From: an uncultured Nitrososphaeraceae archaeon
Lineage (GTDB): Archaea; Thermoproteota; Nitrososphaeria; Nitrososphaerales; Nitrososphaeraceae
Length of the DNA stretch: 64,000 nucleotides
Assembly: GCA_963765895.1 (NCBI GenBank)
Contig: CAVXZB010000024.1
Span: 64,001 to 128,000, forward strand
Direction of reading: 5' to 3'
In this document: positions 1 to 64,000 of the stretch, piece by piece
Numbering within the stretch: the stretch's first letter is position 1
Layout: every line of letters starts with the position of its first letter
Program-made: the position numbers and the translations under genes
Notes under the pieces: generated by a model
What the model was told of the DNA's origin: nothing
Database searches by the model: none
Seen by the model: only the letters and a program-made list of their open reading frames with translations

Positions 1-789
1 TTGTGCTGGTTTATAGTACCCCAGTTTCGTAGCAACGTCTCTAGTTACTCTCCAATAAGGATCTTGATCTATTGCCGCAGGAATCAGAACTGGAGTTGGT
101 TCCTTTTCGATAACTGAAGGAAGAAAGCAGGTCGAAGCTTGAATAGGAGGAAAACCAATCATGCCTATATTACTAGAATTTGAAAAGCCGAAAACGGCTT
201 TCGCTGTAGAAAAAGTGATATGCCTTGCTATTTCCGTAGCGATGGGGTACAAATACTGTATATGTTTAGAATCAACCAGAATTTTCGTCTTCTTGGGATC
301 AAAGCCAGTTGCTATTATATCTAAAATATTTTCGTGGGTAAAATAGTCTATTCTCTCTTTACTGAGGTCTTGGTTAAAAAGAAATTTTTCATCGTCAGTA
401 AGCTGGAAAATAAGTTTTGAATTAAATTTCTCCTGTAGATATTTTGAGAAAAGCCATGGCATGATATGGCCCATATGTACCATCCCGGATGGCCCTCTTC
501 CTGTGTATAGATAAAATCTCTCGCCGTTTCGGTATTTCTCTAAAATCCAGTCCAAGTCACGGTGGGAATAGAAATATTCTAGACTTAACAATGGATGGAT
601 CTCGCCAGTGATACTTCTAAAAGAATCAAGAATACTAGGACCTATGGCCTCTGTACCGAATTTGTCTATTAGTTTGTCATAGTCGACATGCCCCTCGACT
701 TCCCACGGCGTAACTGAGAATATATCTTCGTTGCCTTCAGGTTCTTCTTCTTGAGATCTATCCGTTTGAGGGTCGGCATGCTTCACCAT
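1..789 (-). CDS. trpS: Tryptophan--tRNA ligase, archaeal/eukaryotic type (3' end runs off the window)
   Basis: Manual translation from the ATG at 789 gives MVKHADPQ...VTPWEVEGHVDYDKLIDKFG, YTGRGPSGMVHMGH (HIGH-like) and PAAIDQDPYWRVTRD. Not in the ORF track because it is truncated by the window edge. Confidence 0.95.
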   Translation of the reverse strand, partial: MVKHADPQTDRSQEEEPEGNEDIFSVTPWEVEGHVDYDKLIDKFGTEAIGPSILDSFRSITGEIHPLLSLEYFYSHRDLDWILEKYRNGERFYLYTGRGPSGMVHMGHIMPWLFSKYLQEKFNSKLIFQLTDDEKFLFNQDLSKERIDYFTHENILDIIATGFDPKKTKILVDSKHIQYLYPIATEIARHITFSTAKAVFGFSNSSNIGMIGFPPIQASTCFLPSVIEKEPTPVLIPAAIDQDPYWRVTRDVATKLGYYKPAQ

Positions 790-861
790 ATTTGTCTATA
801 CAACTGGCCATCTTGGCTTAAAGGTTTAAAAGTGTTCTTCCATTGACAAGTTTAAGATTTA

Positions 862-2329
862 ATGAACGATACTGATATACTACATCCAATAGAAAAAGTT
901 ATTTTGGGGGAACTTAGATCCGGGCGGCCCTTGAGTCTCGATGTTTTGGCTTCTACAACTGGCTTGAATATTGATCAGCTCAGAAGAGGTATAGAGCGAC
1001 TTAAATTCAAAGGCTGCATTCATGTTAGAGAATTCTCTAAAACAATAATCTCGCTGGGCTCCAATGGACTCGAGGCTATAGTCAAAGGAATGCCTGAACG
1101 CAGATTGATTAATGCTCTAAAAGCTGGATACAAAGATCTAAAATCCATCAAAAAAAGCGGTCTATTAGACGGAAGAGATCTTGAAGCAGCGGTGAACAAA
1201 GCAAAAATACAAAATAGATGGATTGAACAAAGCACTGCAGAAGCTGGCGATAGGATATTCATTCTAAATGAATCAGCAGATCAAACTTCACAAGAGGAAA
1301 AGCTGATCGAGCGTATAAGCAAACAAAGTATTCAAATTTCTGATCTCTCACAAGAGGAGCTTAATGCTCTAAACCTGCTCAGGAAACGTCCCAATTTTGT
1401 TAATGAGATAAACCACAAAGATATACAGTTAGAGGTGACTCCTTTAGGGTTGCAAGTTTACGATAGAACGGATCTGTTACCTAAATTGTCGAGTAAATTG
1501 AACGAAATTCCGATTGACGTTATTTCTCCTGTTAGTTCTGTATATCCTGGACGCACCCATCCTTTAACTGACTTAATTGAAGAAATAAAGGAGATATTTG
1601 TTAGCCTTGGCTTTACAGAAATTGAAGGGGAGACAATTCAACCAGCATTCTGGAATTTCGATGCCTTATTTATCCCACAAGATCATCCCGCAAGAGAGAT
1701 GCAGGACACTTTTTACTTGAAAGACATGAAGAGGATTGACACGGCTAGAAGCCAGCAGATCCAAGGGGTGTCTCAAACACACAACAAGTGGTGGAACTAT
1801 ACTTGGGATTTAGCCAAGTCCGAGAGATTGGTTCTACGCACTCACACGACTCCAGTTACATTAAGATACCTCGCAGATAACGGGACTGAAAATGCTCGAA
1901 TTTTTTCAATTGGTAAAGTATTTAGAAATGAAAAAATGTCTTACAAACACCTTGTCGAGTTTAGCCAGGTAGAAGGGGTTGTAACGGGCAGTAACGTGAG
2001 CCTAACTGATCTAATGGGCTTGCAAACAGAATTTTACAAAAAATTAGGCATTAAGAGAGTAAAATTTTGGCCGACGTACTTTTCCTTACACCGAACCTTC
2101 TTTACAATCTATGATATTTAATGATAATTTGGATAGATGGGTAGAGCTTTTTGGAATGGGAATATTCCGGCCACAGGTGACAGAACCACTTGGTATTATA
2201 AACCCAGTACTTGCTTGGGGAGGAGGAATCGAAAGAATTGCTATGCTTCGATTTGGCCTAAGCGACGTAAGAGAAATCTATAACAACAAATTGGATTGGC
2301 TTAGGAAAATTGCTAAATGCCGGTTGTAA
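862..2329 (+). CDS. pheS: Phenylalanine--tRNA ligase alpha subunit, split by one apparent +1 indel at about 2080-2083
   Basis: FWNFDALFIPQDHPAREMQDTFY, LRTHTT and FSQVEG motifs. Removing one T from TAC-TTTT-CCT restores YFPYTEPSLQSMIF, joining the ORF at 2111..2329 (ELFGMGIFRP, AWGGGIERIAM). Confidence 0.95.
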
Positions 2330-3975
2330 GCCTAGACCTTAAGAGGTTAGAGAAATGGTTCCCTGGAATATCGGTAAACCAACTAATTGATGCACTACCA
2401 TTTATTGCCCTAGATATCGAAAGCGTTACAGATAGTGAGATTAGAATAGAATATAATCCAAATAGACCAGATTTTAGTTCTGATCATGGGATAGCCAGAG
2501 CACTAAGGGGTTATCTAGGTATCGAAATTGGAGTTCCCAAATTCAATCTGACTCGAACCAATAAATATAAAATATTGTCCGATAGCTCTAAAAATCTTTC
2601 TCGACCTTTTATAACTGGACTGGTGGCTAAAAATAGAAGGCTAGGTGATCCAGATATCAGACAGTTATCTGGCCTCCAAGAGGATCTCCATGATGGTATC
2701 GGAAGGAAGAAGATAAAGGCTTCAATAGGTATTTATTCATTAAGTGATATAAAATTTCCACTAAGATATACTTCAGTTTCAAATGATTTTTCCTTTACTT
2801 TTATGAACGGATCATCGGCAACCACGGTCGCCGAATTACTAAATAACCGCGCTTCGGGGACTAAATACCAAAAATTGCAAAAAAAGTCAGGTGGAAACTA
2901 CTCGGCGTTACTAGACAAGAGTAATCAACTAATCTCCATACCACCGCTAGCAAACGGTGTTTCTAGAACTACAGAACCAGGCGTAAGCAATTTATTCATA
3001 GAAGCAACTTCAGTAGATCGCAAGCTTGCCGAAGACATCATCGCTATACTGGCAGCAACGGTATATGATATAGGATTTACACTCCATAGCGTAGTCGTGG
3101 AAACACCTGAAGCCATCAACTACTCACCTAATTTGAAATCCTCACAGATGGTAATAACAACCGACCAAGTTAACGCGACGCTTGGAACAAAGTTATCTAC
3201 CGAAGAAATTATGATGTCTTTAAGGAGGTGTCGTTTAGATGCTAGAGCGGTTAAGAAGGATAACCGAAATATTATTTGCACCATTCCCAGATATAGAGTA
3301 GATATTATCGATAAAATCGATATTGTGGATGAGGTCGCTATAGGCTATGGAATAAACAATCTCATTCCATCTATACCATTTTCCAACATATCTGGAAATC
3401 TGAACTTACTTTCACGCTATCTCGGCATCATAAGAGTAACTATGGTTGGTCTAGGATTTTTGGAAGTAAATAACTTTAGTCTTATCGATAAGAATATACA
3501 ATTTGATTATATGGGCATTGAATGGCAACCTGACAAAGTACTAACTGTCGAAGGTGCTCAAAATGTCGGACTCGATAATCTACGCGACTCATTACTGCCC
3601 TCTTTGATGCAGAATCTCTCTCGCAATATCCATGAAACCTACCCGCAGAAGATATTTGAAATAGCAAAAGTCTTTAGTAACGAGACGAATCTAGAGCAGT
3701 GGCATCTAGCAGTGTTGCTAGCAGCTACCAAATCTAACTTTACCGAAGCGAAATCAGTGTTGCAAGGACTCCTTGAATCCTCATTTGCCAAGGAAATAAA
3801 AACCGAACCCGAGAAACGCTCATACTTCACTGATGGAAGATGTGCGAAGGTTATCATAGACTCTGAGTGGATTGGAGAACTAGGCGAAATCTCAGCCTCA
3901 ACTAGAGATAGTTTCAAATTGAGAGTCCCGGTAGCCGGTTTCGAGATTAATCTTTCTAGAGTACTGCACATATAG
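2317..3975 (+). CDS. pheT: Phenylalanine--tRNA ligase beta subunit
   Basis: NPNRPDFSSDHGIAR, PRYRVDI, DEVAIGYG and LRDSLLPSL motifs; overlaps the pheS stop. Confidence 0.95.
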   Translation: MPVVSLDLKRLEKWFPGISVNQLIDALPFIALDIESVTDSEIRIEYNPNRPDFSSDHGIARALRGYLGIEIGVPKFNLTRTNKYKILSDSSKNLSRPFITGLVAKNRRLGDPDIRQLSGLQEDLHDGIGRKKIKASIGIYSLSDIKFPLRYTSVSNDFSFTFMNGSSATTVAELLNNRASGTKYQKLQKKSGGNYSALLDKSNQLISIPPLANGVSRTTEPGVSNLFIEATSVDRKLAEDIIAILAATVYDIGFTLHSVVVETPEAINYSPNLKSSQMVITTDQVNATLGTKLSTEEIMMSLRRCRLDARAVKKDNRNIICTIPRYRVDIIDKIDIVDEVAIGYGINNLIPSIPFSNISGNLNLLSRYLGIIRVTMVGLGFLEVNNFSLIDKNIQFDYMGIEWQPDKVLTVEGAQNVGLDNLRDSLLPSLMQNLSRNIHETYPQKIFEIAKVFSNETNLEQWHLAVLLAATKSNFTEAKSVLQGLLESSFAKEIKTEPEKRSYFTDGRCAKVIIDSEWIGELGEISASTRDSFKLRVPVAGFEINLSRVLHI

Positions 3976-4302
3976 GATCCTGATGTTTATATTTTGGAAA
4001 TGTTATCAGATACATGCCTGGCCTAATTTGAGTGTCTGTTTACGAGGTCACCACGTGAATCACTTGGTATGCGTTGTATCAGAACTCAATTTGAGCCATA
4101 GGCAACCCCGTAAAAGAGAGTGCACTAGGAGGAATACACAAAGTTGTATGGCTACCTGTGATTAGGTGTGAGTCAGAGACGGGGCACATTTACTACTTCT
4201 TGAAATTGTCAGATTAGATCAAAAAATCTTTGCTCTCCATAACCTGGATCACTTTGAAGGTAATATGTTACTATGAACAGTTTAAGAATATACCGTTAAC
4301 TT

Positions 4303-4479
4303 TCATTGAGTAAGATCAGTGATGCTATTCTTGATGACAGTTTTGGCCTCAGCTGATATGTTATATTGATTTAAAATCTCTGCTGGTGCTCGTATGAGCT
4401 GATTTCTAAAGTCAGGTTCACTCGCAGCCTTAAGTAGAATATCGCTAATAATCTCAGCTTCCTTCTGTCTAGAGTCCAA
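4303..4479 (-). CDS. 58-aa NHLP-leader-like (nitrile hydratase leader peptide clan) small protein; putative RiPP precursor or leader, not in the ORF track
   Basis: Manual translation from TTG: MDSRQKEAEIISDILLKAASEPDFRNQLIRAPAEILNQYNISAEAKTVIKNSITDLTQ*. It has the I-x2-A-x2-[DE]-P-x-F-R-x2-L-x3-P-x3-L pattern. TATA box TTATATA (4512-4506) lies about 27 nt upstream; divergent from ycaO. Confidence 0.75.
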   Translation of the reverse strand: MDSRQKEAEIISDILLKAASEPDFRNQLIRAPAEILNQYNISAEAKTVIKNSITDLTQ

Positions 4480-4505
4480 TCAGCAAATCGGTTGCATGAT
4501 TCCAG

Positions 4506-4512
4506 TATATAA
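4506..4512 (-). promoter_or_regulatory. Archaeal TATA box for the 58-aa NHLP-like gene
   Basis: TTATATA on the minus strand about 27 nt upstream of the TTG start, typical spacing for a leaderless transcript. Confidence 0.5.
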
Positions 4513-4812
4513 TCTTAATGAATAGTATATAAGCCAATCTAACCATTAAATAATTTTTCTGTATTTAGCTCCTTTATACGTTCGACTGCTTTATCCTTTT
4601 AAAACTAATTTCTTGTAACCATTTTTGAGTGCTCATTCTTCCTCGCATTTTCTAAAATATTAAATATTTTGTCTTTTTATCGCATTAGAATAAAACCACC
4701 ATCCAACGCAGGATTACCATTCATAAGATCTCATTCCACTAGGCTGAATGTTCAAGGCTTAGCTTTGATAAGAATTAAATGCTGGCCTTTAATGGGAATA
4801 GTCAACTAAATA

Positions 4813-6120
4813 TTGCAATTACAAAGCCGAAGGAAATGGACTGCTGAAGGAACATCGAGAGTTCAGCCTCCTAACTTGACTCTCATAAACATCAGGCCAT
4901 TATCAAAAATTATTGGGCTTACAAGGTTGGCAGACATTACTGGGTTGGATGTACTCGCTATCCCCAATTACTCGGCAGTTGTCCCTGGAACTCTCGATTA
5001 CATATGGGTCTATAGTGGGAAAGGTCCAACAAGGAGACATGCGATGGCTAGTGCAATTATGGAATCGATCGAAAGATACTCTTCATTACCAAACACCGAC
5101 AATAGGAACCTGATTCGATCGAGCTATGAAGAGCTTTCGAAGAGATATACTGTTGTGCATCCTGATCAAATCTGCGAACCTACCCGATTTCAATTTAGAG
5201 ACGATATGCAGATGGACTATCTGTCGGGCTTTGACTTGCTAAACGATAGAGAAGTAATGGTACCTGCCTCCCTTGCATTGTTCAGATACGAGCCTATACC
5301 CCCTTCTGTTAATCCCTTTTCATTCTATCACACAAACGGATTGGCTTCTGGAAATGTTATGGAAGAGGCCATATGCCACTCTTTATGTGAATTGATTGAA
5401 CGCGATGCCCTTAGTCTTGCCGAACTGCGCGCCAGTGCAATTCCATTTCATTACGTGAGACATATCGCAGAGGCATTGAGAGCCCATGGGTTTTCCAGTC
5501 CTACAATTACTATTGATAAATTTAAGGATGAGTTTGGAATATTTTCTGATGTCGATTTTTCAGATATGGAATTTGAACCGGTACAGAACCTTATCAAAAT
5601 CTTTGAAAGAAATCACATATCTCTAATCGTTAAGGATATAACGACTGAAATCGGTATCCCAACATTCAATGCGGCAAGCGTTGAATGGGTTACGCATGAT
5701 TATGGCTACTTAGCTGAAGGGCATGGGACCCATCCAGATCCCAGAGTTGCATTGTTGCGCGCAATAACAGAAGTCTCACAAACAAGGGCGGCCAATATCC
5801 AAGGGGCCAGGGACGACCTTAGAAAAGTAAAATACAGCCAAGAGAATACAGATGAAAAGCGTTCATGGCGATTTGTTCCGTCCGAGAAGAGTATTAAGTA
5901 TTCCGAGATAGCTGGTTACTACAATCCCGATATACTTGACGATATAAAATTAATACTAGATCGACTGAGGAAGGCAGGTCTAACCCAGGTGATAATCGTC
6001 AATTTGACAAATAGTAAACTGCAGATTCCTGTAGTTAGGGCAGTAGTACCAGGTCTTGAGACATTTAAGATAACTAAGTCAGTCGTAGGTTGGAGAGCGA
6101 GGAAATTTTTTAAGAAATGA
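4813..6120 (+). CDS. ycaO: YcaO-family protein, TfuA-associated (thioamide-forming type)
   Basis: GLTRLADITGLD, SGKG...ASAIMESIERYS, TNGLASG...ELIERDA, RAITEVSQTR and IPVVRAVVPGLE. No Pro-rich PxP C-terminus; ATGA overlap with tfuA. Confidence 0.95.
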   Translation: MQLQSRRKWTAEGTSRVQPPNLTLINIRPLSKIIGLTRLADITGLDVLAIPNYSAVVPGTLDYIWVYSGKGPTRRHAMASAIMESIERYSSLPNTDNRNLIRSSYEELSKRYTVVHPDQICEPTRFQFRDDMQMDYLSGFDLLNDREVMVPASLALFRYEPIPPSVNPFSFYHTNGLASGNVMEEAICHSLCELIERDALSLAELRASAIPFHYVRHIAEALRAHGFSSPTITIDKFKDEFGIFSDVDFSDMEFEPVQNLIKIFERNHISLIVKDITTEIGIPTFNAASVEWVTHDYGYLAEGHGTHPDPRVALLRAITEVSQTRAANIQGARDDLRKVKYSQENTDEKRSWRFVPSEKSIKYSEIAGYYNPDILDDIKLILDRLRKAGLTQVIIVNLTNSKLQIPVVRAVVPGLETFKITKSVVGWRARKFFKK

Positions 6121-6800
6121 AAAGACCTATTGTTTTTCTTGGTCCAAGCATGAATAGTGAAAAGGCAAAGGAGGTATTCGATGCTGAGTACAGACCCCCA
6201 GCGAAAAAGGGAGATCTATTGCGACTTGGATTATCCTCAGACGGTTCTATAGTCGGTTTGGTGGATGGAATGTTTCTCCAGGATTATCCGCCGACTCCTA
6301 TAGAGGTATATCAGCTCGTAACTAAGAAAAACGTTATCGTCGTAGGTGCAGCAAGTCTCGGCGCTTTGAGAGCTGTAGAACTCGAGCGTTTTGGGATGAT
6401 AGGGATTGGTACGATTTTTAATTTATACAGAAAGGGCATAGTCTCAGCCGATGACGAGGTTGCTGTCACATTTGAGGAAAACAGTTATAGGTTACAATCT
6501 GAAGCAATGATTGATATAAGATTTAATCTGTTTCTAGCAGAAAAGCGAGGCATTATTAACAATCAGACAAGAAAAATACTTATCAAAATAGCAAAGAAGT
6601 TTTACTTTCCATTACGTAGCTACAACGATATACTTGATTATTCAGTCAGAGAGATCCCTGAATACGCAGATCAATTTGAACTATTTAGATCATATATTGC
6701 TTCTAATAGAATCAGCCTGAAAGAATTGGACACAATCAAGTTAATCAAGTATATAAAGGCCAAGTATGAACAACTCAACAAAAATGGACAAATAAACTAA
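6117..6800 (+). CDS. tfuA: TfuA-like protein
   Basis: VFLGPS, PPAKKGDL, GLVDG, GAASLGALRAVEL, GMIGIGTIF, DDEVAV and SEAMIDIR are the TfuA core motifs; translationally coupled to ycaO. Confidence 0.95.
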   Translation: MKRPIVFLGPSMNSEKAKEVFDAEYRPPAKKGDLLRLGLSSDGSIVGLVDGMFLQDYPPTPIEVYQLVTKKNVIVVGAASLGALRAVELERFGMIGIGTIFNLYRKGIVSADDEVAVTFEENSYRLQSEAMIDIRFNLFLAEKRGIINNQTRKILIKIAKKFYFPLRSYNDILDYSVREIPEYADQFELFRSYIASNRISLKELDTIKLIKYIKAKYEQLNKNGQIN

Positions 6801-6850
6801 TTACGCTAGATTAACAAATTTCATCTCTAATTGTATATACTATTTATGAA

Positions 6851-7444
6851 TTAACTCTTCCGAATAGATTGTTCCTTAAACCAATTCAAGAAATAGCCAA
6901 TAGAACCTCCTAGTGGTAACGCATCTTCTCTTTTTACATTATATCCCAACAAGACCATTCTATGTAGCAGACGTGTTTGTAATTCTGCAGGTAATTTGTC
7001 TTCACTCAATGGAGGAAAGAGCTCAAAAAAGTATTGTTGTTTATAATATGCTACATGCTGCACAAAACATGCAGACAGAATTGTAGGATCCCCAGAAATT
7101 CTTTTGTGCATTTCAAAATCCTGTCCGTGTCTTTCTGCATGTAACTGTAACACACGTCGATTAAAATTTTCGCGAATTGATTCAGAATTCAATCTATTGG
7201 AGGTTTCTGTAAGGGCTTTGATCTCGTTAACAAGCTGATTCACAGTTCTCCTTGCCAAATCAACTGCGGTTGGCAATTCAGCAGAAGTAACTCCAAAATC
7301 CTTACCAAATAGGTAAAAAGACGCCATTAGCTCATGCTTTGCCATAATTGGAAATTCTAATTTTCCATCAGTAAAGTTCAATATTCTAGAAGAAATATCT
7401 GTAGGTTCAAAAATTCCCATATATGAATCTGCCAGAACTCCCAA
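6851..7444 (-). CDS. Hypothetical protein
   Basis: 197-aa ORF with normal composition and a TATA-like element about 30 nt upstream; no recognisable motif. Confidence 0.7.
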   Translation of the reverse strand: MGVLADSYMGIFEPTDISSRILNFTDGKLEFPIMAKHELMASFYLFGKDFGVTSAELPTAVDLARRTVNQLVNEIKALTETSNRLNSESIRENFNRRVLQLHAERHGQDFEMHKRISGDPTILSACFVQHVAYYKQQYFFELFPPLSEDKLPAELQTRLLHRMVLLGYNVKREDALPLGGSIGYFLNWFKEQSIRKS

Positions 7445-7727
7445 CTTGCTTCAGGTTAGATCATTACTCAAATATATAACTGTAATATCACATAATTCAT
7501 TAATTTGAAAATATATCAATTTAGAGTAGTTTCATGAGGCAAATTGCGAGTGGTTACTTCTACTTCGTGCTCTAAAGGGTACATTAATTTGTGATTGGTT
7601 GTAGGTCATACCGCTTCATCGGATTCGACGTTAACTAAATCAATGAGTATTGCATGAAACTCAATCAGGATCAAAATGACATTAATTTATCACACGTATT
7701 GGTGCGAGAATTCGTGCAAAATGACAA

Positions 7728-8789
7728 TTGTGGGCACACGTAAAATTCAGAAATAACACAATGACGAACATCCTTTTTCACTGCGATAATATCGAGGCAA
7801 TGGAATATCTAATAAAAAACGGCTTTGAGAATAAAATTGACCTTATATATATAGACCCGCCATTTTTAACGAGAGATAAGTATTTTTTGAGAATCCAGGG
7901 CAGTCAAAGGCTCGCTTTCGATGATACGTTTAGAGGTGGAAATCCATTAAAAATTTATTTGGATAGCATGTATCCCCGGCTGAAAAATATAAGACGTTTA
8001 CTGTCACCTTCGGGATCTCTTTTCATTCACATGGATTGGCATATGGTGCACTACATAAAAGTAGTTATGGATGAATTGTTCGGTTATCGCAACTTTCGAA
8101 ACGAGATAGTGATTAAAAGGGGTAGGAGAAAGAATTTGCTTTATCAGTTCAAATCCATGGGCAGAATGCATATTGCAAACGATTCGATTTTATGGTATTC
8201 GAAGGATACCTCAGCAAAGTTCCCATTACCAATGAAAGTGAATACAGTAGACTCAAAATGGATGGGATTTTGGAGTAATGTAAATAGACCTACTATGCGT
8301 TACAATCTTCTAGGTTATATACCGGAAAGGGGTCAATGGAAATGGACCAGATCCAGGGCCATGAAGGCCGTACACAACTATAAGCGCTATCAGTGTTATT
8401 TTTCACAAGTTCCGCTTGAAAAATATTGGCTCCAAACGGGCAGAAGGTTAGAGTTTGTCCGGAAAAGAGAAGAAGTTAAGTATGCTGAATATTGGATACC
8501 ACCAAAGAGTAGGACAGTCTTGGATAACATCTGGCTAGATGTAGAAAGCTATGGATATTCAACTGGATATGAGACAGAAAAGCATGAACAATTATTAGAA
8601 AGAATTATTGGCCAGTTTTCCTATCCTAAGGCATTAGTTGCCGATTTCTTTTGCGGATCTGGGACATCTTTAGTCGCTGCCGCAAGATTGGCAAGAAATT
8701 GGATTGGATGCGACTCCTCCACTCAGGCTATTAACGTAGCACGAAAGAGACTGTTTAATACTAGCTATAAGCTAATAAGGCTGGCTTGA
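7728..8789 (+). CDS. Site-specific DNA methyltransferase (N6-A/N4-C, beta class, Mod-like), no adjacent restriction gene; true start may be the ATG at 7761
   Basis: DLIYIDPPF (motif IV) N-terminal, DFFCGSGT (motif I) C-terminal, plus SGSLFIHMDW and FRNEIV. Confidence 0.9.
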   Translation: MWAHVKFRNNTMTNILFHCDNIEAMEYLIKNGFENKIDLIYIDPPFLTRDKYFLRIQGSQRLAFDDTFRGGNPLKIYLDSMYPRLKNIRRLLSPSGSLFIHMDWHMVHYIKVVMDELFGYRNFRNEIVIKRGRRKNLLYQFKSMGRMHIANDSILWYSKDTSAKFPLPMKVNTVDSKWMGFWSNVNRPTMRYNLLGYIPERGQWKWTRSRAMKAVHNYKRYQCYFSQVPLEKYWLQTGRRLEFVRKREEVKYAEYWIPPKSRTVLDNIWLDVESYGYSTGYETEKHEQLLERIIGQFSYPKALVADFFCGSGTSLVAAARLARNWIGCDSSTQAINVARKRLFNTSYKLIRLA

Positions 8790-9076
8790 TATTCTATTCC
8801 TATTTAGTTTGCTATGGATTACACTCGATTAACAATATATCAAGTCAAACTTACATCTATTCATGTATCGAAGTACGAGACCCGCTACTATAAAATGACA
8901 GAAAGAACACTGCTAAGTCAGATTCCTTCCTAATCACTGGACTTATAGACCGTATAAAGCAATACGATATCAGAGAATCAGATATTAGCGAAAGGAGGAA
9001 AATTAGGAACAATTGGTATCTAACTAGTAGGTGATAACAAAACGCACATTAGGCCGATAGGTGTAAAATTTTCAAG

Positions 9077-9508
9077 ATGCCTGCACAATCGAAAATTGAC
9101 TATGAAAAGCTACTTGGTCGTCTACAACAAAATGTTAGCAGTACCAATCGAAGAGAGGTATCTCGTTTGGAAATTCCCGATCCTCAGGTAATATGGGTAG
9201 GACAACGTACCATATTCAGAAACTTTATGGATTTCCCAAAAGCCCTAAGAAGAGAACCAGAAAAGCTTTTGTTATACCTCAACAAGGAATTAGCCTCTGC
9301 CGGTTATATTGCGGGTGATAGAGTCATTTTTCTAGGACGAAAGGAGCCTTCCTCATTTGGTGCACTTATTGATAGATATGTCAAGGACTATGTCATATGC
9401 CCGGTATGTGGGAGTCCTGATACGAGAACTGAAAAAAGCAAGAAATTAGGCTTTCTATTATGCGAAGCATGTGGAGCAAGATCATCCATAAAGGGAAATT
9501 ATGCATAA
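9077..9508 (+). CDS. eif2b: Translation initiation factor aIF-2 beta subunit
   Basis: YEKLL.R, TIFRNF, YVKDYVICPVCGSPDT and CEACGA zinc ribbon. Confidence 0.95.
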   Translation: MPAQSKIDYEKLLGRLQQNVSSTNRREVSRLEIPDPQVIWVGQRTIFRNFMDFPKALRREPEKLLLYLNKELASAGYIAGDRVIFLGRKEPSSFGALIDRYVKDYVICPVCGSPDTRTEKSKKLGFLLCEACGARSSIKGNYA

Positions 9509-9689
9509 GCAAGGTAAAATGAAAGAATCCTTATGGACTTGAAAGATTTCTCGAAGAAGGACAGTAATTCCGTTCATATTATAAAAAATAGGATCATATT
9601 CGGAATTAATATATATAAGTTTTAACCCGGAAATTGGAAAATATTGACTAACAGTTCTAAGTAGAGAGATTACAATTTGCTTTCATACA

Positions 9690-9917
9690 ATGACTGCAAT
9701 AATGTCACTTAACCAAGATACGCCGGTTCCAGCCTCTGATAGCATCTTTTCAAAGGGGCAAAGCTGGGGTGCGCTAAGAAAAGCGTGGAAAGGCTACCGG
9801 ATCGCCAAGGTCCAAGCTGATAATCCCAAAATGACAGAATACGCAACAAAGATTAGAAAGATACAAGGAGAATTGGGTATCGAAGTTGCCACTTTTCCAA
9901 ACTTAGGGATCTCCTAA
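9690..9917 (+). CDS. Small hypothetical protein
   Basis: 75-aa helical ORF (SWGALRKAWKGYRIAK...IQGELGI) followed by a T-rich terminator-like tract. Confidence 0.75.
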   Translation: MTAIMSLNQDTPVPASDSIFSKGQSWGALRKAWKGYRIAKVQADNPKMTEYATKIRKIQGELGIEVATFPNLGIS

Positions 9918-10154
9918 TCTGGTTTATTTTTTCACTTAACCAAATAAGTGTAGTCGATTTCCAAAATCTCAATCTTTTTATCAAATTATAATAATATGTG
10001 TGGCATTTATAAGAAAAATCCTATTTTATGTTAATAGCAGATTATTAAAAATCTGCTGCAACTTTCAGTATAAAGAATCTTGCAGAAACCGATATGTAAT
10101 TATCAGGCTTCTGAATAGCTTCCATCAGCTGAGCGCTATTGGAGGAGAAGGCAA

Positions 10155-10760
10155 ATGGTAATTAATGAGGATGAGCAGGAAGATGAATTTAATAACAAGA
10201 TAGACTCGACTGATCTTGACAAGACCAAAGCATTAGAACAGGAACTGGCCGAGGTAAAAGAAATGTTGTCTACTACAAAAGAGCTAGCTGACAGCAATCT
10301 CAATAAACTAAAGTATATGGCCGCAGATTTCGACAACTATCGAAAACAGATTGAAAGACAGATGAATTCCAAGATAGAATCGAGCAGAGGCGAGCTTCTA
10401 TCTAAATTTTTGAATGTTTACGATGATTTCACAAGGGCCCTAGAGATGGCAGAGCAAAGCAAGTCCGATTCCTTGGTGATAGAAGGCCTACAAGGTATCA
10501 AAAAGAACCTAGAACATTTGCTAGAATCAGAACAAGTCAGAGAGATCGAAGCCATCGGCACCCCATTTGATCCAAATATTCATGATGCTATAAGCTTCTC
10601 TTATCGCGACGATTTGCCAGAGAGTACAGTCACCAAAGAAATAAGGAAGGGATACATGCTAAATGACAAAATTCTGAGACCAAGTCTGGTCGAAGTCTCC
10701 AAAAAGATAATTAAAAATATCGATAATGATAGAGAGAACATGGAAAAGGAATCTGAATAA
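10155..10760 (+). CDS. grpE: Nucleotide exchange factor GrpE
   Basis: ADFDNYRK, FDPNIHDA and KGYMLNDKILRPSLV; upstream of dnaK. Confidence 0.95.
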   Translation: MVINEDEQEDEFNNKIDSTDLDKTKALEQELAEVKEMLSTTKELADSNLNKLKYMAADFDNYRKQIERQMNSKIESSRGELLSKFLNVYDDFTRALEMAEQSKSDSLVIEGLQGIKKNLEHLLESEQVREIEAIGTPFDPNIHDAISFSYRDDLPESTVTKEIRKGYMLNDKILRPSLVEVSKKIIKNIDNDRENMEKESE

Positions 10761-10765
10761 TAAAT

Positions 10766-12642
10766 ATGGCAAAAATAATAGGAATTGATCTAGGAACAAG
10801 TAATTCAGCAGCTGGCAGCAATGATTGGTGGCAAACCCTCAATTATACAAGCGGCTGAAGGTACTTCCATCGGTGGAAAGGCATTTCCATCAGTTGTTGC
10901 GTTCACCCGAGATGGCCAATTGATAGTAGGCGAACCCGCAAGAAGACAAATGGTTTCAAATGCAGAAGGGACAATTGTTGGCGCAAAACGCAAAATGGGT
11001 ACTGAATTCAAATTCAGCGTATTTGGAAAGCAATATACTCCTCAGCAGATCTCTGCATTTATATTACAAAAAATTAAAAAGGACGCCGAAGCTTTTCTGG
11101 GCGAGACTGTAGATAAAGCTGTTATTACTGTCCCAGCATACTTTAATGACAACCAGAGACAAGCAACTAAGGATGCAGGAGAAATCGCCGGATTGCAGGT
11201 TGTTAGAATCATTAATGAACCAACAGCTGCCTCTCTAGCCTTTGGTCTTGATAAAGTTCAGAAGGATTTGAAAATTGTCGTCTTCGATCTGGGCGGAGGC
11301 ACACTAGATGTCACAGTAATGGAAATGGGAGGTGGTGTGTTTCAGGTCAAGAGTACATCGGGCGATACTCAGTTGGGTGGTACCGATATGGATAACTCAC
11401 TGGTAGAATTTGTACTTGATGAGTTTAAAAAACAGTCTGGGTTAGATATTAGAAACGATAAGGCAGCGATGATGAGAGTTCGTGAGGCAGCCGAGAAGGC
11501 TAAGATAGAACTTTCGAATGTTGTTACAACTGAAATTAATTTACCATTTCTCGCATACGATCCTGCCACAGGTCCCAAGAATCTAGTGCTTCCGATAACG
11601 AGGGCTAAGCTAGAAGAACTTATGCGTCCTATAATTGAACGATGTAGGGGTCCAATGCTTCAGGCTCTACAGGACGCAAAGTTAACTCCACCAGATATTG
11701 ATAAGATTATACTAGTGGGGGGTCCAACCAGAATGCCCATAGTTAGACAATTTATTTCAACAGTTATGAGCAAAGAGCCCGAAGGGGGAATTGATCCTAT
11801 GGAAGCGGTCGCAATGGGCGCAGCAATTCAGGCAGCAATCATAGCGGGAGATGTCTCTACAGATATTCTTCTGGTTGATGTCACTCCTTTGACACTCGGT
11901 GTTGAAGTTCTGAATGGATTAAAGGAGCCATTAATTGACCGTAATACCACTATTCCAACAAAGAAAAGCAAAGTCTTTACGACTGCTGCCGACTATCAGA
12001 CCGCAGTTACTATCCATGTTGTACAGGGAGAACGTGCTATGGCGTCAGATTGTGTTTCTTTGGGCATGTTTAACCTTTCTGGCCTTCCGCCAGCTCCTAG
12101 AGGAGTACCTCAGATTGAGGTTGCCTTTGACATAGACGCAAATGGAATTCTCAATGTTACGGCAAAAGACCTCGCAACTGCCAAAGAGGCAAAAATTACA
12201 ATTACAGCTAACAGTAAACTTGGAAAGGATGAAATAGAAAAGCTGAAGAATGAAGCGGATCAGTTTGCAGAGGCAGATAAAAAGAAGAAAGAAGAGGCCG
12301 AAGTGAAAAATGAGGCTGATAACTTGGTATACGCAGCCGAAAAGTTAGTAAAGCAAGATCTAAAAGATAAGATAAAACCAGAGCAGAGTGAAAAAATCAA
12401 TAAAGCGGCATCAGAGCTCAAGGATGCTATAACGTCGAATAACTTGGACAATATTAAGACAAAGATCCAAGACATTAAAAATATTCTTGCTGAAGTGAGC
12501 ACAGAAGTATATAAGTCAGCCGGAGCTTGCTGCGGCTGCGGCTCCTGGCCAGACAGGACCTACAGAAGATCAACAGGCAACTGCAGGATATACTGATGCA
12601 GGTGGTGGCGGCAATCCCACGGGAACGCCGCCCCCATCATAA
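10766..12642 (+). CDS. dnaK: Chaperone DnaK (Hsp70), with apparent +1 indels near 10813 and 12527
   Basis: The ATG at 10766 gives [14 protein letters not shown]. The core has [24 protein letters not shown] and GVPQIEV. The alternative frame after 12527 gives an Ala/Gly/Pro-rich tail ending TAA at 12640-12642. Confidence 0.97.
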
Positions 12643-12684
12643 TTTGTTTATGATTGGATCGAGAAAAATAAAGGGTTTTAGAAG

Positions 12685-13812
12685 ATGAGTAACAAAAGGG
12701 ACTACTACGAGGTCCTTGGTGTCCCAAAAAATGCAAGTAAAGATGATATCAAGAATCTGTATAGAAAGCTTGCGCTTCAGTATCATCCAGACAGAAATAA
12801 GTCGAAGGGCGCCGAAGAGAAATTTAAAGAAATCTCAGAAGCCTATGCTGTATTATCCGACGACGAAAAACGGAAAAGGTACGATACATACGGTCATTTA
12901 GGAAGCGAGGAAGTATTTAGAGGGTCTGAAGCGAATTTCGATGAAATATTTAAAGATATAGGCTTTGGGGGCGTTAGAGATATATTCGAACAGTTTTTTG
13001 GGGGCAGAGAAGGGGGCTTTACGGATCCATTTAACTTTGGATTCCGTTTCGGCGGCGGTGGAAGGAGAAGAGGTCAGGATCTTGTATATGACGCCGAACT
13101 GTCATTAGAAGATGTACTTAGAGGGAAAAGAGAGGAAATCGAACTACCAAAGCTTGAAAAGTGCAGAAATTGTGCCGGAACTGGAGTCGCACCTGGAAGT
13201 AAGCCAAGAAAATGTAATGTTTGCGATGGTCAGGGACAGATGAGGCGAGTTTATAGTCAAAATCGATATTCTACATTTGTATCTCTGGAGCCATGTCAGA
13301 CATGTCGTGGACAAGGAGAAATAATTGACCGTCCATGCGAAACCTGTAGTGGAGCAGGCAGCGTCAGAAATTACAAGAAAATCAATATAGAAATTCCTAA
13401 AGGTGTCGAAGACGGTATGGCATTACAACTGCGCGGAGAAGGAGAGCCTGCTGAAAATGGCCAGCCTGGAGATTTATTGATACGAATCCATGTCAAACCT
13501 CATTCGATATTCGAGAGATTATCCGACGGACATATCCTATATAATCTTGACACTAGCTTCACCGACTTGGCTCTCGGAACGGAAAGAAGAGTCCCTACCC
13601 TCGAAGGTGACGAAAAGGTAAAGATTATAGCGGGTAGTCAGCCGAATAGCATTCTTAAACTTAAGGGTAAAGGTCTACCACGCTATGGTGGTTTCGGAAA
13701 AGGAGATGAGGTGGTTAGATTGAACATCACGGTTCCTACGCAACTTAACGATACCCAAAAGGCTCTACTCAGACAATTAGATAAGGAATTTAAAAGTGCT
13801 GTCGGCAAATAG
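12685..13812 (+). CDS. dnaJ: Chaperone DnaJ
   Basis: J domain with HPD, G/F-rich region and four CxxCxGxG repeats. Confidence 0.97.
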
Positions 13813-13865
13813 ATCTAATACGCCGAGATAGAATTGTCTAAATCAACCATACTATAGAGAAAATA

Positions 13866-14816
13866 ATGCTTTCAATTATTACGGAAGAACTATCGAAAAT
13901 ATATAAGGGCTCAAAAGTCGCAGCATTAGATAGCATTTCGCTTACTGTTAGGTCCAGGCAAGTCTTTACGCTTCTTGGAAGAAATGGAGCTGGAAAGACA
14001 ACGTTTGTTCGTATATGCGCTACACAAATGATGCCCACCTCAGGAAAAGTGAATGTCCTTGGATATGATGTTATAACTGAACCTAGAAAAGTCAGGGATC
14101 TCATCTCCATTGTTCCGCAAGAAGGACGACCATTGAGAGCACTTACGCCGTGGGATCATGTCTTTAATTGGTTACAAATCCGAGGACAGAATAGAACCGA
14201 TGCGAAGATCAATACAAAAATTATTTTAGAAAACCTGGAGCTCTATGACGTCAAGGATAGACCTGCAATGAATTTGTCTGGCGGAATGAAGCAAAAGATC
14301 CTTGTGGCCATGGCTATGGCCACGGATGCACAATTGCTATTCTTAGATGAACCAACTATTGGATTAGATCCGATATCGCGACGTCAGGTATGGGCTGCAA
14401 TAAAAAAATGGAAGGCACAAGGCAAGTCAATTTTGCTAACGACACACTATATGGATGAAGCAGAGATGCTTTCAGACAGGATTGCCATTATAGATCGTGG
14501 CCGTTTGCTAGCAGGAGGAAGCATGAATGATCTCCGGAAAATCATACCTCAGAAAATCAGAATAGACATCATGAAGGATATGGTCGACCCTGATATGTTA
14601 CGACCTTTTGGATCGGTAATAGATACTGGGGCTAACACAATACGAGTATTTGCCTTTGAGTCAGCTGCCAAAGAGCTGTCTGAATTCGCGTTGAGAAAAA
14701 ACATCGCATTCACAGTATCTCCTGTAACTTTGGATGACGTCTTTGTATCATTAGTGGCAGACGGCAATATGCAAAATGGACTTGTAAGAGACGATGGAAT
14801 CGAACATTTTGAATAG
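13866..14816 (+). CDS. ABC transporter ATP-binding protein (DrrA/ABC-2 exporter type)
   Basis: GRNGAGKTT, LSGGMKQK, LFLDEPT and LLTTHYMDEAE; no permease adjacent. Confidence 0.9.
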   Translation: MLSIITEELSKIYKGSKVAALDSISLTVRSRQVFTLLGRNGAGKTTFVRICATQMMPTSGKVNVLGYDVITEPRKVRDLISIVPQEGRPLRALTPWDHVFNWLQIRGQNRTDAKINTKIILENLELYDVKDRPAMNLSGGMKQKILVAMAMATDAQLLFLDEPTIGLDPISRRQVWAAIKKWKAQGKSILLTTHYMDEAEMLSDRIAIIDRGRLLAGGSMNDLRKIIPQKIRIDIMKDMVDPDMLRPFGSVIDTGANTIRVFAFESAAKELSEFALRKNIAFTVSPVTLDDVFVSLVADGNMQNGLVRDDGIEHFE

Positions 14817-14994
14817 GTCAATTGTCCTATAGCAAAGATGTGTCCGGCGAAGGCACAGCGCAGCAAGTGGTCGAAATGATGAAATCTATCTACTGGCATA
14901 GTGGTCTATTTTGATCGAGCAAATCAAAGTTTCTAGATTACCACAAACAAATTTATTTATACTCACGTGCCACTACGTATGAGTATGTATTGAT

Positions 14995-15309
14995 ATGGTA
15001 GGTAAAACGAAACTTACTTTGAGTATTAATAAAAAAGTTCGCGATGATGCGCAGGCAGTTGTTGACGAACGAAATCTTACACTCTCGCGACTGGTGGAAA
15101 ACTTTTTGAAGTTCATAATTAAACCCAATATCTGGTGTTTTAAATGCGGTGAAAAATTCTGCATTCAAGACGTTGCTAAATGTCCCAAATGCAGTTATTT
15201 AATATGCAGCCTCTGTTCATGTAGATGTGTGCTATCAGATGAAACCGCAGTGGCTGTTTTTCATACTAATAAAATATATCAACAGCTACTAGGTGGTTAT
15301 TGGCAATAG
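14995..15309 (+). CDS. Ribbon-helix-helix plus Cys-rich Zn-finger protein
   Basis: KTKLTLSI...LSRLVENFL (RHH-like) followed by CFKC...CPKC...CSLCSC; directly upstream of queE. Confidence 0.7.
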   Translation: MVGKTKLTLSINKKVRDDAQAVVDERNLTLSRLVENFLKFIIKPNIWCFKCGEKFCIQDVAKCPKCSYLICSLCSCRCVLSDETAVAVFHTNKIYQQLLGGYWQ

Positions 15310-16046
15310 TAGCCATAAAGAATGTTTTCAAAAAGCAAGAAAAAATGACTGATTTTCCAATTCTTAAGATAAGCGAGATCTTTTACTCTCTGCAAGGAGA
15401 AGGTATCAATACTGGAAAACCAGCGGTTTTTCTGCGCACGTCACATTGTAATTTGGCATGTTCTTGGTGCGATACAAAATATACTTGGGATTGGGCCAAC
15501 TATGACTACACTGTCGAGGTCAAAGAGATGAATGTAAAGGCCTTGATAAATTCTATATCAAAATACCAATCGAAACATCTGGTTATAACAGGGGGTGAAC
15601 CAATGATCCAACAGAGGCAATTATTGCCCTTCATTAGGGAGATTAAAGAATTGGGCTACTTCATCGAAATTGAGACAAATTGCACCATTTTACCAGAAGA
15701 AAATTTCGATCAACTGATTGACCAATGGAATGTCTCACCTAAACTAGCTAGTTCCATGAATGATAAGAGATCAAGGGAGATCGAAAGTTGCTATTTCTTT
15801 TTTAGTAATCATTCGAAATGTTATTTCAAGTATATCATAAACGATTCCGATGATCTTCGTGAGCTTCAAGATCTTGTAGAAAGATACCGAATACCTGCAG
15901 ATAAGATAATTCTAGTTCCACAGGGAAATAATAGGAATGATATTATAGCCCGAGGCATATGGCTATCAGAAATATGCAAAAAAAAGGGATATATTCTATC
16001 TCTGCGTTTGCAAATTTTACTTTGGTCCAATCAAAGGGGATTTTAA
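15300..16046 (+). CDS. queE: 7-carboxy-7-deazaguanine synthase (radical SAM); true start may be the ATG at 15345
   Basis: ISEIFYSLQGEG, VFLR...CNLACSWCDTKY, VITGGEP, EIETN and VSPK. Confidence 0.93.
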   Translation: MAIVAIKNVFKKQEKMTDFPILKISEIFYSLQGEGINTGKPAVFLRTSHCNLACSWCDTKYTWDWANYDYTVEVKEMNVKALINSISKYQSKHLVITGGEPMIQQRQLLPFIREIKELGYFIEIETNCTILPEENFDQLIDQWNVSPKLASSMNDKRSREIESCYFFFSNHSKCYFKYIINDSDDLRELQDLVERYRIPADKIILVPQGNNRNDIIARGIWLSEICKKKGYILSLRLQILLWSNQRGF

Positions 16047-16726
16047 TCAAAGATCTATATTGATGTCGATGTTGCTATTGTATGTTGATTTGGCAGGAGA
16101 CATCTACAAATAATCGCTATTCTAATCATTACTGGTCCATGGGTCGACCTATCAACATGGTTTCATTTTTTATACCAGGCCTCTATTGCTAACGCGAATA
16201 CTATTCTATTAACAATCCGTTACCATAAAAAGCGTTTGCTAATCAGGCATAAAGCTGATTTGCTGCGAATTGTGGAATTTAGCTCAACTTGAAAATTGAT
16301 ATAATCTAGGTGAATTAACGAATGTATATTAAAAGCTAGAAACACGGAGCCATATATATGATCGTTATTCCAGTGTCGACAACATCGGTGAAGTTAATGA
16401 GAATTTTACAGAATAATATTTTTACATTATGCCGTCAGGTAACGTATATTGGCCGCAGCATGGCATATTGTTATTGATGCAAATTTCAAGCTTGCTATAA
16501 CTTCAACTAGCATATTGTCTCATCATTTCGTTCTCTTTCTATTTCAGTTGGGTATTTACACAATACCATCTAGATTATCCAGAGTCTAAGAAAGTTCAGT
16601 ATTATTTCGCCATTTAGCCTATACTTCTAAAGGTAAACTGTTTCGTTGTTACAATCAGTTACATGCGAGAAAATAGGTAATTGTTTATAACTGATCTCAG
16701 TTCTATAAAAAAATGAATAGTGCTGC

Positions 16727-17187
16727 CTACTTTGTACTACTAGTGTTGGTGTTTGAAAGGCCTGGAAGAGTTGAGCCTGCAGTCGACGTCGGGAGTCCAA
16801 CTGTCTGATCATAGCACTCTCTGACCTTCTTGCTGCTTAGACCGCCGGGCCCTTTATTTGCATCACTGATGCAACTAGAAATCTCCTTTATCTGCTTCTT
16901 ACTTAGTTGGTTATCATTAGATGATGTGCTGCCGCTGCCACTGCCGCTGCCGCTGCCGCTGCTGCTGCCACTGCCACTGCTGCTGCCGCTGCCGCTGCCA
17001 CTGCCGCTGCCGCTGCCGCTGCCACTGCCGCTGCCGCTGCCTCGCTGCCCTTATCACTTTTGCTCTTTCCATCGTCATTATTATCCGTCTTCGCTGCAAT
17101 TGCTAAATTGGTCAAACTAGCCGCGGCGATTAGAGCCACACTCATTGCCACAATACCAAAGATCAACAAACTTGTTTTCGTAGACAT
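16727..17187 (-). CDS. Secreted low-complexity protein with a (Gly-Ser)n linker; apparent -1 indel near 17041
   Basis: Signal peptide MSTKTSLLIFGIVAMSVALIAAASL. The corrected frame reads (GS)n then STSSNDNQLSKKQIKEISSCISDANKGPGGLSSKKVRECYDQTVGLP...TK*. Confidence 0.7.
16928..17040 (-). repeat. Hexanucleotide microsatellite (GGCAGC/GGCAGT)n encoding Gly-Ser
   Basis: Direct inspection: gctgccgctgccactgcc... over about 110 bp. Confidence 0.9.
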
Positions 17188-17320
17188 TTGAGCTCATGCA
17201 GCAACAAGTAATTATAATTATTAAATTGTCAAACCATGTTTAGTATCTTGTCTTAATTTATTGATTTCGAATTAGTCTGCCAAGGAACTTGAACTGCGCG
17301 CAGTTTAATCCATCCGAGGA

Positions 17321-17977
17321 CTAACTACACCAATCATGTAACTGAATAGAAGCCGACTGAGTATCTTTAAGAATTCTACTCTTGTCAATCTTTCCTTCAA
17401 AGTCTCTTGGCACTAACGGACTATTATTCAATACAACTAATGATTGTACACCCGCGGCATTTGCTGCGTCTACACCCAACGGAGCATTTTCAATCACTAT
17501 TGCCTGTCCCTTGTCCACATTCATATTTCGTAGCGCTGTTATGAAAGCCAATGGGTCAGGTTTACCTACACTAATATCGTCTGCAGTGATAATAACATCA
17601 AATTCAATATTTTTGAACTGCTTTACAAGAGCGTCAACGTCTTCCTTATTAGATCCGCTAACAACAGATTTAAGACATTTTGATTCCTCTAGCAGTTCGT
17701 GAACTCCGATAAAGGGCTTCGGAAGATTTCTTGATTGGACTCTAAAAATTTCAGTCTTTCTATTATTTACTTGTTGAGCTAAACTGGTATCGTCAATATT
17801 GTTCAATTCTAATACCCTTTTTGCAAGATCTATTCCGCGCATGCCCTCTAATAGATATACCGTTCTTTCGTTCACATTAATACTAGCGATCTCTTTGAAG
17901 GCACTTTTCCAAGCTACGAAGTGTACAGGCATAGAATTGATTAATACACCGTCCAAATCAAAAATAATACCCCTCAT
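17321..17977 (-). CDS. HAD-superfamily phosphatase (beta-phosphoglucomutase-like)
   Basis: IIFDLDGVLINS, GKPDP and VIENAPLGVDAANAAG. Confidence 0.9.
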   Translation of the reverse strand: MRGIIFDLDGVLINSMPVHFVAWKSAFKEIASINVNERTVYLLEGMRGIDLAKRVLELNNIDDTSLAQQVNNRKTEIFRVQSRNLPKPFIGVHELLEESKCLKSVVSGSNKEDVDALVKQFKNIEFDVIITADDISVGKPDPLAFITALRNMNVDKGQAIVIENAPLGVDAANAAGVQSLVVLNNSPLVPRDFEGKIDKSRILKDTQSASIQLHDWCS

Positions 17978-18467
17978 ATTATATCTCTTCCTTAATTCAC
18001 CTATGTATCTTATTAATTGTGAGATACAAACTCGACTTACAGTAATTTACTTATTCAGCTTAAGATCACATAAATAGGTAATTTACTCTGTCTCTTAATA
18101 GTTAGAATTATAACAACTTTAGTCATTCTAAGCAATATAGCCTTTGCAATCTTTTTTGCATTGTCTCACAGACTCACGTGCACCTATATTTGATATCTGG
18201 TATCGAATATATTATTAGAACACCAGGCGAGACTAGGATTTCAAGTCTATTCAATCAGTAAGGCAGCTAATTTAAATTATTTCTATACTGACAACTATTT
18301 TCCTAATATTAGAAAAATCTCCTCGAACGCCACTACCCTGTACCGCCGAGGTTAGGTTCGGACAAACGTTATCAATGTACAGAAGTGCCTATTCAACCAA
18401 TTATTCTTAATATCTATGAAATACAAGAAAATAGGTTTAAAACCATAATCTGATATTGATATATTTT

Positions 18468-19850
18468 TTATTTAAATCGCGATTGGATGGGACTAATGCT
18501 TATATTCCTACGAAATTGCCTGGCCATTTTCGAGACATTAGAGATTATTTTGGATGAAGCGGCAAGGTGATCGTGAGGATTAAATATTGTCGCTAGTTCC
18601 TTCTCGCTGAGTACTTTAGATAGCTTTGGATCGTGTCTAATGGCATCAAAAAAATTCAAACCGGTTGAGGAGAAGGCTATTCTCTGTATGTCTCTATATG
18701 CTTCGAATCTAGGCACACCTTTCTTTATTAATTCATCGAGTACAAATTCTGCATATATATTCCCATTAGTTATTTTTAAATTGGCCGCAATTTTTTCCCT
18801 ATATATTCTTAGTTCAGAAATTACCTTAGTCATCAAATTAAGCATCTCATCTAATAATATAGGTGCCATCGGAATAGTAAACCTCTCGTTTGCAGAGTTT
18901 GTCAGATCTCTTTCATGCCATAAAGGAATATTTTCCATAGAGACTATTACGAGTGGTCTGAGTAGGCGAGCAAGCGATGAAACCCTCTCGCTCTTAATGG
19001 GGTTTCGCTTGACAGGAACTGCGCTACTTCCCATCTGCCCACTTCTAAATGGCTCTGCTAACTCGCCTATTTCAGTTCTCTGCAAGTTCCTAATCTCAGT
19101 TGCAATCTTGTCTAGCGTGCAGCCAATAAGTGCAATGATGAATTGCATCTCGGCAAATCTTTCTCGTGAAATAACTTGGGTGCTAGCATCAATCGGATAG
19201 AGGTGCAGATTGAGTGATACTAATCTTTGTACTTCAAGTGCGCGATTTCCCATTAATGATCCTGTCCCTACTACCCCTAAGGTTTTACATACCAAGAATC
19301 GCTTTTTTCCCTCCTCTATTCGTTCTAAGTGTTTTGTCATTTCAGAGGCCCACACTGCAAATTTAAGTCCGAAGGAAATAATACTAGCATGTTGGCCGTG
19401 GGTTCTACCTACGGCTGGCTGGGTATCAAATTCGTGAGCCTTATGTAACAACCTGTCAGTTAGAGTCAGGATTTTGGATTCTATGATCTTGAATGCATCA
19501 TGGAGTTGCATGGAGATAGTCGTGTCAACAACGTCACTACTAGTCAAACCGTAGTGCACCCACGGCCGCGTTTTTACGGAGCATTGCTCGCTTAAGGCTT
19601 CTATCAATGCGGCTGTATCATGTTCACTGATGGATTCTAATTCTCTTATCCTCTTTAAATTGACGAGATTAGACATCACTATCCTGTCAATTTCTTCGGC
19701 AGCCCTTTTAGGGATCATTCTAATCCGTGCCTGTGCTGCCGCAACTGAGGTCTCAAACTGGAGTTGATATTTTAACCTGGTATTTTCCTCAAAAATTTCT
19801 CTCATTTCAGTACTTCCATATCGTCCAGAATCAATGGGAAGAATTGGCAT
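18468..19850 (-). CDS. purB: Adenylosuccinate lyase
   Basis: VHYGLTSSD, GRTHGQHA, GSSAVPVKRNPIKSE and WHERDLTNS. Confidence 0.95.
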   Translation of the reverse strand: MPILPIDSGRYGSTEMREIFEENTRLKYQLQFETSVAAAQARIRMIPKRAAEEIDRIVMSNLVNLKRIRELESISEHDTAALIEALSEQCSVKTRPWVHYGLTSSDVVDTTISMQLHDAFKIIESKILTLTDRLLHKAHEFDTQPAVGRTHGQHASIISFGLKFAVWASEMTKHLERIEEGKKRFLVCKTLGVVGTGSLMGNRALEVQRLVSLNLHLYPIDASTQVISRERFAEMQFIIALIGCTLDKIATEIRNLQRTEIGELAEPFRSGQMGSSAVPVKRNPIKSERVSSLARLLRPLVIVSMENIPLWHERDLTNSANERFTIPMAPILLDEMLNLMTKVISELRIYREKIAANLKITNGNIYAEFVLDELIKKGVPRFEAYRDIQRIAFSSTGLNFFDAIRHDPKLSKVLSEKELATIFNPHDHLAASSKIISNVSKMARQFRRNISISPIQSRFK

Positions 19851-20424
19851 ATCCGCTTAGTTGATCTATAAAAGGAGATAAATACCCCACTATCGAAACT
19901 CTAGATGTTAAAGATAGATATAATCTAGCATTACCATTTTGGAGCTACTTGAACTAGCGGATGGATGCTTATGAGCGAGTTACTACAACTTTTTGTTGAA
20001 TGCACTCCATGATTGATCCTTCTCTACACACTTGAATCAAAGCAAATGGCGTTTATGACATCTAGATACAGGTAAAGGACCGAATTTAACTAAAAGTAAT
20101 AACAGTCAGACAGTCGGCTAAAATTTTCTTAATTGTAGGCCATTCCTAGATAACTAACTATTAACTAATCAAGCCACGCGACAGACTGCAGCTTTGCTCT
20201 GAAAATAGTTGAGATGTAGTTATACCAGTGTGACACAATATTAATTATACATACGTTGCTGACCATGAATATTGACTCTTCAAATAATAACAACTAGGAA
20301 AAGCTGAGTTGTCGATGTTTGCGCTATTAAACGAGTAGAGAATAAATGAATCATTTCTCTTTACCTTATCAAAAAACACGTTCGATAAAAACATTTTATT
20401 ATATGTGAATATTTACAAAATTCC

Positions 20425-20703
20425 GTGAATAACGTCAGAACTAGGGCAATTAAATTCCATGGGTTGGAGGTAAGAAATGCAATTGTTCACTACTTATCTA
20501 AGGGGATTAAGAAGCCTTTAAGGGAGAGGGTAGTAGAATTCAACGCAGCTAGGTCTGAGGTGTATTGCGAAGTGATAAATATTCAGATAGTGGCTGACTT
20601 CGTCACGATTACCTTTTATAAAGATGAAAAATCCAATCAAATGATTAGTAGGGAATTAATTCCATCTCGACTTATTCAATATATTTGGATCGAAGATTTA
20701 TAG
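20425..20703 (+). CDS. Hypothetical protein
   Basis: 92-aa ORF with a TATA box (ttttattatat) about 25 nt upstream; beta-rich sequence. Confidence 0.6.
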   Translation: MNNVRTRAIKFHGLEVRNAIVHYLSKGIKKPLRERVVEFNAARSEVYCEVINIQIVADFVTITFYKDEKSNQMISRELIPSRLIQYIWIEDL

Positions 20704-22290
20704 TGGTACTGCGCAATCAATTTGAACCGTAGTCAATACCATAGTCAGTATTACATCCAATATGGGATCTATATGGGATGTATCGCACCTTGGTAATAAC
20801 ACGATGTTCTACAACATTGCAAGGTAGACGTATATATCGTCATAAAACAGCTTAAACCATAAGAACTTATTTTGTCATAACCTCTACCTCTTGCAAAGCT
20901 ATTATCCAATATATACCGCGTCTAGATTGGTGAATAGTTAAAAAAGCCTGTCTATTGCAGGCGACGCATTATCCAGTCATTTATGCAGCAGGTCACAAGG
21001 TGGAACAATTAGTATGTAAGCTAAGTCACTAACCTAAATTATGTCACTCTTTGGATAGCCGCTAATAGTCCATATTTCGTTACTAAGCCAGTGGTGTATT
21101 TCCTTATAGGGATTTAGTTATCTGTCCTTTCTAGGTATCAAAGAAGGACATTATTAAATCAATAAATTACATTCTAGTGGATGAGTCCAGTAACTAACTA
21201 GTGTGTCTGCGCCATCTACAGGTACACACAGGCTGCTTCACCTTCTAAAGCCACTGAAAGGACAATAAATTAATCGCAGTCACTACTTCATAAAATTAGA
21301 TCACTCTTCACATGTTTACTTATTGTCATGATAATACGGTACTAACAGGCCCCTAAAGAGTAAAGATAAGAATGAATGCTATTGAGTGTAATTTGACTGA
21401 AATGCTACCCACTGTCATAATTGGCCAATGTATATTCGAAGTAGATTCGATGTGCCATTTATTCTGATTGCAGTCTTCAATCCGAAAATTCTGCTTCATA
21501 ACTTGTGAATGCTTCTGATTCTACTAGACTAAATAGTTCTATAACCAATTTTTTAGATGTCCATAATAACATAGAAGCATACATGACAACACATATTTCG
21601 ACTACTGCGACACTAAACAATTATCAGAATCGGATCTAGAATTAGACCAACTGTGCTAAACATGAAAAGAAGCTGGCAAAAAGGACAAACAAAGCCGAAT
21701 GTGTATCGCTTAGACACAAGGTTCCATCTTTATCTGTGATTCGTTTTATAATATCAAAATTCCTATTTTGTACATAGATTCTTAATTTAGTTTCCAGATT
21801 TCGAATATATTCCATTTACGCATTCAAATCGATTAATATCATTCTGTAAGGATAAAACATCATGCTCAAACAAACATATCAGGAACACAGATTCATATTG
21901 CTTAAATAAAAAGTACGTTGCGCCGCGCAATTGCAGTCTTATTGGATGTTTATTTGCAAAGTCTGAGGAATTACTCAAAGAATTCAGATGTATTATGAAC
22001 AGCAATAATCTTTCATCCATTAGCTATTGCTTCTGTCTGTCAAATGGAATAAGCATGCAAATAGTGAATCAACACAATGTGCACAAAAATAAGCAGAGAA
22101 GACAACCTAAGCGAAATTGTTTTTATTTTCAGTGTGAAATTTAGTACAAGGTTAGCGTGAATCCTAATATAAAATCCATCTATGCTGCTTAGTCCATAAG
22201 ATAAGCTAATTGAACGTATTTGTACTCACAAGAAACCAAATATAGAATAACTGATATATGGGCTAACCAGATCCTTATAGGAAAATATCA

Positions 22291-23106
22291 ATGGAAAGAG
22301 TAGCGCTCGAAAAAGATTTGAAGTACATTGATGATAATGGTAATTTGTTAAGGAGTAGAACCGAATTATCCATTTCTAAATTGCTTTCTATTCTGGGTCA
22401 CGAATACCTATACAATTTCGAGCTAGCATTGGATGGTGATACCAAAGTCAATATCGACTTCAAGGCTGGCGAAAAATATCTAGAAATAGTTGAATCTGAT
22501 ATTGATTTGGAAAAATTCAACCTAGTTAGGAGTCTTAGACCAGATTTGAATATTGTAGCTGTGGGTCAATCGAAATACGCAGCGAAAGTAAGTGAACTAG
22601 ATTCCTTCTTCTTTTACGATTCGAACAATAATCAAACAAGCTCTATTTTCGTTGAGGATCCTTCATTGGCCTTCGATTACGCTCACATATTACCCATGGT
22701 GGAAAAGTGCTCAATCTTACACGGTCATACATCAACAGTTATGGTAGAAATAATCGGCAGGATGGTCAGTAACCTTGTAATTGATTTTGCTGAAGCAAAA
22801 AAAATTATAAAAGAGACGCTCGAAGCTCTAGACCACAAGTTCTTTATTAGTAGGAAATATCTTGAGAAGACAGATGGTACTCACTACTTGGTCTCATTTG
22901 CTGGACCCAAGGGTGAATTTAGATTGCAGGTTCCGAAAGAGACAACTTTTCTCCTTGATGGAGAAGCCACTGTAGAAACACTGTCGACAGAGATTATTCG
23001 ACTCATGGCACCTAAGATGCCACGAAATATTGAAGCACTGGGAGTATATGTGTACGAGGGAGTGAACAAGGGGGCTCACATAATCTCGGAAATAAAGAAG
23101 CAATAA
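22291..23106 (+). CDS. queD: 6-carboxytetrahydropterin synthase QueD with an N-terminal PD-(D/E)xK-like extension
   Basis: C-terminal part has FDYAH...CSILHGHT, VIDFAEAK, LDHKF, ATVETLS and VYEG; operonic with queC. Confidence 0.85.
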   Translation: MERVALEKDLKYIDDNGNLLRSRTELSISKLLSILGHEYLYNFELALDGDTKVNIDFKAGEKYLEIVESDIDLEKFNLVRSLRPDLNIVAVGQSKYAAKVSELDSFFFYDSNNNQTSSIFVEDPSLAFDYAHILPMVEKCSILHGHTSTVMVEIIGRMVSNLVIDFAEAKKIIKETLEALDHKFFISRKYLEKTDGTHYLVSFAGPKGEFRLQVPKETTFLLDGEATVETLSTEIIRLMAPKMPRNIEALGVYVYEGVNKGAHIISEIKKQ

Positions 23107-23109
23107 ATT

Positions 23110-23763
23110 ATGATCAAGCAAAGAGCTCTAGTTCTGCTTTCTGGAGGACTAGACTCTGCAACATGTCTGTATTGGGCAAAAAAAAGGTTCTCTATTGTTT
23201 ACGCAATAACTTTTAATTACAAAGATAGAGGAAAGCGTGAAAAAAATGCAGCCCTAAGAATAGCTAACGAGGCTAATATCAGAAATTTAATAGAATTGGA
23301 CGTCCCATTCATGAGAGAAAATTTTCATACGCATTCTGATACTCTGGCGAACAATTCTGATTCACGATGGTCGGCATACATTCCCGCTAGAAATCTGATG
23401 TTTTACTCAATTGCGCTCTATTATGCTGAAAACCTAAGTATAAGCTCGATAGTTGGTGGGCATAACCGCCATGATGGACATTTCTTCAGAGATGCAACGC
23501 AGAGCTACTTGCAAAAATTGACGAGGCTTTTCAGAGAAGGTTCTAAGATGCAGGGAAGACGATCAACTAATATAGTTCTTCCGTTGGGTAGTATGTACAG
23601 AAAGAGAATAATCATTCTTGCTGTAAAATTAGGAGTTCCCATAAAATTAACATGGAGTTGTCATAAAAATGGTAACACGCATTGTGGGAGCTGCTATGCG
23701 TGTATCGAAAGACTACAATCCTTTAAATCGTTAGGAATAGAGGACCCGGTTTTCTCTTCTTAG
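23110..23763 (+). CDS. queC: 7-cyano-7-deazaguanine synthase
   Basis: LVLLSGGLDS, YIPARNL and TWSC...HCGSCYAC..R. Confidence 0.95.
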   Translation: MIKQRALVLLSGGLDSATCLYWAKKRFSIVYAITFNYKDRGKREKNAALRIANEANIRNLIELDVPFMRENFHTHSDTLANNSDSRWSAYIPARNLMFYSIALYYAENLSISSIVGGHNRHDGHFFRDATQSYLQKLTRLFREGSKMQGRRSTNIVLPLGSMYRKRIIILAVKLGVPIKLTWSCHKNGNTHCGSCYACIERLQSFKSLGIEDPVFSS

Positions 23764-23799
23764 TCATGCGATATACCAATAAACGGCTATCCAAATCAA

Positions 23800-24780
23800 T
23801 TACTTCAAAATGAACTGATTTGAATCTGTTACATAGTCAGAGATAACTTTAGTTATACGAGCAACGGCATTATTGATTTCGCTACTATTTATAGTGCCTG
23901 TAAAAAATTCCGGCCTTCCTCCTCCTCTGGCCGTAGGTACCACCTCACGAAATAATTTTACACAATCAAATGGTAGAGACGAAGATCTGGCGAAGACAAT
24001 TCTCGCAAGATCCTGTTCATAAGTCTTCGACTTGTTAGCGATCATAACTATAGTATTCTTACATTTAATTTTTTGTGACGCGTACGAATTGATTTCTTTA
24101 TCTAGCAATCCTGAGAAAATTCCATTAATAATATAAATATGACTATTATTAGTTATCTCAGTATTCGGAATAAGGGTGTGAAGCTTTTCTTTTGTTAGAA
24201 ATTTCAGGTTTTCGAGATACATTTTATTCTCTTTCTTTAATTTTTTTATAGTGCTTTCGATTGTATTTTCATTTGCTCCTAGTTCACTGCTAATTTTAGC
24301 AAGTTTTAAGGACAATTTTAGTGCTGTATCTCTCGCCTCCATATCTACGACAAAATTTATTTCATATTCCTTGCCTATCTTTGAAACATTTGTTACCAAG
24401 AACAAACCACACTGATTCATATCTTTTGCATGTTCTCTTCTGCAAGCCGCAACGTCATGCCCTTCGACTTCAACAACTCTTATTAATTCATCTTCCCTTA
24501 ATCGTGATTCGTTTGCTCTAATCAATGGAAATTGCTTCTTTGCATCTGTCAATGACGAAAATGTGTATGTTAGGACTCTCCTTCCGTTTACAATTAGGAG
24601 GTTAACCTCAGATTGAGCCCTTGCAATTAACTGACTGTCTAGATAGTTAGCATCAATAAATACAATGCTATCTTTCTCCCTATGTTCTACTTTTCTTACA
24701 CTTAGCGTCACGCCAATTAGTTTCTGAAGAGACCCTACGAAAGCATGTTCGGCGGTATGAGCTAATTCAGTGTGCACCAT
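23800..24780 (-). CDS. Alanyl-tRNA editing-domain (AlaX-like) protein with C-terminal DHHA1-like domain
   Basis: HTAEH (HxxxH), IRVVEVEGHDVAACRREH (CxxxH) and a C-terminal GGGR motif. Confidence 0.8.
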   Translation of the reverse strand: MVHTELAHTAEHAFVGSLQKLIGVTLSVRKVEHREKDSIVFIDANYLDSQLIARAQSEVNLLIVNGRRVLTYTFSSLTDAKKQFPLIRANESRLREDELIRVVEVEGHDVAACRREHAKDMNQCGLFLVTNVSKIGKEYEINFVVDMEARDTALKLSLKLAKISSELGANENTIESTIKKLKKENKMYLENLKFLTKEKLHTLIPNTEITNNSHIYIINGIFSGLLDKEINSYASQKIKCKNTIVMIANKSKTYEQDLARIVFARSSSLPFDCVKLFREVVPTARGGGRPEFFTGTINSSEINNAVARITKVISDYVTDSNQFILK

Positions 24781-25443
24781 TGTTCAAATAAGTCAAGTGA
24801 TATATATAGTAGACAGCACGGCACGTCATAATAAGCCCAAGGTTTCAATCTCTCTATTATCTGAAATTTGACTTTCCTTTCCAGCTTCGCTGACAGTTGG
24901 ATTATTCATAGAGGCTAGCTCATATTTCTATGAATTAATTGCTTGGGATTCTGAGTGGCTTGCTAACCATACAGATTTTGTGGTTGCAGCTAAAATTAAA
25001 AACTAATCCTTTAACTATTGTGTGTTAACTAATATTGTAATCTGACTACCTATAGACATACTCGTTTGAATCCTCTATGAGGCTCATATTGTTACTGTAA
25101 GAGTGAATGTTATATCATCCTGTGATAAGCTATCGATTCAGTTTGGTTGCAGATATTCCGATTATACACCTAAGCTCCGATTGATTTTAGACTTCAATTC
25201 GAGAATAAAACATTTTAGAACTAATATTACCATTTAAGCATCTTAAGCATTAGCAAGGCGGTTACCCAATAGTTTGAATCTCTGTCCTCGGGACCATATT
25301 AACATTAACGATGCTGTTGTGGTTTGAAAAATTATAATAAGTAGATATGTTCACGTTTCAGTCCGTGTTATATTGTACTTGTAGTTATGACATCTCCTTA
25401 AACATCATATTTGTAATATTTAGAGCTTCAATGTATGTCTTGA

Positions 25444-25650
25444 TGGACTTACCTCTCTAATTGTGGTCGAGGTAATGAAATAAATGATATATTCTCTGCT
25501 CAGGAAGGTGGCGAATCGTATTCTAAGGACCTACCAGACTCTGAGATACAAAGGTATAATTCAGACCACTTTCCTGTGGAAGGTTGTTTCGATGAGATCG
25601 CTACTAAAATCCACAGATTCTATCTTGAGAGAGAGAAAAAGCCCACTTGA
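25444..25650 (+). pseudogene. C-terminal remnant of an alpha/beta hydrolase
   Basis: Manual frame reads ...NDIFSAQEGGESYSKDLPDSEIQRYNSDHFPVEGCFDEIATKIHRFY. This resembles the ND...AYKRDLP.AE...GHF..E...EIA..I..F tail of epoxide-hydrolase-like enzymes. No N-terminal part is visible. Confidence 0.55.
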
Positions 25651-26399
25651 TAGGAATCAAGCAGAAATAACATTAAACACCAACTTATGAGGACAATTTT
25701 TATCCAGCATAGGAATTTCTTTGCTGAACTAGATTTATGTAATTGTATAGATCGAGCTTTTTACTTAATTCTCGGCCCGGTCGCATAACTGTTGATAGAC
25801 TTTTTCAAATTATAACTAATTTATCTCAGCCGTAAGTCTTTCGTATTCAAGTTTGATCCTGTGAAGATAGTTCATCTTATGTTTTCAATAGATTGTGATG
25901 TATGAATCAGTATGCCTAGCGGGGTTCGTTAGGATTCTGTTCGTGCATGTAAAGGCGTTCAGTGGTTTTGCCTCTTTAGCTTTTCCAATATATCGTCGAA
26001 AAAACATATTTCTTAATTTTGTTTGGCCTTTCTATAATGATATTGCACTGCATAGATGCTGAATTCCGAACTGAAGTGAAAATAACTTTATTTCTCTCAG
26101 TATTGTTCTCAGCCGATAGTTACCATCATGAGAATAACTAAAAAGAGTAACCCTTTAATGCTTCTAGAAGAAATACATTATAACAATGGCTGAATCATCT
26201 GGTATTATAGTAGCGTACTGAATAAGAAAAACAGCAAAAATAGTTTATGTAGTTACCTATTTGTAAGACGTATATCCCGGTATAAGACAATCATTATAAT
26301 TACAGGATTTTCTCTCTTGTTTAGTATTTTAGGTTTGAAAGGGATAGATGTGCATAGAGAAGTGTTAGCTCGCTACGTCTGATATCAATAGCGTGACTA

Positions 26400-27202
26400 A
26401 TGAGTCAAAGAGTATACAAAAAATAATTTCTTACTTATTACAAAAAAATCCTGGCAGAGAACCTTGAGAATCATATTCAAAAATCAGGAGCCATTTTAGA
26501 AGTAACAAGCAAACTGCCTCAGGTAAGAAATGTGCCTTATGTCCATTTTCTTAATCGAAGACCAAATACATCATATAGAATACCTCAATATGTAGATATA
26601 GAGAAGAGACAGGTAGATAAGAATATATTATCAGGCAACAGTGATTTTCAATTAGTTACTCTTACTATGCCTAATGGAGACCTATACTTCGAGGAGACAT
26701 ATTCGAGACAACAGATATCTACAATAACCAATCTTGGATTTCGAGACTACTTCAAGAGAGTAACTAGAGCAATTGATATTTATCAAGGAGTATTCTCCTT
26801 CTGCATACTCAGGCCAGATTCACTCTTTAATAGCGGTTCCTGTATATTCTGTAAAGGATAATTCCGCTATTGCTGGGTATGGGCTGGCGGTATTGATTTT
26901 GGTATTTTAGATAAAGAATTTCAATCGCTCAATATCACATCTTCATTGGATGGTATTAATACACGTGTTGTTTATCTAGGACACGATGGACAGAAAATAG
27001 CAGATTTTAATATAAATAAAAGACTCCAGGATCTTTTGTTACTCTAAATAGTTTTAAGAATGCTATAAATGGACGGTCTGGGTCAGCAATAGATACAGTA
27101 AATAATACAAATATGCTGGTAACGTATGAGTCAATTAAGGCATTTCATAATATTTGGGTTATTCTATCGGTGCGATCAATAGTACCACCATCGCTACATT
27201 GA
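26400..27202 (+). pseudogene. Degraded Cache-domain (extracytoplasmic sensor) protein gene
   Basis: Fragments in several frames: LEVTSKLPQVRN, MPNGDLYFEETYSRQ...FRDYFK, IAVPVYS...GVWAGGIDF, RVVYLGHDGQKIAD and SFKNAINGRSGS...TYESIKAFHNIWVIL. Multiple frameshifts. Confidence 0.65.
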
Positions 27203-27429
27203 TCAATCAACATTTTTCATTCCTTAATCATACTTTTCGAAATGCTAGTTGTTGTATATTTTGTGTAAAAATGAAATTTGTATATTTTGCAGCACAGACG
27301 CTCAGATTAACTTAATCTAGCCTAAATATCTACTTAACTCATACTTTCCTAACCAGGTGTAGTCACTATCAGAATTCTCTAAGAAACCTCAAAATTCATT
27401 ACACTTTTTACTTACAACATGTATGACTT

Positions 27430-27867
27430 ATGTTAATGACATCTGATTTGACTTGTGTGTTCTGTAAAATTATCAAAGGCCAAATTCCCGCAAGAATCCT
27501 AAATCAAGATGACCTTGCAGTTGCTATGCTAGATGCATTTCCGTTAGCCGGCGGACATACTTTAGTTGTTCCCAAAATTCATTATTCTAAGATTCAAGAC
27601 ATGGATCGTGATTCTTCAGTCTCAGTTTTTTCATTGGTTAGAAAAATATCTGCAGCCCTCGAGAAGGCTGTCAATGTAAATTCAGCCACTATTGCTATTC
27701 ATAATGGTAAAGATGCTGGGCAAGAGATACCACATCTCCATGTTCACATCATACCAAGGACTAAGGAAGACGGGGCCGGACCTGTCCATTCAATGTTTGA
27801 AAACAGACCAAAATTAAATACTGAACAATTTGATTTAATATATAGGAATATTAAAAATGAACTATAA
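27430..27867 (+). CDS. HIT family hydrolase
   Basis: CVFCKII, P...GHTLVVPK.H and AGQEIPHLHVHIIPR. Confidence 0.95.
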   Translation: MLMTSDLTCVFCKIIKGQIPARILNQDDLAVAMLDAFPLAGGHTLVVPKIHYSKIQDMDRDSSVSVFSLVRKISAALEKAVNVNSATIAIHNGKDAGQEIPHLHVHIIPRTKEDGAGPVHSMFENRPKLNTEQFDLIYRNIKNEL

Positions 27868-28011
27868 CAGATTTTGATCGTGTTTGTAATATAAATAAAT
27901 GAAATTTAACAAACAATCTGGTCTGACAATCGCTATCAACTCGCGAGTCATTTCCAGACCAATGATAACTTAGGGCCTTCAAACAGCAGGAGCCTTATGA
28001 GCCAAGTTAGC

Positions 28012-28317
28012 TCACTTGCCAGACACCTTCTCGCTCTCGAATCCAAAATAACAGGAATGGCACATGTCCTTACCATAAATTATACCTCTATTTCCGCATT
28101 TGCTGCAAAGTTTGTCCTGATCTATGGTTGAGTCTAATGACTTGGCCTTCTGAAGACATTTACCACAGATTGGTGCTTCCAAGTTAAAGCTAGACAGAAA
28201 ACCTGACCCGCATTGGAAACACTTCAAACTATACATCTGACCCTTAGGTTTCCAACGCCTAAATATATTTATCATCCTATCTATCAGAATCCCACTTTTT
28301 TCATTTTTGAACCACAT
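28012..28317 (-). CDS. Small Cys-rich Zn-finger protein (start uncertain, probably downstream of 28317)
   Basis: Four CxxC pairs: CFQC, CGKC, CSKC and CHSC. Confidence 0.6.
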   Translation of the reverse strand: MWFKNEKSGILIDRMINIFRRWKPKGQMYSLKCFQCGSGFLSSFNLEAPICGKCLQKAKSLDSTIDQDKLCSKCGNRGIIYGKDMCHSCYFGFESEKVSGK

Positions 28318-28619
28318 TTAGGACATTCTATGTCTTTGTGTTGAGTCCCACAACTCATACAATAATACTTTAAAGAGTCATTCTGCGTTATCTCTGAATC
28401 TAGGATTCCTAGTTTCCCGTAGCCTTCCATATTCATTTTTTGCATAACTCTCCTCCTCATGTAAAGGTTTAGAACTATGAATACGCCTATAATGGTCACT
28501 AATGAAACGGGAAAAGGAAGAAGAATCGAAATTGTAATGCTAATTCCTAAGGATATTCCTAGCCAGAGCAACTGATTAGCCAGAAACTGTTTATTATTGT
28601 ATCCGTCGCCCATTTTCAA
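28284..28619 (-). CDS. Two-TM membrane protein with C-terminal Zn ribbon
   Basis: Hydrophobic N-terminal half, then YYCMSCG...CPKCGSKMK. Confidence 0.8.
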   Translation of the reverse strand: MKMGDGYNNKQFLANQLLWLGISLGISITISILLPFPVSLVTIIGVFIVLNLYMRRRVMQKMNMEGYGKLGILDSEITQNDSLKYYCMSCGTQHKDIECPKCGSKMKKVGF

Positions 28620-28699
28620 TATTTCCTACACCTGTTGTTATGCTTCTGAAAGTGCAATAAACCTCTCATAAGTATATAGGATAAGGCAATTAATAAATT

Positions 28700-28717
28700 T
28701 AACTGACCAATCGGTCA
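28700..28717. promoter_or_regulatory. Candidate TetR operator copy
   Basis: TAACTGACCAATCGGTCA, 15/18 identical to the palindrome at 40729-40746. Confidence 0.55.
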
Positions 28718-29000
28718 TTTTGAGTTCATCTCATTTTTTGTTAATAATGATCCCACTAATGATCCTCGGAAGTTTGAATCTTGATCCAATTCGAACAGGC
28801 TGCTAAAATATTTGGCTAGAGAATATTCAAACCGTGTTCATATCCAAAAAATATAATAGGCCTGCTCAATTGCAGAATGCAGCTCTCTGCAGATTATATG
28901 CTATAAGAATTCCTATTTCTCCTACCTATCTATATAAAATATTCTAAATTCCAAAATTTATTTGCAATAGCTAGCCTAAGTACCATCATTAATAATATAT

Positions 29001-29018
29001 ATACTGACTTGTCTATTT
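29001..29018 (+). promoter_or_regulatory. Candidate TetR operator copy immediately downstream of a TATA box
   Basis: AATATAT followed by ATACTGACTTGTCTATTT, 12/18 to the reverse complement of the 40729 site; 13 nt before the start at 29032. Confidence 0.4.
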
Positions 29019-29031
29019 GTAATAGAGCAAA

Positions 29032-29394
29032 TTGGCAACAAATTGTACTATATGCGGCTCGAGATTTGGTAATATTACTTGTGGCTACTGTACTAATTCA
29101 GTATGTTCTTCTTGCCTAGTTCAAGATAAAACCAAATGTATAAAATGCAGTAGAGTAAGAAAACCGCCGTATAAGTTCCTTAAACGTAACCTGCCGTTCA
29201 TTTTGCTTTTTGCTGCTCTCTGGTTTTTTACTTCGGGATTCTACCCGTTCCCATTTTACCTCGCAGTCGGAAAACATATAGACATGACAATCATGCAGCC
29301 AATCTTGATTGCAACAACATTAATGGCAATTCCCTTTGTATTTCTGATGGTAGCATGGAAGAAAAAACCTCCTACCTCGACGTCTGGAAGATGA
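29032..29394 (+). CDS. Cys-rich Zn-finger plus two-TM membrane protein
   Basis: CTIC, CGYC, CSSC and CIKC followed by two hydrophobic helices. Confidence 0.75.
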   Translation: MATNCTICGSRFGNITCGYCTNSVCSSCLVQDKTKCIKCSRVRKPPYKFLKRNLPFILLFAALWFFTSGFYPFPFYLAVGKHIDMTIMQPILIATTLMAIPFVFLMVAWKKKPPTSTSGR

Positions 29395-29751
29395 TGAATG
29401 ATAAAAACATACTCTGAATCTTTATCAATTCAAAGCATCTAATAATCGGTGCAAGTACAAATCTGAATAAATCTCAGCCAACTCAATTTTGGGCTTCCTA
29501 AAAAAGATCTATCAGAATGGCCATGATTTATTGGTATAAATCACGGAGGCAACGATTTGTTATTATTAGTTTCGACGTGTGAGAGATCGATTATAATAAT
29601 TGTAGTAATTGATGTGAACCTCGACCTAAACGGAATTTTCGATACCTATTATACAGCAAACGTAAACTTCTCGATCATAATTAATACATATTGATAGTAA
29701 CGGAGCATTGAATCGACGTAATCAATAGCAAGAATTGTTTACTCTAAGATT

Positions 29752-29979
29752 TCATAGCCATTGTTCTCTGTCTACTTTTCTTTTTTTTGGACCATTTACT
29801 AACTTTAGTGCTTCGTGAACAATGATCTTTGCGACATGAACTTCTATACCTAACAGTTTAGAAATTTCGCCTGGAGAATACTTAATAATTGATCTTGCAG
29901 TAGTAAAGCCAGAATTAGTGAGAAGATCTTTCAAACCCTCGGCTATCCCTAATTGCTGGACGCCGGCCTCATCAGCCAT
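29752..29979 (-). CDS. Small helix-hairpin-helix domain protein (RadA N-terminal-like)
   Basis: LGIAEGLKDLLTNSGFTT...EISKLLGI...AKIIV.EA. Confidence 0.7.
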   Translation of the reverse strand: MADEAGVQQLGIAEGLKDLLTNSGFTTARSIIKYSPGEISKLLGIEVHVAKIIVHEALKLVNGPKKRKVDREQWL

Positions 29980-30286
29980 TGCTAGACAACGTTAGAACTA
30001 CGTACTATATATTAATTTTATGATCATAAGAACGTGATAATCTTATGACGTATTAGATTTTCGGCAATAAGCAGTAGGTCAACCTAACCTTGTTCGGAGT
30101 CGTGTTACTCTAAAAGGAATTGGTAACAGATGTTGTAAGCTAGAAAATATCCAAAAATACATCTGACTCTGTGGGCCGAGAGTTTTAACAGTCATATCTT
30201 ATGATTTCACTTTAGGATTAAATCAAATAAACTGACACTAACTTTCGTTATCGTGAAAATCTGATGACTTTAAACTGTCTTCTGTT

Positions 30287-31733
30287 CTACGACATTCCTA
30301 GAAATGAAAGAAATTTTTTTCCTAAATGCGGTCGCATAATCGAAGGTATTACTGAAATAAGCATTAGAATAGCAGAAATGAAAAATATGAGATGTAATGA
30401 GTCCATGAATTTGGGAACAAACATAAATCCTGTGGCGTCTATTGGCGTAGAAGATCCAGTAAAGATATTTTGAACTGTGTGTAATGGCATAACTTGAGTA
30501 AATATTAAGAATACCATACCAATACTGAATGCACTGCCAATCATAACCAATGTAGTGCTAATCGCAACGGCAACTCCCCTTCTATGAGAAGGAACCGAAC
30601 TCATAATTGTAGCACGATTTGGTGAGGCGAAGATTCCCATACCTGCTCCTACCAAGATTAGCGGAACTATAGAAGAAGAGTAAGATGTAGTTGGTCCGAT
30701 TCTAGTCAGCATAAGGAAACCTATTGCTGAGGCAAGAAGACCCAGAGGTATGAAGATTCTAGATTTTGATCTATCATATAACCATCCCGTTATAGGTGCA
30801 AAAATTGCTAGCGATACTGATACTGGTATCAAATAAATGCCTGCCTCGAGTGGACTAAGGTTCATTGATGATCCTTGGAGATAGAATGCCATAACCAAGG
30901 TGAATGCTCCTCTGGCCAGGGCGTTAAGAAATATGGCAAGGTTTCCGCCAGTAAAAAGCTTGATTCTAAATAATGAAAAATCAAACATAGGTCTTAATTC
31001 ATGTTTCTCAACAAAATAAAATATTATGAGTAAAATAAAACCCAATATGATTATAAAATAGTTTTCGATAGAATTGAATATTTGAAAAGAGGCAAACGTT
31101 ATTCCAATCAATAAAAAAAGTAGTCCTGATGCCAATGTGACGTTACCTTGCCAATCTACTTTCTCTCTTCTTATGGTTCCAGATTCGCGTAGTTTCAAAT
31201 AAGCCCATATAGTCGCAAACGCACCTATGGGTATATTTATCCAAAAAATTGATCGCCATCCTAAATATGAAGTCAAGAATCCTCCAAGAGTAAGTCCTAT
31301 CACAGAACCGATAACAATTGATACCTGATTGAGTCCCAAAGCTCTACCTCTTTCATTTTCTGGGAACGTATCTGTGAGTATTGCGGCACTATTGGAAAAT
31401 AGAAATGCTGCCCCTAAAGCCTGAACAATTCTAAATACGATCAATTGCTCACCGGTGTATGATATACTACATAATGCGGAGCCTACCGTAAAAAGTACGA
31501 AACCAACGTTATATAGCCTAACCCTTCCAAACATGTCTGCCAATCTACCGAAATTTAACAGTACCTGAAGCAGTCACAACCCAATATCCGAGAGCTATCC
31601 ACACCAATGTTATCAGCGAAGCATGTAGCATGGATGCTATGGTCGGTAGAGCTATGACAACAATATTTCTGTCTAGTGATGCCATGAGTGTGCCAATAGT
31701 TGTATTGCTAAGTGCAATCCACTTGTACTGCAA
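30287..31733 (-). CDS. MFS transporter, DHA2/EmrB-QacA type; apparent +1 indel near 31564
   Basis: N-terminal ORF (MASLDRNIVVIALPTI) joins the 418-aa ORF through LLNFGRLADMFGR; ERGRALG and WRSIFWINIPIG motifs. Confidence 0.9.
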
Positions 31734-32218
31734 GGTTTTAACTCTATTCTTTCGCTCGACAGATATCCCGCTTTGTCATTGTTGCTTTAACATTAATCCC
31801 CAAAATAATTGCCTGGCTTCCAATTATCAGATCTTTATGAAAGCTGCCGAAATAAACCATACAACACGGATTTACCTGTTTCCAGGCACATATATATTTT
31901 CTAGTCTCGCAGTCCTTTGTAACAAGTACCTTATGTCTGATTTAAACTATGCAATTAAGTCAAGAGATATGAATTAGACCCTGTTTGCTGTACCGAAGGA
32001 AGGTTCCGTTAATGCAATGCTATTCGCATCTGGTTTAAATGACAGTACTTCGTAAATTGTATCAAGATCTCAACTTTGTATGAATGTACTGCTTCACTAT
32101 CCAGTTTTGGTCAGGTTATACCTGGAAATTAGCTCGAAAATTTATCAGGATATAATGCGATTCAATTTTAGAATTAAAAAAATATCTTGTACCTCTGGTA
32201 AGAGGTTATGAAAAATCA

Positions 32219-32236
32219 TAACGAACCAGTCAGTAT
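32219..32236 (-). promoter_or_regulatory. Candidate TetR operator copy adjacent to a minus-strand TATA box
   Basis: TAACGAACCAGTCAGTAT, 14/18 to the 40729 site; the minus strand reads AATATATACTGACTGGTTCG. Confidence 0.5.
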
Positions 32237-33062
32237 ATATTCGAAATTGCACTGTGACGATGATATGAAATAAGAAGTAATAGACCCATGTTTTTCATTT
32301 TTGACAAGTTCCTGACTGGTATTGCAAGGATTGGAAACTTATACCGTGCAGGATCAATGCTGATCAATTTAGATTGTCAAATGTACCTCATTCCATCTTA
32401 ATTGGGGTATCATGGGGATGAATCTGATAAAGATGTCGCAGGTATGCCTATAGGACTAAATTTTTATCATCTAAACCGAAATGGAATTTAGTTATTTGTT
32501 GAATTCTCTCTTTCATCATTTTCCCAGTCACGCAGTTAAGAGCTTAACCACTGTCTCTAGTCCTCCAATACGATAGTTAGGAATATATGATTTTGGTAAA
32601 ATTGATACTATGCCCGACAACTGAATTTGTATCGTGGCAATAGCTTGGGTAATTATGGTTAAGATCTAGTTACAACATTAGAGCAAATCAGTAGATTATT
32701 ACAGGCAGTGACATTGCTGAGTGGAAAGTGTCTCGAACCGTACTATGCTAGGGCATCAGTTATAAGGAAAGAGGATGCTATAACAAAGAACGCAACTAGC
32801 ATGACTATTACTGTGATCATTTTTGGGCTCCAATTTGCCTGAGCCGATGCATGAGGCTATCTCTGACACTTGCCAAAAAGAAGGCTAACTCTTCCATTAA
32901 CCAAAAATCGAAGTTTGACTTATTGAATGCACTGACTGACTGTTTGTCCAAAATCACGCTATTATCTACCTTGCTTAGTTATAGCGGACACTTTATGGTC
33001 TTCAAATATACCAGTACCCTGCATATTAATAACCCAGGTGTTCCAAGTTGCTATGACATCTT

Positions 33063-33191
33063 TCATTTTCTCGATCCTTCTGTCTGTTTGAGCAGCTTGT
33101 TAATTATATCATCGTAAGTATCTCCTTTAATTCCTCTTAGGCGCAGCCTATTTCTTGTTTCAGTCTCAATGAGTATGGTTGTCTTAACCAT
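33063..33191 (-). CDS. 42-aa ribbon-helix-helix (antitoxin/CopG-like) protein, not in the ORF track
   Basis: MVKTTILIETETRNRLRLRGIKGDTYDDIINKLLKQTEGSRK*; the TTI...TR..L...G.KG.TYDDII..LL pattern is typical of archaeal RHH proteins. TATA upstream. Confidence 0.75.
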   Translation of the reverse strand: MVKTTILIETETRNRLRLRGIKGDTYDDIINKLLKQTEGSRK

Positions 33192-33821
33192 TTTGTATAC
33201 GTGGATATTCTATGTATATATATGCATTACTATATATTCATGTATGAAGCAGATATTAACAATAAGCTTAGTAAGGTAGTAAGAGATGGATATATCAAGT
33301 AGACAAGGTGGGGAGAGATACTCCCATATATTATTACTTTTTAGAAACTTGCCGTAGCGATGGCAAAAGTAAAGAAAACATTGGGATTATATAAAAATGT
33401 AAGACTGACCAAACACCAATAATTGAATAGATTGTTGGCTAACCAGAGGAAGCCTAGAACCTAGTGCCAAAAGCTGCAAGCACAGAAAAGTTTCTTCCAA
33501 ATATAACAACAAAGAATCAAAGGGCATTTCGCCTGAACTTGAATTCATAATTCATAATTCATAGTTTAATTGATGAGTCAGGGGACTCAAAGCGGCAATA
33601 TGACGAAGCAAAAAGTTGTGTTTATTAGATAGCTTGAAAATGGCACGATTTGCAGTGGCGAAATAATAAAGATTCTGCTTAGATTATCACGATATTAGGA
33701 AATTCCGTACATTTATTATATGATGAATCCTCCAACTTTAGGAACTAATCAATTTAAGAAGCTCATTAGTAGGGAACAATAAATATAGCTGATCCATGTT
33801 GTAAAAATCATTGTGGCAAAT

Positions 33822-33956
33822 ATGAATATTACAATTTATCTTTGTGAAAAATGTAAAAAGAATGAAGTAGCAATATATAACGTTCTAGGTGATTATTGCT
33901 TGGAGTGCTGGGAGGAAATAACTACACCCCAAATCACGAATCAACGTCCGCATTAG
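33822..33956 (+). CDS. 44-aa Zn-finger microprotein, not in the ORF track
   Basis: MNITIYLCEKCKKNEVAIYNVLGDYCLECWEEITTPQITNQRPH* (CxxC...CxxCW). Confidence 0.65.
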   Translation: MNITIYLCEKCKKNEVAIYNVLGDYCLECWEEITTPQITNQRPH

Positions 33957-34385
33957 CAAGATGAGATGGAATAAGGGACCTATTTGTCACATAGACAATA
34001 AGAGCGTTAAAAATTGTTGCGCATTTAGAATCGTGCCGGGAGAAACTTTTCATAGGGGTAATAGCTAAAACGGCATAATTATTGGTAATTGTCTACTGGA
34101 TTGGACTGAATTGAACGTCTTGGTAAACGTGTATATAAAGGGTCGTGACGAATTCCATCTATAATGAAAAATACTATTGATATTTTTTGTAATTATTATT
34201 GCGAGGTCAGCTTGGGGTTCTGAGTTTGTCTTCCATCCCCGAGTCTTCAGCTCTATTGTCAATAGGGCTGTGACGGCGACACGGCTTGCAGAGCCCATAA
34301 AATGAGAATATAGATCTATCGCTTTTAACTAGAAATCTAATTAAAGTAACAAGCACGTATAAAAGGAAAGTTACATTCTTATCCA

Positions 34386-34520
34386 ATGCTAATGTCAACT
34401 AGTGAAGTATTGGATGATTTGCTAAAGTTATTGGATGCAGTGCAAAAACACGCCGATCTAGATGGGTGTCAGCACTGCGACAAAATATTAAAATCAGTCT
34501 TTGAAGATAGATATAATTAG
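34386..34520 (+). CDS. 44-aa small protein with H...CxxC, not in the ORF track
   Basis: MLMSTSEVLDDLLKLLDAVQKHADLDGCQHCDKILKSVFEDRYN*; TATAAAA about 25 nt upstream. Confidence 0.55.
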   Translation: MLMSTSEVLDDLLKLLDAVQKHADLDGCQHCDKILKSVFEDRYN

Positions 34521-35078
34521 GACGAATAGCGCGCTTGTACCAACTCCAGACATGTCTTTTATGCTAATGCCGACACTTTCCTGTCCGATCACAACATGCA
34601 CTGAGATAGATTTCATTTTTCCTAATTCAATTCCCGACTTGAGTCGGCCTAGAGTTAGATAGTCATGCATTGGAACACGATGGATGACAGATCTCATTAA
34701 GTAGTCAAGTGCTCGATTGTTGATTGCCCTTGATTTGATTCTTTGTGGTAAGCCTAGAGTGCAAAAAATTCAATTTTTGACACGTCACCATGAGAGTTTA
34801 CTTGTAAGGTCCCTCAAATATTCAAGTGATCATTAGGGGCTAACGACGTTGAATGAAACACGATCTCTACTCGTACACTTAGGAATTAAGCGAACTTAAT
34901 TGAGATACACAACTTGGGACAATGTCCAAACGTTAATATTTTCCATGAATCAGTTTTATGTTTGAATTGCATGTCAATTCTTTGGCGAAGTCAAGACAAT
35001 AGTTAGAATTACTTGTCGACCTGTATATTAAGCCTAAAATCTTGAAGATCTAGAAAAATACTAATAAATCTCCATTCA

Positions 35079-36215
35079 TTGACCTTATTATTGGTAGTTG
35101 AAACAATACGTACTCTTAAGTTATTAGGTAGTTGGTCTGGAAACAGAATTATTGGAAGGAAACGCCCTTTAATTGCCGTGTTTAGTCTTACACATTACTG
35201 CAATTTTTACTGCCCAATGTGCCCTTTTGGAGATCACGATAAGACTAGGCAAATTGCCTTTGCAAAGAGTAATGATTTGACTACAGAGCAATGGAAATTG
35301 ATTTTTGACAAAGTTTCAAAATATTGCATCTGGTCAATCATCGAAGGTGGTGAACCAACTAGCCGTCCTGACTTTATGGAGCTTGTCAGATACATTTATC
35401 ATCTAAAAATGCCTATTACTGTAATTACTAATTGCTCTCTTGTCGACAAAATTGACCTTACTGAATTGAAAAAGTATGTTCAATTTATTACATGCAGTAT
35501 TGATTCTGTATTTGAACAATCCTACTGTAAAATTCGTGGCGTTACTGCCTCAGTATATCATAGAGTTATAGAAAATCTTGAACTCTTAACCGAACACCAT
35601 ATTCCACACTATCTTAATAGTGTTATAACTAAATATAATACGGAGGAGTTCATTAACCAATCTTATTTTGATAGAGCAAAGGAATTAGGTTCCAACGCCG
35701 TGTCATTGACGTTTGTAGAGGACCGATCAGATGTTAACTACTCCATGTTACCAGATCCCAGGACTATGGCCTGTGTCTGCGATAGCATACTTGAATACAG
35801 TAAAAAACACTCTTCTCCTAAGATAATGATCCCGTCACAGTATTTCGAACAAATAATTGAACATGGAAGGGCTTTGTTTGACGAATGTGGTGTGTGGAAA
35901 AGCATATTCGTTAACGGTAATGGCAAGGTTCTTGTTCCATGCTGGAAATTTAACAGTCCTCAAAATACATATGATCTGCTAGAGCGATCCGTAGATGAAA
36001 TCTGGGATGCACCGCAATGGGATATCGCTAGAACCTGTCACGATTGTAAAGTGCTAGGCTGCATCTGGTACTCCTCACAACCAGTAACTACATTTGCTAA
36101 AAATTACATGAGAGGATTATCGAAAATGATCAATATGCACGACACTGAACATATGAAAGAAGGCAGCATAATTTACATTCTTGAGCATCTAGTTACCCTA
36201 CTAGGCATCTATTGA
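35079..36215 (+). CDS. Radical SAM protein with C-terminal SPASM/twitch-like domain
   Basis: CNFYCPMC, EGGEPTSRPD and C-terminal CGVW...VNGNGKVLVPC...EIW...CHDC...C. Confidence 0.9.
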   Translation: MTLLLVVETIRTLKLLGSWSGNRIIGRKRPLIAVFSLTHYCNFYCPMCPFGDHDKTRQIAFAKSNDLTTEQWKLIFDKVSKYCIWSIIEGGEPTSRPDFMELVRYIYHLKMPITVITNCSLVDKIDLTELKKYVQFITCSIDSVFEQSYCKIRGVTASVYHRVIENLELLTEHHIPHYLNSVITKYNTEEFINQSYFDRAKELGSNAVSLTFVEDRSDVNYSMLPDPRTMACVCDSILEYSKKHSSPKIMIPSQYFEQIIEHGRALFDECGVWKSIFVNGNGKVLVPCWKFNSPQNTYDLLERSVDEIWDAPQWDIARTCHDCKVLGCIWYSSQPVTTFAKNYMRGLSKMINMHDTEHMKEGSIIYILEHLVTLLGIY

Positions 36216-36693
36216 AATAACCTTCTACATAATACAGCACTTAACATAGAGATGGATACTGAAGTCATATACCAGATCTAACTACTTAGTAAGAGACTCT
36301 TCGATAAAAGACCTCCTGAGCAGAGATCAAGATACGTACGGGTAGTTTACGGGGCAGGAGCATTTATTTCCTGAATACTGTAGATACTGGTGGACCCTAA
36401 AACGACTATTCTCTAATTGGCTACTTAATTATTTACGATTTTCAGACAGGATCTACCCCAAATATAGAAGTCAACGAATTTTTTTTACGACTTTTGCCGT
36501 CATCTTTGAAGGTATAGTTTGTGGATCTTCAGATTGACTAGGTTTTTGGTTACCATAGCTGGAATTCATAAGGCATGTAGCTTTGATCTGTTGTTTCGCA
36601 TAGCTTCAAATTCTTTACTATTAAAGGAAAACTTATGAATTATTTGTTTATGTGAATCCATACATACTTCAGTAACTCTTTAACCATAGATAA

Positions 36694-36931
36694 TTGACCT
36701 CGAATGTAGAAAACTGGCAAGCTATTGTTCATAAGATAGTGACATCTAAAAACGGAAAACTTGTGGTGAATGTTGACGCGGTGGACGATAGTTCAGTACT
36801 AGTCTCTACAGAAGGTGGTCGTACTCGTTACAGAATCCCAAACACATTATAGAGGGATATGCGGGTCATGGATAACACTAACTGTTCCAGATTCCGAGCT
36901 TGCAAGATTTAAAAGTAACCAAGCTAAGTGA
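36694..36931 (+). pseudogene. Frameshifted paralog of the small PRC-barrel-like gene at 38812-39042
   Basis: MTSNVENWQAIVHKIVTSKNGKLVVNVDAVDDSSVLVSTEGGRTRYRIP / HIIEGYAGH aligns by eye with WDRIVHKNVRSSDG...NIDAVDADSVIIISEGARGEYKISKTHVDGFNG; two frameshifts. Confidence 0.65.
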
Positions 36932-37535
36932 TTCAATGATATAAAGTATCTCACGTGAAGATTTTTCTGTTAGAATTTTTTCCTAAACCATTTGATGTGA
37001 CGCAATACCTTTCGCGTATGATTTTTCGTGGACAATATGCCAAGAAATTTTAAGAAGCTGATATTCCACGAAAATTCTTTCGCAAGTACTGATTTAGGGT
37101 AATTGGTTCCATCTAGGGAGTAAAGTTCTGACAGTAACGATTCTTTAGTCGGAAATATATATTTAATCCAAAGTCTTGCATACAAAGGTCGAGACCGCTA
37201 TAGTACTATCTATAACTAGGATTAGTAGATTGTAATATTGTTTAGCTAACTGACATTAACTATCAAAATTGTATCGAGCGAACTGTTATTCAATGAAATA
37301 GGCTACTTTGCAGCATCTTCAGTCACTACTTCACAAGTAGGCCATTGCGCATCGAAACTGACACACTTTGGTATCTGTAGATCAAAGGCCCCCAAGCTCA
37401 TTATGTTAAGTTAGGTCGTAGACAGACACATTCCCATATTCTATAACGTGACTTCTTTTTCAATCCCCCCTAATAGTGAGATAACCACATAAAACTTGTC
37501 TGCTTAAATAAGATACATTTTATAGAAATTTACCA

Positions 37536-38129
37536 CTAGGTTCTATGATAAACATGAATCGTTCTATGACACGAAGTACATAGAGCCGTGCAATTCGAGC
37601 TATTATTGTTAGATCGATTGCCGTCAAAATGATGAAAATCTAATCCATAACGCTCCAATTTGACTTTACATCGCGCACATTTATTTTTCTGCCTTTTAAC
37701 GGTGTCGAGTTTAACTAATTCAGAAAAGTTTTTTCTCTTTGCCTTTCCTCCACATTTTGCTATCAATATGAAAGACGCATTAATCCACAACACCAGTGCG
37801 AGCGCATTGTACTCAAGTGCAGCTAAGGAGGATCTATCTTGGGCGGATACATGATGCCACGCTATACAACTAAGGAATGAAAGCATTATGCCAATTAGAA
37901 CTTGAAAGCTTTGCCCTCTAATCAAATATGCACGACAAGATAGTATTACCAAAACCAAATAAAAAAAAAGATTAGAGAGGATGTAAGAGAAGTCGGACGA
38001 ATCTTGATGATCTGCTGACAGAAGTGGCAAAGCGGCCAGAATGGCCTGGATTATTGTGTACTCCATACATACCAAGATTAGGAGCGCTAAGACTAATCTG
38101 AACGATATAAGTTTGCTATTCGAACGCAC
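37536..38129 (-). CDS. Four-TM membrane protein with C-terminal HNH endonuclease domain
   Basis: Hydrophobic N-terminal 125 aa; C-terminal QKNKCARC...DFHHFDGNRSNNNSSNCTALCTSCH. Confidence 0.8.
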   Translation of the reverse strand: MRSNSKLISFRLVLALLILVCMEYTIIQAILAALPLLSADHQDSSDFSYILSNLFFYLVLVILSCRAYLIRGQSFQVLIGIMLSFLSCIAWHHVSAQDRSSLAALEYNALALVLWINASFILIAKCGGKAKRKNFSELVKLDTVKRQKNKCARCKVKLERYGLDFHHFDGNRSNNNSSNCTALCTSCHRTIHVYHRT

Positions 38130-38811
38130 GAAGCGAGATCATATCAGATTAAGAATCCCAAATAATGAAATTTTAGAAACAGAACTCGCAATTAATTTTC
38201 TAGTATCTTACAATAGAATATACACATCAGTCCTCTTCCAAACTTTTATGAATTTGTAACGAGGTACATTATGTAATTTTTCATAGAAGTTAATGCGATA
38301 GAGTAACAGATAGAGGACTAGCACGGCCATTCATTATTCAAGAATCTATTCTTTTCTGCTCCAGGGGTTAAGCACTGATGGGCATGCTATCTGCCTACTC
38401 CAAATATTAAGGCATTACATATTCTATTTGCTAAAGGTCCAGCTGTTTGAATATCTATATGCTAAAAAATAATATTCACATAGATGTTTATTTTCCAAAA
38501 TATATTGTTTAGTAGAGCCATCACTTAACATCTTTACCTTCACATGTACTTTATCGTTTTATAACTACTATAGACAGACGACTAAAAGACATTAGACTCC
38601 CGATACGTGGATAGACTTACCCAAATCGTTCAAGTGGTTGCATCGGTCTCATACATAGATTATGGGTTGCTCGTAGTAAAGCATTAGGCAGTAAAATAAG
38701 TTCGTACTACGCCTATATGCATTAGTCCAATATTTTGATCGAACAGTCAAGAGCGATGTAATCCAGGGTTATAAATTTATGAAAAAATGTTAGTTAGGAG
38801 ATCTTGTAGAC

Positions 38812-39042
38812 CTATACCTTATATTTTTGCAATTCACCCAACGAAAGTTTCAGAAATACTTCTGCCCCATTAAAACCATCGACGTGTGTCTTCGAGATCT
38901 TATACTCTCCTCGCGCCCCCTCACTAATTATGATTACGGAATCAGCATCGACTGCATCTATGTTTCCCGCATCTTGGCCATCACTTGACCTTACGTTCTT
39001 GTGGACTATCCTGTCCCAATCCAACACAGCTGGTTCAGACAT
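38812..39042 (-). CDS. Small PRC-barrel-like hypothetical protein
   Basis: KNVRSSDGQDAGNI beta-rich pattern; TATA upstream; paralog at 36694. Confidence 0.75.
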   Translation of the reverse strand: MSEPAVLDWDRIVHKNVRSSDGQDAGNIDAVDADSVIIISEGARGEYKISKTHVDGFNGAEVFLKLSLGELQKYKV

Positions 39043-39403
39043 TATATAAGTATACTAAATTGAGGTATATAAATTGCTACAATCACGAAATCCGGCGGCT
39101 TATCATGGACGGTCCTGGATCGTTAATGAATTGTTATATTGGGAAACTAAATAGCCTTCCAAGAACCGTGATCTGCTTCAATTGGAATAAGTCTAGAGCC
39201 TGTACCTATACATTGGGACCGCCATTTAGTATTTCGAATCTTGGCAATTTGAACAATCAGTTGTTGCAGTTCCATAACTTGATTATGTTTTCGATGATGG
39301 ATTAAATTCCTGGAATCAAGATTTTGTGCCATATTTGAGCTCAAAACGATGACATCCATTTGAATAGGATTAATTGGAATTAGTTTTCTCGACTAGGGAA
39401 TGA

Positions 39404-40565
39404 CTATTCATCAATATTTTGCTGTCTATACCTTCTATAATCTTCATCTACCTCTATTGCTGACGCCAATATCTTACTTCTTATTGACTTGGAAGATTGT
39501 AAGAACATTTTAGTATCTTTTGGTAGACAATGACCACCTATTCCATCTCTTGGTTCAAGTATATTCACATTCCATTTTGTATTTAGTGCATCTCGTAGTT
39601 CTGCAAAGTTTATGTTATTTGCTTGACAGTAAAGATACAGATCTTCTGCAAATGCTATTTGTAGATATCTGTGAGCATTTTCAGCAATCTTTGTAATTTC
39701 AGCAATTTCTATTTGAGGTACTGCATGCATACGAATATCCAAGCTCTTTTTGTGTGGATTTATTGTAGCATGTTGTTGTTGTAGTTGTAGTTGTTCTTCT
39801 TCTTCATCTATGACGATGTCATCATAATAATTATTATTTTCACTATTTTCTTTATCTTTATTATTATTATTATTATTATCTAGATTGCCTTTCTTTTCTG
39901 ATTCTATTTCTATTCCGTATGCTTGACCCTTTATTTCTCCATTTATTCGTACTCTACCATCATAAAACTCCATAGCTACATCTAGACAGCATTGACAGAC
40001 TCCACCAAGTACTCGTAGTTGATTGACACCGTGTTCTTCTTGTTCTAATGCATACCAGCGATGAGGTGCATGAGCTACATGCAGTCTATGATTAAGCATT
40101 TCAAATACCTTCTTTGATGTACCTTTTGGAATAGTACTTTCTATTGAAACTAGTGCTCCATTCTTTGCTTCTTTTGATATCTTTTCAACTATAGATAATA
40201 GACCATCTATTTGTGGAGAAAACATGTCATCTGGTTTGTGTGTAGAAACACAGATGATAAAGACATCAAACTGACTAAAATCATATGCAACGGAAGTATT
40301 ACCATCATAATTATTATTATTATTATTATTATTACTACTACTACTACTTACACTAACACTAGCACTATTACCATTATTTCTGGTGCTATTATTGTTATTA
40401 TTACTTATTATTATCTCCAATCCTTTTTATTCCAGCTATTTTCTGTGCACGATCCATTGCTTTTGTACTTATGTCATAACCATATGTATCAAATCCTCCT
40501 CGATCCTTGATGTATTTTGCTACAGGTAAACCAAGTTGACCCAAGCCTATTACAAGAACTTCGTC
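39404..40565 (-). CDS. NDP-sugar (UDP-glucose/GDP-mannose/UDP-ManNAc) dehydrogenase family, frameshifted in an AAT tract, C-terminally short; possibly a pseudogene
   Basis: Upstream frame VLVIGLGQLGLPVAKY...YGYDIS (Rossmann fold). Main ORF has IICVST, IESTIPKGT, AHAPHR, AEITKIAENAHR and GIGGHCLPKD. Poly-Asn insertions; no clean start codon found. Confidence 0.75.
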
Positions 40566-40728
40566 TTTGTAGCAAGATGATCTGATTTAACAATTGCGAC
40601 AAATTCTCATTTTTGACTTGAATTTGTATCGTAATATAATACATAATTCCATGACACTTCTTTATACCCCTGGCGTCAACTCCATCCGTTTTTACGTAGG
40701 TGGCTATTTACATGGTAATTAATATACA

Positions 40729-40746
40729 TAACTGACCAGTCAGTTA
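40729..40746. promoter_or_regulatory. Perfect palindrome TAACTGAC-CA-GTCAGTTA, probable TetR operator
   Basis: 8-bp inverted repeat with a 2-bp spacer, between the TATA (ttaatata, 40719-40726) and the start of the membrane protein-TetR operon. Confidence 0.75.
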
Positions 40747-40767
40747 GATTTATTATATTGAATTTGT

Positions 40768-41934
40768 ATGTTATACTGCAAGAGGTTGTCTAAGGTTACT
40801 GTGTCCATTCGCAGCAAGGAGAATGTTATTAAGAAAATCCTACTTATGTTGTGTCTAGCATGTGCTGGTTCCTTTCTTCAAATAGTTGGAGTTAGTTGGG
40901 ATGTGACTTCACATTTGATGAAGACTCCAGAGACTTTCTTTACACCCTCGCACGTCTTACTTTACTCTGGAATAGGTCTACTTCTCGTTGCTACTCTCAT
41001 AGGTGCAATCTTAATATTGAACGGTAAAATAGACAAAACGAATCCCATTATCACTCCGTTCAGGCTGTTCATAATAGGTTCGATCTTTGCAGCTATTGCG
41101 GGTCCGTCGGACTATGCATGGCATAAGATCTTTGGAATAGATGGGCTCTTAAGTCCGACCCATTTAGTATTAGCGACAGGAATAATCATAAATTCAGTAT
41201 CAGTTGCTGTTGGTCTCAGGATAGTGGCTAAACAAGTTCATTCAAGCATGTATAAAAAGATGATAAAATTCCTAATGATACCCGCATTTGCTGCTTTGTG
41301 GCTCACTTTAATTTGGTATGTTTATCTGTTTATACTACCGCTTTCAAACGGATCACATTTTGATTTTAACTTGAATCCGGTAGTTGAATCAATAGTTGCG
41401 ATTACTCTTCTGCCGATTATTGATGCTTTTGTATTGCTAACAGCAGTCAGAACTCTAGATATGAAATGGTCGGCAACCATAATTACTACGCTAGTTGTTC
41501 TAATTAACGGCTTTACAAATATAATACCTTCTATTCATTTAGTGCCGTTCTTGCCTTTGTATCTTTTACTAATTGGCATTGCCATTGTTTATGATTTCAT
41601 CACGCAAAAATCACGAACCCGTGCAACAATTATAAATAGAGAAAAAAACTTCGTAATTGCCAGTGCTCTAATTGGATCAGTGTTTTATATCCTAGGTTAT
41701 CCACTCCTCCCCATGACATTTGCTGAACCCCTCGGATTTACTTTTCACTCAATGTCGGAGTTATATGAAAATTTCATAGTTACTTTACCAGGAATTCTTT
41801 TATTTATGCTTCCTTTCGGAGCATTCATAGGTTCGATAAGTACGATGATCGTTCTGAAAATAGAAACTACTCGTAGGTCGCAGGAAAGCATCGAAAATAC
41901 CCTAGAACCAAGTTCGGGTGGAGAACCAAGCTAG
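40768..41934 (+). CDS. Multi-pass membrane protein with two D-x3-H-x12-H motifs
   Basis: About 10 hydrophobic helices; WDVTSHLMKTPETFFTPSH and DYAWHKIFGIDGLLSPTH. Confidence 0.85.
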   Translation: MLYCKRLSKVTVSIRSKENVIKKILLMLCLACAGSFLQIVGVSWDVTSHLMKTPETFFTPSHVLLYSGIGLLLVATLIGAILILNGKIDKTNPIITPFRLFIIGSIFAAIAGPSDYAWHKIFGIDGLLSPTHLVLATGIIINSVSVAVGLRIVAKQVHSSMYKKMIKFLMIPAFAALWLTLIWYVYLFILPLSNGSHFDFNLNPVVESIVAITLLPIIDAFVLLTAVRTLDMKWSATIITTLVVLINGFTNIIPSIHLVPFLPLYLLLIGIAIVYDFITQKSRTRATIINREKNFVIASALIGSVFYILGYPLLPMTFAEPLGFTFHSMSELYENFIVTLPGILLFMLPFGAFIGSISTMIVLKIETTRRSQESIENTLEPSSGGEPS

Positions 41935-41937
41935 CAT

Positions 41938-42531
41938 ATGTGTCCAAAGGTCACATTACAGTATAAAATGGAAATCAGAAAAAAGATTATTCAGGCGGCC
42001 ATCGAGTGTTTTTCGATTGCCGGCTTCGACAGGACTAGAATGGACGATATTGCAGAGCGAGCCGAATTGAGTAAAGGCACATTATATCTCTATTTTAGGA
42101 ATAAAGAAGATTTATTTTATGCAATATGTCAGAATAGCATAATAGAACTAAACAATCAGATGTCCAAGTTGTTTAAGAGAAAGGAAGATTTTGGATCTGA
42201 TGCAGAAAAATTCTATATTAACTTCAGAAGGAATTCTAGAAAAGGCGATCGCGTATTTATGGAGACGGTAGCTGAATCATCCCGCAATCCAAGATTATGC
42301 AGGGCTCTCTTCGAACATAGAATCAAGATTTTTCAACTAGTGTCTAAGTATCTAAGTCAGCAGGTTGAAAAGGGATACTTGAGAAGCAATATTGAAGTGG
42401 ACGCCATTTCCGCTGGATTAGTAGCACTTTATGATGGATTGACAATAAATATGCTGTTGGGGATAAATGAATCTGACAATAGGAGAATTTGGACTGAAAC
42501 AATCAGAGCCTTATGCGCTGGTATCGGATGA
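41938..42531 (+). CDS. TetR/AcrR family transcriptional regulator
   Basis: IIQAAIECFS..GFDRTRMDDIAERAELSKGTLYLYFRNKEDLF. Confidence 0.95.
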   Translation: MCPKVTLQYKMEIRKKIIQAAIECFSIAGFDRTRMDDIAERAELSKGTLYLYFRNKEDLFYAICQNSIIELNNQMSKLFKRKEDFGSDAEKFYINFRRNSRKGDRVFMETVAESSRNPRLCRALFEHRIKIFQLVSKYLSQQVEKGYLRSNIEVDAISAGLVALYDGLTINMLLGINESDNRRIWTETIRALCAGIG

Positions 42532-42775
42532 ATACGGGATGTGCAATGTTTTTCAGAGTATACTGTACAACCTCTAATGACATAGTTCGATAGCAATTCA
42601 CTATATATTGAAGATTTTATGTATTCAGTACGTATTCAAGGGCAATTCTGCTGCAATAGGAGTTGTAAATTTGAATTTTTAATTGGGAATATCATTATGC
42701 AGACCTGAAAACTTGAAATATAGGTGAATGATTCTAACTAATTAAGCAAAAGTTGCATCCGTTATCTAAATATTA

Positions 42776-43786
42776 ATGATATTCAAGATGAGGTTAGTCA
42801 GTACTGTATTATCGTGTTTGCTGTGGATGTATAGACGAAACGAAGATGATATCATTAGTATTTATAATCTGCTGACGCCGTTTGTACGGCTTGTCACCAA
42901 CTGTAATATGCTTAACTTTGGTTACTGGAACGCTGACACGGAAGACCTATTCTCAGCGCAGCGTAACTTAAGTTCCCTGGTTGGAGAACTTGCAGAGTTA
43001 CATTCTGGCTTGAGAATTATTGATGCTGGAAGCGGCTTTTCCTCTCCAGCTTTATATTGGGAGTCCAAATACTTTCCGGTTGATATTATTTGTGTTGATA
43101 CCAATTTTAATGAACTTAGAATTGGTCTTGAGCACAGAAACAGGACTAAGGATCGAGGAAATATTTGTAGTAGTGATGATCAACCTGCTTTGCACGACCA
43201 GAATATTGAATTGAGCTGGAAGTCTGCTTGTATGAGATTCATTAATGCTAGTTCTATGCTCTTACCATTTAGACCTAAAACCGTCGACAGGGTTATAGCC
43301 CTAGAGTCGGCACATCATTTTAGACATATCACACAATTTATCGAGGAATGCAGAAGAGTACTGAGAGACGATTCTGGCATGCTTGTCATTGCTCTTCCAG
43401 TCATAACTAAAAAAATATCGCGTCTACATATGATGCTTAAGCTTGGGATCCTTTATCTCTCATGGACATCTCAGCGTTACGACTCGTCGGAAATCAAGTC
43501 GTTAATAATGGATAATGGCTTCACTATTAGAGAAGTTCTCCAAGTCGGACCTAACATATACGGACCGCTTACGGATTACTATTTACTTAACAGGGGCGAG
43601 TTTAAGCAAAAAATCATACATAGAAATAAATCTTCTCCGTTACTTTTTATTTCGACATTCATCAACAGCCTTGTCTATGACTTTGTTGAAAAAATGATTT
43701 GCCGTTCTGCATCTAAAATGAAAGAGCTTTCAAAAAAGGGATTTTTAGACTATATTATCATAAAAGCTGAACTGACTAAATCTTAG
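42776..43786 (+). CDS. Class I SAM-dependent methyltransferase (sterol/tocopherol MTase-like)
   Basis: MLNFGYW, IIDAGSGF, LPF...VDRVIALESAHHF and ECRRVLR. Confidence 0.85.
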   Translation: MIFKMRLVSTVLSCLLWMYRRNEDDIISIYNLLTPFVRLVTNCNMLNFGYWNADTEDLFSAQRNLSSLVGELAELHSGLRIIDAGSGFSSPALYWESKYFPVDIICVDTNFNELRIGLEHRNRTKDRGNICSSDDQPALHDQNIELSWKSACMRFINASSMLLPFRPKTVDRVIALESAHHFRHITQFIEECRRVLRDDSGMLVIALPVITKKISRLHMMLKLGILYLSWTSQRYDSSEIKSLIMDNGFTIREVLQVGPNIYGPLTDYYLLNRGEFKQKIIHRNKSSPLLFISTFINSLVYDFVEKMICRSASKMKELSKKGFLDYIIIKAELTKS

Positions 43787-44944
43787 TATTCATGACCCTA
43801 GACTTGAGGATATTAGTGATCCATCGATGTCTATATGTCAAGTACATCTTGCTTGAGTTAAATAGTTTGGGCAATGAAACTTCAATTGGTAACATATTTA
43901 GTTTGATATGGGTCTCTATCTCGCATGTTCACTACATTGTAGTATTCAGAATATATTAGGCAAAATGGTCAGACCGATTTGAACTGTATATCTTAGGTAG
44001 GCTGATTGTGTACTTAGGAAATTCTCGTCATTAAACTTGGTACGTGGTTTGATTACCCTCCTTTTAGATCCCTTTAACTAATTTGACCAGTCTATGTACT
44101 GAAATAACGTAGGATATAGAATATTTCGGTGTGTTAAGATCTAGAGCTAGTCGTTGTACTTATCTATGGGGCGACAATACAGTCTACCTACATGAGTTAC
44201 ACTCTATCAGGTAGTATTTCCAATTAGGAATCGGGAATAAGTTTGAGCCGTCAGATAAAAAGAAGGGACTGGTGATACCCTAAGTAACATTTGTAAGAGA
44301 TACGTTAAATCCAGAAAAGCATGCTGTAAGTAAAAATTGCAAGATCGAGGGGGGTTTGAATAGAAGGATTATTAGATTTCTCAGCTGTTATAATATCATA
44401 TGAGTGAATTAACATCAGAATTGAGGTAACAAAATTGATATACTGATAAACAGGAGATTTGGATGTAATAGGTTAGATATCCTTGGCGCCTTCTATCTGA
44501 ATAATTCTAGTAAAAGGATTAATTCGTAAGTTGATTGCACGATTGCTCTAGAAAAGTAGCCAGCAAAATGATCTGAAAGAGATAAGCAGATGTTCTGAAT
44601 GTATTAGGGGGTCGAATAATGATTGATGACAAACATAATTAGGGGATGCATGAGAATCGAAGGCGATTTTGTATCCAAAATCCACAGACATTTTCTTGTA
44701 CACAATTAGATAGCTGATAAACAAATTCCAAAATGTTATCCACTGTAACAAAGAAAAATCAGAAAATAACAATGTGATATAGGACGAGTTCAAGGAGATA
44801 TTAAATGGAATCAATGGCTTCATCGGCAGTGAATTGGATTAGGGCTCTTAAAAATAAATACAAAAAATCAACATACATCATCAGTTTCTAGAAATTAATC
44901 ATTCATAATTACATTATTTTAGCAAATAAAAAATAAGGACAGTT

Positions 44945-45746
44945 TTATTTCTTATTGCCTCCGCCGAATATGTTCTTCAGTGCTTGGCCTACTTTGGCAA
45001 ATAAATTATTTGAGCTAGTATTGCCTGAATTTGCACCAGCACTATTATTAGATTTTGCTGCCTGATGATGCGGTCTTATTCATTTGTGCTAAACCACCCT
45101 TTGTATTATTACCAGCGCTAGATGTCTTGCTTGCATTTGAAGACGTAGGGGTTTGCGATTTGGAGGTCATATTGGCGCTGGTTCCCTTATTTACACTAGA
45201 GGCTGGGGCTGTCGCATTAGGTTTGCTTGATTGTTGTGCTGTCGCATTAGGTTTGCTTGATTGTTGTGCTGTCGCATTAGGTTTGCTTGATTGTTGTGCT
45301 GTCGCATTAGGTTTGCTTGATTGTTGTGCTGTCGCATTAGGTTTGCTTGATTGTTGTGCTGTCGCATTAGGTTTGCTTGATTGTTGTGCTGTCGCATTAG
45401 GTTTGCTTGATTTCTGAGCTGTCATATTGGCTTTACTGGGACCCGCTGTAGTATTCTGTTCTTTAGATAATCCCTGAGATAGGCTAGGTTTTTTACCTAC
45501 TGATGCGCCACCCTGTAAGAATGCAGTATTATTTCCCATCTGCTCCAATTGATTCGCAGTTGCCGCGGGCTTGGCGGGCTTCGACGGACTCGACTGATTC
45601 GATCCATTGGGGCTCGTTTTGGTATTATTAGATGAACTTGTACTGTTACTCTGTGCCATAACTCTGGGCTGGGCAGAACTTGCGGATGCAAGAACGAGTC
45701 CCAAAGACAGCGCTAGTACAACTGCCACTAGTAGCTTATTTTCCAT
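44945..45746 (-). CDS. Secreted Ser/Thr/Asn-rich protein with 10-aa tandem repeats; apparent +1 indel near 45055
   Basis: Signal peptide and (NATAQQSSKP)n. The shifted frame continues SNNSAGANSGNTSSNNLFAKVGQALKNIFGGGNKK* to a TAA at 44947-44945. Confidence 0.8.
45211..45420. repeat. 30-bp tandem repeat, six perfect copies plus one variant
   Basis: Unit gtcgcattaggtttgcttgattgttgtgct repeated without spacers. Confidence 0.95.
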
Positions 45747-46073
45747 AGCAAATCACATGCAAAATACTTTTTAATACTTTGCTATTGTTAACTCTCGTAC
45801 GCCATTTACATGATCGCCAATCAAGAAAGGCATTATGACTTTTCCTGACTTTACTACCCAAGTAAGTAGACATTTGTTTCGAGCTGAAAATGTTCATAGT
45901 GGAAGGTCAATGAACAAACTTAGATATATTCCTCGTAGAGGTTGGACTTCCAAGTGTCAAACAGTAGAAAACCTGAGCAAAAATACAGGAAATCTGAATA
46001 GACAAAGTGATGGATTTCCAGGTGAGTTATTGAAGGAGAAAGGCTCCTTCAGGTTAGAGCTATGATATTTGTT

Positions 46074-46517
46074 TCATTTGACTATAAGAACAGGACAATG
46101 CGCATAGTTCACAACTCCTGATGCAACGCTCCCCAACAACAGTTTTTTAAATCCAGACCTACCTCGCGTGCCTATAACAATTAAGTCAACTTTTTCCTTT
46201 TCGGCAAATCCTACTATCCCACCAACCGCGGACGGAGATCCGATTAACTCTGATCTTATACCAACTTTTCTGTCATTTATGGATATTTCTTTTAGTTTGT
46301 CTAGAACTTCTTGCCCTTGTTGTTTTAGCATGTTTACATGAGGTGGAGTCTCAGGACCGAATATAGTTATGTCTGAAAGAATTACGTACAGTGCAATTAG
46401 CTCTGAATCGTACACAGTAGCTATTCGTATAGCATATTTAGCCGCTTCTATCGATGCCTCCGAACCGTCTACACCTACGAGGATCTTAGAAAATACACCT
46501 TCTTTATTTTCATGCAT
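46074..46517 (-). CDS. Universal stress protein (UspA family)
   Basis: KILVGVDGSEAS and DLIVIGTRGRSGFKKLLLGSVASGVVNYAHCPVLIVK. Confidence 0.95.
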   Translation of the reverse strand: MHENKEGVFSKILVGVDGSEASIEAAKYAIRIATVYDSELIALYVILSDITIFGPETPPHVNMLKQQGQEVLDKLKEISINDRKVGIRSELIGSPSAVGGIVGFAEKEKVDLIVIGTRGRSGFKKLLLGSVASGVVNYAHCPVLIVK

Positions 46518-46663
46518 AGCAGATTATATAATCCCTAGGTTAAAAGGATCTGCCACCATAGCAACGTACTTGATATCGGATGAGCCGATGATTGGTAATT
46601 CCAGTTGGTTAAGTGAATTATGCAGTTTAATTCATGGGTTACCGTCTGTTGTACTCAATCTAC

Positions 46664-47645
46664 CTAAGAACCCATTCCAAAAATAGATAGACATATAGCT
46701 TGTAAGGGTTTTGTTCATTGATGTGGCTTGTGATAGACTCAGTATCTTCCAACTGTCAAAAAAAATCTCTGATGTGTTATGGAATGAGGCCAGGTTGTTG
46801 ATACGTCCACGAGAAAATCAAATAATACCATCTGACTTCCAGCAGCAGTATCATCTAGGAAGGTATTCGATGGTATTGTATATGTTTTTGGAATGTCTTG
46901 AATCAATTTCAGTTGAAGATAGATGTTGTCAAAGGAGTATGGTTCAGGTTCGACATATCATAGACTATTCCTGTAATGGTCAATATAAGATATTTGAGAG
47001 ATTATGGACTAGACATGCTAAAAAAAGTGTATGATGCTAAGGTAGAAATTCAATGGAAATGGCAAATCACTTGATAGTAGTAGTATATCGGTAAAGGCAT
47101 CTCCAGGCAGAAATGACTGATTGGACCTAATCCTATAGACAGATGTAAGTTACTTAGGAACAAAACGTCATCATGTATTAATAACCGATGGACAAGGTAT
47201 TCCATTATCTGTTTCTGTTGTTATTATTATTATTATAACTGCGGCTAATACCCATGATGATATGAAAGGCAGCTATAGTCACGCTGGATAATAATACCGT
47301 AGTTAAAAGATCGTCCAGGACATATAAAGAAATACAGAATCTTGATCTATCTTGATAAAGGATGTGACTTTCAAGCCATCGAAGTGTACGAACCAACAAA
47401 GGATATCTATCACATATTTGACATAGAGGAGAACAATCAGTTATAAAGATTAATGGTGGTAATAATCATTGTCATCATGTTAAAAGAAGATGGGCTGTAG
47501 AAACAACTAACTCTTGGCATAACAGGCTCAGAAAACTTTTGGTTAGATACGAGAAGAAGTTAGAAAACTATTTTGCATTAGTAGGAGTATGTTTAGGCTG
47601 TTGTATATTTATCTATAGGAGGATATTTTTGGGATAGTCTTTAAG
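46664..47645 (+). mobile_element. Degenerate IS5-family insertion sequence (transposase pseudogene with eroded terminal inverted repeats)
   Basis: Fragments ISDVLWNE, RKVFDGIVYV, KEYGSGSTYHR, GPNPIDR, AANTHD, DKG and RRWAVETTNSWHNRLRKLLVRYEKKLENY...RRIFLG*. Ends ctaagaacccattccaaaaat and the reverse complement cttaaagactatcccaaaaat match 15/21. Confidence 0.85.
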
Positions 47646-48590
47646 TAGAATCAACTCTGTGTAAGCACCAGATATTTGGCGGCACTTTCATATAAAACGG
47701 ATCTAGAGCCATGTTTTCACTTTGATAAGGTCAACCAGCACCGATATCCCATAGACTAAGTCATGGAATCTATTTGACGAGTGGTAATTACTTTCAGGTC
47801 GTCGAATGAAGATAACGTTGAGAATGGGTTGAATGGGTGTAAGGATGCGCAGCATACTATTGGACGCCAGAATATATAAAAAGCACTTCAAATATAGTTA
47901 CATATAGACGAGAATCTCCTGTATGACTTATCAATGAGCTAGATTGTTTAGTCGAAGGTAAAATATAGACAACACCTTTTATATTTGCGATTATGGGCCA
48001 CTCGGCTCATTTTTCATCATAAATGGTATCACTGGTTGTTAGGCGGATACTAAGATATAGTAAACCATTCAATATCAGTTTTACCTCTTTGCTATTGCAA
48101 GGCATTACTTGAAGATATCAAGTCAAAGAAATCATAAAACTAAAGACTGGTTCAAGAGTAATCTCGGTACTTACCCCCTAATAGTATAGAGAGAACTCAT
48201 TCATGAATTGAAGCAAATCATATGGGCGTGTAATGAGGTTTATGTCGCGAGTTATTGACTCTTATCCGATATGTATGACTTTCCAATCAAGGACAAGATA
48301 AATGCTAATTTGGATAGCGTGTCGTATTTGATGATGATTACAAGTAAATTGCATTAACACATAATCTTAATTCTGAGATACTAATGACGTAATTAGGTCT
48401 GTAATCCAGTTATGTCATATTTTTTAAATCTACCAATGAGCTGAAAATATGCGATAAGTGTTGAGATATTAGCTAAAAAATTAGGAATACTGACTAAACT
48501 ACGGTATGGATTAGAAAGGCTTCAAAACTAAGTACTGCTCATTATTTATTCTTGTGACATGTTAATTCCAAATTTATCTAAGGAGATCAT

Positions 48591-48785
48591 TTAGTCCTTG
48601 TAAAGATTTTCTTCCTTTAGAATTCTAATTACTTCTGGGATTTCTAGATCAAGTTGCATGGCAATAAATTCCTCAGCGATGCCAGATTCGTATAGATTCA
48701 TCACAATTCTCATCTTGTCCTTCGAAACGCCCTTCTTATTTGACGTCAGTGGCGGGTCTTGTGATGATATCTCTTTATTACTCAT
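48591..48785 (-). CDS. Small HTH-like hypothetical protein
   Basis: IVMNLYESGIAEEFIAMQLDLEIPEVIRILK; TATA upstream. Confidence 0.75.
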   Translation of the reverse strand: MSNKEISSQDPPLTSNKKGVSKDKMRIVMNLYESGIAEEFIAMQLDLEIPEVIRILKEENLYKD

Positions 48786-49051
48786 CTATCGGCAGTATTA
48801 TGTAATGATCTTATAAATGTTGATTTCTTTTCAACCGCTACATAAATATGTAGATTCTCTAAGTTATTTCAAGAAATATTATAAATATAAGTAACCTATT
48901 TTGCTATATCGAGCAGATATAATACTGTAGTAGGATATTCTGCACATGAGTCGCACGCAGCAAAATGTTGTCCTGAATAACTAGTATAGTTAGGTAATCG
49001 TGGGGTGATTACGAAAAAAACTCAATACAATATTACTTATGAATATTGAGC

Positions 49052-49762
49052 TCATTTTGATGTAGATGCTACGGACATAATATAAGGATTTTTCCACTCA
49101 ATAAAACTGGCATAGTTTAAGGATCTAACATCAGTTAAGTAGTTTGGCAAAATTTTTATAAATTTAAAGCCATTATCCAATTCAAATGACAATACCGGGT
49201 CATGTATTCTACCGGCTACCACTTCCTGAGCATATTCCAAAGGAGACAGTATTCCAGCATGCTCACAATAATTATAGAGTCTTCCTCCGGCGATCATTCT
49301 CTTCAATGCGTATTTGATGGCCAGTTCCTTTCTAGCTCCATATAACATAGTTCCAATTCCCTCATGTCTATATTTTGGATGACTGGATATATCCGCTCCA
49401 TAAAGGCTGTCTCCATTAGGATTATGATTTGTAAACAGACCATCAGCAGTAACCTTGCACCAAGTGTGTTCAGCATATTCTGGCGTAGGAGAAATAATAA
49501 GAGTACTGGCAGATCCAACAACCGTTCCGTCATGCTCAACGGCAACAAATTGCCCTTGTGGAAAGATATGAATGTGGCTTTCCAATTCTTCACGATGCCA
49601 TATATTACCATATTTGGCTAAGTAGGGGAAAGATATCTCCTGAAGTAGGATTATTTTAGAAATGTCGTCCGGTCTCGTATTTCTTATCGTGAGATGTGTA
49701 TTGGTTTTTAGTTCATCGTGATTACCAGATAGGTGATTTTCATTCAAGGCTAATTCTATCAC
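49052..49762 (-). CDS. GNAT N-acetyltransferase (type often paired with carbon-nitrogen hydrolases)
   Basis: FPQGQFVA, HNPNGDSLYGADISSHPKYRHEGIG, AGGRL, DPVLSFELDNGF and NYLTD.RS.NYA..IEW.NP. Confidence 0.85.
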   Translation of the reverse strand: MIELALNENHLSGNHDELKTNTHLTIRNTRPDDISKIILLQEISFPYLAKYGNIWHREELESHIHIFPQGQFVAVEHDGTVVGSASTLIISPTPEYAEHTWCKVTADGLFTNHNPNGDSLYGADISSHPKYRHEGIGTMLYGARKELAIKYALKRMIAGGRLYNYCEHAGILSPLEYAQEVVAGRIHDPVLSFELDNGFKFIKILPNYLTDVRSLNYASFIEWKNPYIMSVASTSK

Positions 49763-50723
49763 CCTTTATGGTTCCTGAGATAGCATCTAAAAAGAGGAAT
49801 GTTTTATAGGTTATTGTCATCGTATATCTCTGGTAACGAGAATCGATACCTTTTATAAGCTTACTTTGAAAATACATTTACCTGGGGAAAGTCGCACTCT
49901 TAAATTGCTTTGCTCAGAATCTAATTCTAGCCAAGACATCACCACTAACTAATTTTGCATATTTTCCACGAACTTGACATTTAATCATCTCACGTGGGTA
50001 GTATATTAGAGCTATAAATCCAAGTTCATCATATATAAGAGGCACTGAATAAGTACTAGAATATTACAAAGATGGTAAATAGCACTTTTATTCTATCATT
50101 TGCTGCTTATCATCGGTTGTGTTGATTTCAATGGTCAAGAACAAAAATATCTAGGTACCTTGTCGTTAGGTCAACAGATGTCTCCCTGCAAAACTAATAA
50201 GCAAAACCGACTCAGGGATCGAAATATAAACTCATACATAACAACATCATAGAAAACAAGTGAAATTTAGCTGCAATTTAAGACTGCATACTTCATTATA
50301 TGCTAGAGAAACAGAGGGAGATTGAGAAACCGGAATTGATTTGATCCGCTGTTCAAATTTCTAGGGAAACATATTCGTGCCCTACGAGTATTGACATTAG
50401 ATAACTATACAGGCCTACTTGTCCTAACTGCGCATATCGACGTAGTACTTGTTAAATACGAATGCTTAAGTCAGGAGAACTGCATGAGTGGTATTCTGCG
50501 ACAGTACTAAGCGTACTACAGTGTTGATTGTACTTATCGAAGCAATGTTTGCTATTCAAAGATTTCACTTATTTAGTCGACATTGAACCCAAGTATTGTC
50601 ACCATCCATTGCTGACTAATAATAAAACTAGATTCAGAAATTTGGTACGCTTTTAGGCAATAATCTTGGTGTCGCGAAATCCATATAACATTCGAAATAC
50701 CTCCTGATACTAGAGAATTTGGG

Positions 50724-50840
50724 ATGAAAATAGTAACTGGTATTTGTAAACTTTGTTGTAAGTGGCAATTTAATCAAAAATTAAATAGAAATGAGAATGC
50801 GGCACACAATTTCGTAACTTGCAAGAAATGCAGGGGTTGA
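50724..50840 (+). CDS. 38-aa Zn-finger microprotein, not in the ORF track
   Basis: MKIVTGICKLCCKWQFNQKLNRNENAAHNFVTCKKCRG* (CxxC...CxxC). Confidence 0.45.
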   Translation: MKIVTGICKLCCKWQFNQKLNRNENAAHNFVTCKKCRG

Positions 50841-51305
50841 AGGCTATATCCTCAGCTGATACGCTTGTTAGTAATAAAGTTGAATAGTTCATGCACCTAC
50901 TCGACTAGCAACAACTAGGATTGCAGAAATCATGTTTATGATTGGCCTCATACAGCTTACTAAAAACTGATGACTAAGGAAGCTCTGATTCTGAACTCAT
51001 TGCAGATTCAGAACTACGTTATCAACTTTGTTTTGATTGACATGAGAATCTTGCTGGTGATATGGGAAGCAAAATGCTCGTTTAGACAACCTGGTTTATG
51101 TAGACATCAATATGTTTCAACTCCTATCGAGAAAAAGGTTAGAATAGAATCGGCGTGCTAGTTGAACAGTCAGGCCGCTAAGCATAATTTATCCCCTACG
51201 TAACATAACAATTAGTTTTTCAACAAAACTTTGTACTGAGAATAGTCAGAATTTATGTTTAGCTCGGTTTACACAAGGCTGGAAAAAGGTTTAGTTTGAT
51301 ATGTT

Positions 51306-52376
51306 TTATTGGATGATACGAAAAAAGTTTCTTCTATTTTTCATGGGTCTTCCTACAATTGGAAGAGAATTTCCACATACACTGCAACAGTTGTTATCAT
51401 CAAGATTCCATGAAATTATATTGAATCCATAGCGCTCTATTGCTATATTATTACATTCTGGACAATACGTATGTTCTAGTGGGTGGCCAGGTACATTGCC
51501 CAGGTATACAAATTTCAGGCCTTCTGCCTTTGCAATCGCGTAATGTTTCTCCAAGGTTTTGATAGGTGTCATGCCAAATTCCATCATTTTGTAGTCTGGG
51601 TGAAATCTCAAAAAGTGAATTGGGATATCTGGGCCTAAATGATCATATACGAATCTACTTAGATCCCTAGCAGCACCCAAATCATCTCCAACTTCAGGAA
51701 CTATGAGATCAGTAATTTCGGTATGAACAGATGTCTTACTTTTTAATTCGGTTAACGTCTGAAATATTGGTTCTGCAGAAGGAATGCCCACGTATCGTCT
51801 TACAAAATCTTGTTTGCCACTTCCCTTAAAGTCAACTGTCATACAATCCAAAAATTTACTCATCATTGCAACTGACTCTGGCGTATCATAACCATTTGAA
51901 ACAAAAATGTTAAAGAGACCCCTCCTGTGAGCTTCAAGGCCACAGTCTCTAGCAAATTCTATGAAAATGGAAGGTTCGTTATACGTATAGGCTATTCCAT
52001 TAGCACCTAAACGTTGAGCGCTATAAATTACTTCGGGGGGTGTCATTTCATTGCCTTCCACTTTTCGTCGTTGCGAAATATCATAATTCTGGCAATATTT
52101 ACATAGCCAATTACAGCCAGTAGTGGCAATCGAATAGATTGCCGTTCCTGGCATATAATGAGTTACAGGTTTTTTCTCAATCGGGTCTACGTTCCCTGCA
52201 ATGACCTTGCCATATACATATAAATATAACTTGTCGTCTGTGACGCCTCTAACACCACATAAACCTATTTTGCCGTTGGGAATTTCACAAAGTCTAGCAC
52301 AGGCAGTACATTTTATTCTACCATTTGGAAGTCTAACGTATAACTCGGCTTGCTTGCCAGTCGGTTCAGAGTGCAC
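51306..52376 (-). CDS. amrS: AmmeMemoRadiSam system radical SAM enzyme
   Basis: CTACARLC...GLCGVR, DPIEKKP..H, GCNWLCKYCQNYDISQ, YTYNEP, PIHFLRFHPDYK and VYLGNV...TYCPEC. Confidence 0.92.
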   Translation of the reverse strand: MHSEPTGKQAELYVRLPNGRIKCTACARLCEIPNGKIGLCGVRGVTDDKLYLYVYGKVIAGNVDPIEKKPVTHYMPGTAIYSIATTGCNWLCKYCQNYDISQRRKVEGNEMTPPEVIYSAQRLGANGIAYTYNEPSIFIEFARDCGLEAHRRGLFNIFVSNGYDTPESVAMMSKFLDCMTVDFKGSGKQDFVRRYVGIPSAEPIFQTLTELKSKTSVHTEITDLIVPEVGDDLGAARDLSRFVYDHLGPDIPIHFLRFHPDYKMMEFGMTPIKTLEKHYAIAKAEGLKFVYLGNVPGHPLEHTYCPECNNIAIERYGFNIISWNLDDNNCCSVCGNSLPIVGRPMKNRRNFFRIIQ

Positions 52377-53488
52377 TATGGATCATAATGCAGTAATGTA
52401 ATATAAGACTATAATGACGTCAAGGAATATGTTAGTTCTTCTAATATTTTTGATTTCAATATGAGGACCAGCAACATTAGCTTTTAACTGCTCCAAGATT
52501 TTAAAAACACGGCTTGTCTAGTCCTCGAAAATAAGGACATGTCCTGGATTTGTTTCTAAATTAGACGCAGTTTGTTATTATTTTGATATAACAATTGCAC
52601 TAATTGAAAGGATAAACAAATCATTCAGTAGCACAGCTGCCATGTATTCTCAAGAGAATAAAGGCTTGAACATCTAATGCACTATGGAGAACACATAACC
52701 AGCCATCATAATATTGTACTTTTTGTTTGTCCTTTGATCGCCAGGTTGATTAATTCATCTTGCACAGTCTTTTATTAATAAATTTATAGAGAGTGATGAT
52801 GCTAGTCGTCATGTCCCTTCATCAGCTTACTAGGAAGTTGAATAATTCACTTAATACATTCGGAATGCCTGTACATCAGAGCAGATATGAATTGCCAGGA
52901 ATGAGGAGATAGCATTTACCGACGTTGTAAAGATACATTGCCTGGAATTGTTTCATAAAAAATATACATTTGATGATTTGTCCAAGCCCGTGTGAATAGT
53001 GATGGGCTTGCAAGGTGATAATTATTCTGTACGGCTTGGGATTGTAATTGGATATTATAAAGATAATAACAACGGTACGAATAATATATTGGTCAGATGA
53101 AATTGCTAAAAGGCCCCAAATTAGTCAATTCTCTCTACAATCCACAGCAGTGTGTCAGAATTCTAGGGATTACCAATGTTATATTATCAAGGTATTCCAT
53201 GATAGTAAGTACGCAGCTTTTATTGTCAACTGCTGCGAAGGCTCTTTTTTGCTCTATAAGAAACAATCTCATCTCTGTATCTGCGATGATTTCATCTGTT
53301 GTTTTCGAAAAAGACTACGCTTGTAATCCTATCTCTGAGATAACGTTAAGACTATTTGAAGGCTTTCAAAGTGGCACGGAGGTCACACGAAGGCATGCCC
53401 GAAAAAGGTAGACACTAATTTTAGTCAGGTAGACGCAGATGACAGCAACACTACTGCTGATGAAGATAGATCTATTATAGCCAACCCT

Positions 53489-54961
53489 TTGATAAAACCA
53501 TTAAATTGGCATAGTGAACTTTATAGACGAATAAGGCTACTGCCATGGTGGGTTAAATATAACATTGGTGTAGCCGAGGCTGCGGTCCTGAAGAAAAGAA
53601 TTCTAATATTGGCTTCAGAAATCGGGTTTCAAGATAGGTGGACAGCAGCTCTGATAAGACATGCAGTATCAGAGTTTTCAAAGAAGGGACTTGGTGCTAA
53701 TTATTATGGGTATCACAATATTCAGCATGAGCTCGAGGCCGCCTATTTTACTCTATTAGCGGCCTACGACCAGTATAAACAAGGGCATAACTTTGACCAG
53801 CAGGATTTAATTTATTTATTTGTAGCCGCCCTATTTCATGACTATGATCCAATGAAGCAGTTTGATAAGCCTCATGAGGATTCAGTTGAAAGATTCTTAA
53901 GAAATGATAAGTGCATAAAAAAATTTGTCGACGATGTAGGAATAAATATTGATATCTTAATGGTGTTGATTCATCGGACGGCGTATCCATTCAGAGATAA
54001 GATTTCCGAACATGCCTCTACCAGGATTCAAGAATTGTTTACAGCCGCAGGTGTTCAAGTAAATGATTCTAGGGTTAGAGAACATTATAAATATCTTGGA
54101 TGGTTTCTGTCCGTGTCAGAACGTATAGCAGGATACGCTTTGGGCGACCTTGAACATGCGCGGGATCTTGCACGTCGCAATGCTCACGCATTGGGATGGC
54201 ATCCATCACGAATAAATGAAGAATCAGTACGCTACTTCAGTATTTTAAAGGATGAGAAAGACATGGTCGAATGTGTTTTAGAATACGTACCTCAAATCTA
54301 CAAGAGAAATTTCTTTGATAATATGGAGGGTTTTAGGGAGGCTTGGGAAGAAGAAAATAGGATAAGAGTATCTATTAGAAGAAATCAAACTGATCTAGTG
54401 CCGATTTTGATAGAGAAATGTGAGAGTATGAGTTCAGACGTAAGAAGATCCATTTTGAAAATATATAGGGAGTTACCACTTCCAGTACCAGCAATCCATG
54501 ATAAGAAATTCAATAAATCACTCACTAATCCTAAGACGATTCTAATTACGTTAAGGGTTAATGAGGAAAATGGTGAAATCGTTGGCTATGTAAAAGGCGG
54601 ACCTCTGGAAATCTACGAACTAAGACGAGGTACATATGATTCTAACGTAGGAAAAAGGAATACAGCATATATGGAATGGATTGGTATCAAATCTGGTTAC
54701 TGGGGGGAAGCTGGTGGCCATATTCTAAGATCAGAGTTTCTAAAGGAAGCAAGAAACAGAGGATATAGCTTTGTAACCGGCTATGTCCATAGGATCGTGA
54801 TACTAAACCGAAAGAATAGAGGCGAATCGATAGAACTTGTGCAAAAGTATGATCCAGATAAGCTAGACTATTACCGGATAGACCTTGAAAAGATGATGTG
54901 TACTACTCATCAGCCTTCAAGAGACATTGAAACAATGCCTCCAGATATTGGGATCCTTTAG
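53489..54961 (+). CDS. HD-domain protein fused to a C-terminal GNAT-like domain
   Basis: YGYHNIQH...AALFHDYDP...PHE; C-terminal IVGYVKGGPLE...NTAYMEWIGIKSGYWG...EARNRGYSFVTGY. Confidence 0.8.
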   Translation: MIKPLNWHSELYRRIRLLPWWVKYNIGVAEAAVLKKRILILASEIGFQDRWTAALIRHAVSEFSKKGLGANYYGYHNIQHELEAAYFTLLAAYDQYKQGHNFDQQDLIYLFVAALFHDYDPMKQFDKPHEDSVERFLRNDKCIKKFVDDVGINIDILMVLIHRTAYPFRDKISEHASTRIQELFTAAGVQVNDSRVREHYKYLGWFLSVSERIAGYALGDLEHARDLARRNAHALGWHPSRINEESVRYFSILKDEKDMVECVLEYVPQIYKRNFFDNMEGFREAWEEENRIRVSIRRNQTDLVPILIEKCESMSSDVRRSILKIYRELPLPVPAIHDKKFNKSLTNPKTILITLRVNEENGEIVGYVKGGPLEIYELRRGTYDSNVGKRNTAYMEWIGIKSGYWGEAGGHILRSEFLKEARNRGYSFVTGYVHRIVILNRKNRGESIELVQKYDPDKLDYYRIDLEKMMCTTHQPSRDIETMPPDIGIL

Positions 54962-56350
54962 AAAAGTTTGAAAAAAGAGAACCGTGATCATTCAGTCTGC
55001 TAAGATTAGAAAATTGTCGTGAGAATATATACGCTTTTGTCCACAATGGGAGCTAATATCGATTATCTCAAAGCATCGGTCTCGACATTCGAGTTCTACT
55101 ATAGATAAATTCTTTCGGCGTATCTACGCTATCCGACCGTTTATTTTGTTAATTTTTACACCAAGATCATCTATGTCTTAGTTTAAAGTACATAAAGTCT
55201 AGCGCATTTGGAGCTTTTTAGATTGCAAGAAATAGCCTATTCTGCGTACTAACGCAGTAATCTAGTCACAAAAATCTGAAAATATAATTTAGAACGTAAT
55301 TCAATCATTATATAAACACAATGACAAGCAGTCTGAGATAAGCGTGGTCCAATTTGAAAAAATAGGTTCTGGTTTTTATTAAATTTGACAGTTCTTCTTA
55401 GAATACCTCGTATATTACACGTCTGATTGAATTTTTTATATGATATCTATCAATATCTTAAAAATATAAATGTCTATTTTCTATAAACTACTCGGTTATG
55501 AATATCATTGATCGATAAAAATTAAAGAAATTTTTCATATAATATCGTGTAAGCCGTACAAATAATGGATCGCATCCATTTTTATTCTAGACCTTTCCAT
55601 ATAGCAGATAGGTAGTGGTAGAAGGAGATTAAAAGTTTGTCTCTGGGGGTATTAGTGTACTGCCGCCAATGAGGCTTTCTTTGCTGCCATCAGTCTTCCT
55701 TCCTACCACCACTGAAATTAAATATCTAGGACTAAATTACTTTGAGTTAATATTCTCTGAAAGAATGCATCCACAACCTTCTGATAATATATAATATTAG
55801 ATCAATATTTACGGTTCCCGAATACAAAAATAAATCTAATATGAATCAACATACTAGACATTTTTTTTACGCAAAAAACAGATGGATCAGACTCCCAGTT
55901 AACAATAGGTGAATTAACAAATGTACTGCTAATACTTACTAACAAATATTAATAAAAGGATCGTTAGCCTGTCAAAAACATCATAATGATTTTTCATACG
56001 ATTTGATTGCTAGCCTTTTCTATGGTTTGATTAGCATTCTTTATTGCATGATCTTACAAATGCATAGATGCATTATTTTTAATCCAACATTATATAAAAT
56101 TGCATCTCTCCTTAACTGTTTTTATCTCTTAATTCAACCCCATGAATATTATAAATTGGTTGGTTTCAACACTCGACAAGTCTTGAATACTGGATAAATC
56201 TATTATCAATCATACTTTTGTAAAAATGCAGTCATTGGCAACCATCAGTTTGCAACAACAAATAAATTATTGTTCCCTAAAAAAGAAACTAGAGAAACCA
56301 TAGTTGATTCAACAAGGCTTATATACCAAACATGTAACAATGAATAATTG

Positions 56351-56401
56351 ATGGCAGCAAAGAAAAAATCTGTAAAGAAAACCTCGAAAGGTAAAAAGTA
56401 A
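56351..56401 (+). CDS. 16-aa Lys-rich basic microprotein MAAKKKSVKKTSKGKK, not in the ORF track
   Basis: TATA box TTATATA at 56319-56325, ATG about 26 nt downstream, and a T-rich terminator-like tract after the stop. Confidence 0.6.
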   Translation: MAAKKKSVKKTSKGKK

Positions 56402-57612
56402 AAATACGGGGAGTGTATTCTCTATTTTTCCTATTTTTTAGATTGTGTTTCAAAACCCAAATGAAAAGTAATTATTCTATATTGTTGTCGATGCTAAATC
56501 GATCTAATTCACATCTCTATGGCGTTGTGATGACAGACGCCTATTAGATACAATTGTTGTTCAAAGAAGTATTGCAATCTTGATTACTTACTTTATTCTA
56601 TCAGTGAATTTTTTCCATTCTGGTCATACTACTCCAGCTATTATCCTCGCACGATCATCTAATAAGTGTTCAAACACTCACTTAAGTTTGACTATTTCTA
56701 GATATCAATTTCTGCGTGACTGGTATATGCCTAGGCTTTGAAAAATGAGTTAGCCACAGCTCGTCGAATATTATAGGTTATGTGAAAGACTTCAACTAAA
56801 ATATAAAGCATCTTCAGGTATTTATCACAGCACGGAGTAAAAATCTTGTTCGATGCTAGTTAATCTACCGTTGTACGATCATTAATGGACGATTCAAGTT
56901 CGCGATTATTTTTATTAATCCGGAACGACAGTTCCAATTGGTCATTTCGACAGAAATACGCTTCGCAACTCATTAATTATATTCACGATTGAGTAATTTG
57001 AGAGCACAAAAATTCAAACTCCCTATTGTTGAAACTCAAGAGACAAATCTGATTGGAATAGCGATTCCTGAAATTAGCAAATGCCCAAAGATATACAGGT
57101 ATGCAAAGGTTAGACTCAATAGGAACGCAATAGCAAATACTATCTTAAGAACTACGCTAATCAATTCATTTGCATATTACAGTTAGCAATAGCAATGATC
57201 TATTAGATAAATATAGGATTTCATCGATTCGTGAGATTCCCACAAAAGCTTAACGATCCTAACTGCAGCTATGTCGTGACACCATTCTATGGGGCATATT
57301 GTCGTCGTTAGTTAGATTGTAATACCAGACACACATCTGCTGCCAGGTACTGTACTATATCGGAGAATAAAGTTGCTAATGCTAATCTGTGATTTATACA
57401 ATAAAAATATACTGCGACTTTCTGAACCTAATTCTGTACTGGCTTGTGAAATTATCACATATAGGAATGTTTTGCGCTTCATTATATGAACAATCGACAT
57501 GCTATGGGATCGGTAAAGGCTTCGTGATCAGCTGCCTGTTTTCTGAAGTTCTGCGTTATGTGTTGTAAAATTTCTACTTAATACAGGATTCCCACAGCTT
57601 GTCGAATTCTAG

Positions 57613-57730
57613 CGCCGGGAGTGGGACTCGAACCCACGGGTCCCGGAGGACATCAGCTTGCCCTTACACTATAGATCTCGAGGCTGACCCCTTTTAGGGT
57701 CATTGACTTGCCTAGCTTCGGTACCCCGGC
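57613..57730 (-). tRNA. tRNA-Ser(CGA) with two introns (D-loop 57708-57693; anticodon loop 57676-57659)
   Basis: Acceptor stem GCCGGGG/TCCCGGC with G discriminator, anticodon arm TCAGC-CT-CGA-GA-GCTGA after splicing, long variable arm and GTTCGAGTCC T-loop; mature length 84 nt. Confidence 0.92.
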
Positions 57731-57947
57731 AATTTTTTAAGGATATCTAGTCATTTAACGTTTGTGCATTGAGATAGAATTAGCTTTTTAGTCAATTCTT
57801 ATGTTAAATTAAAAACATTAGGTAAGAATGTAGATCTAAATCAAAAGTAGTAATCCTAAGCAAATTCAGTAGTAGATAAATCAGATAATAACATCTAGAA
57901 TAATTTAGCAGCTTGTATAAAAATGAAAATCACTTGATTATATCCTA

Positions 57948-58541
57948 ATGTCACACTTTTCTAAATGCAAACGAAGCCTGGCACTATCCCCTTTGATGGT
58001 TCTTCTAGTAACCCTTGCGGTAATCACAATCATGAGTAACCCTGTCCTGTTTACGTCACATCCGTCCGCATTCGCACAACTATCTGGGAATGAGGATACG
58101 TCAAAAGCGATCACACCGGTAACTCCAGTCGCACCCTTTTCGGGCGACATTCGTTCATTGTCAGCAAATAACGACAAAGATTCATTCACAATTAATCTGA
58201 AGATTAGGGGTATAGACTACTCTGATAAATTGGCACAAGTTTGGGTAACTGTGAATAACCATACCTCGGCATATAATATCAATCCCATAGCATTACTAGA
58301 TCCTCAAGATGATGGTGACGGCATCATTCATGTTCCAGTAACATTTCCACATGGAGTAGTTAAACCAGGAGACGAATACACTGCTTGTATAAAAATTCTA
58401 GTCCACTCGGACAATTTGGGAGATACTTATTCTTGTCAAAAAGGAATAATCACTGCTCCTGTCTCAACCGCATCTATATTAAGTAATGACCAATCTAATC
58501 AAACAGGACAGGAACCATTTACAGTCAGTCTATTTTTATAA
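57948..58541 (+). CDS. Secreted hypothetical protein
   Basis: Signal peptide ending SAFA, then a beta-rich domain with a Cys pair (YTAC...YSC). Confidence 0.75.
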   Translation: MSHFSKCKRSLALSPLMVLLVTLAVITIMSNPVLFTSHPSAFAQLSGNEDTSKAITPVTPVAPFSGDIRSLSANNDKDSFTINLKIRGIDYSDKLAQVWVTVNNHTSAYNINPIALLDPQDDGDGIIHVPVTFPHGVVKPGDEYTACIKILVHSDNLGDTYSCQKGIITAPVSTASILSNDQSNQTGQEPFTVSLFL

Positions 58542-59474
58542 AAATATTTGGATTAAACTCTCAAAAAGATGATAGGAGCATATAATTCGACGTCGGGGTT
58601 GGGGGCTTCATTTTCTATCGACTATATATTTGATAGATAGAGTAGTCACAATTTAATCTCATTGAGTATAACTTTACGAATCAACTTCGAATCAAATATG
58701 TTTGTAGTTTTTTCTTGGAGACAGCTTTACCAGAGATTATTTTTTCCAGCCTCTCTTTAGTACTAGTAGTCGGATTTCTCTTAATATAAATTGATATGAA
58801 TTCTGTCAATGAGCTTAGGGGCTGATCCACTTAATGCATATAGATCTACACCGCAATGATAACAGGAATATAGCACGTTGTAATTAGAATTCAATCCTGT
58901 GCTATTTGATCTGTATCTGTATCATCAGAAATCCAAATCGATATGCAAATGGCACAACCAATTTTATAGTTTATTAGATAGCTTCGAGATAGCCTTTGCT
59001 CTAATATTACATAGATACATTTTACTTGGCATTATGAGGAAAATGTGTAGTGTTGATCAATACCCTAGATGGAATATGCATAAACTCTTAGCGAGTAATG
59101 TGAAATATCGTTCCTGCGAAAAAGATAGAACTAGTCATATAGTATGAGATCAGTATTCTGTCCATATATCATTAATTTATTATGATATCATCAATAACAA
59201 TATCATTTTTCGATGTTAATACTATAAGAAAGAATTTTGCTGTTGATTATGATTGTTCTATTATTCGATTCGTTGTGATTGGCCTATTTTCATCGATATT
59301 AGTACAGTGACCTTCGATTTTCTATCGGGTCAAATCAAAAGCCAGCAGGATATCAAGGTTAAGAATCTCTCAATTATTAGTATGAAATCAATGGCTTGAC
59401 GCATGATTCATCATGCTAACAGGTGGGAAAGAAAATAATAATTTAGGCAGGGTTGCGATAGTTAATTGAGATTA

Positions 59475-59873
59475 TTATGGAAAGGGTAAACTGAATGGAG
59501 TATCATCCTTGGATTGGTGCCCGCCCCCACCGTTTCTATGATTGTCTTTATTCTGATGGTTCATAACAACATCATGATTTGATCTATCGTGATTGTCAGG
59601 TCTGTCTAGATTATCGTTGTCTGTTCCATCATCGGTACTCGCTGAAGCTGAAGCTTTACCATTATTACTATAAAGCTGTCGTAGGGACCCGCATGAAGAC
59701 GAAGGGTTGTTCCCATCATTATTATCACTACACATTTTGGCATTTGCATAATACGAACTTGCTACCAGGTAATAAGTCGTAGAGAAAAATAATAGTAATA
59801 TGGAGAAACTAAATAGTATATAACATTGAATATTACCTGTAGGAGGATTCTTATTGCTTTGTAACGTAGTAAT
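59475..59873 (-). CDS. Secreted low-complexity Asp/Asn/His-rich protein (start uncertain)
   Basis: The frame extends upstream of the track ORF into a signal-like ILFSFSILLLFFSTTYYLVASSYYANA, without a canonical start codon; ends KDDTPFSLPFP. Confidence 0.55.
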   Translation of the reverse strand: MTTLQSNKNPPTGNIQCYILFSFSILLLFFSTTYYLVASSYYANAKMCSDNNDGNNPSSSCGSLRQLYSNNGKASASASTDDGTDNDNLDRPDNHDRSNHDVVMNHQNKDNHRNGGGGHQSKDDTPFSLPFP

Positions 59874-60259
59874 TCAATAATAATCGTTATTTAATACTAT
59901 ATTTAAATTAAGGAAATTTATGCTGTAGATTCATATCTACAATTTTTACCTAAATTTATCCTAATATAATTGATCTAGCTTGCCCTTTCTTGTTACATTA
60001 GGCTTTTTGATCTGGGATGTGCTAGATGGTTAAAGCAAGCACAAGCACAATGGGATCACGGTATCAGTTCCAACATTCTAGAATTGTCAACTCCTATTTT
60101 GTAGTTTTAATAGCTTGGAAAGTAATTTTGCCTACAAATGTAGTTCTGTACTGTACTTTATTATATTAATTTTCGGTTTTGAGAGATCTAATCAAATGGA
60201 GTATGCGTTTCAAATGATCTAAATAGTCCGTTGGTTGCACTCGAAGACGTGGACAATAT

Positions 60260-61609
60260 TCAATTTGGAACAATTCGATATATACTACCATCATAGGTGA
60301 GAACATATAAGTAGCCGTCCCCTGCTCCTACCTTAATATCCGTAATAACACCGAACCCTTGTCCGAATATTACCGGTTGGAGTTCATCTCTGGTATCTGC
60401 AACTTTATCAGCTAGCCCGCCATTTAATGCCAGGCTTGTCCTATCGGAATTCAACTTAAAGTTATACAAATTACCTGTGTTAACATCTCCACTGAAGATT
60501 GTATTTTCATATTGCTTTCCTAGCCTATCTGAATTTAAGAACTTCAGAGCAGTGGGTCCGATAGTTTGTCTCCATACAAATTGTGGGTCATGATACTTGC
60601 CCTTTCCGTTATACGATACTAATTGCTCATTAGGTTCAAAACCTGCTGGTGCAAAGCCCATAACTTTGATCCATCCACTGTTAAATCCTGGCTGAACAAT
60701 ATTTATTTCATCATTGGCATCAGCACCATTTTCTGTGTCCCACAAATTTTTAGTCAAAGGATCAAAATCAATTCCAAAGCTATTGCGTATTCCATATGCA
60801 TAATATACTCTGGTCGGATCCTCGTCTCCCAAGAGAATAGGAGATACAGGCTGTCCCTCTTCAGTTACTCTTAATACCCCGCTTGTTCCATCAAGTCTAG
60901 CTACGTCCTTATTGTTCTGTGCTTGACCATCATGACCTCCGACATCCCCAATTACCATATATATATTGTGATCAGGGCCTATCACTATTTTACCCCCATC
61001 ATGATTGCTTTCCCCCAGGGGATCGGGAGAATTTGCCGGGAGATTTAACAATAATAAAGGATCCTCAAGTTTGGTACTATCTGATGATAACTTATATCTA
61101 TAAACATGATTAGCAGGCCTTTCTCCACCTGGTCCTTTTTCAGTATAGTAAAGGAAGACGTATGTAGGACTTCCAGCATCGTTTCCTCTCTTATCTATTG
61201 CTATCCCAAGTAGCCCCCACTCGACTTCAGCATTAGCGATATTGGGAATTTGTAATAGTGGTTGGGGCAGTAACTTTCCATTTACGATCCTATCGACAGT
61301 ACCTTTATTCTTTTCTAGAACTAAGATGTCATTAGGTCCCAGAAAGGCCATACTCGTTGGAATCCTTAGTTCCCCGGAAACAACGCGTTCGACCCTCAGA
61401 GATGGGTCGTTTACTGTAGGTCCATTTGCAGCAGGCGTAGATTTCACATATGCGGCGTTAGCAAGATAGGTACTGCCCGGTACATGGTTCAGAATCATAA
61501 TGGCAGCAAAAAACATGCAAGTAAATAGAGATAACACAAATTGATACTTATGAATAGACAAGATTGATTTTCCCTTCCTTTCCTCACTTAGCTCATCTCG
61601 ATTGAACAT
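60260..61609 (-). CDS. PQQ-dependent sugar dehydrogenase (glucose/sorbosone dehydrogenase family), secreted
   Basis: PTSMAF, GLLGIA, HDGGKIVIGPD, YAYGIRNSFGIDFDP, WDTENG and DEIN...GFNSGW. Confidence 0.92.
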   Translation of the reverse strand: MFNRDELSEERKGKSILSIHKYQFVLSLFTCMFFAAIMILNHVPGSTYLANAAYVKSTPAANGPTVNDPSLRVERVVSGELRIPTSMAFLGPNDILVLEKNKGTVDRIVNGKLLPQPLLQIPNIANAEVEWGLLGIAIDKRGNDAGSPTYVFLYYTEKGPGGERPANHVYRYKLSSDSTKLEDPLLLLNLPANSPDPLGESNHDGGKIVIGPDHNIYMVIGDVGGHDGQAQNNKDVARLDGTSGVLRVTEEGQPVSPILLGDEDPTRVYYAYGIRNSFGIDFDPLTKNLWDTENGADANDEINIVQPGFNSGWIKVMGFAPAGFEPNEQLVSYNGKGKYHDPQFVWRQTIGPTALKFLNSDRLGKQYENTIFSGDVNTGNLYNFKLNSDRTSLALNGGLADKVADTRDELQPVIFGQGFGVITDIKVGAGDGYLYVLTYDGSIYRIVPN

Positions 61610-61820
61610 ATTTTTAGGTTTCTCATAAATTTAACTGTAGAATTTGAGTTATGAGATATAGCGTAATCTAGTGTACTTACCTATGTGAATCTGCATAAAA
61701 CTATTGATAAATTTAATAAAATGATATCAGAACACACCATTGGTTCTTGTAGAGATTAACTATTAACCAGAGGTCAGTCTTAAGTAGCTACTCAGTTGAT
61801 ACCAAGAGAAATTTTTGCAC

Positions 61821-63099
61821 CTAGGAGGCCGTTCTGGGTATATTCAGGATAACTGAATATGCATTCCCAATCAGTACATTTCCTGTGCCTAGGCCTGGAA
61901 CAGTGATTGGACTTGTCGCTCCCAATGCGACTGTTACTATGGCCGGCTGAGTTTGACCATTTAATTTATTAATCGTTAGTTGGTATTCATCTCCATTTAA
62001 TTGGACGAGAGTAAAAGTTCCCAATCCAATTTCTGTTGCGATGTTTGTATCTTGTCCAGTGATTAAGCAGATTGCTAGCGGTTTGGTTTGGCCAGGCAAG
62101 TCACTAAGAGTTACTGGAGTACAATTACTAGACTTTCCAGCACCATCGGGATTTTTATTTTGATTATTATTTCCATTATGATTGTCGCCTCCTCCTGGAC
62201 TGCCGCCGCCGTTATGATTGTCGCCTCCTCCTGGACTGCCGCCGCTGTTATGATTGTCGCCTCCTCCTGGACTGCCGCCGTTATGATTGTCGCCTCCTCC
62301 TGGACTGCCGCCGCCGTTATGATTGTCGCCTCCTCCTGGACTGCCGCCGCCGTTATGATTGTCGCCTCCTCCTGGACTGCCGCCGCCGTTATGATTGTCG
62401 CCTCCTCCTGGACTCGCCGCCGTTATGATTGTCGCCTCCTCCTGGACTGCCGCCGCCGTTATGATTGTCGCCTCCTCCTGGACTGCCGCCGCCGTTATGA
62501 TTGTCGCCTCCTCCTGGACTGCCGCCGCCGTTATGATTGTCGCCTCCTCCTGGACTGCCGCCGCCGTTATGATTGTCGCCTCCTCCTGGACTGCCGCGCC
62601 GTTATGATTGTCGCCTCCTCCTGGACTGCCGCCACCGTTATGATTGTCGCCTCCTCCTGGACTGCCGCCGTTATGATTGTCGCCTCCTCCTGGACTGCCG
62701 CCCGTTATGGCCAACTACGCTCGGCGTCACACTCTCATTACTGTTCGTGTTCCCTTTATTAGATACGCTATCATTTTGATGGGAACCAGAAGTTCCTAGC
62801 TCTTCTGCCTGGAACTTGTTGTATTGATTCATAAACGTATCCATACGTGCGTCTGTATCACCAAAATTAGAATAACGCTCCCTCGTAGTAGTATCATAGC
62901 TTTGGATATTCGATTTTTCAGGTTGACAAAGAGAGTCAATTTGCAATGCTTGATTGCTACAAGGATCACCTTCCCCTAACATTTGTCCCATATTATTTTT
63001 CCCGAATACACTTTGAATTGTTGCTGATCTAGTTGATAGAACAAGCAGGGTAGACAATAATGCGATAATGATAATCGTTGAGAGTGACTCTCTAGCCAT
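61821..63099 (-). CDS. Secreted protein with Gly-rich GGGSPGGGDNHN tandem repeats; several apparent indels within the repeat
   Basis: Signal peptide MARESLSTIIIIALLSTLLVL from the ATG at 63099 joins the repeat ORF by a frameshift near 62700; the C-terminal beta-rich domain ends at 61821. Confidence 0.7.
62176..62708. repeat. 33/36-bp tandem repeat, about 15 copies
   Basis: Unit ttatgattgtcgcctcctcctggactgccgccg(ccg), with no unique spacers. Confidence 0.95.
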
Positions 63100-63449
63100 G
63101 ACAAGCAATAGTAATGACAATTGCCTTATCTTGATTAGGATAATTAATGCACCCCGAAATATCTCAACTAATATTATTGTAGATTGGATGAAAGTATATC
63201 CTGAGAAATAATTCCGAAATTTATTGCCGTCAAATCTTAATATTCTAATATCTTTCATGAAGAAAAATTCCATAGTTCAAGCAATATCATATTTATTGAT
63301 TGGTAAGCCTGGCTGGATGTATTAATCCCCTCTTATAAGCACTAAGAATTAGATTTCCATCTTGAATGCTAGTCCTACTAAATAATTTAATAATATAAAG
63401 TTACAAGAAAATTTAATATGACTTGGAAGAACCGAAATATAGAGGTATC

Positions 63450-64000
63450 TTGTTGCTTAGAAATAAGATTGCTATCATATCAGGGGCTACCAAGGGCATT
63501 GGATTTTCTATGGCTAAGGTTTTTTCAGAAGACCATGGTGCATTTACTATAGTATGTTCCAGAGATATTAATAGAGCGAAATTGGCTGCGAATCAAATAA
63601 ACGGCCGTTGCATGGCAGAACAAGTTGACGTTTCAGATGAGAGTAGTGTAAGAAATCTGGTAAAAAGAGTAATGGCTAAGCATGGAAGAATCGATATTTT
63701 GATAAACAATGCTGGATTTTACTTTGACAAAGAAATCTGGTGTAAAAGTTTTCATCAGACTACAACCGGTGAATTAGCAAGAATATTAGCTGTCGATTTA
63801 TGGGGGTCGGTTTATCTGAGTAGGGAAGTTATTAGGGCGTACCTAAAAAGTCTTGTTCCAGATGAAAAAAAGAAAACCACGTCTAACCTTAAAAGCGATT
63901 GTAAAAATAGGGTAGTTATCATAAATATTTCTTCCACCCCAGCGATAGAAGGACATGTTGAAGGGTCCCCTTACACCATAGCAAAATCTGCGATCATTGG
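63450..64000 (+). CDS. Short-chain dehydrogenase/reductase (runs off the window)
   Basis: Manual translation: KIAIISGATKGIG, RIDILINNAG, INISS and YTIAK (YxxxK); GAGGT SD-like element upstream of TTG. Confidence 0.9.
   Translation, partial: MLLRNKIAIISGATKGIGFSMAKVFSEDHGAFTIVCSRDINRAKLAANQINGRCMAEQVDVSDESSVRNLVKRVMAKHGRIDILINNAGFYFDKEIWCKSFHQTTTGELARILAVDLWGSVYLSREVIRAYLKSLVPDEKKKTTSNLKSDCKNRVVIINISSTPAIEGHVEGSPYTIAKSAII

Follow-up and report, generated by a model that had tools for sequence, protein, structure and literature searches.

A conserved 58-residue NHLP-clan-like protein as a candidate partner of an insertion-bearing YcaO-TfuA pair in soil ammonia-oxidizing archaea

The ycaO-tfuA locus and its host

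The window analyzed here, a stretch of 64,000 nucleotides from an uncultured Nitrososphaeraceae archaeon, encodes a ycaO-tfuA pair and, divergently oriented from it, a small gene. The features of the locus are the following:

2317..3975, pheT, neighbor of the small-protein/ycaO locus
4303..4479, minus strand, gene of the small protein (58 aa, NHLP-clan-like), with TTG start at 4479-4477 and TGA stop at 4305-4303
4480..4812, divergent intergenic region of 333 bp between the small-protein gene and ycaO
4506..4512, minus strand, TATA box TTATATA, ending 26 nt before the TTG of the small-protein gene
4813..6120, plus strand, ycaO (435 aa, TTG start), encoding a putative backbone-activating ATP-dependent enzyme of the clade nearest the McrA-thioamidating YcaOs
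5431..5547, plus strand, YcaO insertion of 39 residues (207-245), a helix (210-224) and a loop that are absent from Methanocaldococcus jannaschii MJ1094; predicted docking surface
6117..6800, plus strand, tfuA (227 aa), overlapping ycaO as ATGA at 6117-6120 and thereby coupled to it in translation

Coordinates and Pfam matches agree with the preliminary description of this DNA, which had placed an intact, ATGA-coupled ycaO-tfuA pair after pheT and a 333-bp gap between it and the divergent small ORF. YcaO matches PF02624 over the whole profile (positions 1-325 of 325; E 5e-75, 253.3 bits against a cut-off of 25.7), and TfuA matches PF07812 (E 4.8e-36, 123.6 bits against a cut-off of 30). Judged from sequence, the pair would putatively carry out an O-to-S exchange on a backbone amide. 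The intergenic region measures about 300-330 bp in the five loci of the same genus that retain ycaO, and mostly ~90-160 bp in the other genera of the family. The locus is flanked by pheS/pheT, a 197-aa ORF without a Pfam match, and a DNA methylase gene; the 197-aa ORF, which lies 3′ of tfuA, has no family match in Pfam/NCBIfam-type profiles, and its synteny is not kept in relatives. Among the ORFs and Pfam matches adjoining the pair, none was recognized as ThiS, a protease, or an exporter, as had been stated earlier. ThiS-family genes are present elsewhere in the same genome.

The host had been taken for an ammonia oxidizer devoid of MCR, which fits both the amoA gene on the same contig and the search for the McrA domain PF02249, which was not found in the source genome (88% complete) or in a relative, G019 (99% complete). 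To our knowledge, the YcaO-TfuA pairs of ammonia-oxidizing archaea have no known substrate, because their hosts do not have MCR. Such pairs have been noted since 2017, when a tree put the YcaOs of ammonia oxidizers in the McrA-thioamidating clade (PMC5589413), and were counted in 2021 as 8 "TfuA-related" clusters (PMC8120280). Searches of the literature on YcaO, TfuA, thioamidation, or NHLP in ammonia-oxidizing archaea turned up no account of the small protein; the supplementary lists of precursors predicted for archaeal clusters in PMC8120280, which lie outside this scope, might name it.

The small-protein gene

The small gene is real and conserved. Its ORF is kept in 36 of 36 genomes of the same family, and among its codons the third position varies in 57 of 57 while the second varies in 22 of 57, so that its retention is more than chance. 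The median dN/dS is 0.105 (82 of 253 pairs, those with finite dS), with values of ~0.1 over the whole length. The product has a pI of 4.85, computed from the translation, and contains no Cys and no Gly, in keeping with the earlier remark that the peptide is free of Gly and of a Gly-Gly site. Two other early claims have to be corrected. The ORF does not start with ATG; its first codon is TTG, the sole canonical start in the frame and the start codon in 36 of 38 distinct loci. Nor was it missed by gene callers, since the standard ORF listing has it and public collections already hold 851 predicted proteins of the family, for which every given name is "hypothetical protein."

The claim that the gene has its own TATA box, on the other hand, is borne out by TTATATA at 4506-4512, and a matching heptamer is located 22-27 nt upstream of the start in 28 of 35 loci. 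Together with a conserved flanking GA, the box reads like a BRE/TATA promoter of the small-protein gene. Its position so near the TTG implies a very short or absent 5′ leader.

Contigs from RNA libraries span the small ORF and ycaO-tfuA at 95-99% identity in all four soil or rhizosphere libraries (4/4), which demonstrates presence in RNA libraries and is not proof of transcription.

As a separate observation, the RNA contigs over the small gene stop at 4465-4474 in 4/4 libraries, one of them carrying adapter as a loose end at 4474, and none from the four libraries covers 4488-4778. These ends would fit a transcript start at or near the TTG but are not counted as evidence for one, as contigs cannot show ends or strand.

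Relationship to the NHLP clan

Hidden Markov models relate the small protein to leader domains of RiPP precursors, at scores below the family cut-offs. Against TIGR03793 (NHLP leader) it scores 20.7 bits (E 2.8e-4, model positions 3-36 of 77; cut-off 50.9), and against NF038399 (Os1348 family) 17.0 bits (positions 4-44 of the 63-position domain; cut-off 40). At E ≤ 0.1, TIGR03793 is matched by 24 of 28 orthologs and NF038399 by 26 of 28, with a best E of 4.9e-6. A profile built from the family reaches bona fide NHLP/Os1348 proteins, aligns with Os1348-type proteins in hhalign with a probability of 98.8% (E 1.4e-16, 44 columns), and matches nitrile hydratase alpha (E 6e-8) and an NHLP leader entry (E 3.3e-3) in the PDB; among its weaker library matches, 62 of 64 bear NHLP-clan domains. 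The NHLP-leader-like pattern noticed at the outset is thus real but remote, and these profile comparisons place the small protein as a distant homolog within the NHLP clan.

In the NHLP leader family, a Gly-Gly type leader end is followed by a core peptide. The small protein ends within the domain and lacks a Gly-Gly end, a core, and a variable tail. Its last seven residues are near-constant in the family (S-I-x-D-L-x-Q), and conservation extends over the full length, which differs from a RiPP precursor in the usual sense, where the core is more variable than the leader. It is best explained, from these sequence features, as a truncated, "leader-only" relative of the NHLP/Os1348-type precursor domains. 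No other NHLP-like ORF or precursor was found in the source genome.

The structure model predicts a four-helix domain, helical nearly end to end, with the tail SITDLTQ within the last helix. Foldseek returned nothing from the PDB at E ≤ 0.001 for this model (the proteusin NMR entry 8tb1 ranked 29), and a wide VIA search peaked at a Z of 6.4, a value far too low to carry meaning for helical proteins; Os1348 (6lk7) ranked 16 there. Fold searches of the model neither support nor exclude an NHLP-type fold.

Linkage and co-occurrence

The small protein is linked to ycaO-tfuA and co-occurs with it. ycaO adjoins the small ORF in 23 of 29 short loci (two are cut by contig ends and four are unlinked); in loci of ten kb it adjoins the ORF or lies within ~1.6 kb of it in 11 of 14. 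The 201 genomes of the order divide into 58 with both the small protein and TfuA, 1 with the small protein only, 5 with TfuA only, and 137 with neither; the single genome with only the small protein is 67% complete. Of the 58, 17 keep both genes without linkage, among them every one of the 14 genomes of one genus. Where orthologous YcaOs share 56-67% identity, the small proteins share 60-98%. Three families of the order carry the module of small protein, insertion-bearing YcaO, and TfuA, and the other 17 sampled lack it. The proposed synteny of peptide, ycaO, and tfuA holds across three families. Outside the order, among 401 genomes of the phylum, just five match, weakly (E 5.6e-7 to 9.8e-4), partially, and inside ORFs of 101-433 aa. 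Since the co-occurrence is confined to three families, the number of independent events behind it may be very small. pheT, too, often adjoins the gene, and part of the synteny is therefore plain gene order.

The YcaO insertion and predicted docking

The YcaO aligns with TIGR03266 at 274.1 bits in two stretches split by an insertion, below the equivalog cut-off of 365, and TfuA scores 207.2 bits against NF033432 (equivalog cut-off 235.2). The insertion, evident in the alignment, sits after the second ATP-site helix, and the ATP-site glutamates are invariant in these YcaOs. It is present in the YcaOs of families f1, f4, and f9 and in a paralog, and absent from three YcaOs of the sister family f12. 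This paralog, a second insertion-bearing YcaO in the source genome, has no TfuA, and hence the insertion is not strictly tied to thioamidation.

Co-folding of the small protein with YcaO, a check proposed in the preliminary description, predicts docking, with an ipSAE of 0.74 (runs 0.72, 0.74, and 0.74) against 0.00 for the best of three controls. At least 96% of contacts are common to the runs, and the pLDDT of the partner is at least 88. Among 80 solved complexes, 58 reached the mark set for a complex, as did 2 among 110 mismatched pairs; these counts hold only roughly here because our own alignments were used. All interface residues on YcaO are predicted to lie within 211-241, inside the insertion, except for the C-terminal 433-434. 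On the small protein, the predicted interface comprises helix 1 and the last helix, with the C-terminal residues 51-57 in the interface and not free. Predicted contacts include YcaO residues 215, 218, 221, 222, and 238 and small-protein residues 15, 18, 19, 48, 49, and 52. The model therefore predicts that the small protein docks on the YcaO insertion.

The sister family f12 offers a built-in natural control within the same order: three of its genomes encode a canonical YcaO-TfuA without the insertion, together with McrA. One f12 YcaO reaches 492.1 bits against TIGR03266, above the cut-off of 365. The family HMM, run on six-frame ORFs of five f12 loci, found no small protein beside these YcaOs (best only E 0.56). 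A YcaO phylogeny, likewise suggested earlier, resolves the insertion-bearing and the McrA-associated f12 types as separate clades with support of 100/100.

Proposed function and alternative readings

The best explanation of these data is a three-gene module of small protein, insertion-bearing YcaO, and TfuA. It appears self-contained, as the small protein is the sole NHLP-like ORF found in the genome and ThiS-family genes are present elsewhere. We consider the small protein to be a dedicated YcaO partner that is most likely thioamidated in place, a reading to which we give a probability of roughly 0.4; its role as substrate, the site of modification, and the role of the product are inferred. 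The folded four-helix protein would dock through helix 1 and its last helix on the clade-specific insertion (207-245), and YcaO would use ATP to activate one of the backbone amides of its docked partner. Sulfide would come by way of TfuA from a ThiS-type thiocarboxylate whose gene lies elsewhere in the genome. The product would then stay in the cell as a modified protein, with none of the cutting and export typical of RiPPs. Since there is no disordered core and the C-terminus lies in the predicted interface, the target amide would be confined to the loop region 30-43 or a terminus. A supposed likeness of the C-terminal tail to the modification site of McrA was dropped, as the motif had no match in three f12 McrA proteins and neither local nor profile alignment with them reached significance.

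It is possible, if somewhat doubtful, that the small protein is not itself modified but acts in trans as a leader or adaptor, binding the YcaO insertion as a subunit, permanent or regulatory, and so activating the enzyme or forming the surface on which another protein substrate, encoded elsewhere, is recruited. What it retains of an NHLP/Os1348 precursor is the part used for recognition, its sequence ending ahead of the final helices and the variable tail. Both ends of the folded protein take part in the predicted interface, and the protein is as conserved as YcaO or more so. The conserved TTG start and near-leaderless mRNA suggest low translation, which is easier to reconcile with a stoichiometric subunit than with an abundant substrate, and TTG starts on both the small-protein gene and ycaO fit matched low expression. 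The separation of the two genes in 17 of 58 genomes also agrees with an adaptor, as does the precedent of YcaOs that thioamidate folded housekeeping proteins, uL16 being the example described in PMC13063428. Against it, no candidate third protein was identified, a subunit is more usually co-transcribed with its enzyme whereas the small protein has its own divergent promoter, and the McrA-type YcaO needs no such helper. In its most specific form, which we put forward tentatively, soil ammonia oxidizers would have a naturally split RiPP leader, a free-standing NHLP domain that plugs into the YcaO insertion and switches on or aims thioamidation of a leaderless cellular protein.

The initial proposal had left two options for the peptide, namely SITDLTQ as a core or a free-standing leader or adaptor; the first has lost ground, and the free-standing leader or partner fits better, because the tail is conserved, placed in the predicted last helix, and part of the predicted interface. 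A classical precursor, in which residues 1-50 are the leader and a thioamidated SITDLTQ is cleaved and released, matches bacterial thioamidated RiPP clusters in its NHLP-clan likeness and its place beside YcaO-TfuA (PMC8120280). It is nonetheless very improbable given a near-constant and predicted helical tail, a dN/dS of ~0.1 over the full length, the lack of any Gly and of cleavage motifs, Gly-Gly or other, and adjoining genes devoid of a protease and an exporter. We read the small protein as something other than a classical cleaved RiPP and the locus as a variant of the known YcaO-TfuA system. A functionally unrelated protein, e.g., a regulator or structural factor whose place by ycaO is inherited gene order and whose complex is a false positive, is improbable, though less so than a cleaved precursor. 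The frequent adjacency of pheT, the restriction of both genes to three families, the passing of the complex mark by mismatched pairs, and the retention of the unlinked gene in one genus would all be compatible with it. Yet the small protein is predicted to dock on just the YcaO segment that sets this clade apart, the known role of the clan is recognition by peptide-modifying enzymes, genomes of the order with the other YcaO type do not have the small protein, and the protein is acidic with no DNA-binding domain found.

Significance and relation to known systems

A 58-aa protein and a 39-residue insertion, both conserved, occurring together, and fitting one another by prediction, provide a candidate for the YcaO-TfuA target in hosts that lack the known one. 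As a substrate, the small protein would add a third kind of gene-encoded thioamidation target to McrA and uL16; as an adaptor, it would exemplify a RiPP leader domain working in trans. A split leader, if real, would mirror in nature the engineered leader-fused cyclodehydratases and would open a new route for a RiPP-type recognition module into protein maturation. Under either reading, the module is widespread in dominant soil nitrifiers.

The system nearest by sequence is the methanogen pair acting on the McrA glycine, which has the same coupled genes and a solved YcaO, MJ1094 (PDB 6pe3/6peu; TIGR03266 274 bits, NF033432 207 bits, MJ1094 E 3.9e-35). The pair described here differs in scores below 365 and 235.2, in the 39-residue insertion, and in an NHLP-like small protein in place of McrA. 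With the NHLP leader precursors and proteusins (TIGR03793), the small protein shares the helical recognition domain derived from nitrile hydratase alpha, with A-x2-[DE]-P-x-F-R and the helices that follow; unlike them, it lacks a Gly-Gly end and a core, and nothing nearby was identified as a gene for a radical SAM enzyme, a lanthionine synthetase, or another tailoring enzyme. Thioviridamide-type clusters encode short precursors with variable cores together with tailoring, protease, or transport genes, whereas the archaeal small protein is constant, predicted to be folded, and stands alone. These bacterial clusters likewise have YcaO-TfuA beside a small gene-encoded peptide (PMC8120280).

The best profile match is the Os1348 family (NF038399 / PF14407 Frankia_peptide), represented by Os1348 of Pseudomonas sp. 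Os17 (PDB 6lk7), and both proteins are small and all-helical, the archaeal one by prediction. The model of the small protein is collinear with Os1348 residues 2-57 (rmsd 2.5 over 54 residues, 22% identity) with a Z of 5.3, a value that is not diagnostic for helical folds. It ends ~20 domain positions earlier and has no variable tail. The cluster description in PMC7726476 gives Os1348 an acetyltransferase, a HEXXH peptidase, and a SagB-type dehydrogenase as companions, and not YcaO-TfuA.

Escherichia coli YcaO provides a parallel of another kind, as it acts on uL16, a folded conserved protein recognized by its tertiary structure and not by a linear leader (PMC13063428). In that work the enzyme was co-folded with the proteins of its organism. 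The E. coli system operates without TfuA and without an NHLP-like partner, and the substrate gene is unlinked. The E. coli enzyme is also strongly acidic, in contrast to the archaeal YcaO with its pI of 7.2.

Genomic context of the small ORF

A small ORF of 58 codons faces a ycaO-tfuA pair across a 333-bp gap, and the ORF listing and the sequence agree with the preliminary description of this arrangement, in which the two genes share an ATGA overlap and lie after pheT. The features are as follows:

preceding the small ORF: pheS and pheT (ORF listing and sequence)
4303-4479, minus strand: small ORF, 58 aa (ORF listing and sequence)
4813-6120, plus strand: ycaO (Pfam YcaO, E 5e-75)
6117-6800, plus strand: tfuA (Pfam TfuA, E 4.8e-36)

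The genome (G000; 4.9 Mb in 88 contigs, 88% complete), in which the window occupies C24:64001-128000, encodes one TfuA and two YcaO proteins. The proposal that the host is an ammonia oxidizer lacking MCR is supported, as amoA is located on the same contig as the small ORF, ycaO, and tfuA, and no McrA domain was found in this 88% complete genome.

Several neighboring features were also recorded. The pheS gene (862-2329) is broken into two frames (862-2121 and 2111-2329; break zone 2077-2121); if one T is dropped from the TTTT run at 2080-2083, the two frames join into an uninterrupted PheS-like sequence. The split has the look of an assembly indel at a homopolymer and not of a dead essential gene. 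Three successive segments in different reading frames make up the Pfam match of the amoA gene (G000:C24:168102-168652, outside the window; loci L004-L006; model positions 1-86, 84-108, and 109-183), which is a second sign of assembly indel errors, or else a broken amoA. An N6/N4 DNA methylase (PF01555, E 1e-34) is encoded at 7728-8789, about 0.9 kb downstream of tfuA.

The small ORF is a conserved gene

The small ORF is a real gene. Its start is TTG, the sole canonical start codon in frame, and not ATG; an in-frame TGA immediately precedes it. TTG is likewise the start at 36 of 38 distinct loci, with ATG at the other 2. Third codon positions vary at all 57 sites compared in 23 gap-free orthologues, against 34 sites for first positions and 22 for second positions; pN has a median of 0.19 vs a pS of 0.80, and median dN/dS is 0.105, taken from the 82 of 253 pairs with a finite dS. 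In 28 of 35 loci, a conserved GATTATATA-type box lies upstream, ending 22-27 nt short of the start; its position puts the transcription start at, or a few bases from, the start codon. Contigs from four of four soil or rhizosphere RNA libraries cover both the small ORF and ycaO-tfuA at 95-99% identity, showing presence in RNA libraries without proof of transcription.

A translated search recovers the small ORF in 41 of 61 related genomes (36/36 from the same family and 4/24 from other families of the order). When a profile built from 28 orthologues is used, the small protein is found in 59 of the 201 genomes of the order, namely in families f1 (40/40), f4 (8/9), and f9 (10/11) plus G000, and in none of the 140 genomes in the other 17 families. 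Nor was the ORF overlooked by ORF calling, as had been supposed: 851 predicted family members at E ≤ 0.001 are already present in public collections. Among the 120 listed, most have a length of 58 aa, and those given a name are called 'hypothetical protein', from Nitrososphaeraceae, Nitrososphaera, and Nitrosopolaris genomes.

A 16-nt motif, atatcaagtttacgaa or a near variant, is conserved in many family members about 45-60 nt upstream of the small-gene start, mid-way in a short divergent intergenic region (loci L018, L020, L023-L025, L027-L029, and L033-L035); candidates for its role are a shared regulator site and a piece of the ycaO promoter. None was seen in the longer 333-bp region of G000. 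There, a five-codon mini-ORF (ATG ... TGA; 4480-4497, minus strand) sits directly before the TTG and in frame. In two of the three same-genus relatives shown, GTG or TTG replaces its ATG and the stop is TAA, and in other genera the position holds an open frame without a start codon. One genus has a second, diverged copy of the small gene away from ycaO (65% identity, open frame of 98 aa; G021:C279:124-294 and G033:C277:325-495, locus L022).

A truncated member of the NHLP clan

The likeness to NHLP-clan leaders in the preliminary description is borne out as a remote one. Taken alone, the window protein scores below the cut-offs of TIGR03793 (NHLP leader; 20.7 bits, cut-off 50.9) and NF038399 (Os1348 family; 17.0 bits, cut-off 40) and matches Pfam Frankia_peptide at E 0.028. 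The likeness recurs throughout the family: of the 28 orthologues, 26 match NF038399 and 24 match TIGR03793 at E ≤ 0.1. A profile search of 1.84 billion representatives gives 165 matches at E ≤ 0.001, 28 of them at E ≤ 1e-10. The domain scan covered 64 of the 150 listed matches, the weaker ones that do not look orthologous; 62 carry NHLP-clan domains (E ≤ 0.001), and 48 reach the curated cut-off of NF038399 or TIGR03793, one exactly. The family profile also reaches PDB entries, namely nitrile hydratase alpha subunits (best E 6e-8) and the NHLP leader entry 9cjx (E 3.3e-3).

Aligned by hhalign to 14 Os1348-type proteins, residues 8-51 of the query fall on template positions 3-46 (probability 98.8%, E 1.4e-16, 44 columns). 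The bacterial proteins run about 20 domain positions further and end in a variable tail, whereas the archaeal protein stops, and its C-terminal S-I-x-D-L-x-Q is almost constant across the family. The small protein thus belongs to the clan in truncated, leader-only form and is not a leader plus core. It has no Gly or Cys and a pI of 4.85, and AlphaFold predicts four helices (3-20, 22-30, 32-36, and 43-57; mean pLDDT 86.7).

Linkage to ycaO-tfuA

The synteny that the preliminary description proposed to test is found in relatives. In 23 of 29 short loci, ycaO is divergent from and adjoins the small ORF; contig ends cut 2 of the others, and 4 have no ycaO in the fetched flank. The pair is adjacent, or at most about 1.6 kb away, in 11 of 14 ten-kb loci; the other 3 have none within 5 kb, and their genomes carry the pair elsewhere. 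In f9 genomes, ycaO and the small gene are separated by a 322-aa membrane protein belonging to the sodium/bile-acid-symporter family (L043:3818-4786; PF01758, E 4.7e-19).

TfuA occurs in 63 of the 201 genomes, such that 58 have both proteins, 1 has only the small protein (G131, 67% complete), 5 have only TfuA (2 with ycaO cut by a contig end, 3 from family f12), and 137 have neither. These counts may reflect few independent events, because relatives share genes. Of the 58, 41 encode both on one contig within about 4 kb and 17 have them apart, including 14/14 genomes of one genus.

Two types of YcaO

A profile of 25 orthologous YcaOs aligns to MJ1094, the solved thioamide-forming YcaO, in two blocks, between which residues 207-245 of the window YcaO face only MJ1094 187-191. 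AlphaFold predicts a helix (210-224) and then a loop for this insertion. Across families, the insertion is present in the YcaOs of f1, f4, and f9 and in the second YcaO of G000, and absent from the three YcaOs of the sister family f12. The McrA-thioamidation model (cut-off 365) gives 492 bits for one f12 YcaO and 266-288 for insertion-bearing YcaOs. All three f12 genomes with TfuA encode McrA, which was not found in one f12 genome without TfuA or in one complete f1 genome, and a search of the surroundings of the f12 YcaOs found no small protein. The two types fall into distinct clades on long stems (support 100/100) in a maximum-likelihood tree of 13 YcaOs (midpoint root, for drawing only). 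The order thus contains its own natural control, with canonical YcaO-TfuA accompanying McrA and the insertion-bearing pair accompanying the small NHLP-like protein.

The second YcaO of G000 (468 aa, 52% identical; G000:C38:40975-42081, L003:1432-2835, minus strand) has the same insertion and groups within the insertion-bearing clade; neither TfuA nor an NHLP-like ORF was found beside it. The McrA-bearing genomes, G080 (contig C53; L062, L071), G097 (L063, L073), and G120 (L064, L072), are small (1.0-1.4 Mb), are classified in the same order as the ammonia oxidizers, and carry the canonical insertion-less YcaO-TfuA, with a radical SAM gene and a homocitrate-synthase-like gene nearby. In G080, McrA and YcaO-TfuA share one contig.

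Predicted complex and possible roles

Co-folding of the peptide with YcaO, as envisaged in the preliminary description, yields a predicted complex that passes the controlled procedure (ipSAE 0.74; runs 0.72, 0.74, and 0.74) vs 0.00 for the best of three controls. Of 80 solved complexes, 58 reach this ipSAE mark, as do 2 of 110 mismatched pairs; the calibration holds only roughly here, with our own alignments used. The runs share at least 96% of contacts, with partner pLDDT of at least 88. We know of no comparable complex, so recall of a solved structure by the predictor is unlikely. The data establish the gene, how it is conserved and linked, its place in the clan, and the insertion; the docking is a prediction, not a measurement. 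The predicted YcaO interface (211-215, 217-222, 225, 227-230, 232, 236-241, and 433-434) lies inside the insertion except for 433-434; on the small protein it is formed by the first and last helices (residues 4-29 and 44-57), with 30-43 outside the contact list.

We file the small protein with its YcaO-TfuA as a variant of the YcaO-TfuA thioamidation system. In the reading that we rank first, with a probability of about 0.4, the small protein would itself be the substrate, thioamidated in place and retained in the cell. This reading is suggested by a self-contained module, as the small ORF is the only NHLP-like ORF found in G000 and ThiS genes present in the genome are available for TfuA, and by the small protein occupying the position that belongs to McrA in the case of the sister enzymes. 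The leading alternative, to which we give a somewhat lower probability, is a trans-acting leader or adaptor for some other protein substrate; a small protein without any free segment, the engagement of both its ends in the predicted interface, and the conserved weak start codon all speak for it. That the small protein is an unrelated neighbor of ycaO is improbable, being hard to reconcile with a predicted interface that lands on the clade-specific insertion. A classical cleaved RiPP precursor fits poorly and is very improbable.

In the article texts covered by our literature search, neither the small protein nor the insertion was found described. Ammonia-oxidizer YcaO homologues were put in the methanogen clade in 2017 (PMC5589413), and a 2021 count gave eight TfuA-related clusters for Thaumarchaeota (PMC8120280); the passages concerned name neither a substrate nor the small protein. 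Os1348, as described in PMC7726476, is an 85-aa helical dimer of obscure mechanism from a Pseudomonas cluster, whose enzymes are quite different from YcaO-TfuA. According to PMC13063428, folded uL16 is thioamidated by E. coli YcaO.
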